Assembly: GCF_963921235.1 (NCBI RefSeq)
Contig: NC_086097.1
Span: forward strand, 83,392,001 to 83,456,000
Direction of reading: 5' to 3'
Source of the DNA: Mobula hypostoma
Lineage: Eukaryota
DNA: 64,000 bases
The notes beneath the pieces were generated by a model. That model worked only from the letters and a program-made list of their open reading frames with translations, had not been told where the DNA came from and searched no databases. Positions 1 to 64,000 of this stretch are shown here, in pieces. The position numbers and the translations under genes were made by a program. Positions within the stretch are counted from its first letter, which is position 1; the number at the start of each line of letters is the position of its first letter.

Positions 1-1015
1 ACGCAGGGGTCCAGCGGTAGCCGGGAGGTACACAGCACATCTTTAAGAAAAAAGCCGAAACAAACATGCTAATTAATTAGGTGCTGCCCGCAATTGTCGG
101 CCCAGATCAGTGCCAATTTCCGATTGCGTTGTCTCTGATCTGGGCCGACAATTACGTGTCGGCGGCACCTAATTAATTAGCGTGTTTATTTCAGTTTTTT
201 TCTTAAAGATGTTCTGTGTGCCTCCCAGCTACCATTGCATTCTCCGCGAATCGGTATCTGTCCGTGGCCTGGGGGTTGGGGTGGTGGGACACTGGGGTGT
301 CATCTCATCGCCTATTTCCATTAGAGCAGGCAGCTCATCTTCTTCTATGACTGCCCGCCTCGATGTCGAAGGTCGAGGTTCGTGGTCTGCTGTGGCTGAT
401 ATGGAAGGTTTGCTTGACTGCTGAGCCTCACGCATTTTTCTATCACACAGTTCTTTAATAAGGACTCAAACCATCCTGCAAATATCCCCTAAACCAACGT
501 ACCCGTTCAAAATTAAAGTCGTACTTTATCATTACTCATTCGGTTTCCATTGTTATCCTTTTTGCTTCCAATTGCATCAGCTTTTCATCTGTCAGTTCTT
601 GGTGATGGGATGCCAAAACATCATGTTCGTCAGCTTCCACAAGCCAAACTCACGTTGTCCTTACTTCGATCACCACGATCAAAACGCTTAATTATGTCTA
701 GTTTTATCGTAAGTGTAACACCTTTACGAGCTCTTTCAAGCTTTTCCGATACCATAGAACTCATCTCGCGAACGGCTGCTCACAGGCTCGTGTTAAAGCA
801 AAGCAGTTCCGAATCCGGGGGAGAGCGGCTGCTCGGGGCGTGCTGCCTTTTATCGCGCACTGATTTTTTTCGCGTGCTGATTTTTTTATCGCGCGCTGAA
901 TTTTTTTTTCGTAACAGTGAAAACACCTTCTGAAAGCGAAAACAGGGTACTAATGTAGGTCTTTCGTAACAGTGAGGTTTCATAAAGCAAACGTTCGAAA
1001 AGCGGGGGACACCTG
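1..1015 (-). mobile_element. Tigger/pogo-like (Tc1-mariner) non-autonomous DNA transposon, left end outside window
   Basis: Minus strand from ATG at 755 reads MVSEKLERARKGVTLTIKLDIIKRFDRGDRSKD, resembling the CENP-B-type N-terminal HTH of Tigger transposases, then stops. Terminus at 1015 reads CAGGTGTCCCCCGCTTTTCGAA on the minus strand (pogo-like TIR). Long internal palindrome at 16-233. Confidence 0.75.
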
Positions 1016-1638
1016 CATTGCCATAACAATTTAGTGATTCTGCATCAGTGTGTTCAAGTAATGAATTTGTTCATTTTGTCAAAAGGGGTGCTAGATTTTG
1101 TTTTCTTTCAGTGGGATAATTCTCTATTTCTCCAAGTTTAATGCAAGAGCCATATTCACCTGTATTCATTTAACTAAATTCAATTGCTGGAATGCAGAGG
1201 GAGTTATTGTTAAATATTCATTCAGCTATATGACAAGATACTGTAACAATGCATCTCAGTTTATTGCTCCAATAAGAAGACAATAGGACAGATATCATTG
1301 TATCCTTCCACTTGAAATGGGGTAAAAATATTCAAATTCCATCCTCGGCATCTTTGTGGGAGCACTGTCTTCAAAAGAGGTGGCCAGGTTGTGTTGTAAC
1401 AATTGATTGAGAAGTGCACAGCACCTTTTCAGAACCTCTAGAGAGATATGATACAATACAGGTTTACCAGTGTCAATCATAATCCCAAGAACAAATAACT
1501 TCAGTAGTACTTTGATCACATTCTTGGCAAATAACAAGTTGTTGGTACAATATTTTTTTTAAATGCATGCTTCTGCTTCTGCAGTGTTAGTGAGTATTCG
1601 TCTGGCAAATAATTTTTCATGTTTTACTTTTCCAACAG

Positions 1639-1767
1639 AGCCAACCTTTGGAACAGTCAGTCCAACACTATGTGAGAGGCTGATAAACTGTACCTTGACA
1701 GTGAAGGATTGTCCGCATGGTTTTGTACAAGATGAGAAGGGATGCCTGATGTGCCAATGTCTACCTA
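1639..1767 (+). CDS. CRIM1-like: CRIM1-like exon (antistasin domain 1); gene starts upstream of window
   Basis: ttttccaacag acceptor and gtaagt donor, 129 nt, phase 1-1. EPTFGTVSPTLCERLINCTLTVKDCPHGFVQDEKGCLMCQCLP has the antistasin C..C..CPxGFxxDxxGCxxCxC pattern. Confidence 0.93.
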
Positions 1768-3449
1768 GTAAGTGTTTCAGGATACCAGAAAACATTGAGT
1801 TACTGGGTACTAAAATCCTAAGAAAGTAAAAGTAATTTTCTAATAGATAACACATACCTAAACTGATTATCTCCCTCCCAAAAATCTCCAGAAAATGCAG
1901 AGGAATTTTCATTGCCAATTGTGCTCTGACTTTTAGCTCTTACTTGCTTGAACCCATCATTCTCGGTGTTATGTGCCAGCAATAATGTGCAGTGTGTAAT
2001 TTTACCAAAGTCCAAATGCACAGTACATAGATGTTGAATAATTAACAATAAATGATGGTGAGCGCATCATGTCGATTTCCCTTCATCTGTAAACTATCAG
2101 TTTTGTTCACTCATGTTCGGTGTCATAATGGAGAACAGAGGGTGTTATAAGGGTCCAGTTAAACTATCTCGGAGATAGGTCACAGTGAGTCTTTTTTCCC
2201 CATGCCTTCAAAGATATTTAGCTTGGGTGCCTTGTGCCTAATGTGACTTTTGCACATTATTGTAGTAACTTTAGGTATTGCACTGTACAGCTGCCACAAA
2301 AAAAAACACATTTCATAATACATGTGAGAGATGATAAGCCTGATTCTGATATGGGTCTCTATCGTGGACTGAGAGTGGGAAGGGGAGCAAGGAGAGGGGA
2401 ATCGTGGTTGGGAGAAGGGGAAGGGAGAGGGGAAGAACAGGAAACACCAGGAAAACATTCTGTAATGATCAATAAGCCACTTGTTTGGAATCAGATAACC
2501 TTGCCTGGTGTCTCAGGGCTGGGTGTGTCTTCACCAGTGGTACCCACCCTGGTCCCTGGTACTCCTGCTCTACCACTTGTCCCGCACCCTCGGCACTCCA
2601 CCCTCGCCTTTCCCAACATGCTTTGCTCCCGCCAGGTTTACAAACTCGTTCTCTGCTCCATGTTGACAAATACAGCGTGCAAAAGTCTTCGGCACCCTAA
2701 CAATATGTATATGCCCAAGACTTTTGCACAGTACTGTAGCTGAAATTAAAAATTACCTCCATTCAGAAAATAAAATGTCAAGATTATTCCTTGTAGCAAC
2801 GATCACATCCATTCTACCAAAGATGCACTGAAGCAGTCCTAATCCTACACGTGGTCTTTATTGATAACAATAGAAGCAAAGTTAATGAAGGTCATAGTGT
2901 TATTTACCCGCAGCACCAGGAATCTGCATGGCTTCTCCTGTTTCCTTTGCTTAGGCTTAGAGAGTGGGGAAGAGGATTGAGTGAAACCTTGAAATTCCCC
3001 GAAATTACCATTGTATACTCATCATATGATCCTTTGAATTGGAGTTCCCTGCTCGTGATGTTGTAGCTTCCATAAATATTTTAGTACCATCGAGAGAAAT
3101 GTAGCCCTTCAGCCAACACCTCCTGTTGCAACTCGATCTACAAAATGCAGAACAGAATAGACTTCTACATTCAGGAAAGTGCAGCACATTTGTGGTAGCG
3201 CAGATGGTAAATCTTTCTTGGAAACTCGCAGTTCATAATCTAGGGTTGACGCAAGTTTGTTAATCAGCTGAGAATCTTTGTTACCTCTTTCCAGGAAACA
3301 TCAGCATAGTAATTATTTTCTGTGCTAGCCTCCAAGTTTCCACTTGTCTGTGAATTATTTTCCTCTCATTGGCATTGGCTTTGCTCGTTTTGTTTAACCA
3401 CTTGCCTTCGCCAAATATGATCCTCTGTATCATGGAGAATTAAGTGATA

Positions 3450-3680
3450 AAGCACAGAAACACACCCATGCTGGTCAAGGTGCCTTCCTGAGCATGTCCC
3501 ATTTGCCTGCATATCTCTCGACACCTATCTAAATGTCTTTTCAATGCTATAATTGTACCTGCCTCTACCACTTCTTTTGGCAAACTCATTTCATATACCC
3601 ATCATCATCTGTGGTAAAAATTTGTCCCCCTTAAATCTCTTCCCCTCTCATCTTAAACCCATGCTTTCTAGTCTTATTAT
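3450..3680 (-). mobile_element. Degenerate CR1 LINE 3' fragment
   Basis: Resembles the reverse complement of the CR1 3' end seen in better copies here (cccatttgcctgc...attgtacctgcctctaccact). Confidence 0.55.
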
Positions 3681-4987
3681 GTGCCCATCGTCCTTTTGTC
3701 CATGCCCCCCATTGTTCTATAAGGTCATGGAGACGGAGGGAATATGGAGGCCGGACGTAACCAGGATGACTCATAAGTTAAGTTAGGTACATCAGTCTGT
3801 GAGCAGAAATCTGAGTCCATGCCATTTTAAAAACTGGATCTGGTAAGAAAGAAATAATTGTCCACTTTTGCTTAACCATTCACTATCCCTGACACCCCAC
3901 CCTCACCTTTTCTGGCTGACATCACGTCTTCTCCTCCCTATCAAGAACAGTCATATTAAAGAACAACCTCACATATGGTCAAAAATACATCACTACCAAA
4001 CCCAGCTACCTCTTCCATCCATATCCTTCTGGCATAATTCCAGGATCTGAAGCGCACAAAAACAGGTTCATAACTCATGCCAAAACAGCTTTAAAACACA
4101 TATATTTTCATTCTATTGTGTTTAAAACAGGAACTTGCCATCTGTCAAGTGTGCTTAAAAATCAGCTAGTACTGTAAACTTCTATTGCCAAACATGTAAA
4201 TACATGTAAAAGACTGAGTATTTTTAAAGCTTACTCATCACCTCATAAGCGACTAAATATTCTTTATTGGTGAAGTCAATGCTTTGATGTGCATACGATC
4301 CATAATTTGTCTCCTTGTCACATCCACTATTTCCCATAATTCTGATCAGAACAACTGCTGCTAATTTCAAAGTTTATAGTACCAAAATGCTCCACACACG
4401 CTTTGTCAGTGTTCCAGTGGCCTAGAGTCAGAAGCTGGAAACGGAACATACGCAGTAATAAAATGGAACAGGAGTTGGTCTGCTTGCATCTCATTCAGGG
4501 AACAGTTTTATTGCCATGATGCTTAATACTGCAGTCATCTCTCAAGATAAGTGTGCTCATGATAAGTAAAATACTTTTGACATGATTAGTTATGGATTGG
4601 AGGTTTGAAAAATAGCATGCTATTTTACAAATTAGCTGTAAGTAAGGAACCGGATTTGCCACACCGCAAACTCAATTAATTTACAATTTAGAGTGATGAG
4701 ATGTGGATCTGTTTGTTTGATCAGCCTTGCCATTAGCTGGAGCTGTTGTCCAGGGGCCAAGTAGTTACAATTCATCCAAGCAGCTATTGTACACTATTTA
4801 TAAAGCCTGACCCAGCAAGAGGCAGCTTGGCTGTTTGCCTTTTTCAAGTGAAGAATGATACAAGAATGTTGAATGAGAAGTGAGGAAATGAATCACAATG
4901 TTTTGGTCGACAGAGATGTATTGTTTTGTTGTTAGTACATTTTGTACCAAGTTGTAACCAATAGTAAATAACATCTTTTTGTTCCAG

Positions 4988-5141
4988 AGGAACCCTGCCC
5001 AGATTTGATATCGTATTGCTCTTTAGATTGTCCCCATGGTTTTCTGATGGATGTAGATGACTGCGTCATCTGTGAGTGCCGACCACAGCCACACAAGTGC
5101 CGAAAACTTTCCTGCAATAAGCACTGTCCCTATGGCTTTAT
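4988..5141 (+). CDS. CRIM1-like: CRIM1-like exon (antistasin 2 and start of 3)
   Basis: tttttgttccag acceptor and gtaagt donor, 154 nt, phase 1-2. KEPCPDLISYCSLDCPHGFLMDVDDCVICECRPQPHKCRKLSCNKHCPYGF. Not in the ORF track; read manually. Confidence 0.93.
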
Positions 5142-7006
5142 GTAAGTACAGCAGACCAGCACCAAGTGAATAAATCAGTTGGATAGCTTTTACCACTTAG
5201 AGAACAGGTACAGATGTTTCCTTTTAATTAAATAACTAGGGTTCATCACTTTCTTATTCTTTAAAATAATTCAAGGAAGCACAGCACTTTATCAAGAATC
5301 AACAACAACTGGAGAATCTTGAGAATGTATTACAGATTCCGATGTTGGTTAAAAAAAATTCCAATTTTTTTTCCTTTCGGTTATTATTTCTGTTTCACTG
5401 AGTGACAATTGCAATGATATGCAAATTATTTAGAAGTATTTACTTTACTTTATTGTCGCCAGACAATTGATACCAGAGCGTACAATCATCACAGTGATAT
5501 TTGATTCTGCGCTTTGCGCAGTAAAAAGGTATTCTTTCAAAAGTGCCGTGCATGCTTCATCTAGCTCCCGCAGAATTGTCTTGGTCTCCAGGAAGTGAAG
5601 ATTCTTCTCCCATAAGCAATCCTGAGTAAAGTTAATCAGGACAAATATTTTATTTCATTAGTTATTTATTTTTTAAATCATTGTAGAGAGGAACTTAAGG
5701 GTGTTTGGTGAAAATTATCTCATATTTTTCACAAAGAAGAGACCATTTAACTCAATGAGTCCATGTCAGCTGTCAGAGTAATTCCACCAATCCCATTCTC
5801 CCACTTATTACCCCATAACCTTCTCTCTCTTGCATGCCCATTTGCTCCATCCATTGAATGACTGTTAGCTTTCTTATTGGTGTGTTGGCCTGTAAGACAA
5901 AATTAGCAGAGGATATGAGATTTCAGAATGCTATATACAAAAATCGACTTCAGATGCTAACAATCAGAAGAAATGAATGTGATGTGATTATTTGTTTATG
6001 AATCTGATTGCCTGTTTTCACTGCTGCTCTTTCTGTATCATAGGTACATGTTTGTTATTAGCACCTGCAGAGAGAACTACAGTACTAGCATTGTTGAATT
6101 AAAGAATTAAATTGTTTACTAGGCATATTTACCATACCCATACTTATGGCTTCCACATTAAGAAAGCTCCATCTACAATACACATTACAAGCAAGTTGAC
6201 CTTTGCTGATATCCAAACATGAATCTTTCTTCAAGTTTACTTAATGCTACTTCCTCATTTACTGCAGATAGTTTAAAGCTGCAGCCCATCAAAAATACTG
6301 TTTTATGTCTTAATAAAGTGATATACAATTTCAATGACGTGAACAAATATATTGATATCCATCATATTGTTGTAAAAAATGTAATGTGTGTGTGTCAGCT
6401 TATCTCTTTGGTGGCATTAGGCCTCTACATCTGAAAGGTTGAAGCTCATTTCAGAATTTATCTCGTATAACCTAATTGAACAACAAATACAACAGTGAGA
6501 GAGTTTAACGTTGCCACATGTATGGTCCTTCAAAGGAACCATTCTGCCAATGACATGAGTGAAATATTTTGTGAGTGAAATATCTTGTGATATTAATTTT
6601 AAGAAATACTTTTTTTCTGCCTAGTATGCTGCCTTTAATCAAGATGGCTGGAAAATGTCCCCTGCTCCTTGATTTTCATTTTTATTGATTTCATTTTTTT
6701 TTATTTAATCAATGTTGTCAACATTGAAACAAATGTTTGCTCTTCAGAAGTAATTTCTGAACATAATGTGTTTGATCAATAGGATCAGGGTTTTGTAATT
6801 TAAAAACAGATATTTTGATGTTCGAAAATTAAATTTAAAATATAAAGTGCTGGTAAAATACTCAGCTGGTCAGACAGCATCTGAAGAACAAAGTTAATGT
6901 TTCATGTTGATGAACCCCAGTGAAAATATAAGCATCCCTTTAATTAATAGGTATGTCCTGCATGAGGTCAGTCTCACCCAGAATTTGCTTTTTGCCTTAT
7001 TTTTAG

Positions 7007-7128
7007 GAGAAACAAACATGGTTGTGAGATGTGCCGCTGTGTGAAATGCCCACCGCTTACCTGTGACAAGTACTGCCCAGAAGGGTATGAAAAGAATAAG
7101 AAAGGATGCTCCATGTGCAAATGCAAAG
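7007..7128 (+). CDS. CRIM1-like: CRIM1-like exon (end of antistasin 3, antistasin 4)
   Basis: ttatttttag acceptor and gtacca donor, 122 nt, phase 2-1. MRNKHGCEMCRCVKCPPLTCDKYCPEGYEKNKKGCSMCKCK. Confidence 0.93.
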
Positions 7129-7875
7129 GTACCATAACATTAACTCATTTAAGGATATATTTCGTCAATATTTGGAAAGAGATTATACGGTCAGGAATGT
7201 CAACAATGCAACAAATTTTCACATTGGTATTTGCATTGAGTTAAGGGCCATTAAAATAACGCTTAGCTCTTTTATAGATTTGACTCCATTAAAGTTATGA
7301 ATATGTCTGATTTTTAATCTATGTCATGGATTATAATCTCAAAAATAACAAAGGCAGTATATTTTCCTTTTATTCGCAATTGACATCCATTGAATTTAAC
7401 AGAAGGAGAAAATGTATTGGAGAAATAATTAGCTGTCTCCTGAAATCTTAGGCAGATTTTTTTTTAAACTGAAATCTTGGTCCATCCAACCTTACTTGAA
7501 GGACATGCTGCTTATGACAAGAGTTTAAGTTTTTCAACCAAATTCATTACTTTTTCTTGCTGGGGAGAAATAGCGGACAGCCAGTCTGAAAGTTGGAGAT
7601 CTACATCATTGGTATTTTTGATGCCTGAAAGACCATAAAGGATTAATAGTGTTTTGCAGTGTACATAGTTTTGCACTTTAACAACGTAAGAAGCTGCGTG
7701 ATGTCAACCCTCGGTGGGATTCTTCTGAAGTAAAAAGACTGGCTCAATTAATGGCTTGAGCAACATTACTCAAACCAGAAAAATCAAGCCAAAATATTTC
7801 ACTCCCAAATGTATGCTCCATGTAGGAGGAAAAAAATAGTGACACAAAACACTGCAGCTGCTTGTATCTGAGGCA

Positions 7876-8190
7876 ACAAACAATGTGCTGGAGGAACTCA
7901 GTGGGTCGAGTAGCATTGCTATGGAGAAAGAAGTTGCTGACATTTTGGGTTGAAAGCCTGCATCAGGATGTCACCTGCATGCCAACAATTACCTCCCTGA
8001 CACAGATGCTGCACGGCTCCCACCTTTTAATCTGGCAATCCTCCAGCCTTTCCAGTCCTGATGGAGGGCCTTGGCCCAAAACATTGACTGTTGACTCATT
8101 TCCATAGATGCTGCCTGACTTGCTAGTTCCTCCAGCATCTTGTGTGTGTTGCTCTGGACATCCAGCATCTGCAGAATCTCTTGTGTTTAT
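7876..8190. mobile_element. Fold-back element made of two inverted Penelope-like terminal repeats
   Basis: Left arm gctggaggaactcag...gacattttgggttgaaagcctgcatcagga is the imperfect reverse complement of right arm tcctgatggagggccttggcccaaaacattgac...gttcctccagc. Same motif as the Penelope termini at 38118 and 44671. Confidence 0.7.
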
Positions 8191-11100
8191 GTTCAATTCT
8201 CTCAATTCCCCGAATTCTCAGTATTTTCTTTTTGGGTCCCTCCTCCTGGTCATCTGCATATAGCGCTTCCGAATTCTCTTTTACCAGGTCCTATCTTATC
8301 ACATTGCTATCAGTCTTTCTCCAATAAGGGAACTTAATTTCTGATACATCGTCCTTCTCCATGACATCCTTAAAGCAAGAGTTATGGTTTCTGTCTCTGA
8401 AATGTTCACCCACTGCAACTCCTACCAGTTACCAATACATTTTCAAACAGCAGATTTGCTCCTCCTTCAGTCGAACAATCTACAGACAGGCTCAAAAAGG
8501 TCTCCTGGACATACTTAAAAAAATTCTAACCCCTCTAAGCATTTCACATTAATGTAATCACCGTTAGTATTAGGAAGATGAAATACGAGAGTTTGGAAGG
8601 TGCTGTCTGCAGCATCTTGGTGAGTTGCTGCAGTACATCATGAAGATGGTACAAACTGCTGCTACATTTAGACAACTCTTATCTACACTGACATAACCTT
8701 CATCATTTAAAGTGTGGGAATGGCAGATATCTGGTCCAATACTTTGGTATTGCTATTTTCCTTCATTATTGTTATCGTGCTTCTGTTAATGTTGGCAAAT
8801 CCCAGCCCCTGATTAAATATTAGTTTTCTTTGGATTCTCTTTCTCTTTTATAAATATTGAAACAAGGTAATTATTGTCTGCTAATGCCTTAATTTAATTC
8901 ATAATATCACCATTATCAGTTATTAACTCAATATCAAGTCCCTTTCCTTTCAGAATCATTTAGCTGTTTATCAAACGTCCAAAGCACTTCCATCAATAAA
9001 CAAAACTTTTGTTTTACAATGGCGTTCTATGCTGAAATTGCAGCAAAACGCATTTCATAGAAATCTGCCCACTTAGTATCTGATTTCCCCCTCAGGCAAG
9101 TCTTATAGGCCATATGGTTGAAGCTGTTAAGCAGCAATGTTACATAAGTGGTCTTTTCTAACACATTGCAGTCTTCCGCAAGCTTCTAGCCATTTCACAT
9201 TAGGCACGTTGCCACTCATGTGATAGTCACATGCCAAGATCAGACTTATCTTTGAAGTGACAGGCTACCAGGCATCTTGCCAGATGTGAAAGGCTTGCTA
9301 CCACTACTCGATTGGGTGCCAAAACCCATTTTCTTTCATGCTTCTGGCTTTTATTCATCATGCTGCTGAGTATCGAAACTTGGCTCAAAAGCCGATAAGA
9401 AAGATAATGGTGGTTTGCATGATCTAATGTAGGATCAGGAACGCTATACTTTGCAGAAGGCATTTCTTCTATGTCCACCCCATTGGAAGTAACATAATAA
9501 TGATTTCGTGCAAACGTGCAGAATATGATGGCTCTTTAACATGGAACTAAATTCAGTGCTTAGGTATCTAATGATACTCAGTGATCATCGTGGTAGGTTA
9601 AATCATACAATATATTCTTTCAAATTTTGATTGTGGTTGAATGATACGATGTAAAATTTCCTCTGTCTGTTTGGAATGCCACAGGAAATTCCTATCACTT
9701 CCCTCTGACATCTGGCTCAAGTACAAGAAGCCGCATTGCATTAACAAAGGGTGCACAGACCCACTGAATCATTCTTCTTCCTCCCATCAGTTTTTCTAAA
9801 CAAATCATCTCCTTTACTTTCTCCTTTCACTGTCTACTTTCTACAAAACTGTGATGGAAAAAAAGTCAGTTTAAAGTAACCACTCCTAGTTTGGTTAATT
9901 TAAACTACAGGTTGAAATGTTGCATGGCATTAGGTGAAAATCAACCATAATCACAACTACCTTTAATAGTGTGCAATAGTTCAGTATACAACAGAGGTGT
10001 GAAGCATGGAAACACGCAGACTTGATTAATGGTCCAGCTTTAATTTACAATTGCATTATCTGCTTTTAGCATCCACTATATTCTTTTACTCAGTCTAGGA
10101 ATGTGCATTATCAAAAATGAAGTGCATAAAAGATTCTATATAATAAACTTCCTTACTGTATACAAAATGGTGATAATATTACTTTGGTATTTAAAATTGT
10201 TGCTGTAATTAATAAAAACAATTAACTGGTCCATTTTTCCTAACAGTTCTCTGTGTCTGCTTAGGTCATTTAAGTGCACACTACAGTCTGTATCTGAGCT
10301 GCTTAATGATCATGTATAAGAACAAAGCTAGAAAAAAGTATCTTACCTGAAATAAATGTTGATCAAGCTGAATTTCTTTCTGTCTCTGTGTGTTTATCTT
10401 TTTTCTTTTCTGTTTTTATCCACCAGACTATGAAAAGTGAGTCTTGTTCTGTAGAACAATCTGGATAATAATAACATTGTCTGTCTGAATGTAACTCAGT
10501 GGGATGTGTGAGTGGGTGTTGGTCTGTCAAAATAGGAATTACGAATCATTTACAAAATTCATTTAATAACACCTCGAACTATTGTATCATAATGTGAGCA
10601 AAAGAAGTTATTTTGAGAATGATGCAAAGTATAAAAGATGACTATCACGCATATCACTAGAAAATTCAGTTCCTGTTTAATGTTCTTCAGATTTGCTGTA
10701 TAACCAATTAAATTCACGTTGGTTTTTGCTTGAAACTTTTAATTTTTAAATCCATCTTTGCAGAAGTGGTCAGTTTTTTAAGTTATGAATTTGTTTATCA
10801 TTTCTCCCTCTTTTAACCTCACCCCAGCACACAAAATGACAGAGAAATGGGCAAGTAGCTTTTTCTCTGTCACTGAGTCAGTAAAACGCTGGACAGGTTC
10901 AAGGTGCTTAACTCTCTTGTGTTTTTCTCTGTTTAAAAGTCACTGACACTGATACATTCTTTTGTCACATATACTGTACTTAGGAAATGCGATCCAGCAC
11001 CTCTTAGCTTAATGCATCAGTACTAAATAACAGCATCAAGAGAAAACATTAGAGTTGTGTTAAATCAAAATAAAATTATTAGTAGTATTATTTTCAAATA

Positions 11101-11852
11101 GCATAATGACCTTTCATTAGTTCCTAATTTTATAACTGAGCCTAAATTAAACAAGTTCGTTGACTTTATTTTGACAGGGTAGATCTTATGTGATGTGTTT
11201 TATGGGTTGAATCCAATTCCTAACAAGCCTAGCTCAAAGCTAATTGATAATCCCGCTGTAAGAAATCTGGAAATGCTGATGCAGGTTATGGGAAATGTTA
11301 TACTGGGACCTGACCCTTTGGTATTGTGACTAGTGTAATTTAATAGAATAGAGTGGTTTGTATTCTGTATAACCATTGTTGTACCTTATTTGGGACTTTA
11401 CTTTCTGATATTGGCACATCGGATTTAAAAAAGAATGAAGCAGAGTTGTTTGTATTTTGTGTCTAACTACTGTTATAACTTACCATGGTGTTCCTAGTGG
11501 TGTTCTCCTATCTTGAAAAATGCTGGAGATACAGCAGGTCAGGGTAAAGCTGTGAAGAGAATGTTAACATTTCAGGTTTCTGATGGAAGAAGTAAATACC
11601 AGCTCTGTTTCTCATTACACTGATGCTATCCGATCTCCACTAGTTATCTCCAGGCACTTGCTGTTTCTATTTCAGTTTAACAAAATTTTCTGTTTTATGC
11701 TTTTTGATATTAAAGAAAAAAGTTGGTTAGGGAAATAATGCAATTTGACCTCCTAAAGCAATGCTAACAGCTAACAAAACTTAAGCCCTTGATGAGTTTT
11801 GGGTTGAGTAGATTAAATGTTTTTACATTTTCACACTTGGTTACTTTTATAG

Positions 11853-12071
11853 AGTCTGATGTGCATCTTAGCACCACCACTGCTCCAATTGCAACCAGTT
11901 TCTGCTTGACTGCTAACGGCCATCGCTATGAAGAAGGAGAAGGCTGGCATGATGGATGTAGAGACTGTTATTGTTACAGTGGAAAGGAAATGTGTGTGTT
12001 AATTACATGCCCTGTTCCAAACTGCCTCAATCCATTGGTCAAACCTGGGCAGTGCTGCCCCACCTGTCAAG
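11853..12071 (+). CDS. CRIM1-like: CRIM1-like exon (VWC domain)
   Basis: ttacttttatag acceptor and gtaagg donor, 219 nt, phase 1-1. CLTANGHRYEEGEGWHDGCRDCYCYSGKEMCVLITCPVPNCLNPLVKPGQCCPTC is a VWC pattern. Confidence 0.95.
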
Positions 12072-14349
12072 GTAAGGTGCACCTTAATCAGATTAGGTAA
12101 AGAGAAATTGATTTCTGCATTGAGTATGCCACTGAGCACAGCATAATTTTAAGTGATATGTTGTTAAGTGTAAAGCTGTTTAAGAAATATAGGAGAATTA
12201 ATGACAGGGGAACGAAACAGGAAATCAGTGCCAGAGGTCAGGTTAGTTTTATCAGTGAAAAATGATGAACTAACCCCAACATCCAGTTCCTCAATTTGAA
12301 AATAAAACATATACTGTTTCAAAATGGTAAATTATGCTGTCATTTTACATGCCACATCTGGATTTTTTTTTGAGTATATTGATGGGAAATTCCTCTGTCT
12401 ATTGACCATCATAAACTATATTGAGATAAAGACAGTGGAGTAGTCTTGAGCTGGTTCTTGATGAACAGCCATCTTGTACTGATTTCTCCCGAGCTGTATC
12501 GAAGCTGAAAGATCATAAGGCTGGAAATGTTGCACGGGAGCTGTGGGTGATCATCTCAACTTTTCCTTTAGATATGTTATTTATATAGAGCTACTTTTAT
12601 TATTGGCTTTGCCTCTGCTACACTGGACTTAACACTATGTGATGCTGCCACTAAATTGAAAAGTGCAGTAAAACTCTTGTATTCCTTTCCTTTGAAATAA
12701 ATACAGTTTCAAAAGTCCTGACATGAGAATTAATGTGAAAGGAAAATTCAGGAGGAAGCGTAACTTCAAAGTAAAATGGAAGTTTAGTTCTTTATGCGCA
12801 GTACAGTGACCCGATTTTCTCTGAGTGAAGCTAACATTTTAAGTCTCCTGGCATCTTTAATCTTTGATGTTAGTTTTGGGATAATCTTGCATGTTCCAAA
12901 ACATCTGCATTTATTTAACATTTGGTTGCTTTGGACCAACCTGTATAGTGGTGTGCAATTAGTTACTGTAAGTTTTCTCAGCCTGTTCCAAACATTTTAC
13001 AAATTGGTCTTTTCTAATAAGAATCTATGCCACTATTAATCTGCTTATTAAATATAATAGGTCTGGTCTACCTATTTTCTTCTTATGCCTTTAGGTCAAC
13101 AAATGTGGGTTAAAATATATAATGTTGATTGGAACTGCTGTCATCTGAAGTTTAGTGACTTTATATATTTTAGCTACTCATCAACATCACACAGATTTGC
13201 CTATTCAATTTAAATTACAGAAAACTGTCCCAAGCTCAGAAGTAGTTAGAGTAGGCTTTCTCGATCCATTGTAACTTTCTTTCAAACAGGTAGGAATTTC
13301 ATTGGCTCTATTAGAATATGTGTTAAGCTTTACTTCCCAGACGCATCCATGAGAGAGTTCCTACATCCTGGTGTGAAAGACAGAAGATCCAATCACTCCT
13401 CCCACTGTGCTGGAATTTCCTGTCCTCCTTACAGCAGTTGAAATCCCACTTACCAGATCCAAGTTAACAGGTTGAAAACATATCAGTACACAACAAGTTT
13501 TCCCATTTATAAGGTATCCAGTTTCACTTCCAGGGAAAATGAAATCACCAGTTAAGGAACAAGCTAATGGGGCACTTCTGCAATTTTTTCCTTAATGTTT
13601 GAAATTGATCAGTCAAGTCCAAAAGAAGTCTCAGATTCAATGCTATTCTCTATAGTTGGTGAACCGATTTCTGCCAGGGCAACGATACAACATAATGGTG
13701 GCTTTAAGTATACTTGGTTCAGCAAGAATACTTTTCCTTATCTGTCTTCGAATCCAATTATACCAGGACAGTGTGTGTGCAAGTGTGTGTGTGTGTGTGT
13801 GTGTATATATATTGGGAGGAAGGAGGAGTATAATGTACATGAAGTTAGAATACAGAGTCAAGATTGATTGTTTCCCATACGTGCCAGAGGGAGGAGAGGA
13901 AGGGATGTGCAGCTCAATAGACTGAAGGTACGTGTTTTTTTTTTCTCTTGGAAATCAGGCAGGCCAATTGTTGACAGAGCTTCAATGGTCAAGCTCTGAT
14001 GTTCTTTTAGATACAATATTTCTTCTGTCATCTTCTGTCTGACTCTGAGTGACTGGGCAGTTAATTCTCTGGGAAAGTAAGGATCTGCTTTCTCCCTTTC
14101 CTCAGGTTTGTGCTTAGTTACCAATCCTGCTAGAATCCCAATGAGTTATGCCATCAACTTGAAAATTATTCATGTCTGAACATTTTGTCTCTGTTTCCCA
14201 TTAATACCTCAGAATTGTGTTAAACTTTAAATCCATTAAACTTAGTGAGATAATCTAAATTTACAGATTTTTTTCATGCTCTGTGATTTTTATTCAGGTC
14301 CAATTCAACCAGGTCTTACTGGCATCTGCCATCTGCTCACAGTTGTCAC

Positions 14350-14610
14350 CATAGGACCATAAGACATGGAAGCAGAGTTCTGCCACTCAGCCCATCAACT
14401 CATCTCTGCCATTCCATCACGTCTGATTTATTATCCCTCTCAATCTCATTCTCCTGCCTTCTTCTCTAACCTTTGATGCCCTGACTAACCAAGAATTGAT
14501 CACCCTTTGCTTTAAATATATCCAGTGACTTGGCCTCTACAGCCGTCTGTGGTGTTGTATTTCAGAGATTCACCACCCGCTGGCTACAGAAATTCCTCCT
14601 CATCTCTGTC
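14350..14610 (-). mobile_element. CR1 LINE 3' fragment
   Basis: ccataggaccataagacatggaagcag...ttggcctctacagccgtctgtgg...cagagattcaccacc matches the reverse complement of CR1 3' ends. Confidence 0.6.
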
Positions 14611-15339
14611 ATGTACTCCCACACTGAACTAGTCCAACTTTCAGTGACCTGTCAGGTTTGCTCAGTGTTTACCAAACTTCAGCAGCATAGTCTGCATCAA
14701 ATAAAATCCAGCACTGAAATTCCACTGAAAGCTTTAACAGGCTGGCAAAATTCTTCTTCATTACCACCTTTACCATCAAAATAATGAGGGTTTATAAATG
14801 TCTCTGACATTCAGACAAATAAATAAATAATTGTCCATATTTTAAAAGAATAAAATTAATTAACTATTTGCATGCATAAGTAAAAGCATCAAACTGAAAT
14901 AGTTAAATGATAATCAGTCATAACACGATCAGCATATTACTTGTGACTTGTGCTTCTTTTGCTGTATTTTCTTTGACAAGGCTCAAATGTTACTTCTTAA
15001 CTGCTTATATTTTCATTCAGTGATTTTGAAATCATCCTTTTTGATAAACAATTCTCATAACTTTCATATTTACTAACACTGAAGGCAGTACAGTATATCA
15101 AGAGAATTAAGCATTATGTCCAAGTTGACAGTCTGACAGACATACATTATCTACATTCTGCTTACTGTAGCCTTCCATCATTGCCCAGACTGCCTTTTTT
15201 CATGTTAAATCCTCCTCACCATCTACCTTCTTAACCACTAGGTCAGTCACCTCTACAGACCATTCTCCTACTTCATCCGAATCTTGTCTTGCCGTTTTGT
15301 GATGTGCCTTGTCCCAGAAAATGAAATAAGTGATATTAG

Positions 15340-15428
15340 ACGAAGGGTCTCGGCCTTAAACGTCGACTGTACCTCTTCCTAGAGATGCTGCCTGGCCTGC
15401 TGCGTTCACCAGCAACTTTGATGTGTGT
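15340..15428 (+). mobile_element. 89-bp Penelope-like terminal fragment with target-site duplication
   Basis: acgaagggtctcggccttaaacgtcgactgt...gctgcctggcctgctgcgttcaccagcaactttgatgtgtgt, flanked by taagtgatattag (15327-15339) and taagtgattttag (15429-15441). Confidence 0.75.
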
Positions 15429-15817
15429 TAAGTGATTTTAGGATGTCCCAAAGTACTTTGCAGCCATTTATCTATTGTTAAATTGCAGTAATTCTTGCAA
15501 TGTACAAAACAGGGTAGCCAGCAGGTGTCCGCAAACAGCAAACTCGCCTGTTCTTCTTTGCAGGCCAACTCAGTTTAACATCTCATACAACGATTAGTAT
15601 CTCTCATAGTGCAGTAATTTTTCAGAACTCCAGTTACCAGTATATATTGTGTGTGTATATCTTTGAAAGAGAAGTCATTTCATTTTGCAGTTCTGACCCC
15701 GAATGGGGAAGCTGCCAGTGAGGTTTAGCTAATATAAGATGTCCCAGTATAAAATGGTTGTAGTTGGTTGCAGTAAGTTTGCAGCTACAAAGCTATTTAT
15801 TTTTTTACTGTCCGCAG

Positions 15818-16033
15818 ATGAGTCAGGCAGTGGACAGCCTGATACGGTGGACCTCACTGTATGTCAAGCTCCCGGAGGGGAATACTATTTAGAAGGAGAA
15901 ACCTGGAACATGGACACTTGCACACAATGTACTTGTCACAGTGGGCGCGTACTCTGTGACACTGAGGTGTGCCCACCTCTCCTATGCCAAGCACCAATCA
16001 AAGAATCAGATGCCTGTTGTTTGACATGTCCAG
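15818..16033 (+). CDS. CRIM1-like: CRIM1-like exon (VWC domain)
   Basis: ttttactgtccgcag acceptor and gtgggt donor, 216 nt, phase 1-1. CQAPGGEYYLEGETWNMDTCTQCTCHSGRVLCDTEVCPPLLCQAPIKESDACCLTC. Confidence 0.95.
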
Positions 16034-16305
16034 GTGGGTGACTGCTAGGGGAGCTGTTTGGTATGTATATATTGATAATCAACATAATATGTACTCTGCT
16101 GAGAAAATTATGAAACCCCTACTGGCAAACCATCAAAGGAGATTTTCAGTATCATCCTGATATCTGTAGTGCTTCATTTAAACACTCATTTACTCTTTGA
16201 GGAAGGCAGTTTGTTGAACAACCAGTTGTCCAGTCTTTCAGCATAAGTATGTTGAAGGGAGTAGGTGCTCTCATGTCATTCTGTGTATATTTATAACATT
16301 TTATG

Positions 16306-17360
16306 AACATAGGAGATTCTGCAGGTGCTGAAAATTCAGAGCAACATGCTGGAGGAACTACGGAGCATCTATGGAAATAAATAAACAGTTGACGTTTCGG
16401 GCCGAGAAAATTCTTCAGTACTGGGAAGGAAGGAGGAAGATGCCAGGAAAAGAAAGTTTGGGGAAAGGGAAGGAGGACAAGCTAGAAGGTGATAGGAAAA
16501 GCCAGGTTGCTGAGAAAGGTAAAGGGCTGGAGAAGAAGGAACATGATGGGAGGACAGAGTCGACCATGGGAGAAAGGGAAGAAGGAAGCACACCAGGGAT
16601 AAGTGATAGGCAGGTGAGGAGAAGAGGTAAGAAGCCAGATTAGGGAATAGAAAAAGAGAGAAGGGGAAGGGGGAGAAAGGAAAAAAAAGAGGGAAAAAGC
16701 ATCACCAGAAGGAGAAATTGATGTTCATATCATAAGGTTGGAGGCTATCCAGTTGTTGCTGCTACACCCCAAGAGTTGCTTCATCATAGCAGTAGAGGAG
16801 GCCGTGCACTGACATATCAGAATAGGAATGGGGATAGGAATTAAAATGGCTGGCCACCAGGAAATTCCGCTCTTGGCATATGGAGTGTAGGTGCTCGACA
16901 GAGCAATCCCCCAGTTTACATCAGGTCTCTCCAATGCAGAGGAGGCCGCATCGGGAGCACTGGATATAATAGACGTCCCCAGCTATAAGGACTGCTTGGG
17001 GCCTTGAGTGGAGGTGAGGGAGGAGATGAATGGGTAGATATAGCATTTCTGTTACTTGAAGGGATATGTGCCAGGAGGAAGATTAGTGGGAGGGACAAAC
17101 GGAAAAAGGAGTAATGGAGGGAGAGATCCCTGCAGAAAGTGGGGGGGGGAGGGGGAAGTAAGGATGTGTTTGGTTGTAGGGTCCCGCTGAAGATGGCGGA
17201 AGTTGCGGAGAATGGTGGGTTGAATGCGAAGGCTCATGAGGCAGTAAATGGGCGAGAGGAACTCTATCATTGTTAAGGTGGTGGAAGGATGCAGTGAGCA
17301 CAGGAAATGCGGGAGATGTGGGTAAGGACCACATCAATGGTAGAGGAAGGGAAACCCAGT
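16306..17360 (-). mobile_element. Penelope-like retroelement, degenerate 3' part
   Basis: Minus-strand remnants LRIQPTILRNFRHLQRDPTTKHI and PPTNLPPGTYP, plus a GIY-YIG-region remnant homologous to 45105-45380. Purine-rich tract and a terminal repeat with hammerhead-like core at about 16386-16423. Confidence 0.8.
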
Positions 17361-18429
17361 TCTTTGAACATTTTATAATGTTTATAAATGTTGTAACATT
17401 TTATGGTGCTTTCCATTGGAATGTGCACCTACTGATGGGGGAGAAAAGGTTGTTAAAAAAATCCATTTATAACGCCATCTGCAATCATTTTCCTAAATGT
17501 AATCTCACTTTAAAGCAGAAAGAAACCCTGTGACTGCAGTGTAGCGAGTGTTTTTTATCTTAATGAGATTAAACAACGGTACTCTCATGAAAGCAGGTGC
17601 GCCTTTGGGAATGCGTAACATCTGTTTCTTCAAATCAAATCAGACCATACCTGTTACTTTTCTGTGAAGCAACTTGTGTAGCCAATTGTCAGTAAATTTT
17701 GAGCTCTTTTACTTCCTCCAGTATATTGTGGCTGTGAACTATTTTTAAGCCGATTTTTGACCTCTTACGCCTGTTTGCCCAACACATGTAATGAATATAT
17801 ATGTTGAAAAAGGCACCTACAGTTAACAATAATGCAGATTAATGGTTACCATGGATATGTCAAAAAGAGACTTAGACAAAAATCCAAGAACAAAAGCTTC
17901 TCGCTGTATGTCAGTACATATGACAATAATAAACCAGTTCCAATTCCAACACCCACAATAACTAAAGAATCAGGGAAAAAATCCTGGATTTTCTTTCCAG
18001 GGATGGAACAACAGCAAGGGAGAAGATGGAAAAAGCACCATTGGGAATATTGAGGCATTCATATCATTTTCTCCACCATTGTTTAACCACCCTATCACAT
18101 ATCAGTGACTTCATCCAGTGGCTATTTTGTTTTGCTCGTGATCCAGTGTCATTTCATCGGTGCATGCATTATTCCAAAGCTGTAAGTAGTTAGGGGCTTC
18201 AGTTATTTCTTTTCCAATCCTAATTTGCTTCACATCCCTGCATTATTCATCCTTGTCTATTTATTAGCCTTCTTTTCTAAGCAGTAATAACAAGTGAAGT
18301 ACCTTGCTGTACAATGAGGAACGCATCGAACATTGAAATTCTGCTTAATACTTAGTGAGTCTAGTGTAGAGAAATGATATTGATTTAATAAGGGAGCTTA
18401 AGGTAAAAAGAACCCTAAGGAAGCAGTGA

Positions 18430-20470
18430 TCATAATATGATAGAATTCACCCTGCAGTTTGAGAGGGAGGAGCTAAAATCAGATTTACCAGTATTACAGT
18501 TAACTACAGAGGCATGAGAGAGGAGCTGGTTGGATAGTGACACTAACAGAGATGACAGCGTTGGCTGGAGTTTGTAAGAGAAATTCGAAAGGGGCAGGAT
18601 CAGTCCATCCCAAGGAAGAAGAAGCACCTTAAAGAGAGCTGAGACAACCATGGCTGACAAGGGAGGTCAAAGACAGTATCAGAGTAAAAGAGAAGGCAGA
18701 TAATATACCAAATATTAGTGGGAAGCTTTTAAAAACCAACAGAAGGCACTAAAAAACATTAAGAAGAGATAATATGAAATACAAAGGTAAGCTAGCCAAT
18801 AATATAAAAGAAGATACCAGAAGTTTTTTTAGATATGCATACACCATAAAGGGTAAAAGAGAATTAAGAATGAATATCAGACTACTGGAAATGGTGCTGC
18901 AGAGGTAGTAATAGACAATAGGTGCAGGAGTAGGCCATTCGGCCCTTCGAGCCAGCACCGCCATTCACTGTGATCATGGCTGATCATCCACTATCAGTAT
19001 CCAGTTCCTGCCTTATCCCCATAACCTTTGATTCCACTATCTTTAAGAGCTCTATCCATCTCCTTTTTGAAAGCATCCAGAGACTTGGCCTCCACAGCCT
19101 TCTGGGGCAGAGCATTCCATATATCCACCACTCTCTGGGTGAAAAAGTTTTTCCTCAACTCCGTTCTAAATGGCCTACCCCTAATTCTTAAACTGTGGCC
19201 TCTGGTTCTGGACTCACCCATCAGCGGGAACATGCTTCCTGCCTGCAGCGTGTCCAATCCCTTAATAATCTTATATGTTTCAATAAGATCCCCTCTCAGC
19301 CTTCTAAATTCCAGAGTATACAAGCCCAGTCACTCCAATCTTTCGACATATGACAGTCCCGCCATCCCAGGAATTAACCTTGTGAACCTACGCTGCACTC
19401 CTTCAATAGCAAGAATGTCCTTCCTCAAATTTGGAGACCAAAACTGCACACAGTACTCCGGGTGTGCTCTCACCAGGGCCCTGTACAGCTGCAGAAGGAC
19501 CTCTTTGCTCTTATACTCAATTCCCCTTGTTATGAAGGCCAGCATGCCATTAGCTTTTTTCACAGCCTGCTGTACTTGCATACTTGCTTTCAGTGACTGA
19601 TGTACAAGAACATCTAGATCTCGTTGTGACTGGGTAATGGGAAATAAAGGAATGGTGGAAAAACTGAGTAAATATTGTGCAACTTTCTTCACTATGGAAG
19701 AATTCAGCAGTGTGTCAGAAATTTGAGAGTGTCGGGGGTAAAGGTGAGTGTAGTCACTATTACTGAAGAGAAGGTGCTTGGGAAGATAAAAGATTTTAAC
19801 GTAGATAAGTCACCTGGACTAGGTGCATTACACCCCAGGGTTCTGAAAAATGTCACGGAAGAGATAATAGAGGCTTTAGTGGTGATTAGAAGGGGGGTCG
19901 GGGGGGGAAGAGAGGAAATTATAAGCCAGTTAGCCTGACTTTAGAGGATGCGAAGACGTTAGAGTCCATTATTAAGGATGATGTTTCACATTATTTAAAA
20001 TAAGTTGAAGTCAGCATGGTTTCCTTAAGGGGAAATCTTACCTGACATATCAGTTGGAATTCTCTGAGGAAATATCAGGTAGGATAGACAAAGTAGGGAC
20101 AGTAGATACTGTTAACTTAGGTTTTCAGAAGGCCTTTGACAAAGTGCTGCACATAAGGCTGCTAACCAAGTAAAGAGCCCATGGTGTTATAGGAAAGATA
20201 CTAGAATGGATAGAAATTTGGCTGACTGACATAAGCAAAAAGTCAGAATAAAGGGGCCCTTTTCTGGCTGGCTGCAGTGACTCATGGTGTGCCACAGAGT
20301 TCAGTGTTAGGTCCACTGCTTTTCACATTATATGTTAATGATCTGGATGATGGAATTGATGGTTTTGTGGCCAAGGTTGCAGATGATACAATGGTAGGCA
20401 TAGGGACAATGAAATTGAGGAAGCAGGTAGATTGCAGAAAGACTGAGATGGACCAGGAGAATGGGCAAAT
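18430..20470 (+). mobile_element. Older CR1 LINE ORF2 remnant, host of a nested CR1
   Basis: Frameshifted RT motifs DKSPG..ALHPRVLK, FQKAFDKV, GVPQSSVLGPLLFTLYVNDLDDG..KVADDT. Confidence 0.85.
18913..19633 (-). mobile_element. Young CR1 LINE 3' fragment nested in older CR1
   Basis: QVQQAVKKANGMLAFITRGIEYKSKEVLLQLYRALVR...LEFRRLRGDLIETYKIIKG...KGYGDKAGTGY. TATTGTC-type tail; gtaat is duplicated at both ends. Confidence 0.9.
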
Positions 20471-21072
20471 AAGTAGCACAGTTTACGTATCTTTGCTTTC
20501 AATAGAATTACAACTCAGCACCTATTCCTACAGTCAGGTGATCTGATCAAGAAGTCTGCTTAGATATAATATTAAAACACAATCCCACCACTACCAGTTC
20601 TGTTCAAGTAATTGAATCAATCTGGAATTACAGTTAACCTTATGAAACTATTGTTTTTTTTCAAGAAAAATAAAAGTCCACTTCACTGAATGAAACCTGG
20701 AACTTTCTTTCCTCCATTCAGAATGAGTAAAATATTAAAAATAAATGCTGGCATTCTGTTACTAGATTAATAAAAACTTGACCAAAGTCCATATACTCAA
20801 ATGCTTTTCCGTACCCACACTAACCTGACCCAGAGGCACCTGCACAAAAGCAGGCAAGAACAAATGCCAAACAAATCATCCCACCTCAGATTAGTACTGA
20901 TACAGACCAGTATGGCATGACTTGATCTAGCCTGAGCCATGATGTTTTAGAACATTGAAGTCCAACCTAACCTGGAGTTGAAACATATCATTGAGTACTG
21001 TTAAGTTTCAGTTGGAGAGGCAGTTTCTGATTAGATTGGCAGGTAATAGAACAGGCATCAAGAATGAGCATA

Positions 21073-21584
21073 CACTCAGTGGCCATTTTATTAGGTGCAC
21101 ATGTACAACTGCTCGTTAATGCAAATATCCAATCAGTAAATCATGTGGCAGTAACTCAATGCATAAAAGCATGCAGACATGGTCAAGAGCTTCAGTTGTT
21201 GGTCAAACCAACTATCAGAATGGGGAAGAAATGTGTTCTAAGTGACTTTGACTGTGGAATGATTGTTCGTGTCAGACGGGCTGGTTAGAGTATCTCAGAA
21301 ACTGCTGATCATCTGAGTTTTTCACCCACAACAATCTCTAGAGTTTAGGGAAAGGTGCAAAAAAACACAAAAAAAAATCTGGTGAGCAGCAGTTCTGTGG
21401 GCAAAAAAAAAATTGAGAGAAGTCAACGGAGAGTGACAGTAATTCAGATAGCCACATGTTACAACAGTAGTGTGCAGAAGAGCGTCTCTGAATGCACAGC
21501 ACATCGAAACTTAAAATGAGTGGGCTACAGCAGCAGACCACACCGTAGTCCCACTCCTGTACCTAATAAAGTGGCCACTGAGTG
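21073..21584 (+). mobile_element. Tc1-family non-autonomous DNA transposon with both TIRs
   Basis: TIRs CACTCAGTGGCCATTTTATTAGGT ... ACCTAATAAAGTGGCCACTGAGTG, flanked by TA on both sides. Internal MGKKCVLSDFDCGMIVRVRRAG*SISETAD..FSPTTISRV is a Tc1 transposase N-terminal HTH remnant. Confidence 0.92.
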
Positions 21585-22109
21585 TACATTCCATGACAGT
21601 GTAAATTAGAATGAAAAATTATGTATTTACAGAATGAAGCATTAAAAGATGCCTTTGCACCAATGTAAATTTTAGTGCCTTTTGGTTTTGTGGAAAAGCA
21701 TTAAGATTTTCTCTTTACATACCATGTTGCTTAGGTCAGTTTGCTCCAAAGGACCAAAGAAGGAAAATGTAATGATGTGTCTAAATTAAATTTCTTTCTA
21801 TTATGTAACAGATTTTAAAGATGTATATTGTACTTGATAACATTTCTATTAAGTAGTGGTATTCTGGAGATTCTGTAATCTATCTGCTTCTAGAACTACT
21901 GGTATCTGATACTTGAGTCACTTCATCGATTTCCAAGTGATGGTCATTTGGTTCTGAAGCTGTTTGATGAGTGTAATTTTATTCACACCACAATATAACT
22001 TTTCAGAAGGTTAATGAAATGCAGTTGGAGTATTTGATAGGTGATACTTGCACATAAAATTTGATGAAGAAAGGATAATTGAACATTTTGTAAGTGGAAA
22101 AAGATTCTC

Positions 22110-23570
22110 AGTCATATAGCACAACAGCATAAAATCTGGCCCTTTAGGCTATTAAGTCCATGCCAACCTGTTTTTCAGATTAATCCCATCTACCCGCACC
22201 CAGACCATAGCCCTCTGTACTCTAATCCATATATATGTATATATACAAATTTCTCTTAAATTTTGCATTTAAACCTGGATCTACCTCTTTTGCTGGCACC
22301 CTCTGATTGAAGAAGTTCTCCCTCAGATTCCCCTTAAATATTTCACCTTTCACACTAAACCTCTGATCTGTAGTTCTAGTCTCACCCAACCTCAGGGGGA
22401 AAAGCCTGCATCTATTTACCCTATCTATATCCCTCGGAATTTTGTATGCCTCTGTAAGATCTCCACTCGTCCTCCTTTGCTCCAGGGAATGAAGTCCTAA
22501 TCTATTGAATCTTTCCCTATAACTCAGTTCCTCAAGTCCTGGTAAATCCATGTAAATTTTCTCTGCACTTCTTAAAGCTTATTGATGTCTTTTTTCCTGT
22601 CAATGGGTGATCAGAACTGCACAGAATACTCCAAATTTAGCCTTACCAATGTCTTATACAACTTCAACATCACATCCCAACTCCTAAACTGAGAATTTTG
22701 ATTTATGAAGGCCAATGTGCCAAACGGTCTCTCTACCTGTGACACCACTTTCAAGGAATTATGGATCTGTATTCCCAGATCACTTTGTTCTACTGCATTC
22801 CTCTGTGCCCAACCATTCACTGTATAAGTCGACCCTGGTTGGTCCTGCTGAAGTGTAATACTGCAGTCTTGTCTGCATAAAATTCCATCTCCCATTTTCC
22901 TAGCTTGTCCCGATCCTGCTCCAAGCTTTGATAGACTTCCTCAAAATCCATTGGGCCCCCAAATCTTGGTGTAATCTGCAAATTTTCTGATCCAGATTAT
23001 CACATTATCACCCAAATCATTAATATAGATGACAAACAACAAGGGAACCAGCACCAATCCCTGTGGCACACCACTAATCACAAGCCCCCAATCAGAGAGA
23101 CCGCCATCTGCTACTGCTCTCTGTCTTCTTTCACTAAGCAAATGCTGAATTCAATTTACTGCTTCATTCTGAATGCTAAATTACATAACCTTCTAGACCA
23201 GCCTCCCATGTGGGACTTTGTCGAAGGCCTTGCTTAAGTCCATGTAGATTTCCTTCAATAACCTTCCTCACAAGCACGCAAAAACTCTGTAAGATTGATT
23301 AGACACTATTTACCTTGCAAGACGTCATTTTGACTATCCCTAATCAGTCCCTGTCTATCCAAATATTTATATATCCTGCCCCTTGGGATACCCTCCAATA
23401 ATTTACCCACGACTGATGTCAGGATCACCAGCCTATAATTTCCCAGCTAATTTTTTAGTGCTTTTCTTGTGAACAATAGAACAATATTTGCTCTCCTCCA
23501 GTCTTCTAGCACCTCAGATGTGGTTAAAGACATTTTAAATATCTGTGCCAGGGCTCCTGCAATTTCTGTA
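22110..23570 (-). mobile_element. CR1 LINE ORF2 3' remnant
   Basis: SGVPQGLVLVPLLFVIYINDL..RKFADYTKI; DVMLKLYKTLVRLNLEYSVQF; PGLEELSYRERFNRLGLHSLEQRR. Confidence 0.88.
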
Positions 23571-24493
23571 CGTTCTTCCACTGTTAATTTCAGCAGTCAT
23601 TTATCAAGCAAGTTTTCAAATATGGTTTGTCAAGTAATTAAATCACAAACAAAAAGAGCAAGTGAAGTTGGGAAAAGTTTGCACCCCTTGAAAAAGAGTG
23701 CATACAATCGACAAGCAACTATCTTCTATACAGTATAGGTGTAATAGTGCCAATGTGTTGAATAATATTAACAGTTAACTAATTCCCTTTTTTTATGTTG
23801 CTTTATAAAACTATCAGATCTAATATGGATCAAAGAAATTTAGCAATGTTGCTCCATTTTTATGTCTTAATGGAGTAATTTTCTAAGTATCTAAAGACAA
23901 ACAAAAAGACTTCCCGGTATCAGTCATGCCAATGAATGGTCTCCAAGATTTCAACAGCTTTTAAAAAAATATTTTTGAATGCTTTTGTTGAGAAGAACTG
24001 TAAGATTATGATTTGCCTCAGCAGTTTTCCCAATAATGTTTCATGTTGTCATGTTTAATGGTGTTACCTGAATGAATGCATAATAATATAATGAGACTTT
24101 GATGAGTGCAGTAGAGTGACGATGAATATTCATCATGTAATATAATTTGTGATTGCAGTTCATTATTAGACCTAGAGATACCTCAAAGTTTATGTTAGTC
24201 AGTTATCAGCACTGTGTTTGAGCCTCCATTTCAACATCACTATGATTTCATAGACTTCACTTTTGCAAGCATGACAGATGGACAGATACAATTTGCTGCA
24301 CTAGATCATCAAGAAAAATTTCTGCAACTGAGCAAACAGCTTGATTTTTATCATTCATGTTTCCTGAACTTTTGGTACTCCTTATTTTTCATTATTCAAA
24401 GCCATTCAATAGACATAAAATTAAGTCTTTACTCATAGTATATGTTCTTTGTGTCTCAAATCTAAGATATGTTTCTTAAAATTTTCTTCGCAG

Positions 24494-24715
24494 AAGATCA
24501 GTTGAAAACCCTGTTGTTGACCAATGGCAGTGAGTCTGGATATTGTATGTCCAGTGATGGAGATATTCTGTTAGTTGGAGAGTCTTGGAAGCCAAACGCC
24601 TGTACAAGCTGCATATGTGGTGATGGTGCCATTCAGTGTTTCTCTCAGACATGTCCAGCTGCTTTATGTAGGCTGCCAGTTCTAAGGAAAGGACAGTGTT
24701 GCCCCTATTGTTTGG
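24494..24715 (+). CDS. CRIM1-like: CRIM1-like exon (VWC domain)
   Basis: ttttcttcgcag acceptor and gtaagt donor, 222 nt, phase 1-1. CMSSDGDILLVGESWKPNACTSCICGDGAIQCFSQTCPAALCRLPVLRKGQCCPYC. Confidence 0.95.
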
Positions 24716-25289
24716 GTAAGTAAATTGCCTTTGTGCCCCCAATACATTGAAAGTCATTTCTTTGGATAAATATTTTTCCTATCCTGTCAAGGAGAAATTA
24801 TTATGGAAGGTCAGGCCATGGCAAGCATTTTTATCCAGTTTCAAACACTCATGTTGTTTATCATTGTGGTGTAGTTGGATGATTGCATTAATGTCTTGTA
24901 GTGAATCGTGTGACAATCTAACTAAGCAAATTCAAGAGTAATTAATCCAACTTAGTTAAAACAAAAAGTCCAGAACTGGAAAATAATTTAACAAAAATGG
25001 TTAGATTTTGAAGTTGATATAAATAATCATCTTTGCTGTCTTATAATTTTGTTGATATATTTTGGAATCCACTCTCAAAGAAGTATTTTAAGCGATAAAT
25101 TTGCGCAAGTTTAGGATGCAGGAAGATTCCAAAATCATCATGTATGATGAGAATGAAATTCTTTAATAGGAATTACACTTATCAACTATTTAGCTTTTTA
25201 CTTTTACTTTAAATTCCTAATATCTACTCAGATTGGAATAGGGTAGGCACAGATTACATGACTACCAGATTTTGAAATGTTGGAGCATA

Positions 25290-25550
25290 TGTACATTTCA
25301 GCCTGTGATGTCTGTACTGGGTATGATGCCAAACTTCCTAATGCCTACACAGTACACATATTCTCTCCATTCCTGCATAGTCATGTGCCTATTTAAAAGC
25401 CTCTTGAACGCCACTGTTATATCTGCTGCCATTACCACCCCTGGCAGTGTATACTGGGCACCTTTCACTCTGTGTTTAAAAAAAAAACTTACTCTGTACA
25501 TTTCCTTCAACACTCCTCCTCATTTTAAAGCTATGTCCCCTAGTATTCAA
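25290..25550 (-). mobile_element. CR1 LINE 3' fragment
   Basis: FFFKHRVKGAQYTLPGVVMAADITVAFKRLLNRHM is a degenerate CR1 ORF2 C-terminus. Confidence 0.6.
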
Positions 25551-26551
25551 AGTATATTTTATATAATCAGGAATAGTCTGCCACCTTTAAGAAATCGTGT
25601 TCATCTTAGCAAATGTCTCAGTTCCATCTCTTTTGCTCTCCAGGGAAAGACTGCTAAGTTAATTTATTTTGTTGCTGCCCCCTCCTACTAAATTAATATT
25701 ACAAACATGATACATTTCAGCTGGAAAGCTTTTCCTGACTTTATTTTGACGTGTAACTTCCCAATGAAGAATTTATATTTTATCCAATACTTTAGCAGGT
25801 TTATGGAAAAATTACAAATGCATTCACAGGCAGTAAAATATTGTCAGAAGTAATTAAATTTGCTGTTAGATTGTAGATTAAAACCAGGCAAATACAGTGG
25901 AGTGGTTGGTAGATTGGAAGAAAATGTAGGAATGAGTAAGTTTTGTGCATACAAGATCCCGTAAAAAGTTGGAGTTTGAAATACCCTGCCAAGTTTTTGG
26001 TGCAGAATTTGTTGCATTCTCTGTGTGCACCTTTTATTCTATTGAGAGTGAATTAACGGAGTTAATTGAAAGGGGCAACAAAGAATTCCTCTTCACATGG
26101 GTTTTAGTTTCTCACAAATAACTCGAGCCATATTAAGGAGGATAGTTTTGTTTTAATATGCTTTACTACTAGTGCACTGAAAACTTGCTTTATTTCATCC
26201 TCAAGCTCTCAAATTTTTCTGGAGAATTTTGTCAACTGAGCATTAAGTAAGCTCAGATCAGCTATATATTTAATGTAAACTACCAGTATGCGAATGGTAG
26301 GTCATAACTACTGCTTGGGCCCCTAATGAGAAATGGATGTAAGGGATGGAAGCCAAGAGATTAGATTGAAAAATCAGATAAAGCTGCTGTGACTTGCTGG
26401 AAAATAATTCCATTTTTCAACCCAGTGAATCTGAGAGTTGCATTCTTTAGCAATAATAATGATTGACACCAAAATGCAGGAGATGCTCAGTAGTCTTCCT
26501 CTCTTTATGAAGAACTTCTTTCATTTATTGCCAATTTTTCCTTGTTTTAAG

Positions 26552-26674
26552 ACATGCCAACAGTTTCTTCACCAACAACAGAGGCTGCTGATATATCACC
26601 GGAGAAGTCAACTGAACGAAAGGATAAGGGGGTACCTCCACCATCTGTTCAGCCTGATTTATCATTATTCACAG
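26552..26674 (+). CDS. CRIM1-like: CRIM1-like exon (Ser/Thr/Pro-rich extracellular stalk)
   Basis: tttttccttgttttaag acceptor and gtaaag donor, 123 nt, phase 1-1. Open frame DMPTVSSPTTEAADISPEKSTERKDKGVPPPSVQPDLSLFT. Low complexity, so supported mainly by splice signals and phase. Confidence 0.78.
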
Positions 26675-26872
26675 GTAAAGGAAAACTTGATCACAAGCCA
26701 TTGAGCTGTAGATTATTTTCAGTAAAATGAACAAAGCAGTCCTCTTATAATGTTTCTAAAATTATGAGTTAGGAATATAGTTTGAGTTAATAACTCTTGC
26801 TGTGTAGTTTGGTCAACTGATGAATTGGATTTATTTATGTAAGCTCTTTTTCTTTTAAAAGTGCCATATTTA

Positions 26873-28582
26873 CACTCAGTGACTATTTTATTGGGAACCT
26901 AATTAAAGTGGCCACTGGGTGTATATTCATGGTTCTCTGCTGCTATAGCCCAACCACTTCGAGGCTCAATGTGTTGCACATTCCCAAATCCTCTTCTGCA
27001 CACCACTGTTGTAACACCTGATTACAGTATTTGAGTCACTGTGACCTTCCCGTCAGCTTGAACCTGTCTGTGGATTCACCTCTGGCCTTGCTCATTAACA
27101 AGGCATTTTTGCTCAAAGAACTGCTGCTCACTGGATGTGTTTTGTTTTTCACACCTTTATTTGTAAGCTCTAGAGTCTGCTGTGCTTGAAAATCCCAGGA
27201 GAACAGCAGTTTCTGAGATACTCAAACCACCCGGCTGGCACCAACAATCCTTTCGTGGTCAGAGTCACTTAGGTCACATTTCTTCCCTATTTTGTTGTTT
27301 TATCTGACCAACAACTAAACCTCTGGACTACGGCTGCATGCTCTTATGCAATAAGTTGCTACCACATTAGATTAGATTAGACTCAACTTTCTTGTCATTG
27401 TGCCGAGTACAGATAGAAAGCCAATGAAATGCAGTTAGCATCTGACCAGAAATGCAAAGAATAGTGTTAGTTACAAAATAACTGCAAATAAAAAGTAAGT
27501 GCTACAGCACACAAATATAAAAGTACTGAGACAGTACAATATGGGTGCAATACTGCTTAGTGCTGTGATGTGAGATTCAGCAGGGTCACAGCCTCAGGGA
27601 AGAAGCTCTTCCTGTGCCTGCTAGTGTGGGAGCGGAGGCTCCTGTAGCGCCTACCGGATGGAAGGAGAGTAAAAAAAATCCATGGTTAGGGTGAGATGCA
27701 TCCTTGATAATGCTTTTTGCCCTGCCTAGGCAGCGTTTATAGTAGATGTTCTCAATGGTGGGCAATTGGGTGCCGATAATCCGCCGGGCAGTTTTCACCA
27801 CATGCTGGAGTGCTTTGCGGTCCAATACGGAACAATTGCCATACCACACTGAGATACAGTTGGTGAGTATGCTCTCAATGGTACAGCGGTAAAAGTCTGT
27901 CAGTATCCTGGGACAGAGGTGAGCTTTCTTGATGCTTCGCAGGAAATAAAGGCGCTGTTGTGCCTTTTTGATCAGGATGGAGGAGTTCAGGGACCAGGTG
28001 AGATCTTCGGAAATGTGGACACCAAGGAATTTGAAGCTTGATACGCACTCCACTACAGCTCCGTTGATGTAGCTGGGGACGTGAGTGTGGCTCCTAGCAT
28101 GCCTGAAGTCCACAATGATCTCCTTGGTCTTCTGGGTGTTGAGGGCCAGATTGTTATCGGCACACCACGTGGCCAGGTGCTGGACCTCGTCCCTGTAGGT
28201 CGTCTCGTCATCCCCTCTGATCAGGCCAACCACCATGGTGTCGTCTGTGAACTAGATTATGGAGTTAGAACCATGTACAGGAACGCAGTCATAGGTGAAA
28301 AGGGAGTACAGAAGAGGGCTCAGCACACAGCATTGAGGCATGCCAGTGTTCAGGGTGAGAGTGGAGGAGGAGAGGTTGTCTAACTTAACTGGTTGAGGTC
28401 TGTTAGTCAGAAAGTCCAAGGTCCAATTGCAGAGGGATGAGCTGATACCAAGCTGGCGAAGTTTGGCGATCAGCTTGGAGGGGATCACAGTATTGAATGC
28501 CGAACTAAAGTCAACGAACAGCATTCTGACGTAAGAGTGCATAATAGACTGATTAGATATTTGCAGGTAAAGTGGCTACTAA
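26873..28582 (-). mobile_element. Second Tc1-family non-autonomous element, interrupted by a Rex1/Babar LINE
   Basis: Starts ta-CACTCAGTGACTATTTTATT. Body 26930-27365 is the reverse complement of 21073-21584, resumes at about 28545 (actgattagatatttgc) and ends taaagtggctactaagt. Confidence 0.75.
27366..28536 (-). mobile_element. Rex1/Babar-like LINE, 5'-truncated RT region
   Basis: [39 protein letters not shown] and WCADNNLALNTQKTKEIIVDFR..FKFLGVHISEDLTW..KKAQQRLYFLR. (TCTAA)n tail at 27366-27381. Confidence 0.88.
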
Positions 28583-30896
28583 GTTCAAGATTAATTGTCA
28601 TTCAACCATACATAAATATCCATGAATACAGCCAAACGAAACAGCGTTCCTCTGAGGCTGAGGTGCACAGTACAGTACCAATAGTCAAACACAGCACAAG
28701 GCACACATGCTACAGATAAGACAGCAGTAAAATACAGTCACACAAAAAATAGTCCAAGTCCCTGAGTCGTGTGCGTGATTGGTGTTGGGATGGTTAATGA
28801 AATAATTATGCATGTTACTTCAGTGTATAGCTATAGTTTGTGTGACATCATTCCCCTCATCCCAGCTCAGCCAACAAATTTATAATGTAGCAACCTCAGA
28901 CCCTTGCAACAGGCCTGGTTTAGTTTCCATGATGCTCTCAAGGCGCGTCCTCAATCTTGGACCTTATGACTCCTGATTTCTTCTACCTTCCAAGCAGGTG
29001 GACTAAGACAGGGACAAGGGCTGTCTGTAATCATTCTTGGTGGGCAGGATATGGCATTGGAATCAGGGTTGTTGAGCTGAAGAATTCAAGTATCCACTCC
29101 TACCATTGAACTGTACAGCAAATTCACACTTAACTTTCTTAGAACTTACAGTGACAACGTCCCATTAGTACCATGGTGTGTAAATGCTGTACATAATGTA
29201 AAGGGGACCAGAAGAAACTCCTCCTATGAAACAAGTGGAAGAATGTGGCACATTATTAATCACTGTCCTCTGGTTTAGCCTGTTACCAAACCTGTGAAAA
29301 ACCACCTATTTGGAATCTCATCCACAGTCAAAAACATTTAAAAGCCAAAAAAAAATTAAAATTGCGTAAATGATTACATTTTTAAGGAAATAAACAAGAA
29401 CTCTAAGTTTTAATAGCATTTAAAATAATTCAATTCAGTTACATGTTTTTATTAATTCAAAGAACTGTGAAATTATTAAAACTTATGTTTGTCCTTCATA
29501 TCTATCTCTCTATTCAAATGAATGGAGGTACTCTTCCAGCACTAGTTCTAAGCTGTTTGGGCAAATTTCTCAGCGATGTGCTGGAGAAATGCCACAGATT
29601 TTTGTTCCACTTCAGAGGGAACACATGCCCGCTAGTTCTGGGTTAAAGCATTCACATGCACATACTTGGAAATCCAATGTTTGGTGACACTTGGGAAAAT
29701 AACTACAATTCTGTGCGGGAGTGTGGTTTTGTTGGTGAACTCAGTCTTTCCTAGGATTAGTCAAAGAAAAGAGTAACCTATTCAAAGCCAGATGTTCAAC
29801 AAGCTAGAAACTCGGGTAGTACTTGGATAGAGTGAGGAATCATCTACAGAAATGTGAGGACTGCTTTTGCCCCTGGATGCATTGCTGAATGACCAATAGC
29901 TTGGGGTGGAGACAATGGTAAATGGCTGGAGATAGCAGTGTAGGGCTAAGACAATAAGTCACTTCAATAGAGGTTTTGCTTCAGATATTATTCAGTCAGT
30001 GAGATTGCAAATAAAGTTCGACTGCTCAGGAGAATCTCCATTGATAGGGATGACCTTGTTGAATGTCAGAAGGAACAATAAACCATAGTCACAAAGGATG
30101 CCAGTTGTTAATTTTCAAGTGCTGGGTAGAAACATTTTTGGAAAAACTGTACTGTATCATGAAGTTGTGGCAAGATTGGGAATGGATCAGGAACCAACAC
30201 TTTTGTGGATTTTGCAAAGAACATGGCATTTTATTAGAATAAATAGGTGCTGATAGCAAAGGGCATGAAGGCTGCAAAGAGTGTTAGTGGTTCAGAAAGG
30301 TACCGCTTCAGAGGGAAAGTGAATAGACACAAGAAATACTGGAACTCAGCAAGTCCTGATGAAGGGCATCATCTCAAAATGTTGACAGTTTATTCCCCTT
30401 CTCTGGGTTCCTCCAGCATTTTGTGTGTGTTGTTCAGCCACTCATAATGTTGGTGAGAATGAGGAAAGAAGAGCTGAATGATAGTCACAAATACTCCCCC
30501 AATGCCGATAAGGAATTTTAGAGTTTTGACCCGGAAACAATGAAGGAGTATTTTATGAGATGTTAATTGGTGAAATTTAGTTTTGAATGAATTCCCACAT
30601 AACAAACACTGCTGCTTTTACAGGAAGTGCAGGATGAAAGTTGCAAATTCTGGACATGATGTGTATCACATCTTGGTGAGTTGCTGCAGTGTTTCAGTAG
30701 TTAATCTGCACAGCAATCACTCTACATGTGTTGGAAGGAGTAAATATGCATATTAGAAAGAGGAGATTTGGAACAAAGTTGACAAAATCTTTTTTGATTC
30801 TTTGCTGTTTCTTTGGTTGGCTGGCATGATTTTATTCATGGTTTAGCAATTACAATGCCTTACCTCTTGTATGTTTTCCTTCTCGCATCATTGCAG

Positions 30897-31066
30897 CAGC
30901 CACTGGGAGACCCCCCAAGCAAACTGAAATGGCGATAATCTACCAGTCAGCAGCATGGGTTCTGGCAGCCATACTGCTAACAATCATCACGTTTTTAATA
31001 GCCACACTCATAATAAACAGAAAGAAACAGTGGTTCCAGATGCCATGCTACCATGCACCAACAAAG
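30897..31066 (+). CDS. CRIM1-like: CRIM1-like exon (transmembrane helix and juxtamembrane region)
   Basis: Polypyrimidine tract then ttgcag(cag) acceptor; gtaaga donor; phase 1-0. ATGRPPKQTEMAIIYQSAAWVLAAILLTIITFLIATLIINRKKQWFQMPCYHAPTK; the NxKKQW..C.Y..PTK motif resembles CRIM1. Confidence 0.93.
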
Positions 31067-31800
31067 GTAAGAAAATCAAACTATAATCAATGCAAAACTG
31101 GTAAGGTGCAGTAGAAAAAAAATCATAAGGATATCCTGTACCCATTATTCCTTTGCTGGTGCTACTCAATTCAGTTAAAACTTTCCAGTCTATTCTTCTT
31201 GTGAATCTGCAGTATATCATAAGAGTCAACCTAGAGTTTTGATGGTTCCGAGCATTCGTGGAGATTAGCGCAGCTCTATCTATTGCCATGGAGTGACACT
31301 AGTCCACTGACTGTTTTCTTGTATTCACGGTAGTCTTAAAAATTAAGATAAAAACTGAATTGAGCAAATTGGTACTACAAAATAATTATAGTTTAAGTAT
31401 TAATTTCACCTGTACTGAACTTGGAAGATTATGCAAAGAATGGATTAAACTTGTGCTTTCTTAGTGAGTCTGTGCAAACTTAGCAGTCAAGTTCAACTCT
31501 AGAACATGAAAGTTGATTGAGCAATGAGCCAAAGCAGAGGCATTACAATGAACTTCGGCATATCTGGTGATCACTTGGGGAGCTGGGGGGAAGAAACTTT
31601 GTATGAAAAGATCTCATGAATATCATATCTTCATCACATTCTCAAGATTGACTGTTTAACAACCACTCCCAATTTAGGCTCCTATGTAAAAAAAAATTAT
31701 CACCAGAAGGATTCAAGAATTACTCAAATCAATCCATGAGGGAAAAAAGGAAAGGAAATGTAAAGAACAAATTGATTTGCTCATTCATGCATAAATGTTT

Positions 31801-31980
31801 AGAACATAGAACATAGAAATTTACAGCACATTACAGGCCCTTCAGCCCAAAATGTTGTGCCGTCCATATAACCTACTCTAGAAACTGCCCAGAATTTCCG
31901 TAGTGCATAGCCCTCTGTATTTTTCTAAGCTCCATGTACCTATCTAAGACGCTCTTTAAAGACCCTATTGTATCTGCAAG
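31801..31980 (-). mobile_element. CR1 LINE extreme 3' fragment
   Basis: (agaacat)n tail followed by acagcacattacaggcccttcagccc...ctccatgtacctatctaaga. Confidence 0.65.
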
Positions 31981-33500
31981 GCATTAAGTATACCATGTTA
32001 ATGTACAAGAATTAACTTCTTGTGGTCCCAAGTGAAGTCAGTACAGTGCCTCATTGATTTTTGATTTGGCTCCCATTATTACTGACTTAGATATCCAAAT
32101 TTAGAGTAAACGTTCATCAAATGTCTATCTTTAGTGTGTTCAGTGTGAGGTTTGCAGATTCTGAACCTCAAGATATCACAATGCTAATTAAATGTTTTGG
32201 GGTATAGTCACTGTTCCTATGCAGCAGCCAGTTTCAAAGTAGAAACTTCATTGGGGTATTATTGTTATTACTGACATTGGATGAAAGATGAATATTGGCA
32301 AGAAAAGAAAAGGAGAACTTCCCTGTAATACTTCAACATATTCCCATTGGATTTTTTTTTTCCCTTTTTGATGGTTTTTCAGTTTAATACCTTATCTATG
32401 AGTCAGTGTTCTTGGTACTGCACTGGATCACCAGCCTAGATTTTATACTCAACTCAGTGAACCACAAGAATGGAATTGAAAGTGCTGCCAACTGATTCAT
32501 GGCTACAACCTTAGCATTAAAGGATGTTAAAGCAGATTAGTCAAATAAGTCAGAATTGTATGGAAATCCTTGAGCTCAACAACATTCAGAGTATCAAAGA
32601 GACTTTTATCAGCTTCTCTTGACATTCTATTTGTCTGGTTAAAATTCCAAAACAGTCGAGAAGAGAGTGTTCAATGGATTGATTCAGCACCTACATTGCA
32701 CAGTACAATAGAGAAAATATTAATCTGTGTGATCTGAAATGAGATATTGGTTGTTTATACACTATTATTCTGCAACTGTTTTAGATTCACCTATGGTGCT
32801 GGCCTCTGCACCATGTGAATGTGAATCTATCTAGAGCCACCTGCTCCTATGATTCATTTAGTTCTCTAATACTATTCATGGGCTACAGTGCTTTGAACAA
32901 ATCTGTTGGTCTTCAAATTCTGATTACACATCCATGGATATTTCTCTCAAAAATGAGATGGGGAAATCCTTAATACTAAAAATGGGAGCCGCAGCTACAC
33001 GTTTTTAGAAAGCTATTCACATAATCTTTAGGTATTTGGATTTTTTTGTGGGTGATGACCCCTCAAAGTAATTGAAAAAGATTTGCCAGTATATGCAAAA
33101 TTGCTTCAAAATACTATTAATAAGAAATAAAAGGGTAGGTTGATAAAATAAAGTGGGGGCAATAATTATGATGTTTAGTTGGTTTCAATGATCAGTTTCA
33201 CATCTACTAGCCTGAATTACTACCCTAGTATACCATTTTGTACCATGAAAGTTGGAGAATCAGGGCCAAATCTATGCTTCTTCTAACCCGTCCTGTAAAA
33301 AAACACTTTTTTTATGTTGGACAAACTGAAATTATTCTAATAGGGAAGAAGCACATCTGTTCTATGCCTTCATTCAAGAAAATGTCTTTGAGATGTCATT
33401 GTTTGTGTACCTACAAAATTAGTTGTTAATAACCTAAGTATTTAATACCAGCTCAGAAATCCTTTCATATAATTGCCTTTCATCTTTGTTTCTGTAACAG

Positions 33501-33695
33501 ACGCAGTTTTTGAAAAATCCAGTTGACAAACAAACTGTGGTCTACATGGACTCTGTGAAAGGAAACAAAATGCACAGCGTTAATAACTGCTGCAGAAAGG
33601 ATCTAATGGTGGAAGCAGATTCCCAGTACAATGAGAAATACCGTGTGCGTGCAGAAAAACAAAGCAACAGCCAGCAAAACAAACTGCTTGGATAG
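33501..33695 (+). CDS. CRIM1-like: CRIM1-like terminal coding exon (cytoplasmic tail, stop TAG)
   Basis: tttgtttctgtaacag acceptor, phase 0. TQFLKNPVDKQTVVYMDSVKGNKMH...EADSQYNEKYRVRAEKQSNSQQNKLLG*. The nine exons total 1550 nt and splice into one uninterrupted frame. Confidence 0.85.
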   Translation, partial: TQFLKNPVDKQTVVYMDSVKGNKMHSVNNCCRKDLMVEADSQYNEKYRVRAEKQSNSQQNKLLG

Positions 33696-35688
33696 AAACA
33701 TGAAAAAAGTTGGCTTCTGAACTGATGGAGACTTGGCAATAATTCAAAGAGTGTGCTCCATTCACCAGCCTTGCCTCTTCTGGTTTCCATTATATTTTGA
33801 GTTAATGATTCCAGCTTGTTATCTGTGTATGATTCAGGTACTTGCAAAATAACAGTTACTTTTAAAACCACATGTCTTTATTGACTTTCCTGTTCACTTA
33901 AAATACCCGAAAGAATTAATAGAGAAACTTGCCAAAAAAACGTAATCAAGCCAGAAAATGAACACCAAACTTCTCAGTATCTTTGTTCGGTACAATATAT
34001 AGGGGGGAAAGTGTGGGGACAACATATGGGGAAGAGTAAGCCTTTAGTCAGTTACTGTAACCACTTTATTCAAAGAGTACTTAATCAAGCAATGGCTTAA
34101 TTAAAATTGTCCCCCAATGTTATAGAATAAGCATTTTCAAACACAGGTGGATTTTAGTTTGTTTAAAATTGATGTTTTGGAAATGTGGTAATGGAATATA
34201 TATTTCTTAATGCCCTGAGAGAATATTGTAGCATTTTTCCTCGTGCAGGAGAAATCTTTAAAAATTATCTTTCATCGTGACATTTTTCAGCACTAGTAAA
34301 AAGGTAAATTACTGGGAACTGGAGAATAGCTGTAAGCTGACACTTTATTCCACCTCCAGAATACATGCAAAATATTAAAACTTTCAACAGCCTTTCGAGT
34401 GGTGGAATTTCTCATCTATTCCAAGACAGCACTGTAAATGCCAAGAGGGATGGACAAATGGTCAAATAGGAAATGAAAGATACCAAATTATTGCTGCAGA
34501 AATATGCATTTAACTATAGCATTATTAATATTACAGTTAACATTTGCTATGACAGTGATTTACATGCTGTATCGATTCCTATACCTGTACTCTATAGTTT
34601 CATTGTGTTGAATGTATTCACAATTTTTGTTTGTGAACAGTCTGTCATTCCAGTTTGTAGAAGGAATTGAACTGAGCATTGCTGCTTTATTTGACTGGTG
34701 ACAACAAAACTCAATATAAATGCCAAAAGCAGGAAAAGCTAATGTGGAAAATTTATTATCAGGTTTAAATTAAAAGTGTTATCAAATCTTTGAGTGAACC
34801 CTAGTGAACACACCATCAGGGATAAGATGCGTGGCAGAACCAGGAACAGAGCTAAAATATTATTTAATCTGGTTGGAGGAGGATGGCGTAAAGGGGCTGA
34901 ATATAAGCAGTGTATGAATAATAAAAAGCACATACTGTACCCCCACCCCCAAGCTGTTCTAGCTTCACCCAGGCTTAACATGCAGGCTTTACCCATTTAC
35001 AGTGCTCTAGGTGACTGAATAAAAAGTATTTCAAAATATTGATGGTGTTTTGAGGTGTCAAGGAAGAGTGAAATGTTGTAACTACTCTATGGTTTATACT
35101 CTATGGTTTAAAATGTGGGAGCACAGGGAATATGTTGGTAAGCTGTGGCACTTTGTAGTCAACTTTACTAATAACATTAAGGATTTTAAGAAAAGCCCTA
35201 TTGATACCAGGCTGTGAGCGTACAAATTCTTTTAAATTGTAAGAAGTTTCAAGTATTTTTGTAGATACTTAGTTTGCAGATAATTGAGCAAAAGGGAGGA
35301 GAGTTTCTTAATTTATTTTTTCAGATAGCTTAATTTATTAATCTAAGTAGAATCTGTATAGAAGAATAGCAGAGGGCTTAACAATTCTGTTTACTTCTAT
35401 TTGTTACTGTGATTTGTAGTCCAATAAGTTAAGATGTGGCAAAGCTCTTTGGCCATGCAATTTTGCTGGCGTGTTATGCTGAGATAATTACCTGATCATA
35501 TGCCTTAAAAACCTGTAAACCCCTTTGCTGTACTTTTTATGTAAGTTCTTAATTTTTGTTTAACTCTTTACTGTTGATATATAGAGATCTAAGTTGCTTA
35601 TTTATTTACAATGATGTGTAGTAGCACTTGTAAATGCACATGGCCTAGCAGCTGAGTTGTAACTAGTAAAAAGGCATTTACTCATTTA

Positions 35689-35694
35689 AATAAA
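35689..35694 (+). promoter_or_regulatory. Candidate polyadenylation signal of the CRIM1-like gene
   Basis: AATAAA followed by U/GU-rich ttttgttgtgg, at the end of about 2 kb of repeat-free AT-rich sequence after the stop. Other AATAAA at 34920 and 35018. Confidence 0.45.
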
Positions 35695-36094
35695 TTTTGT
35701 TGTGGAAATTGTCTGAATCTGTGGTAAGGTATTTTCCAAATTTGCTCTGAGAAAAACTAATCAGAAAGGAGTAGCATATATATTATAATTTCAGATCCGA
35801 GCCCCCAGGAAAATATCTACAGCATTGAGAAATATATATTTCATTATCAAGAGTAATACTCAGCAAGAAAGAGTTTTTCTGAGTACCATTGTGAAACTTT
35901 CAGTGTGACTGGGCCTTGTTTTGAAGTATGTTGCAAAGTGAACTGTCTAACGTATATTATCAATTTTCAGTTAATAATCGATTGGTAAAATAAATAGTGT
36001 CCTCATTGGAATTTGCATTGAAATTTACTTCTTTTGCAGAATATTTTGGGTTTTTTTGTATTGCCATTCAGTGTTACTCAAAACACATAAATTA

Positions 36095-36760
36095 ATAAGA
36101 TCATATTATATAGGAGCAGAACTGGGCCATTTGGCTATTGAATCTGCTCCACCATTCAATCATGGCTAATATTTTTTTCTCCAGCCTGATTCTTCCACGT
36201 TCTTCAAATAACCATTTATGCCCCCCCCCCTTATCAATGAAGAACCTATCAGTCTCATCCTAAGTCTTTGAGACAACAAAAATCACCACCTTCTGGCTGA
36301 ATAAATTCCCCCTCTTCTCAATTCTAAAGGAACATCCCTTTATTCTCAGTCTGTGCCCTAGGATCCTAGATTCTCTTACTAATGGAAACATTCTCTCCAC
36401 ATCCAATTTATGTGCACCTTTCAGCATTTGGTTGGTTTAAGTGGAATACCCCCTCATTCTTCCAAACATCATTTGCAGAGCCATCAAACACTCCTCATAC
36501 GTTAACCCTTTCCTTCCTGGGATCATTCTTTTGAACCCCCTCTGGACCCTCTCCAGCACCGGCACATTTTTCCCTAGGGGGGCCAAAATTACTCTCAATA
36601 TCCCAAATATGGTCTGAGCAGCACCTTAAATCCTCAGCTGTACATCTTTGCTTTTGTATTCTAGTCCTCTCAGAACAAATGCTAACATTGCATTTGCCTT
36701 CCTTAACATGAACTCAAACTGTTAGTCAACTTTAAGAGAATCCTAAACTATGACTGCATA
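36095..36760 (-). mobile_element. Degenerate CR1 LINE 3' part
   Basis: ataggagcagaactgggccatttggc...gagccatcaaacactcctcatacg...aatgctaacattgcatttgccttc matches the reverse complement of CR1 ORF2 and 3' UTR. Confidence 0.75.
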
Positions 36761-38212
36761 TTCCAGATCTTAATATAAGCCCAAAATAATTTATTCAAAG
36801 TAATGGACTCCTTTGCTGAAACACATTGAAGGAACTGTAAATTTCATTTTTAGTGCCTTAATACCCCAAAAACCTATCAGGCAAACGGACAAGATTCACA
36901 AAGTGAGGACAAAATTCACAATGTAAGTGCCTTTGGAGCACTGTCTGTGGGCCAGAGGGAGCCAGGTTTGACAAGATATCCAGTAAACATATTCCCTAAC
37001 CCTGGAAATGGACAGTAGCTTCTTCAAAGAAACTACAGGAAACATGTTTCAGCAATACCACCAGTCAGAGGCTTGCTCCTTCCTCTGGTGTATTGTAGAG
37101 GTGTTAAAAGTTCAACAAATACTGTACGAGAATGTTGACAGTCAATCTTTGTACCAGAATGGAATATTTAGATTGGAAGGAGAATGAAAATCAGTATCTG
37201 CAAGGGAAATGGGAAATTCCTGAAATTCCAAAGCACCAAAGGAACCAACACAGAAAGAGACTTCCAGCTGCCTTCAAATCATGTTGCTGACCCCATCAGA
37301 AATTGTGGGGCCTTGTAAATTGAAAATGCAGATAATAATATGCTGTTGCCAAAGGCTTGGAGAATATGTAATTAAAAGATGAACAGATACTAGACTGGAG
37401 CACACAAAATACTTAGCAGAAATGGGAGAAATCAGAGAAGTGAGAGGACAAAGTGGTAAAGGAATATTCTCAGAAGAGATGCAAAGACCCAGTAAAACAG
37501 GAGCAGGATATAAAAAATTGCTGTAAAACAAGTTTGGCAGCCAACTCAAAGAAAGAAGCAATACATTTCAGGAAGCCACTTTTGATGGCTGTGTAATGGA
37601 TGTTAAAAATTGCAGGGAAATTGTTTTGCTGTTAAGAGTCAAAGCCGCCTAAGAATGGTGTATATCATATTTGAATGGATGTGAAATGTGATATTTAATG
37701 CCACAAAACCTGGGAAACGTAGTGGCCTCAGCAGAGCACTCCAGATAAGCAATCAGCTTCTCCCCCGCCCCCATGCATGGTACTCACGTATGGTGCGCCT
37801 TCATTGAAAGTGTAGCACCAGAACCTTAAAATCAAGTCTGATTTTGGAGAGTGAAGGCTTTGAAGATGTCAGCTGCTGGTTCCATCAACAGAGGACTCAG
37901 TTCTTTGGACCTTGCTATACATTAACTTGGAATTGTTGAAGATAAATGTGGAAAGCTTGTGAGAGAGAGGAAGGTCAATCCTAATAGCTTAAATGATAGC
38001 AGTATCCCTTTTCCTTTTCGAAAGAGCCCGCCATACAAACCAATGCATGTAGGGGTCATCCAACAGAGTCTTTTTAAGGAGAACACCATGGAAAACAGCT
38101 TTCTCCATTATGTATGCAAACATGAGAAAATCTGCAGATGCTGGAAATTCAAGCAGCACACACAAAATGCTGGTGAACGCAGCAGGCCAGGCAGCATCTA
38201 TGGGAAGGGGTA

Positions 38213-38254
38213 CAGTCGATGTTTCGGGCTGAGACCCTTCATCAGGACTAACTG
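38213..38254 (-). ncRNA. Minimal type I hammerhead ribozyme motif (Penelope-associated)
   Basis: Minus strand AGTC-CTGATGA-AGGGTCTCAGCCC-GAAA-CATC-GACT: conserved core with stem I AGTC/GACT and stem II GGG/CCC. Confidence 0.7.
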
Positions 38255-39076
38255 AAAGAAGAGATAGTAAGAGATTTGAAAGTGGGAGGGGGAGGGGGAG
38301 ATCCGAAATGATAGGAGAAGACTGGAGGGGGAGGGATGAAGCTAAGAGCTGGAAGGTTGATTGGCAAAAGGGATACAGAGTTGGAGAAGGGGCAGAATCA
38401 TGGGACAGGAGGCCTAGGGAGAAAGAAAGGGAGAGGGGAGCCCAGAGGAAGATGGAGAGCTGGCAAGGAGTGATTGTGAGGGGGACAGAGAGAGAAGGAA
38501 AGAAAAAGGGGCAAATAAAAATAAATAAGGGATGGGGTACGAAGGGGAGGAGGGGCATTAATGGAAGTTAGAGAAATCAATGTTCATGCCATCAGGTTGG
38601 AGGCTACCCAGATGAAATATAAGGTGTTGTTCCTCCAATCTGAGTGTGGCTTCATCTTGACAGTAGAGGAGGCCATGGATTGACATATCAGAATGGGAAT
38701 GGGACGTGGAATTAAAATGGGTGGCTACTGGGAGATCCTGCTTTGTCTGGCCAACAGAGCGTAGGTGTTCAACGAAACGGTCTCCCAGTCTGCGTCAGGT
38801 CTCGCCAATATATAGAAGGCTGCACCGGGAGCACCAGATGCAGTATATCACTCCACTCAACTCACAGGTGAAGTGTCGCCTCACCTGGAAGGACTGTCTG
38901 TGGCCCTCACCTACCACACCACCAGCCTCCGGGTCCAACATATAATTCTCCGTAACTTCCACCACCTCCAATGAGATCCCATCACTAATCACATCTTTCC
39001 CTCCCCCCCCCCACTTTCTGCTTTCCACAGGGATCGCTCCCTATGTGACTCCCTTGTCCATTCGTCCCCTCCATCC

Positions 39077-40319
39077 TGTCATGGTCTGGTCCGTGAAGTC
39101 CGCATTCCAGTCGTCATTCCAGTCCACATTCCAGTTCACAGTCCAGTCCGTGGACTCGACTCCGGGTCTTCCAGCTGTCCCTTGTTTTGGTTGAGTTAAT
39201 CATAGGCAGCTGATTCCCATCTTGGGGCTTGGAATATAAGTAGCCTTGGGGTTGAGTGTGAGCTACTGGTTTGTTTTGTCAATATTTCCTGGAGCAACCT
39301 GCTGGTGGAAGGCTGGAGCGGCCACTTGCCATCTTTAGGCTGTGTTGGGGAACCATCCCCTCATGAAGCCTTGCTGTCAGTAGTCGGAGCTGCCTTTGCA
39401 GTATGGATTTGGCTGTTTCTCGGGCCAGCTGAGTGGCTGCCAGCTACTCTGAGCTAGGTAGGGATCTGGCTGTTTCTGTAGCCAGCTGAGGTTGCTGGCC
39501 GAACTGCGACTCAGAGCAACCCCGATGCAGAGATGGAACTGTCTGTCGATCTTCGGTGTTTGTCTCTTCTTGTCCTCGCCTCTGTGGGACAAGTCAAGCT
39601 GTTTTGGATTGCCCTGCACGGAGGTCCTGTCTTGTCTTGTCTTTGCCACTGTTGGGTAAGTCCGGCTGTTCTGCCATTACCCGACAGATGGACCTGTCCC
39701 ACCTTGGTGTGGAGATAAAGTTGAGTCCCGGCTCTATGTCTATGTACTGTCCAGTCTCATGTTAGTGTCGTGTTAAAGATGAGTCCCAACTTTTCGAAGG
39801 ATAAGTCCCGGTTCTATGTTGATGTACAGTTCCCAGTCTGTCTCCGAGCTCCAGCCTCTGAGTTATCAGCCTCTGCATTCCAAGACTCAAGACCCCAGCC
39901 TGCAGCCTCCAGCCTCAAGACCCCAGCCTGCAGCCTCAAGCCTCAAGACCCAAGCCTGCAGCCTCCAGCCTCAAGACCCTAGCCTGTCTCCAAGCTCAAG
40001 CCTCAAGACCCCAGCCTTGTCCTGTCCTGTAGTCATGTCATGTCCTTCCCTGGTTCTGGGGCCCGAGCCCGAGGAAAGACCCAGGTTCTGGGTCCTTGTC
40101 CAGTCTTTGGCTCGGAGCCCAAGCCCAGGTTCCTAGTGCATAGTTCCTTGTCCGGGTTCCCTGTCCTTTCCATGTCCTAGTCCAAGTCTGTGTTCTTGTC
40201 CCTGCTCTTTGTCTGTATCCTGTCATGTCCCTACTCTAGTCAAGTCCTGTTCCTAGTACTTCATTGTCAGTGTCTGTGTCTTGTATTTGGGTCCGCCATC
40301 AACGCCCCCCTTTGTGACA
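39077..40319. mobile_element. Solo LTR (1243 bp), Gypsy-type termini
   Basis: Begins TGTCA and ends TGACA, flanked by the 5-bp duplication CATCC (39072-39076 and 40320-40324). Removing it restores the Penelope sequence. Confidence 0.85.
39880..40017. repeat. Imperfect minisatellite (about 28-nt unit cagcctcaagaccccagcctgcagcctc) within the solo LTR
   Basis: About five tandem imperfect copies are directly visible. Confidence 0.85.
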
Positions 40320-40720
40320 CATCCCTTCCCACCAATCTCCCTCCTGGCACTTATCCTTGTAAGCATAACAAGTGCTACACCTGCCCTTACACATCCTCTC
40401 TCACCAACATTCAGGGCCCCAGACAGTCCTAGTAAAATCATTTTTATTACGTAAATAAATAACTTGAAAATTATATATGGGTAAATTTCAGAGTTTGAAG
40501 ATGACACCAAATTTCAAATTGATGAGCGGAAAGAATGAAGAGAATCAATACAGCCTGGGCAAAGTTCCTGAAACCAAGAATAAGACTAAGATATAGGAGC
40601 AGAATTAGGCCATTTGGCCCATCAAGTCTGCTCCACCATTTCATCACAGCTGATCCATTTTCCTTCTCACCCCAATTTTCTGCCTTCTCCCCATATCCAT
40701 TCATGCCCTGACTAAAGCCT

Positions 40721-42455
40721 AGTACTTTGGATCTGTCTTCACTAGGGAAGACACAAATAATCTCCCAGATGTAATAGTGGCCAGAGGACCTAGGGTAATG
40801 GAGGAACTGAAGGAGATTTACATTAGGCAGAAAATGGTGTTGGATAGACTGATGGGACTGAAGGCTGATAAATCCCCAGGGCCTGATGGTCTGCACCCCA
40901 GGGTACTTAAGGAGGTGGCTCTAGAAATCGTGGACGCATTGATAATTATTTTCCAATGTTCTATAGATTCAGGATCAGTTCCTGAGGACTGGAGGGTAGC
41001 TAATGTTATCCCACTTCTTAAGAAAGGTGGGAGAGAGAAAACAGGGAATTATCGACCAGTTAGCCTGACATCAGTGGTGGGGAAGATGCTGGAGTCAATT
41101 ATAAAGGATGAAATAGTGGCACATTTGGATAGCAATAACAGGATTGGTCTGAGTCAGCATGGATTTACAAAGGGGAAATCATGCTTGACTAATCTTCTGG
41201 AATTTTTTTGAGGATGTAACTATGAAAATGGACAAGGGAGAGCCAGTGGATGTAGTGTACCAGAACTTTCAGAAAGCCTTTGATAAGGTCCCACATAGGA
41301 GATTAGTGGGGAAAATTAGAGCACATGGTATTGGGGGTAGGGTACTGACATGGATAGAAAATTGGTTGGCAGACAAGAAACAAAGAGTAGGGATTAATGG
41401 GTCCTTTTCAGAATGGTAGGTGGTGTCTAGTGGGGTACCGCAAGGCTCGGTGCTGGGACCGCAGCTATTTACAATATACATGCATGATTAAAATGAAGGG
41501 ATTAAAAGTAACATTAGCAAATTTGCCGATGACACAAAGCTGGGTGGCAGTGTGAAATGTGCGGAGGATGTTGAGATAATGCAGGATGACTTGGGCAGGT
41601 TGGGTGAGTGGGCAGATGCATGGCAGATGCAGTTTAATGTGGATAAATGTGAGGTTATCCACTTTGGTGGCAAGAACAGGAAGGCAGATTACTATCTGAA
41701 TGGTGTTAAGTTAGGAAAAGGGGAAGGACAACGAGATCTGGGTGTCCTTCTTCATCAGTCGCTGAAAGTAAGCATGGAGGTACAGCAGGCAGTGAAGAAA
41801 GCTAATGGCATGTTGGCCTTCATAACAAGGGGAGTTGAGTATAGGAGCAAAGAGGTCCTTCTGCAGTTGTACAGGGCCCTAGTGAGACCACATCTGGAGT
41901 ATTGTGTACAGTTTTGGTCACCAAATTTGAGGAAGGACATTCTTGCTATTGAGGGAGTGCAGCGGAGGTTCACGAGGTTAATTCCCGGGATGGTGGGACT
42001 GTCATATGTTGAAAGATTGGAGCGACTGGGCTTGTATACACTGGAATTTAGAAGGATGAGAGGGGATCTGAGTGAAACATGTAAAATTATTAAGGGATTG
42101 GACACGCTAGAGGCAGGAAACATGTTCCTGATGTTGGGGGAGTCCAGAACCAGAGGCCACAATTTGAGAATAAGGGGTAGGCCATTTAGAACGGAGTTGA
42201 GGAAAAACTTTTTCACCCAGAGAGTTGTCGATCTGCGGAATGCTCTACCTCAGAAGGCTGTGGAGGCCAAGTCTCTGGATGCTTTCAAGAAAGAGTTAGA
42301 TAGAGCTCTTAATGATAGCGGAGTCAAGGGATATGGGGAGAAGGCAGGAACGGGGTACTGATTGTGGATGATCAGCCATGATCACAGTGAATGGCAGTGC
42401 TGGCTCAAAGGGCTGAATGGCCTACTCCTGCACCTATTGTCTATTGTCTATTGTC
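40721..42455 (+). mobile_element. Young CR1 LINE, 5'-truncated, near-intact RT region
   Basis: KSPGPDGLHPRVLKE, NYRPVSLTSVVGK, QHGFTKGKSCLTNLLEFF, FQKAFDKVPH, KFADDTKL; few stops; (TATTGTC)3 tail. Sits inside a minus-strand CR1 3' end (40585-40720 and 42456-42665). Confidence 0.95.
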
Positions 42456-42689
42456 AGAGCCATCAAACATTCTTCATATGACAAACCTTTCAATCCTGGA
42501 ATCATCTTTGTGAGCCTCCTTTGAACCCTCTCTAATGTCAGCATATCCTTTCTTGGATAAGCAGCCAAAAGGTGCTGACAATACTCTAAGTGAGCCTCAC
42601 CGGTGCTTTATAAAGCCTTAACATTACATCCTCGCTCTTATATTCTAGTCCTCTCAAAATGAATAGCACCCCACACTTATGTTAATGAA

Positions 42690-43290
42690 AATTGTAAGAT
42701 TTGTTGAGAGGAAAATTGATAAAACATTAGGATTTGTAGGCTTTATAGATAAAGACATAGAATACAAAAGCAGGGAACAATGTTAATCACAACTACAATA
42801 TCCCATTCTATTGTGTCCATTACACAATATGGGAAGGATGTCCGGATACTAGAAATGGTACAAAATAAATTACTTGAATGACTCCAGAAAGGAGGAAATC
42901 TAGCTATAAAGTTATACTGGAGAAGCTGGGGTTAGAGCAGAGAAGATTAAGATGTGATTTCATGGAGGCAGGAGAGGATTCAAGGAGATAAGCAGAGAAG
43001 AGACATTCCCATCAGCAGTTCAAGTTCTTGGGACATAGATTCAAACATATGGGGAAAGGTGCAAGTATAATGAAAGGAACAGCACTCTTCATAAAGAGAA
43101 ATGGGTCTAAACTAGAAGTTACAACTGTAGGTATGGTGTAAACAAGTACCATCAGGATTTATGAGAAGGAAATAGATAGGCACTTGAGGGGAAATAATTC
43201 ACAAGGGAAAAAGCAGAGGAATTCAGTCTGTATTGCTCTACAATGAGTCAGTATGTGCTCAGTGGGTAAAATAGCCTCTTGTGCCATAAA
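42690..43290 (+). mobile_element. Old CR1 LINE 3' remnant
   Basis: atagaatacaaaagcaggga...ggaaggatgt...ctagaaatggtaca...ctggagaagctggggttagagcagagaagattaaga follows the CR1 ORF2 C-terminal motif order. Confidence 0.55.
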
Positions 43291-44454
43291 AATTCAATGA
43301 TCCACTGTTGGCTAAAATACATTAATAACTGTGTACAGGGCCCAACATTCCCATACTTTGTCATTCAATAAGTGTAGATTGTTGGGATTTTTTTAAGCAG
43401 AGATTGATTCAGGTTTACTGTTTGAACTTTTCACAGAACCTACAAACAAACAGGACAAAGCCATTTATGTATGTCTTCCAGTCATTTTTAAAATCACATA
43501 CCGAATCGATTAAATCACTTTTTAGAATTTATTCTGAACTTTCCTTTGCTCTTCTATTCTTGTCGGAGCTTTGAATTTAACTGATTCCCATGCCCAGCCA
43601 TGCAGTCAGGCGAATTTATGCTATGTGACTCAAGTTGGGCAGTATAAGAATAATATTAGCAAAACACATCACGTACATGTTGTAGCATAAACCTGATCAG
43701 ACATCCTTTTCCTTCTGATGTTTTCCACCCATGAAAAATTGAAAAATGTAATTAACTGATAATGTGGAGTGACTACTTCAAAGCATTACAGATCTTTCCT
43801 CCAAGTGTGCTTTGATTGGCCAGATTAACCCATTCAAATTCATTCACAGATGTTTGTATTGTTACCGTAATCTGCTTGCCCTTATTTATTGTAACTTGGT
43901 TTTTTTCCCACCAGTATGTAAGCATGTAGGCATATATTGCACTAGTTAGTTACCACAATATACTCAATTACAAGTTTTTCTGCCTGAAACATTCATCAAT
44001 AGTTATTGCCAGGGGAAATGTGTTTTGAATTGCCAACTCTCTCAATTTTTGCAATATTACAATAAACCTAAAGATTTTCAGAATCTGAGTTCAGCTACTC
44101 TGGGAAACTATACCACAGTGCTTTCTGTTCTCATACGATAGTTTCACGAGTTTTCCTGCTGTGGGGCGACTCAGGTGTTTTATTTGACAAGACTGGCAGC
44201 ACAGCTATACACACTGGCAGAAGTGAAAATAGTCCATTCCTGATAACTCGTTACTGCAGCTAAAGATTATAGTCCACTTCACTGAATTTCGAATGACCTT
44301 TTCAATAACCAGTACTTGTGCATTACTAAGAGAGTATTTATTTGTTGGCTTCAATTGGGAGATAATCATTGGGTCTAATGTGCCTTATTGTCTGAATATT
44401 TTAGCAGGCTGTTAATCCTTAAACTAGAATTAGAGCCTCAGCACCTTATGACAG

Positions 44455-44606
44455 TGCAGTGGTGCATCTTAAAGTGCTACTACCCCTCAGCTCCTGGGTT
44501 CAATCGCTACACTACATGGGCACTCACAACATGAAATTTGTACATCCTCCTTGTGACCACGTAGGTTTCCTCAAAGTTCTCAAGTTTTCTTCCAAATCCC
44601 AAAAGT
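44455..44606 (+). mobile_element. Degenerate tRNA-derived SINE (HE1/V-SINE-like)
   Basis: B-box-like cctgggttcaatc followed by tttgtacatcctccttgtgaccacgtaggtttcctc...tttcttccaaatcccaaaag, resembling the V-SINE central domain. Confidence 0.55.
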
Positions 44607-44670
44607 AGGTTTACTTGCTACTGTGAATTATCTTTTGTATACATGAATGCCAAGAGGATCAGTGGGATTT

Positions 44671-45365
44671 AAACGCAAACAACAGGAATTCTGCAGATGC
44701 TGGAAATTCAAGCAACACACATCAAAGTTGCTGGTGAACGCAGCAGGCCAAGCAGCATCTATAGGAAGAGGCGCAGTCGACGTTTCAGGCCGAGACCCTT
44801 CGTCAGGACTAACTGAAGGAAGAGTGAGTAAGGGATTTGAAAGCTGGAGGGGGAGGGGGAGATGCAAAATGATAGGAGAAGACAGGAGGGGGAGGGATAG
44901 AGCCGAGAGCTGGACAGGTGATAGGCAAAAGGGGATACGAGAGGATCATGGGACAGGAGGTCCGGGAAGAAAGACAAGGGGGGGGTGACCCAGAGGATGA
45001 GCAAGAGGTATATTCAGAGGGACAGAGGGAGAAAAAGGAGAGTGAGAGAAAGAATGTGTGCATAAAAATGAGTAACAGATGGGGTACGAGGGGGAGGTGG
45101 GGCCTTAGCGGAAGTTAGAGAAGTCGATGTTCATGCCATCAGGTTGGAGGCTACCCAGAAGGAATATAAGGTGTTGTTCCTCCAACCTGAGTGTGGCTTC
45201 ATCTTTACAGTAGAGGAGGCCGTGGATAGACATGTCAGAATGGGAATGGGATGTGGAATTAAAATGTGTGGCCACTGGGAGATCCTGCTTTCTCTGGCGG
45301 ACAGAGCGTAGATGTTCAGCAAAGCGGTCTCCCAGTCTGCGTCGGGTCTCACCAATATATAAAAG
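44671..45365 (-). mobile_element. Penelope-like element 3' end with GIY-YIG endonuclease C-terminus
   Basis: LLYIGETRRRLGDRFAEHLRSVRQRKQDLPVATHFNSTSHSHSDMSIHGL..LRLEEQHLIFLLGSLQPDGMNIDF* is open to the natural stop, followed by the terminal repeat with a hammerhead. Confidence 0.9.
44774..44815 (-). ncRNA. Minimal type I hammerhead ribozyme motif (Penelope-associated)
   Basis: Minus strand AGTC-CTGACGA-AGG(GTCTCGG)CCT-GAAA-CGTC-GACT: intact CUGANGA and GAAA core, GUC cleavage triplet, palindromic ACGT in place of stem III. Confidence 0.78.
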
Positions 45366-45964
45366 GAAGTTGATTGGCATATAGGGGAGAACCCGTTACA
45401 GGGATGGGACTAATGGGAATGCTGTTAGAGAGCTGGCAGAGATTCAAGGAGCTGAAGTTACTCCAATCTAAAACATTACTTAACTTCTCAACTCTCATAG
45501 TTCATATATGAGGGGTCTTCAAGGTGAGCATCAGCCTGGTGCTGCATACTGTGCAGTATCCCTTGCCATGGATAAAAGACATTTTTATATTTTTACATCT
45601 TTGGCAGGCAGGCAGAGGTTTTCAAATATTGACTTATCATATTGACTTATCACAAGCCCATCTGCAAATGAAAAATGAGGAGTCAAGCAGGAAGTTCCTC
45701 ACAATCAACACTCACAAGGGACTGTTTCAGTATCTTTGGCATCAGATCATCTCCAGCAACTTGGCAAACAGCAATGGACCAAGTGCTCCAAGATATCCCA
45801 GGAACACAATGTTACCCTGATGACATCATTGTGACTGGCAAGAATAATGAAGAGCATTTCCAGAAGCTTGGTAAAGTGCTTACCAGGCTGAGTGAGTATG
45901 GTCTGCGCACAAAGGGAGAGAAATGTGAGTTTTTCCAAGAATGGAATCTTATATTGTGGACATG

Positions 45965-46369
45965 AAGAATGAGAGAAGATATTATAGAAACATATAAAAT
46001 TATGAAATGGATAGATAAGATAGAGGCAGGAAAGTTGTTTCCACTGGTAGATGAGTCTAGAACTAGGGGATATAGCCTCAAGATTCGGCGGAGTAGATTT
46101 ATGATGGAGATGAGGAGGAACTACTTTTCCCAGAGAGTGATGAATCTGTGGAATTCTCTGCACAATGAAGCAGCAGAGACTACCTCAGTAAATATATTTA
46201 AGACAAGGCTGGATAGATTTCTGCATAGTAGGGGACTTAAAGGTTATGGGGAAAAGGCAGGTAGGTGGAGATGGGTCCATAGCCAGATTGGCCATGATCT
46301 TATTGAATGGCGGAGTAGGCTTGACGGGACAGATGGCCGACTCCTGCTCCTATTTCTTATGTTCTTATG
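45965..46369 (+). mobile_element. CR1 3' fragment inserted in Gypsy RT
   Basis: MREDIIETYKIMK..FSQRVMNLWNSL..KGYGEKAG; (ttcttatg) tail. The Gypsy frame YCGH|VID rejoins on removal. Confidence 0.85.
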
Positions 46370-47093
46370 TCATTGACAAGCATGGCTTACATATGTCACA
46401 AGAGAAAATTGAAGCAGTGCTACAGACATCCAGACTGGAAAAGTGTGTCACAACTCAGGTCATACTTGGGCCTTGTAAACTACTACCACCAGTTTCTCCC
46501 AAACATTGCTACAGTGCTGCACCCATTGAATGCATTGTTACAGACATGAGCAAAGTCAGAATGGTCAGAAGGATGTGAAAAAGTATTCAGGGAAACAAAG
46601 AGGCTAGGAACATCAATGAGCTCCTCACCTGTTATGACCCATCCCTACCCATCAGACTGACTTGTGATGTATCCCCTTGTGGCATTGGAGCTGTTTTGAT
46701 ACACACTATGAAAGATGGATCTGAATGCCCAATTGCGTAAGCTTCAAGATCACTGACAAACACAGATCGCAACTATGCACAGATCGACTGAGAGGTCCTT
46801 AGTCTCGTATGGGGAATAAAGAAGATTCAGCACCAACTCTACAGACAAATGTTTATGCTAGTGACATATCAACAGCCCGTGGTGTCCAGTTCCAATCCCA
46901 GGAAGGGAATTCTAGTGATGACTGCTACCCGGTTACAATGTCCACTATTCCTAGGAGCCCACTCTTATGACACAGAGTTCAAGGGTACCAAGCAACACAG
47001 CAACTCTGATGGCTTGTCCTGTCTTCCACTACCGGCAACTGAAGAAGAAAATTCTTCATCCTGTGACCCAGCAGAAGTGTTCCACACCACAAT

Positions 47094-47826
47094 AGAACAG
47101 TAGAACAGTAGAACAGAGGGATCCAGGAATAATGGTGCATAGTTCCCTGAAGGTGGAATCTCATGTGGATAGGGTGGTGAAGAAAGCTTTTGGTATGCTG
47201 GCCTTTATAAATCAGAGCATTGAGTATAGGAGTTGGGATGTAATGCTGATTTTGTATAAGGCATTGGTGAGGCCAAATTTGGAGTATTGTGTACAGTTCT
47301 GGTGGCCAAATTATACGAAAGATGTCAATAAAATTGAAAGAGTACAGAGGAGATTTACTAAAATGTTGCCTGGGTTTCATCTCCTAAGTTACAGAGAAGG
47401 GTTGAACAAGTTGGGTCTTTATTCTTTGGAGCGTAGAAGGTTGAGGGGGGACGATAGAGGTATTTAAAATTATGATGGGGATAGATAGAGTTGACGTGGA
47501 TAGGCTTTTTCCATTGAGAGTGGGGGAGATTCAAACAAGAGGACATGAGTTGAGAGTTAAAGGGCAAAAGTTTAGAGGTAACATGAGGGGGAACTTCTTT
47601 ACTCAGAGAGTGGTAGCTGTATGGAATGAGCTTCCAGCAGAAGTGGTTGAGGCAGGTTCGATGTTGTCATTTAAAGTTAAATTGGATAGATATATGGACA
47701 GGAAAGGAATGGAGGGTTATGGGCTGAGTGCAGGTTGGTGGGACTAAGTGAGAGTAAGAGTTCAGCACAGACTAGAAGGGCCAAGATGGCCTGTTTCCGT
47801 GCTGTAATTGTTATATGGTTATATGG
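47094..47826 (+). mobile_element. CR1 3' fragment inserted in Gypsy
   Basis: VVKKAFGMLAFINQSIEYRSWDVML..LYSLERRRLRG; (gttatatg) tail; caat duplicated at 47090-47093 and 47827-47830. Confidence 0.88.
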
Positions 47827-49844
47827 CAATGGTGGACCAGTTGGCGGTTACAAATTCCAAAATACACAGGGAAACAAGGAATAACCCAACATTGTCAAAA
47901 GTCTATGAAATCACCATGCAGGAATGGCTAGCTCAGGGTAACTCTATGTTTCCAGAGTTCTCAGTGAGATGAGACCAACTGTCGGTATGTCAAGGAACTC
48001 TGATGTGTGGATCTCGTGTTGTAGTTCCCTCTAAACTGCACTAGAGTGTTAGAAAAAGACACCTGGGTACACCTGCATGAAGGACACCTGTGTACACCTG
48101 CATGAAGGACGCCTGGGTACAGTCAAGATAAAGAGTCTCATCCGGAGCAATGTATGGTGGCCTGGAATAGATACACAGATTGAAGACTAGGGAAAAAGCT
48201 GTTCAGGATGACAACAAGTTCAAAAGGCACCGTTACATCCTTGGGAGTGGGCATCGTCACCACGGCAAAGAGTACATATTGACTTTGCAGGGCCATTCAT
48301 CGACTCCATGTTTCAGATTGTTGTTGATGCTCATTCAAAGTGGCCGAAGGTTATACCAATGAAGTCAACCACCTCAGCAAAGACTCCATTCTATCTTCAC
48401 CAGAAACAGCTTACCAGAACAAATTCTGAGTGACAATAGACCACAATACATGTCAGAAGAATTCTGACTGTTCATGAGGAAAAATGGCATCAGTTATTTC
48501 AAGTCAGCTCCTCGCCACCCAGCAACAAGAGGATTATCCAAACTTTCAACAAGTCCATTAAAGTGACGGACAAGAAGGATATTTCTCTACGGCACAAGGT
48601 GGACAAATTCCTTTTTGTGTATCAGAACTCTGTTCATATGGCGACAAATCAAACACCTCCAGCGCTGTCCATGGACAGGAATCTGAGACCTCGCAAAGAC
48701 CACCTGAAACTTCATCTACAAAGGAAAGTGCAGAATAAGCAGTTCAGCCAGCTGCCAGCGAAGCACCCAGGAGTTTCAAAATTGGACAGGAACCCAACTG
48801 CATGATTACTGAGAAGACAAGTGGACATCCAGTAGGATAGCTACAAGAACTGGACCACTGATGTACACAGTGGATGTTGGAGATCAGACATGGAGACGTC
48901 ATGTGGACCAGATATTGGATGCTCAACCGAAGAACACACCTGAGTTGACTGCATCCAACAAGACAGACATGTTACAGCCTTACCTTCAGTGATGATCATG
49001 TCACCAACAGCAACGTGACACCGGAAACTGAGAACATTGTCTTAGACAAGACACCTACCAAACCTGACGCCACTCCACAGGTTCAAAGGTGCTATCCTGA
49101 AAGAAACAGAGCACCATCTAAAAGACTGAACCTTTAGAACTGTGAAGTTACTTATGGATTATTATTGTGAAAGCATGTTTATATGGAATATGGGTTTATG
49201 GAACGGAAATTGAATGGTTTGTACAGATACAGTTGATGTTGCATTAATCTAAAGGGGGGAGGAAGTGTAATGTATGGATCTATTTCTTTTAGAGCAATGA
49301 CTCCACCCCCCAGCCCTACATATTGATCTGTTGTCTATGCGTGCTCATTGTTTTCTCTCTCTCTCTCTCTCGTTGCAATGTGAATACACCAGTTAAAGCC
49401 ATTTCCTGCATGTGCGCTTCTATTTAATTGATATGTAGTTGTGCACAGACACAATAGATGCAAGTTAAACAGTACACAGATAATACCACAGAGTATGTCC
49501 TCTACAATCTGCCACTAATGTGTGTCTGAACTCATAATGCCTGCTCTATTCCTTTGCATCTAATTGTTACACCAAGGCACACACATTTACAAACACGTGC
49601 TAAAATACAGTTTCTGGAACAAGTATAGACACCCCACTGGTATCCCAAACCTTCAATAACCACCCTTGGTAACTGGTGGCCCCATCTCACCAACTTAGCA
49701 CACAAAGTTTAGTCTCTTACATAAACAAACATATACGTACACACACACCACACCACTTTTATTTACCATTTCAGCTCTCCGCTGAATACCTCGCAGTCCC
49801 ATGTAGCCACCAACATGAAGAGGTGCAAGTGTGAGTGCTAATTT

Positions 49845-52296
49845 ATTTTTTTTTAATATAATTTTTATTGAGTTTTCAAAAATACATGAAAAGATAGTAT
49901 CTACCCTCCCCCCTCCCCTTAACCCTCCCCCCCCATATAAAGTCCTACCTAAAAAGAAAAGAAGAAAAAAAGAGAGCCGCCTGGGTATTGGAAGGTTTCT
50001 ACATGCTCCATGGAATTCAAAATAAAATTGGTATACTTATTCGTTACTTTCCCCAAGGGACCAAGATCTTTATCGGAGCACTTAAATATGCCATCATATC
50101 TTTTGTAAATAAGGGCGCCAAATATTCAAAAATGTTACATATTTATCTCTTAAATTATAAGTAATTTATTTTTTGTGGTGTAATATATAATTGGTGTAAA
50201 AAGTTATATTATACTAATCTAAGTCGAACATTTATTGTGTTTGTCATACTGTCAAGGCACAGTCTTGACCAATTTGTTTCATCAATATTAATATTCAGAT
50301 CTGTTTCCCATTCTTGTTTTGACTTAAAAATTGCTACTCCCTGCTACAACAACACTACCCACCCAATCTCTCTTTAATTTCTGATGTTCTGTTTCTGTTA
50401 AATGCGTTTCCTGTAAAAAGGCTGAATCTATCTTCATTTTCTTAATATGTGTTAAGATTCTTTTTCTTTTCACTAGTCCATTAAGCCCATTAACACTAAA
50501 ACTCAAAAAATTCAATAAATTAGTCATTATTTTTAACAAAGTTACTCCAATCTAAAACATTACTTAACTTCTCAACTCTCATAGTTCCTTGGGGAATCTC
50601 TTTGAACTTCACCATGTTGCTATGCGTTCCCCCCCCCCACCCAATCATCCAGGCAAAAAGAAAAAAAAAGAGATAGATGAGATATAAAAAAAAGAAAAAA
50701 CAAAATACCCCCCCACTAATGTTGTGAATGAAAGGATACACAACACTACCCCCCTCCATTTTGCGGGTCGTGGCTAGAGCCACGCTTGCACACATGATTA
50801 GCGTAGCAATTGATCAGTGCTTCTTTCAGCTCCCCCGTAACAAAAAAAATTATATATATATAAAAAAATTAATGTTACTATTCCCAACCAGTATTCCTCA
50901 AATTTTAACCTTACTTCCCCTCCCTCATATAATTAGTAATATATTTATATATTCATCCGCCTTCAAAAACCAACAAGTCCATTCTTTGACCCAGTCTTCT
51001 TCTTCAATCCATCTCGCTCCCCTGGTTTTGTTCTTGTACCTGGTGAATATTCAGAGAGTCTTGCACAAACTGCTCCGCTTTCCGGTAATCATCAAAAAAT
51101 CTTTTTTCTCCACCAGTCAAAAAAATCTTCAAGGGTGCAGGGTAACGCAATATAAAATGATAACCGTGATCCCATAGGATTTTTTTCACTGGATTAAATT
51201 TCTTCCTTCTCGTCAAAAGTTCATAACTTATGTCAGGATAGAAAAAAATTTTTTTCCCTTGAATCATCAATGGCCCTTTTCTATTCTTGGCAGCTTGGGC
51301 AGCTGCCTGTAGAATCCTTTCCTTGTCTTGAAATCTTAAAAATTTTATTAAAAATTGCTCGTGGATATTGGTCATCTTGTGGTTTTGGTCTTAGAGCTCT
51401 ATGTGCCTGCTCAATTTCAATTAATCGGCCCTCCTCTTTCATTTGCAAAACTTCCGGGATCCATCTTTGAAAAAATTTTATTGGATTTCCTCCCTCCATA
51501 CCTTCTTTAAGACCAACAATTTTAATATTATTACGTCTACTAAATTTTTCCAACATGTCCACTTTCTCCAAGAGTCAATTTCTTTTCGTGTTCCAGACAA
51601 GCAAATCATTTTCTGTTTTTTCCACTCTATCATTAATATGCTCCATTTTTCTTTCCATCTCCTGAAGCTTCTTATCCATTTTATCCTGTCTTTTCATAGC
51701 TTTATTATAGCACATCTTCACGTCTCTAAGCTCTGCTCTTACTTTTCTTACTTCAGCCATTAATTGCAATAAAGCCTCTCTTATGTCTCCATCATCTCCT
51801 TTAGTTCCAATCCCTTCCAGTTCTTCCTTCTCTTCTTCATCTGTATTCTCTGCGGTATCCGATTCTGACTCTGAGTCACTTTCAGTTGCAGTGGCTGTCG
51901 GTTCTTGTAGTTTGAGTTGTATCAATTTGCGCATGCGTTCTTCTTTGCGCATGCGCATTTCCGTCACCTTCTTCCGAGAGACCGCTACCGCCGCCATTGC
52001 TCCCTGTTCTACGGCGGAGATAGAACGCATCTCCTCCAAAAGAGATCTAACCTGAGTCTGAGGCTCCATCGCTACAGTAGGCCCTTTTTTCTTCCCATCT
52101 CGCGGCAGCTTCGCAACAACAGACTTCTTCTGTTGCGGTTTAGGAGGCATATTGTAAAGTAGTCTTGCAAAGTTATAAATAGTTTTCGGAAAGTATTTAT
52201 TAACTTTGTTTTGTTTAAACGGTACTTTGCTAATTTTTTACGGGAGAGCTGGATTTACACGTCTCAATCACAGGCTATCACGTGACGCCCCCGAGA
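49845..52296 (-). mobile_element. L1-clade element with ORF1, short ORF2 endonuclease stub and 3' UTR; 15-bp TSD
   Basis: ORF1 from 52150 (MPPKPQQKK; coiled coil; SRRNNIKIVGLKEG; IEQAHR; IFFYPDISYELL..R) is broken by frameshifts and a stop. ORF2 start NFLSFSVNGLNGLVKRKRIL..AFLQETHL. AATAAA plus A-rich tail; TSD tgtgagtgctaattt at 49830-49844 and 52297-52311. Confidence 0.92.
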
Positions 52297-54884
52297 TGTG
52301 AGTGCTAATTTTAATAATACTCACCCACTTGTGCTGCTGTGATCACCAGTGACACGATGGGTCACAAAAGGGTACCCTGGACGAACACCCGATGCTGTGG
52401 CATGACAAAGTCACATAAACAGTCTCCTTATTCAACAAAGTGAGACACAGCAGACATCATATTGAGACCCTGTTCGGAGAAAGAAGCCTGCTCAGCCCAA
52501 TGCTACACAATATTGTTTGTGCTAAACATCAAATGGCAATTCCATATTTACAATGCATTCACAATGTTTCCTTTGAACTACACACAACCTTCACACCTCC
52601 CACTTTGCTCCCACACCACAGGCAGCCAAATGGATTTTAATCAACATTGTCCTGTCTTCCCATTAACTGTGATTCACTATTCTTAGGAGCACATTGTTCA
52701 GAGCTGCATTTTTAATTTAATCTACAGTCCCTATTCAGATTTGAAGGTTGGTGCCTGAAGTTAGTTGCTGAAGTTATTTACTGTATGTGCCAACCCCAAA
52801 AATGCCCTAACAATAAGGAAATATCAAGAACTGGTTGAAGAGAAAATGGAAAGAAGATAAAATTGGAAGTGGTTAAAGTGGAAGTCAGAAGTAGAGGGTG
52901 ACACTACATCTGCTTTTTCATTATGTGTACAACTTACTTAGTGATCAACGATGTTACCAAATCAACCATATAATTCAAACACACACCTCAGCATTGACAT
53001 TGCAGTGTGTGCTGGACAGGGATGGTGTTGTATACATTTACTAACTCTCCAGATTAGTCAACCTTTCTCTGCAGTATGTGGATCAGTGGAGGTTGCAATG
53101 ATGACTTGTGTCACTTTCTTCATAAACACCCATACTCCAATACACTCTCTTGAAGTCTTATTTGTAAGTAAAATGTTTATCTAAAATATGCTAGGCCAGT
53201 TTCAACAGTTGAACCCTATCTTCCTCATGGAACTTCTTTGAAGGATTCTTCAGAAGCTTTTGCACTCATTGTTACACTGATATTTTGAGGCCCGTTAGCA
53301 CCTTAACAGAATTGTAACATTTTTATCCCTCCTGAAGGCAGTGGGAACTACACCAAACTTGGCTTGCTTGAGAGATTGTGCTCTCCCAGGAAAAAGGAGA
53401 TGGATTTACCACTGTGTTGTGCAGCCAGGCAGACTTTATGCCAGTTTGCTGCTACACACCATAATGTGCTCTTGCACAGTTAACATTTTTTTAAAAAACG
53501 TAAATAATAATCACCACAGAATTTCACACATTCAGGCCAACACTTTTTGAACGGATAAATACGTTGACATAACACAGTATATCTCATTTGATGATATATC
53601 TGTTTTTTTAAACTCTATTGACAGTATTTTGATTCAGAGAATTAAATGAAAAGTTCACAGAAACTTGTCCAAGGATTGCCGACATCTGTTTTTCAAGCAT
53701 CTTTCAAACTACCAGTTCGAACTTCGGAATAACTTAGCAGAACATTGAACACATTGTTGTATAAAGACACTAACACACAGCAAATTAGTAAACTTTACTC
53801 ATATCTGAGTAGACTTGTTCCAGTTCTACTCAGCATGCCAATAATATATATTGCTATCCTCCTTCTAAATGTCTCTGAAGAATTATTAGACATCTTACTG
53901 CAGTGTATCTGCACATTTGACATAACAGAACCAGGACACATTAATCAGTGCATAGTACTACTCATGAGGTTCAGTGGCTGAACAATTTTGCCTTTCCTTA
54001 TTGGTCAAAGGATGAGTAGAGATCTTTTTCATATAGTTTTGTGCTACCACCTACAGGCTAAAATGGAAATAACCACAAACTTTGCAGAGTGCTGAAGAAA
54101 AGTCTAGAAAAAGCAACAACTCTTATGTCGAGTGAGAGAACATTCTGTGGCTGTGAAATAATTATGAAACTACAAAACTGTTACTAATTCCTAGCAACTG
54201 ATTAATTTAATGCAATTGGACATAACTCTTGCTTTCAAATACTGGCCGTTCATAACCATTTTATTGGCAAGTACAATGGTCACTGTGCACACATTTTCCA
54301 CACTGACAAGAGTGATACAACTTTGAGAGTTTGGTGAATTATTAATGTTGATCATTCATCCATTTGCATCATTCCCGGTGGCATTGAAAGCCCTGATGTT
54401 AAGTGTATTTATACAGAGAGTTGGTGCCCTGTAAAACTTTTGGTTTATTCACTCCTGACAAATGATGACGTTTAGGAGTAGGTTGTGATGTGTATGTAGA
54501 TGACAACACCGAATTACTCAATGACATCTTCCTGCTTGGTTAAGGGGAATTGGCTGCTTCTACTGACTTTTATTTCAGAAGTAGACTTTTTATGTGGTAA
54601 AAGTACATACAAAAGGAATAATGCTGAGCAAGATTTACATTCTTCTTCAGAACATCGTGCTGTGTAAATTTAAGGAGAGAGGGTTAAAAACTAAATGTAG
54701 CACCATTACCATCATGTAGCCCCTGATAGCTATTTCATCATTCAAGGGGCTTCCCCACCCAACTCCCAGTGCACTATGTTCAAAGGAACCTGGATTGTGG
54801 TCATTCCCCACAGAGCCTTAATGTGGCTGCACTGAGCATCCTTCAGTACTGAGCCTCTGCTCAGCCAGTCTGCAGTGTTCCATA

Positions 54885-55340
54885 AGGCCTTGAGATATAG
54901 GAGCAAAATGAGGCCATTTGGCCCATAGAGTCTGCTCTACGATTTCAGCCCCAATCACCTGCCTTCTCCCCATATCTCTTCTTACCCTAACTAATAAAGA
55001 ATCTGTCAACCTCTGCCTGAAATATACCCAATGACCTGGCCTCCACAGCTGCCCGTGGCAACGAATTCCACAGATTCACCACTCTCTGGCTAACAAAATC
55101 TCACATTGTTTCAGTTCTAAATGGATGTCCTTCAATTCTGAAACTGTGTCCTCTAGTCTTAGACTTCCCTACAATAGAAAACATCCTCTCCAGATCCACT
55201 GTATTGAAGCATTTCATCATTCGATGGGTTTCAATGAGATCTCCCCTTATTCTTTTGAATCCAATGAGTTCAGAACCGGAGTCATCAAACACTCCTCATA
55301 TGATAAGCCTTTCAATCCCGGAATCATTTCATAAGCCTTC
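54885..55340 (-). mobile_element. CR1 LINE 3' fragment
   Basis: IPGLKGLSYEECL, FKRIRGDLIETHRMMK..KTRGHSFRIEGHPFRTE. Confidence 0.82.
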
Positions 55341-55414
55341 CTTACAGACAACAGACTGTGTTGGAAGATGAACAAGCTACTTCTACTGCGAGGCAATAAA
55401 ATAAAAGTCACTTC

Positions 55415-55853
55415 TGACCGCCACCACTCTCTTCTCACTGCTGCCATCAGGAAGAAGGTACAGGAGCCTCAGGACCCACACCACCAGGTTCAGGAACAGT
55501 CATTACCACTCAGTCATCAGACTCTTGAACCAAAGGGGAAAACTTCACTACATTCATCACTGAACTGTTCCCACAACCTATGGACTTACTTTCAAGAACT
55601 CTTCATCTCATGTTCACAATATATGTATCGCTCCTTTATTTATTATTTTTATTATTTCTTTTTTCTTTCTTTTTGTACTTGCATGGTTTATTACCTTCTG
55701 CACATTGGTTGTTTGTCCATCCTGCTGGGTGCAGTGTTGCATTGATTCTATTCTGTCTCTTGTATTTACTGTGAATGCCCGCAAGAAAATGAATCTCAGG
55801 GTTGTATATGGTGATATGCATGTACTTTGATAATAAACTTACTTTGAATTTTG
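55415..55853 (+). mobile_element. Rex1/L2-type LINE 3' fragment
   Basis: ctcttctcactgctgccatcaggaagaaggtacaggagc (LFSLLPSGRRYRS) is similar to the end of the 27586 ORF. Ends aataaacttactttgaattttga. Confidence 0.65.
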
Positions 55854-56289
55854 ATCACCAACAATCTCTTCTCACCTCAGTGCAGGAAAGAGCATGGAGT
55901 ACACTAACCTGCATCCCCCTCCCGTAGAAAATTAATCTAAAAGGGTCAGAGCTGTGTAAATGTAGAGATTGTCACAGAACACTTCCATATACAGTATCTA
56001 TGTGTTCCATTGCCCTCTGTTATGTCTTGTACTTTCAAAACATTAGATGAATTCAAATGAAGATATGAGAATCTGGGAATGCAAGTCTGGCTTCAAGTTT
56101 ACTTTAGCGAGGTGCGTATGTATCACATGGGAGCACAATAATGTAATCCATAATGAATTATTATAATGAACAACAATGCTTAAACAAACAATATATATGT
56201 ATACAAGATTACTCAAATATTACTGAAATATTAAATACACAACACTCCTTCCTGCTTAGCTATAAGCTCCAACTCAATAGAGAATGCAC

Positions 56290-56975
56290 CTTTTTTTTAG
56301 ATTATGAGAACACTCAGTCCTCTTTTATTGTCATTTAGAAATGCATACTCACATTAAGAAATGATACAATGTTTCTCCGGAGTGATATCACAGAAAACAA
56401 GACAGACAAAAGACTAACACTGACAGAACCACATAATTATAACATATAGTTACAGCAGTGCAAGCAATCCCACAATTTGTTGAAGAACAGTCCATAGACA
56501 CAGTAAAAAAATAGTCTCAAAGTCCCCGAGTCGATCGACTCCCGACTCCCCGATAGCGGCGGCAAAAGGGAGAAACTCCCTGCCATAAACCTCCAGGCAC
56601 CACCAACTTGCCGATACCTTGGAAGCAACCGACCTTGAGTCCATCTGTCCGAAAACTCCGAGCTTCCGAGCAGCCTCTCCGGTACAACCTCCAGAGCGCC
56701 ATCCTCTGCCGAGTGCCTTCGACCTCTCCCTGGCCGCTGAAACACACAAAGCCGAGGGCTTTGAGGCCAACAGCTCCAAAGATTCCGGTTACCACACAGT
56801 AGCATGGGTAGCAAAGCAGTCATTTCAGAAGTTTTCCAGATGTTCCGCTAAGCACTCATGTCTGTCTCCATCAAATCAGAATTGTGCACGGCACCCTACT
56901 TGACAGATAACAGATATTCATCACCGGAGAGGCCGCGCGTGCTGCCGTCGCACCACCATCTTCTCTTTGAACTCT
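56290..56975 (-). mobile_element. Non-autonomous retroposon (about 690 bp) inserted in the Gypsy 3' UTR
   Basis: Colinear along its length with 63237-63933 (aagagaagatgg...ctgatttgatggagacag...aatgacaataaaagaggactg.gtgt.ctcataatcta). No convincing ORF. Confidence 0.75.
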
Positions 56976-57003
56976 CAACTATATACACAGTATAGTATAT
57001 AAT

Positions 57004-58183
57004 AGACAATAGGTGCAGGAGTAGACCATTTAGCCCTTCGAGCCAGCACTGCCATTCACTGTGATCATGGCTGATCATCCACTATCAGTATCCAGTTCCT
57101 GCCTTATCCCCATAACCTTTGATTCCGCTATCTTTAAGAGCTCTATCCATCTCTTTCTTGAAAGCATCCAGAGACTTGGCCTCCACAGCCTTCTGGGGCA
57201 GAGCATTCCATATACCCACTACTCTCTGGGTGAAAAAGTTTTTCCTCAACTCCGCTCTAAATGGCCTACCCCTTATTCTTAAACTGTGGCCTCTGGTTCT
57301 GGACTCACCCATCAACGGGAACGTGCTTCCTGCCTCCAGCGTGTCCAATCCCTTAATAATCTTATGTTTCAATAAGATCCCCTCTCAGCCTTCTAAATTC
57401 CAGAGTATACAAGCCCAGTCACTCCAATCTTTCGACATATGACAGCCCCGCCATCCTGGGAATTAACCTTTTGAACCTACGCTGCACTCCCTCAATAGCA
57501 AGAATGTCCTTCCTCAAATTTGGAGACCAAAACTGCACACAGTACTCCAGGTGTGGTCTCACCAGGGCCCTGTATAGCTGCAGAAGGACCTCTTTGCTCT
57601 TATACTCAATTCCCCTTGTTATGAAGGCCAGCATGCCATTAGCTTTCTTCACTGCCTGCTGTACTTGCATGCTTGCTTTCAGTGACTGATGTACAAGAAC
57701 ACCTAGATCTCATTGTACTTCCCCTTTTCCTAACTTGACTCCATTTAGATAATAATCTGCCTTCCTGTTCTTACCACCAAAGTGGATAACCTCACATTTA
57801 TCCACATTAAACTGCATCTGCCATGCATCTGCCCACTCACCCAACCTGCCCAAGTCATCCTGCATTATCTCAACATCCTCCTCACATTTCACACTGCCAC
57901 CCAGCTTTGTGTCATGGGCAAATTTGCTAATGTTACTTTTAATTCCCTCATCTAAATCATTAATATATATTGTAAGCAGCTGCGGTCCCAGCACTGAACC
58001 CTGCGGTACCCCACTGGTCACCACCTGCCATTCTGAAAGGGACCCATTAATCGCAATTCTTTGTTTTCTGTCAGCCAGCCAATTTTCAATCCATGTCAGT
58101 ACTCTACCCCCAATACCATGTGCCCTAATTTTGCCCACTAATCTCCTATGTGGGACTTTATCAAAGGCATTCTGAAAGTCCAG
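57004..58183 (-). mobile_element. Young CR1 LINE inserted in the Gypsy 3' UTR
   Basis: YLDFQNAFDKVPH..GVPQGSVLGPQL..; 9-bp TSD gtatataat at 56995-57003 and 58184-58192. Confidence 0.93.
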
Positions 58184-58432
58184 GTATATAATGCAGCTAC
58201 TATATACAGACACCCACAGCATAGTAACTTTTAAATTGTCCCATTCAGGCTTAAAGATTTAATTACTGTGGAGATTTCTTATTCTTGTAGAATAACATTT
58301 TTCCTGACAAGGGATCACTCTGCTTGGCAAGTGAGACTTGTGGTTCTGAAACTCTCTCAAGGGCCTCCTGCATGGTGGCTATAGGAGTTGATTCTGAAAC
58401 TGCAGGATATAGTCTGACAACTCTGGACACTT

Positions 58433-58979
58433 TTCTTCTTCTTCCTTTTCCTTATTCTAGTTTTATATCTTGATCCTTGGAAGGTACTTTCAGTTCACTG
58501 GAGTATTCTCTTATTAACGCTTCTATGCTCCCTTTAGGATCTGATCTCTTCTCTTGGTTTCCACATCCACAACATCATCTAACGAATCATCTGTTATCAT
58601 ATCTCCATTGACTCCTTTCTTTTCAGCCTTCCATTCATCCAGCAAGACAGTTGTCTTTGCATTTACTTTTACAAGCAACTTTTCATCTCCCACTTGAAGT
58701 TCATGCATTAATCTTAATGCACGCAGAGTAGATTCTGCTTGTTTATACTCACAAAAGCCAAATGCTTGCAACTTACCTGAAGCTCCTTGAACTCTCTTCC
58801 GGCTTAAAACCAAGCCACTTTTCACAAGAAACATAGCGGAAGATTTCTCAGATAAGTTGCCGGCGAAAACTGTTGTAGTTGGACCTACAGCTTTCATCAT
58901 TTTCACGCTTCCTCTGAGCAGCATGGTCCTTCCTTGGTCCAGTACGCTTTCCAACCAGAGGCACAGAGGTTGGCACTAA
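58433..58979 (-). pseudogene. RBM25: Processed (intronless) RBM25 fragment covering the RRM and flanks
   Basis: LVPTSVPLVGKRTGPRKDH..RENDESC/GPTTTVFAGNLSEK..GLVLSRKRVQGASGKLQAFGFCEYKQAESTLRALRLMHELQVGDEKLLVKVNAKT..LDEWKA..ETKRRDQILKGA/IEALIREYSSELKVPS matches vertebrate RBM25 as I recall it. Frameshifts and a small in-RRM deletion. Confidence 0.92.
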
Positions 58980-61169
58980 CCCCTGCTTGCCCTCTGTTTG
59001 ATATCAGTTCATGGGGCACAGCATAGAAACAGTTGTGGCATCATCCAGTACCGTTCTTAATTCGCTTTCATTTGGCTTCATCACAGGGCAACTAGTGGAT
59101 GGATCTCCAATCAAGATGTAGTTGTCTCAGTCAATAATACTCCCAGAATGCTGGTTCCTCCTGTTTTTAGCACATACAAGCTCAAAGTGGTGGTTGTATT
59201 TCACAGTTATGGATGTCTTTCGTACAGGAGTTATCTTTTCTCCAGTATAAGTTCTTAGCTGGATATCTGCAGGCTTCAGTTTAGTACCTTTGAAATGCCA
59301 CCCAAACTCATTTTGTGGAATGATTGAAACGGTTGAGCCAATGTCCAATTCTATTTTAATTAATTTGCCGTTTACTTCTGGCGTAGGCCATATTGCTTCT
59401 CTACTGTTAATTTTCAAAGGTTTCAAAGGTGCATTTAACGTCACAGAAATGAATACAATTTACATCCTGAAGTGTTTTTTCTTCACAACCATCTACAAAA
59501 ACACTAAATTTCAAGGCCACACAATCCTGTGTCACTCTCATCATTATCACAATGTTCATCAATAGCATGCAAATTAGTGTTCTTTTTGAAACAGCAACTT
59601 GACTTTTTAGCTTTTTCTCTTCCCTGTGCAGACCATTTACTTTTTTCTACCCGGCATGCTGTTTGTACGTGTTGCACTTTCTGCAAGTTTTGCCTTTAAA
59701 TCTCCATTTGTTTTGTGTATGTGAGCCTCTTACACAACAGTAATGCAATTTCAAACAAGGGAAAATCTGCAAATGCTGGAAATCCAAGCAACACAATTTG
59801 TTCGGCCAGGATGGTTACTATCTAAATGCTACAATTTTGTTCATGTTCACTTTCATTTCTGACTGCAACTCATTTGTCTCTGTAGTTTCCATTGAAACAG
59901 AGATTTCCACTGCTCTTTTAAATGCATGAGGTGCTTCAGATGGGAGCTGTTTTTGAATGCTTTCTATTAAGATTCCACAAACTAAACAATCTCTTGGTGT
60001 ACTATTAAGATCATTACCGAACTGGCAATGCTCAGGAAATCTCTTCATTTCAGCCATGTACGCTGAATTGGACTCCCCTTCCTTTTGATTCCACATATGA
60101 AACCTAAAGCGTTCTGCAATCAATGATGGCTTTGGTTCTAAGTGTTCCTGCCTCACTCTTACAATAGTAACAAATCTCATTTCTGATAGTTTGGTTGGAG
60201 TCAAACTTTGAAGCAAACCGTATGCCTTTAAATCCACTGCACTTAGCAAAATTTCTACCTGCTTCTCATTGGCTATTTGATTTGCTTCAAAATACTATTC
60301 CAATAGTTCAGTATACATAAGCCAATCACCCATTGTGTAATCTAACTCATCAATTTTTCCGCCGTAGCCAGCCATTTCTGTTCCTTTTTTTATGACTATT
60401 AACAACCAGTACTCACTCTTTATGAAACTGTGAGTTCTTCCATTTTCTGACCTTTTTTTTAACTTGATTGTGTCTTCCCTTCCAAAGAACATGTGCCTTT
60501 TGTAACGCGACTATTCTTCGCTGCGCTTTATTTTATATTGAATGTCTCACTGTACTTTAACAGGTCGGTAGCCGTGTCAGGTTCATTTTTAAAATATCTT
60601 GTCAGCAAGATTGTGTTTTGTAACTTCAAAACATTACACTAATTCAAAGGAAGATACGGGAGTCTGGGAATGCAGGTCTACCTTCAAGTTTACTCTAGCA
60701 AGGTGTGCATGTATCACGTGGTGTACTGCATGTAATTCATGTATATACACATAGCCTGTAATAAATTACTTAAATGAACAAAAATGCTTAATCAACCGAT
60801 ATATATACAAGAATACTCAAATATTATTGAAATACTAAATGCACAACACCCTCCCTACTGGGAATGGTGACCTAGGAAATACAACTGCCATAAGTAGAGC
60901 AGTGGAATTAGTTTCAACCAATAAACTTCGCAGTTTAGCTGCTATATCGTACAGTTTAAAACTCATTAAAATGGAAGAGACATCAGCTTTTGTAAAATGG
61001 AGCACAGATTTACCAATATGGCATTTTTTTCTTCCATTTAAGTGGTAATTTATGCATGCACATAAATTGGTAACTCTTTCTTTGCATGAATAAAACTCCT
61101 GGAAGTGAGAACTTCCTTGTAGAGTTATACTCGCCCCTGTGGGACTGGATGAGCCCAGAGCTGCTGGAA

Positions 61170-62010
61170 ATGTACAAAACCGTGCTTTGGCTAGCATGTC
61201 AGACCCTATGTGGAATGGCATAACCACCCTCATCAACATACAGAAGGAGGAGAGGGATGACATCAGAAATTGGAGACCTATTTCACTGTTGAATGTGAAT
61301 TATTAGATTATGAAGACACGCAGTCCTCTTTTATTGTCATTTAGTAATGCATGCATTAAGAAATGATACAATATTTGATATAATAGCCTGTTCAAGGCGA
61401 TCACCAAACAGGTCAAGATTGCTCTGTGCTACACCAGGCAGAAAAAAAATCTCTTGACAGCTTTACGTTACTCAGGTATACAATCACCTACAGGCAGGAC
61501 AGAGGGTTAGATACCTGCCTGGTCAGCTTAGATAAGGAAAAGACCTTCAACACGTGTACAGTGGGTTTTGGGAAGGTGATCAAATATTGAATCCAACTGC
61601 TTTGCATAGATCTGCAATGGAGTCCAAATTAATGTGTGGGAGAGAGAGCTTCCACATCAAGTCTGGGGTTAGGCAGGGTTGCCCACTCTCCCTTATCTTG
61701 TTTGCATGCGACATAGAGCTCTATGCAGAATCCACCAGAAAAGATGAGGGCTGATGTTACCAGACAGTGGACACACACAAGTTAAGACCTCCCTGTACAC
61801 AAACAATGTCACTATCTCCTGCCCAGATCCATGACTGATTTGCTGACTGATCAGCATATGAGACCGGTTTGAGTTGGCATTAGGGGTCAAGGTCAACCAC
61901 AGGAAAAGCAAGGCAATACTCTTTGGTAACTGGACCAAGAATTCCAATCTCCCTTTCACTGTCAGGTCTGACTACACCAAAAGTGCTGGGGATCTGGTTC
62001 AGAGGGGCTC
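61170..62010 (+). mobile_element. Degenerate Tx1/L1-clade RT fragment
   Basis: GITTLI..ERDDIRNWRPISLLNVNY, SLDKEKTFN, SGVRQGCPLSLILF, GVKVNHRKSKAILFG. Confidence 0.75.
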
Positions 62011-62029
62011 AGGCATGTATCGGGGCAGT

Positions 62030-62625
62030 CTTACGATGGTTGTGGGGGATTCAAAATGCAGGCAAATTGGGAAAGTCAAGTTGATTACGGATCCCAAGAG
62101 AGGAATTTGTAGCACGCCAATGAAATGACTTTTAGAGCAGCAAATGCAATAGGGAAAAGGCAATTCTGGATTGGATGTTCCGTAATGAACCAGATTTTCT
62201 TAGGAAGCTTAAGGTAAAGAAACCGTTAGGAGGCAGTGATCATAATGCGATAAAATTCACTCTGAGTTTGAGAAGGAGAAGTTAAAATCAGATGTATCAG
62301 TATTACAGTGAAGTAAAGAGAACCTCAGACGCATGAGAAAGAAGCTGGCCAAAGTTGATTGGAATGGGACACGAGCAGGGATGACGGCAGTGCAGCAACG
62401 GTTGGAGTTTCTGGGAGTCATTCGGAAGACATTGGATCACTTCATCCCAAAGAAGATGAGGCTTTCTAAAGGGAGGATGAGGCATCCATGGCTGACAAGG
62501 GAAGTCAAAGTGGCTTTTAAAAGCCAATAGAACACAACTAAAAAAAAATAAGGATAGAAAAGATGAAATATGAAGGTAAGTTTGCCAATAATACAAAATA
62601 GGATACAAACTTTTTCAGATATATA
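62030..62625 (+). mobile_element. CR1 LINE ORF2 internal remnant
   Basis: AILDWMFRNEP..KPLGGSDHN; MRKKLAKVDW..HPWLTREVK. Similar to 18430-18900. Confidence 0.75.
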
Positions 62626-63236
62626 CGTTCAAGTTTATTGCCGACTGACTGTACATATATACAACCAAACAAAACAACGTTCCTTCAGACCACAGTGCAC
62701 CCATAAAAGATATATCACACACAACACATAAAATAAAATAATATCACAAATAAGTTAATAAAATATAATGCAAAGTGCACGTGATAGTCAGCTCAGATAA
62801 ACATTAAACAGTAAACAGCTTGCTGTCCCAGTAACAAGAGCCTCGGTTATGGCAGGGTATTTATAGTCTTACAGCCTGAAGGTTCAATAGGTTCGATAGG
62901 TATATTTAATGTCAGAGGAATGTATACAATATACATCCCAAAATTCTTTTTCTTTGCAAGCATCCACGAAAACAGAGGAATACCCCAAAGAACGAGGAAC
63001 AGTGAAAATATTAGAGCCGCAAAGCTCCCCACAGCTCCCCCTCCCACGCACATGCAGTAGCAAGGCAATGACCCTTCCCCACAAGCAAAAACAGCATTGG
63101 CGCCCCCCCCCCACCAAGCACTCAGGCGTGCAGCAAAGCATCAATAAAGACACAGACTTGCAGTACCCCAAAGACTACTTGTTCACTCAGTAATTCGACA
63201 TGCCATGGGCTCTATCGAACCTATTGAACCCTTAGG

Positions 63237-63933
63237 CTGTAAGAGAAGATGGCCGTGCGACGCAGCACACGTGGCCTCTCCGAATTGATATCGTATTTGT
63301 GAAGTAGGATGCCATGCACAATCCTGATTTGATGGAGACAGCCGTGAGAAACACGGAGGAACATCTGGAGAAACTTCTGAAATGCCTGCTTCGCTGCTGC
63401 TGCTACTGTGCAAATCGAGAATCTCCAGAGGGGAAGGCCCCAAATCCTCGGCTTTGCCTATTGCCTGTTGCCAGGGCCGGGGTCGAAGCGCTCAACAGAG
63501 ATGGTGCTCGGTGCTTGGTGTCGGAGAGCTGGGCAAAGGCTCGAAGTTTTCCGACGGACTCGGAGTCGGACTGTGGTCGGGTGCTTCCAGGATGCTGCAT
63601 CGGCAAGTTTGTGGTGCTGGAAGCTCATGGTAGGAAGAGTTTTCTTCCTTCAACCATCTGCGTGAGATAATGGGACTTTCAAGAGACTTAGAAACTTTTT
63701 TTACCGTGCCCATGGTCTGTTCTTCTATCAAGTTATGGTATTGCTTGCACTGTTGTAACTATATGTTATAATTATGTGGTTTTTGTCAGCTTTTTTTAGT
63801 CTTGGTTTGTCTTGTGTTTCTGTGATATCATTCTGGAGGAACATTGTATCATTTCTTAATGCATGCATTACTAAATGACAATAAAAGAGGACTGTGTGTC
63901 CTCATAATCTAATCTAATCTAATCTAATCTAAT
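63237..63933 (+). mobile_element. Non-autonomous retroposon with (TCTAA)n tail, same family as 56290-56975
   Basis: Starts aagagaagatggc and ends aataaaagaggactgtgtgtcctca followed by about five TCTAA units. A third 3' fragment lies at 61303-61371 (minus). Confidence 0.78.
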
Positions 63934-64000
63934 CTCTCTCTCCCCAATAAGGGGAACAAGGTGTCCCCGTTTCACAGCAAGAGCGGAGACATAACAAACA

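What the first reader, a model, noticed from the sequence alone, without database searches (positions are those of the whole stretch)
56013..60853. Gypsy provirus that has captured a spliced host mRNA (RBM25) in place of its pol gene
Seen in sequence, on the minus strand: 5' LTR, gag, protease, RBM25 cDNA (58979-58433), pol C-terminal tail ending at about 58250, 3' UTR, PPT, 3' LTR, bounded by a perfect CCCTC duplication. RT, RNase H and most of integrase are absent exactly where RBM25 sits. The RBM25 piece is sense to the element, uninterrupted by introns, an internal part of the CDS only, and has no poly(A) tail or TSD of its own. Known: LINE-made processed pseudogenes usually keep the mRNA 3' end, poly(A) and a TSD, whereas LTR-mediated retroposition replaces internal sequence by RT template switching. 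Inference: a non-autonomous chimeric LTR element, possibly an amplified family, that transduced the RRM of a splicing factor.
Basis: partly seen in the sequence, partly recalled or inferred. Interest (0 to 1): 0.92.

Follow-up and report, generated by a model that had tools for sequence, protein, structure and literature searches.

The report
Retrotransposon family carrying captured RBM25 exons
This is an old, dead copy of a jumping-gene family whose own polymerase genes were replaced by a spliced piece of the host splicing-factor gene RBM25, and the hybrid then multiplied to over a thousand copies in this genome.

Summary
On the minus strand, 60853-56013 is an LTR element bounded by a perfect 5-bp duplication: LTR, gag, protease, RBM25 cDNA, the last ~60 codons of pol, PPT, LTR. 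RT, RNase H and integrase are absent.

The RBM25 piece matches five exons of the parental gene, which lies 16 Mb away on the same contig. All four introns are missing. Present-day RNA contigs show three of the four exon joints.

- The piece starts at 59030, not 58979, exactly at the first base of a 48-nt exon.
- The "3' UTR" is mostly two later repeat insertions: a LINE fragment with its own 9-bp duplication, and a second repeat.

The chimera is an amplified family. Its 5' junction 24-mer occurs 1,200 times (control 0), and copies have different target-site duplications. Pol-bearing relatives sharing protease, tail and LTR exist.

A longer form (~234 copies) also carries RBM25 exons E and F. 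The window's short form looks like a microhomology deletion of it.

Best mechanism: oncogene-style transduction. The 5' junction arose by read-through and splicing, the 3' junction by template switching.

This is a known kind (LTR-mediated retroposition) at unusual scale. The same scan had already found this family elsewhere in the genome (e1-7790852). Interest is moderate.

The parts
60849..60853 (-). 5' target-site duplication GAGGG (CCCTC on the plus strand)
   Evidence: Read from the sequence. It is identical to 56013-56017.
60609..60848 (-). 5' LTR, 240 nt. It starts TG; the terminal CA has mutated to TC.
   Evidence: Direct repeat with the 3' LTR. Global alignment gives 83.0% identity, K=0.193.
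59507..60375 (-). gag, degenerate, with in-frame stops. It starts MAGYGGKIDE and has a zinc-knuckle remnant.
   Evidence: tblastn of P0122 residues 1-281 gives 40-53% identity. A gag ORF of copy L022 finds P0122 at E=4e-33.
59031..59405 (-). Protease (59405-59098, active site DIGS) and the linker up to the first codons of the RT region (..VLDDATT).
   Evidence: tblastn of P0122 residues 288-392. Pol-bearing relatives read DDATTVFEDGIGKLK here.
58982..59030 (-). RBM25 'up' exon, 48 nt in the parent (C1:99832633-99832586). The 5' junction lies at its first base.
   Evidence: blastn to the parental locus. The exon is flanked by ag|..|gt. The joint to exon A is seen in RNA contigs of 4 of 4 runs.
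58433..58981 (-). RBM25 exons A-D joined without introns (58979-58830, 58823-58765, 58766-58603, 58603-58432). They hold the whole RRM. The copy has a private deletion at the A/B joint, one frameshift and stops.
   Evidence: blastn at 82-92% identity to four exons separated by introns of 1.7-4.8 kb. Identified as RBM25. RRM_1 is matched in full in better-kept copies.
58184..58432 (-). Tail: the last ~60 codons of pol (integrase C-terminal tail; the position homologous to the family stop is 58253-58251) and the start of the 3' untranslated part.
   Evidence: The same tail is seen in 19 of 20 copies and in the pol-bearing relative L059. The end of the L023 ORF matches the last 17 residues of P0122, E=0.002.
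57004..58183 (-). Later insertion 1: a 5'-truncated LINE (RT C-terminal part and 3' end) with the 9-bp duplication ATTATATAC at 58192-58184 and 57003-56995.
   Evidence: RVT_1 E=4.5e-20. Absent at this place in 20 of 20 other copies. Copies 95-96% identical occur elsewhere.
56971..57003 (-). The element's own 3' untranslated segment, lying between the two insertions.
   Evidence: Matches 84-100% in 7 other copies and in L059, directly after their tails.
56286..56970 (-). Later insertion 2: an interspersed repeat ending in AATAAA and an A-run. No clear duplication was seen.
   Evidence: Absent at this place in the other copies. Other copies of the repeat lie in the window at 63241-63912 and 61300-61376.
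56245..56285 (-). The element's own pre-LTR segment with a polypurine tract (..AGCAGGAAGGAG).
   Evidence: 83-96% identical in 17 of 20 copies, directly before their 3' LTR.
56018..56244 (-). 3' LTR, 227 nt, TG..CA.
56013..56017 (-). 3' target-site duplication GAGGG.

Best explanation
The window holds one decayed copy of a non-autonomous Ty3/Gypsy-type LTR retrotransposon family. In this family about 2.5 kb of pol (RT, RNase H, integrase) has been replaced by part of a spliced mRNA of the host gene RBM25.

Shown here:
- The insert is exon-to-exon RBM25 cDNA, sense to the element.
- The family shares one 5' junction.
- It transposed as a unit to at least about 1,200 places, with integrase-type 5-bp duplications.
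- Pol-bearing relatives exist that could have supplied RT and integrase in trans.

Inferred mechanism:
1. A pol-bearing element sat in sense orientation in the RBM25 intron upstream of the 48-nt exon.
2. A read-through transcript from its 5' LTR was spliced from a cryptic GT at the protease/RT boundary (..ACAACT|GT..) to that exon's acceptor, and then through the normal downstream exons.
3. This RNA, which still carried the 5' packaging region, was co-packaged with a normal element RNA.
4. During reverse transcription, one switch between the purine-rich RBM25 region and the integrase-tail region restored the PPT and 3' LTR. This produced the long form (exons up-A-B-C-D-E-F).
5. A later deletion between two ~8-9-nt purine repeats (..GAAAAGAAAG near the end of exon D and ..CCAGAAGAAAG in the tail) produced the short form seen in the window.
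6. After insertion this copy decayed (LTR K~0.19) and was hit by two other repeats.
For: The insert is spliced RBM25 cDNA:
- It matches five exons of the parental gene at C1:99832633-99819254, with canonical ag/gt flanks and no intron sequence.
- 21 copies are 85.2-90.1% identical to the joined exons.
- The exon joints C-B, B-A and A-up are present in RNA contigs of 4 of 4 runs.

It is one family that was mobile as a unit:
- 40 of 40 scored genome hits cover the piece at 79-83% identity, out of 2,854 first-look candidates.
- 19 of 20 fetched copies have the protease directly upstream and 19 of 20 have the tail downstream.
- The junction 24-mer gives 1,200 matches against 0 for the control.
- Of 8 copies readable at both ends, the 5-bp duplications differ between copies and match 5/5 in 3, 4/5 in 3 and 3/5 in 2 (read by eye).

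Pol is replaced rather than interrupted:
- 5 loci share the protease at 70-82% DNA identity and then continue into RT.
- L059 also shares the tail (78-82%), the pre-LTR segment (90%) and the LTR (77-82%).
- The related polyprotein P0122 has PR-RVT_1-RNaseH-Integrase domains between the two breakpoints.

The 5' junction looks spliced:
- In 11 of 21 copies the alignment starts at base 1 of the exon, and in 16 of 21 within the first 3 bases.
- Element and exon share only GT there.
- My own estimate of the chance of landing on an exon start is about 3/123.

The window's 3' junction looks like a deletion:
- L035 carries exons E (90% identity) and F as well, and its tail starts at least ~45 nt further upstream and contains the purine motif. 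L036 and L037 are intermediate.
- An exon-E 24-mer gives 235 matches (control 3), of which 1 is the parent.
- Several of these lie 540-680 nt from exact 5'-junction matches on the same strand.

Decay after insertion was neutral: private differences are 77% nonsynonymous and spread evenly over codon positions.
Against: - No remnant of a source provirus or solo LTR was found in the intron upstream of the 48-nt exon. The only LTR in the 80 kb searched lies 36 kb upstream of the first coding exon found, in the opposite orientation.
- The proposed donor (ACT|GTATTC or ACA|GTGTTC) matches the 5' splice-site consensus only at GTR. This is my own reading; no splice-site scoring was run.
- The microhomology at the short-form junction, and the longer tail of the long form, each rest on one decayed copy (L059 and L035).
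- The primary 3' junction could not be placed closer than about 20 nt.
- No full-length pol-bearing copy was read.
- The 1,341 pol-type junction matches may include several related Gypsy subfamilies.
Confidence: 0.85

Rival explanations
1. Double template switch (the model of Tan et al. 2016). A mature RBM25 mRNA was packaged in a virus-like particle, and RT switched from element RNA to the mRNA and back. Under this reading both junctions are switches, and the 5' one falls on an exon start by chance.
For: This is the mechanism documented for LTR-mediated retrocopies. There, 25 of 29 junctions showed microsimilarity with a median of 6 bp (PMC5131818, passages read). The window's 3' junction shows ~8-9 nt of shared purines. 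No source provirus is left in the RBM25 intron.
Against: The 5' junction shares only GT and lies exactly at the first base of an exon in all informative copies. In the mature mRNA that exon is preceded by a 30-nt exon, none of which is in the chimera.
Confidence: 0.3
2. An ordinary LINE-made processed pseudogene of RBM25 landed inside a Gypsy element that then amplified, or landed there independently many times.
For: LINEs are active here. A LINE fragment with its own duplication sits in this very copy.
Against: - The insert is an internal part of the mRNA with no 3' end, no poly(A) and no duplication of its own.
- It replaces about 2.5 kb of pol rather than interrupting it.
- The same two junctions recur in the copies.
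- The LINE insertion is private to this copy.
Confidence: 0.02
3. The short and long forms are two independent 3' recombination products of one persistent read-through RNA, rather than parent and deletion derivative.
For: Both forms share the same 5' junction. Repeated 3' switches from one chimeric RNA are expected under the transduction model.
Against: The long form contains both purine motifs between which the short form is deleted, so a single deletion explains the short form. The intermediate forms L036 and L037 suggest repeated deletions within a purine-rich stretch.
Confidence: 0.15

Closest known systems
LTR-mediated retrocopies / 'pseudo-LTR retrotransposons' (Tan et al. 2016, Genome Res, PMC5131818; abstract and passages read)
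   Same: A partial, intronless host mRNA replaces internal ORF sequence of an LTR element. Both LTRs are kept. There is microsimilarity at a fusion point. The chimera can retropose again.
   Different: The cases there are young and have one or a few insertion sites. Here there are at least ~1,200 old copies. The 5' junction sits on an exon boundary with only 2 nt shared. Long and short structural forms exist.
Acute transforming retroviruses (oncogene capture through read-through transcription, splicing between viral and cellular splice sites, and recombination). PMC4276931, passages read. The one-switch model of Swain and Coffin 1992 is recalled and is cited within PMC5131818.
   Same: Sense-oriented host exons are joined to gag-pro sequence at a host exon acceptor. 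Replicative genes are lost. The element depends on a helper.
   Different: This is a germline Gypsy retrotransposon, not an infectious retrovirus. No growth advantage for the cell is implied. It spread within a genome to about 10^3 copies.
Crocodilian ERVs that captured KIT-ligand and nectin3 mRNAs (Chong et al. 2014, PMC4299795; abstract and passages read)
   Same: A vertebrate endogenous LTR element carries a captured host mRNA, in one case at the expense of a viral gene, and was propagated by retrotransposition.
   Different: Those are retroviruses carrying whole ORFs. Six nectin3 insertions are reported and there is evidence of purifying selection. Here a Gypsy element carries an internal CDS fragment in over a thousand decayed copies.
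Maize Bs1 (known to me only as cited in PMC5131818; the original papers were not read)
   Same: An LTR retroelement whose internal region consists of captured cellular gene fragments.
   Different: It is a plant element with fragments of three genes. Its low copy number is recalled, not checked.

Membership tests
LTR-mediated retrocopy (Tan et al. 2016) | The host-derived insert lacks the parental introns. | tested here: met
   Five exons and four joints. Parental introns of 1.7-4.8 kb are absent. Three of the four joints are seen in RNA contigs.
LTR-mediated retrocopy (Tan et al. 2016) | The insert replaces internal ORF sequence of one LTR element, so the flanks are discontinuous rather than a simple interruption. 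| tested here: met
   Relatives continue from the protease into RT at the breakpoint. The tail equals the pol C-terminal end. The domains between the breakpoints are RVT_1, RNase H and integrase.
LTR-mediated retrocopy (Tan et al. 2016) | Both LTRs are present, with a target-site duplication made by integrase. | tested here: met
LTR-mediated retrocopy (Tan et al. 2016) | Microsimilarity at the fusion points. | tested here: inconclusive
   The short-form 3' junction shows ~8-9 nt (one pol-bearing copy). The 5' junction shows only GT. The primary 3' junction of the long form is not resolved.
Ty3/Gypsy (Metaviridae) LTR retrotransposon | Domain order gag-PR-RT-RNaseH-IN, with Gypsy-type RT_RNaseH and Integrase_H2C2 domains. 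| tested here: met
   Met for the closest full polyprotein, P0122 (57% identity to the family gag; domains). In this genome only the PR-to-RT continuity was read.
Ty3/Gypsy (Metaviridae) LTR retrotransposon | Placement of the RT within the Gypsy clade by phylogeny, and a tRNA primer-binding site. | not tested
   No RT tree was built and the PBS was not identified.
Retroviral-type transduction (read-through, splice, one switch) | The 5' junction joins element sequence to a host exon acceptor, with a GT at the element breakpoint. | tested here: met
   The junction lies at exon base 1. The element reads ACT|GTATTC or ACA|GTGTTC at the breakpoint. Donor strength was not scored.
Retroviral-type transduction (read-through, splice, one switch) | A source provirus lies upstream of the captured exons, in sense orientation, in the parental gene. 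| tested here: not met
   No LTR, gag, protease or tail match in C1:99832634-99840519. An insertion that was never fixed would leave no trace, so this is weak evidence.
LINE-made processed pseudogene | mRNA 3' end, poly(A) tail and a duplication flanking the retrocopy. | tested here: not met
   None of the three is present.

The most novel reading that the evidence does not exclude
The RBM25 RRM was not just cargo. The active lineages kept one continuous Gag-protease-RRM-integrase-tail reading frame that ends at the native pol stop, and this helped the hybrid multiply. It could have done so through the fused RNA-binding domain favouring packaging of its own RNA, or by keeping normal translation termination and RNA stability. 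The outcome was a defective element about as abundant as its pol-bearing relatives.

Hints:
- Both junctions of the short form are in frame, which has a 1 in 9 chance. Open frames run from the protease into RBM25 in L022, L039 and L037, and from RBM25 to the pol end in L023.
- The full RRM is retained.
- Mid-frequency differences between copies are less often nonsynonymous than private ones (64% against 77%, Fisher p=0.011).
- There are 1,200 chimeric junction matches against 1,341 pol-type ones.

Caveat: the 22:5 synonymous excess at sites where most copies differ from the parent can be explained by constraint on the parental gene alone.
Probability: 0.12. Interest if true: 0.8.

Novelty: new member of a known kind. 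Interest (0 to 1): 0.55.

Why it matters
Capture of host mRNA by LTR elements is documented, but mostly as single or few-copy events. This family offers several things those cases do not:

- It is a vertebrate case in which the hybrid became a successful non-autonomous family of about 10^3 copies.
- The parental gene is still present for comparison.
- The 5' junction on an exon boundary points to the read-through-and-splice route known from oncogene capture.
- Long and short forms record later remodelling.

Together these give a natural system for asking how transducing elements arise and whether captured domains affect their spread.

There is also a practical point for annotation. About a thousand RBM25-like RRM fragments in this genome are repeats, not genes.

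Tried and rejected
Searches for the pol-bearing partner:
- I searched the genome with the RT region of P0122 (50,274 candidates, 95 scored). L040 and 12 upstream stretches (L041-L052) taken from those hits share at most short matches of ~70-80% DNA identity with the family's protease, LTR or tail. They are other Gypsy families.
- The partner was then found with a junction pattern.
- L060, a 701-nt stretch fetched at the predicted integrase end of one relative, matched nothing.
No full pol-bearing copy was therefore read, and the exact size of the replaced segment rests on P0122 (about residues 428-1254).

Negative or uninformative searches:
- The tail has no match in the RBM25 locus, so it is not RBM25 intron or a further exon.
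- The look-up of sequencing runs listed no holder on record as RNA. The four runs laid are RNA only by guess, although their contigs skip the introns at gt..ag.
- The search of solved structures gave only generic RRM proteins.
- Pfam finds nothing in the window's own gag and protease frames at E<=0.1.
- The search of earlier findings by sequence found nothing.

Literature: no paper in the held library links RBM25 with LTR retrotransposons in this sense (6 papers, judged irrelevant from titles and abstract starts). Searches found no description of this family.

Not resolved: whether the long form is in frame. L035 has private indels.


Full report
**Anatomy**

Read on the minus strand, window 60853-56013 is an LTR element bounded by a perfect 5-bp duplication. 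GAGGG (CCCTC on the plus strand) lies at 60853-60849 and at 56017-56013.

- The LTRs (60848-60609 and 56244-56018) are 83.0% identical over 223 aligned bases, JC K=0.193. The insertion is therefore old.
- gag (60375-59507) and protease (59405-59098) align to a 1319-aa polyprotein, P0122, at 40-53% identity with in-frame stops.
- P0122 was found with the gag frame of another copy (E=4e-33, 57% identity).
- P0122 carries aspartyl protease, RVT_1, RT_RNaseH, Integrase_H2C2 and rve domains in the Gypsy order.

**The RBM25 piece**

The 150-aa open frame at 58523-58975 found 330 proteins at E<=0.001. The named ones among the top hits are RBM25 of fishes and amphibians at 60-68% identity.

The window lies at C1:83392001-83456000 of a 3.48-Gb assembly. 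Searching that genome with the C-terminal part of a gar RBM25 placed the parental gene on the same contig at about C1:99.79-99.84 Mb, minus strand.

Window 59030-58432 then aligns to five separate stretches of that locus at 80-92% identity. Each stretch is flanked by ag and gt.

| Exon | Parental coordinates (C1) | Length |
|---|---|---|
| up | 99832633-99832586 | 48 nt |
| A | 99829160-99828990 | 171 nt |
| B | 99827251-99827194 | 58 nt |
| C | 99824415-99824255 | 161 nt |
| D | 99819430-99819254 | 177 nt |

- The four introns, 1.7 to 4.8 kb long, are absent from the window.
- Contigs of four public runs laid on the parental locus skip the same introns. The joints C-B, B-A and A-up appear in 4 of 4 runs with gt..ag ends.
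- The runs are RNA only by guess, but the joints show that these exons, including the 48-nt one, are spliced together today.
- The mRNA continues upstream into a 30-nt exon at C1:99837505-99837476. None of that exon is in the chimera.
- The insert is sense to the element, is an internal part of the CDS, and has no poly(A) and no duplication of its own.
- It holds the whole RRM. RRM_1 is matched over profile positions 1-67 of 70 at 34.8 bits in copy L022.

1. The piece starts 51 nt further upstream than stated.
2. The stretch called 3' UTR is mostly foreign.
   - 58183-57004 is a 5'-truncated LINE (RVT_1 E=4.5e-20) flanked by a 9-bp duplication, ATTATATAC.
   - 56970-56286 is another interspersed repeat ending in an A-run.
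   - Between and after them lie 33 and 41 nt of the element's own 3' region.
   - In 20 other copies the tail runs into the pre-LTR segment without either insertion. L032 has a repeat of the second kind nearby in the opposite orientation, which is a separate event.
3. The window copy has a private deletion at the exon A/B joint.

**A family, mobile as a unit**

- The 547-nt piece has 2,854 first-look candidates in the genome. All 40 scored cover it at 79-83% identity.
- I fetched 20 of these, chosen from the top of that list, so they are biased towards copies like the window's. 19 have the protease directly upstream, 19 have the tail downstream, and most have LTRs.
- All 21 copies (the 20 plus the window) are 85.2-90.1% identical to the joined parental exons, with a median of 88.4%. 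They are a median 85.1% identical to each other.
- The 24-mer across the 5' junction has 1,200 matches with up to 3 mismatches, spread over many contigs. The reversed control has 0.
- Twelve copies were inspected for duplications. Two could not be read at one end and two lacked a 3' LTR. Of the remaining eight, the 5-bp duplications are all different from each other and from the window's. They match 5/5 in three (GTGGG, CATTG, CCCAC), 4/5 in three and 3/5 in two (read by eye).
- An earlier finding of this scan (e1-7790852) describes another copy 77.6 Mb away. It reports copies in runs of three related organisms, which I did not test.

**Pol-bearing relatives**

- A pattern for the protease end followed by the expected RT start gave 6 matches (control 0).
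- Five of the six share the protease at 70-82% DNA identity and then read DDATTVFEDGIGKLK.. into RT. The sixth is a chimeric copy.
- One relative, L059, also shares the tail (78-82%), the pre-LTR segment (90%) and the LTR (77-82%). It is itself broken by a LINE and a SINE and lacks RNase H and integrase.
- The pol-type junction 24-mer has 1,341 matches (control 0). This count may include related subfamilies.
- The tail ends like P0122: 10 of the last 17 residues are identical, E=0.002.
- By P0122 numbering, about residues 428-1254 are replaced. That is all of RT, RNase H and the integrase core.

**Junctions and mechanism**

The 5' junction:
- It reads ..GATGATGCCACAACT|GTCTCCATG...
- The alignment to the parental cDNA starts at base 1 of the 48-nt exon in 11 of 21 copies, and within the first three bases in 16 of 21.
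- Element (..ACAACT GTATTC.. or ..ACAACA GTGTTC..) and exon share only GT.
- I estimate the chance that a random breakpoint falls on an exon start, allowing this 2-nt ambiguity, at about 3 in 123.
- I therefore favour splicing of a read-through transcript, from a cryptic GT in the element to the exon's acceptor. This is the route described for oncogene capture (PMC4276931, passages).
- Against this, the donor is weak by eye, and no provirus or solo LTR remains in the intron.

The window's 3' junction:
- It lies 5 nt before the end of exon D, in a purine run.
- L059 has CCAGAAGAAAG just upstream of the point where the short-form tail begins, and exon D ends ..GAAAAGAAAG|AGGAG. The two share about 8-9 nt.

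The long form:
- Three of the 21 copies have extra sequence at the 3' junction.
- L035 continues through exon E (C1:99813187-99813118, 90% identity) and exon F (C1:99810677-99810534, 79%).
- L035's element tail starts at least ~45 nt further upstream and contains the purine motif.
- L036 and L037 hold part of exon F.
- An exon-E 24-mer has 235 matches (control 3), one being the parent.
- Several of these lie 540-680 nt downstream of exact 5'-junction matches on the same strand.
- The simplest reading is one capture that produced the long form, followed by deletions between purine repeats that produced the short form found in the window.
- The primary 3' junction lies in the Arg/Glu-rich part of RBM25 and could not be placed to the base from single decayed copies.

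**Selection**

- Differences from the parent seen in only one or two copies are 77% nonsynonymous (415:121) and spread evenly over codon positions. This fits neutral decay.
- Sites where at least 60% of copies differ from the parent are 22 synonymous to 5 nonsynonymous, with 22 of 27 at third positions (p=4e-7). Constraint on the parental gene since the capture explains this without any selection on the element.
- Mid-frequency differences are 64% nonsynonymous (51:29; Fisher p=0.011 against the private class). This is a weak hint that recurrent CpG changes could also produce.
- Both short-form junctions are in frame. Open frames of 235-284 aa run from the protease through the 48-nt exon into RBM25 in L022, L039 and L037. 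A 202-aa frame in L023 runs from RBM25 to the native pol end.
- By chance that is 1 in 9. It keeps open the possibility that a continuous fusion frame mattered.

**Comparison and verdict**

This is LTR-mediated retroposition in the sense of Tan et al. 2016 (PMC5131818), with the further retroposition cycles they predicted.

- It stands out for its scale, for the exon-boundary 5' junction and for its structural forms.
- Vertebrate precedents with few copies exist in crocodilian ERVs (PMC4299795).
- I found no description of this family in the held library. Repeat databases could not be searched.
- I rate it a new member of a known kind, of moderate interest.

Noticed in passing
window 58183-57004 (also 19627-18914 and 41258-42441): A young LINE family. 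The fragment inserted in the element has copies 91-96% identical elsewhere in the window, and one 95% identical in L023. It is much younger than the LTR element it interrupts.
   Followed up: partly
window 56970-56286, 63241-63912, 61300-61376: An unclassified interspersed repeat of about 680 nt with a GC-rich 5' part, AATAAA and a short A-run. The copies are 75-91% alike.
   Followed up: no
window 59795-59752 (inside gag); also 38160-38117 and 44719-44676: A 44-nt segment of the gag region recurs at 84-93% identity in both orientations at many unrelated places, including the RBM25 locus and flanks of other copies. It looks like a piece of a small, separate repeat.
   Followed up: no
parental RBM25 locus, C1:99837505-99837476 and C1:99832633-99832586 (L015/L014): Two micro-exons of 30 and 48 nt lie between the proline-rich first coding exon found and the exon that precedes the RRM. 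Both are used in the RNA contigs. They have no counterpart in the two bony-fish RBM25 proteins compared (P0102, P0003).
   Followed up: partly
L036 (C96:22419500-22427100), about 4708-3546: One copy carries a tandem internal duplication: RBM25 piece, protease end, RBM25 piece.
   Followed up: no
L059 1-1097 (C22:50081500-50082596): A tandem array with a period of about 80 nt abuts the 5'-truncated pol-bearing relative.
   Followed up: no
C1:99876649-99876883: A solo LTR of the same family (69-75% identical) lies about 36 kb upstream of the first RBM25 coding exon found, in the orientation opposite to the gene.
   Followed up: no
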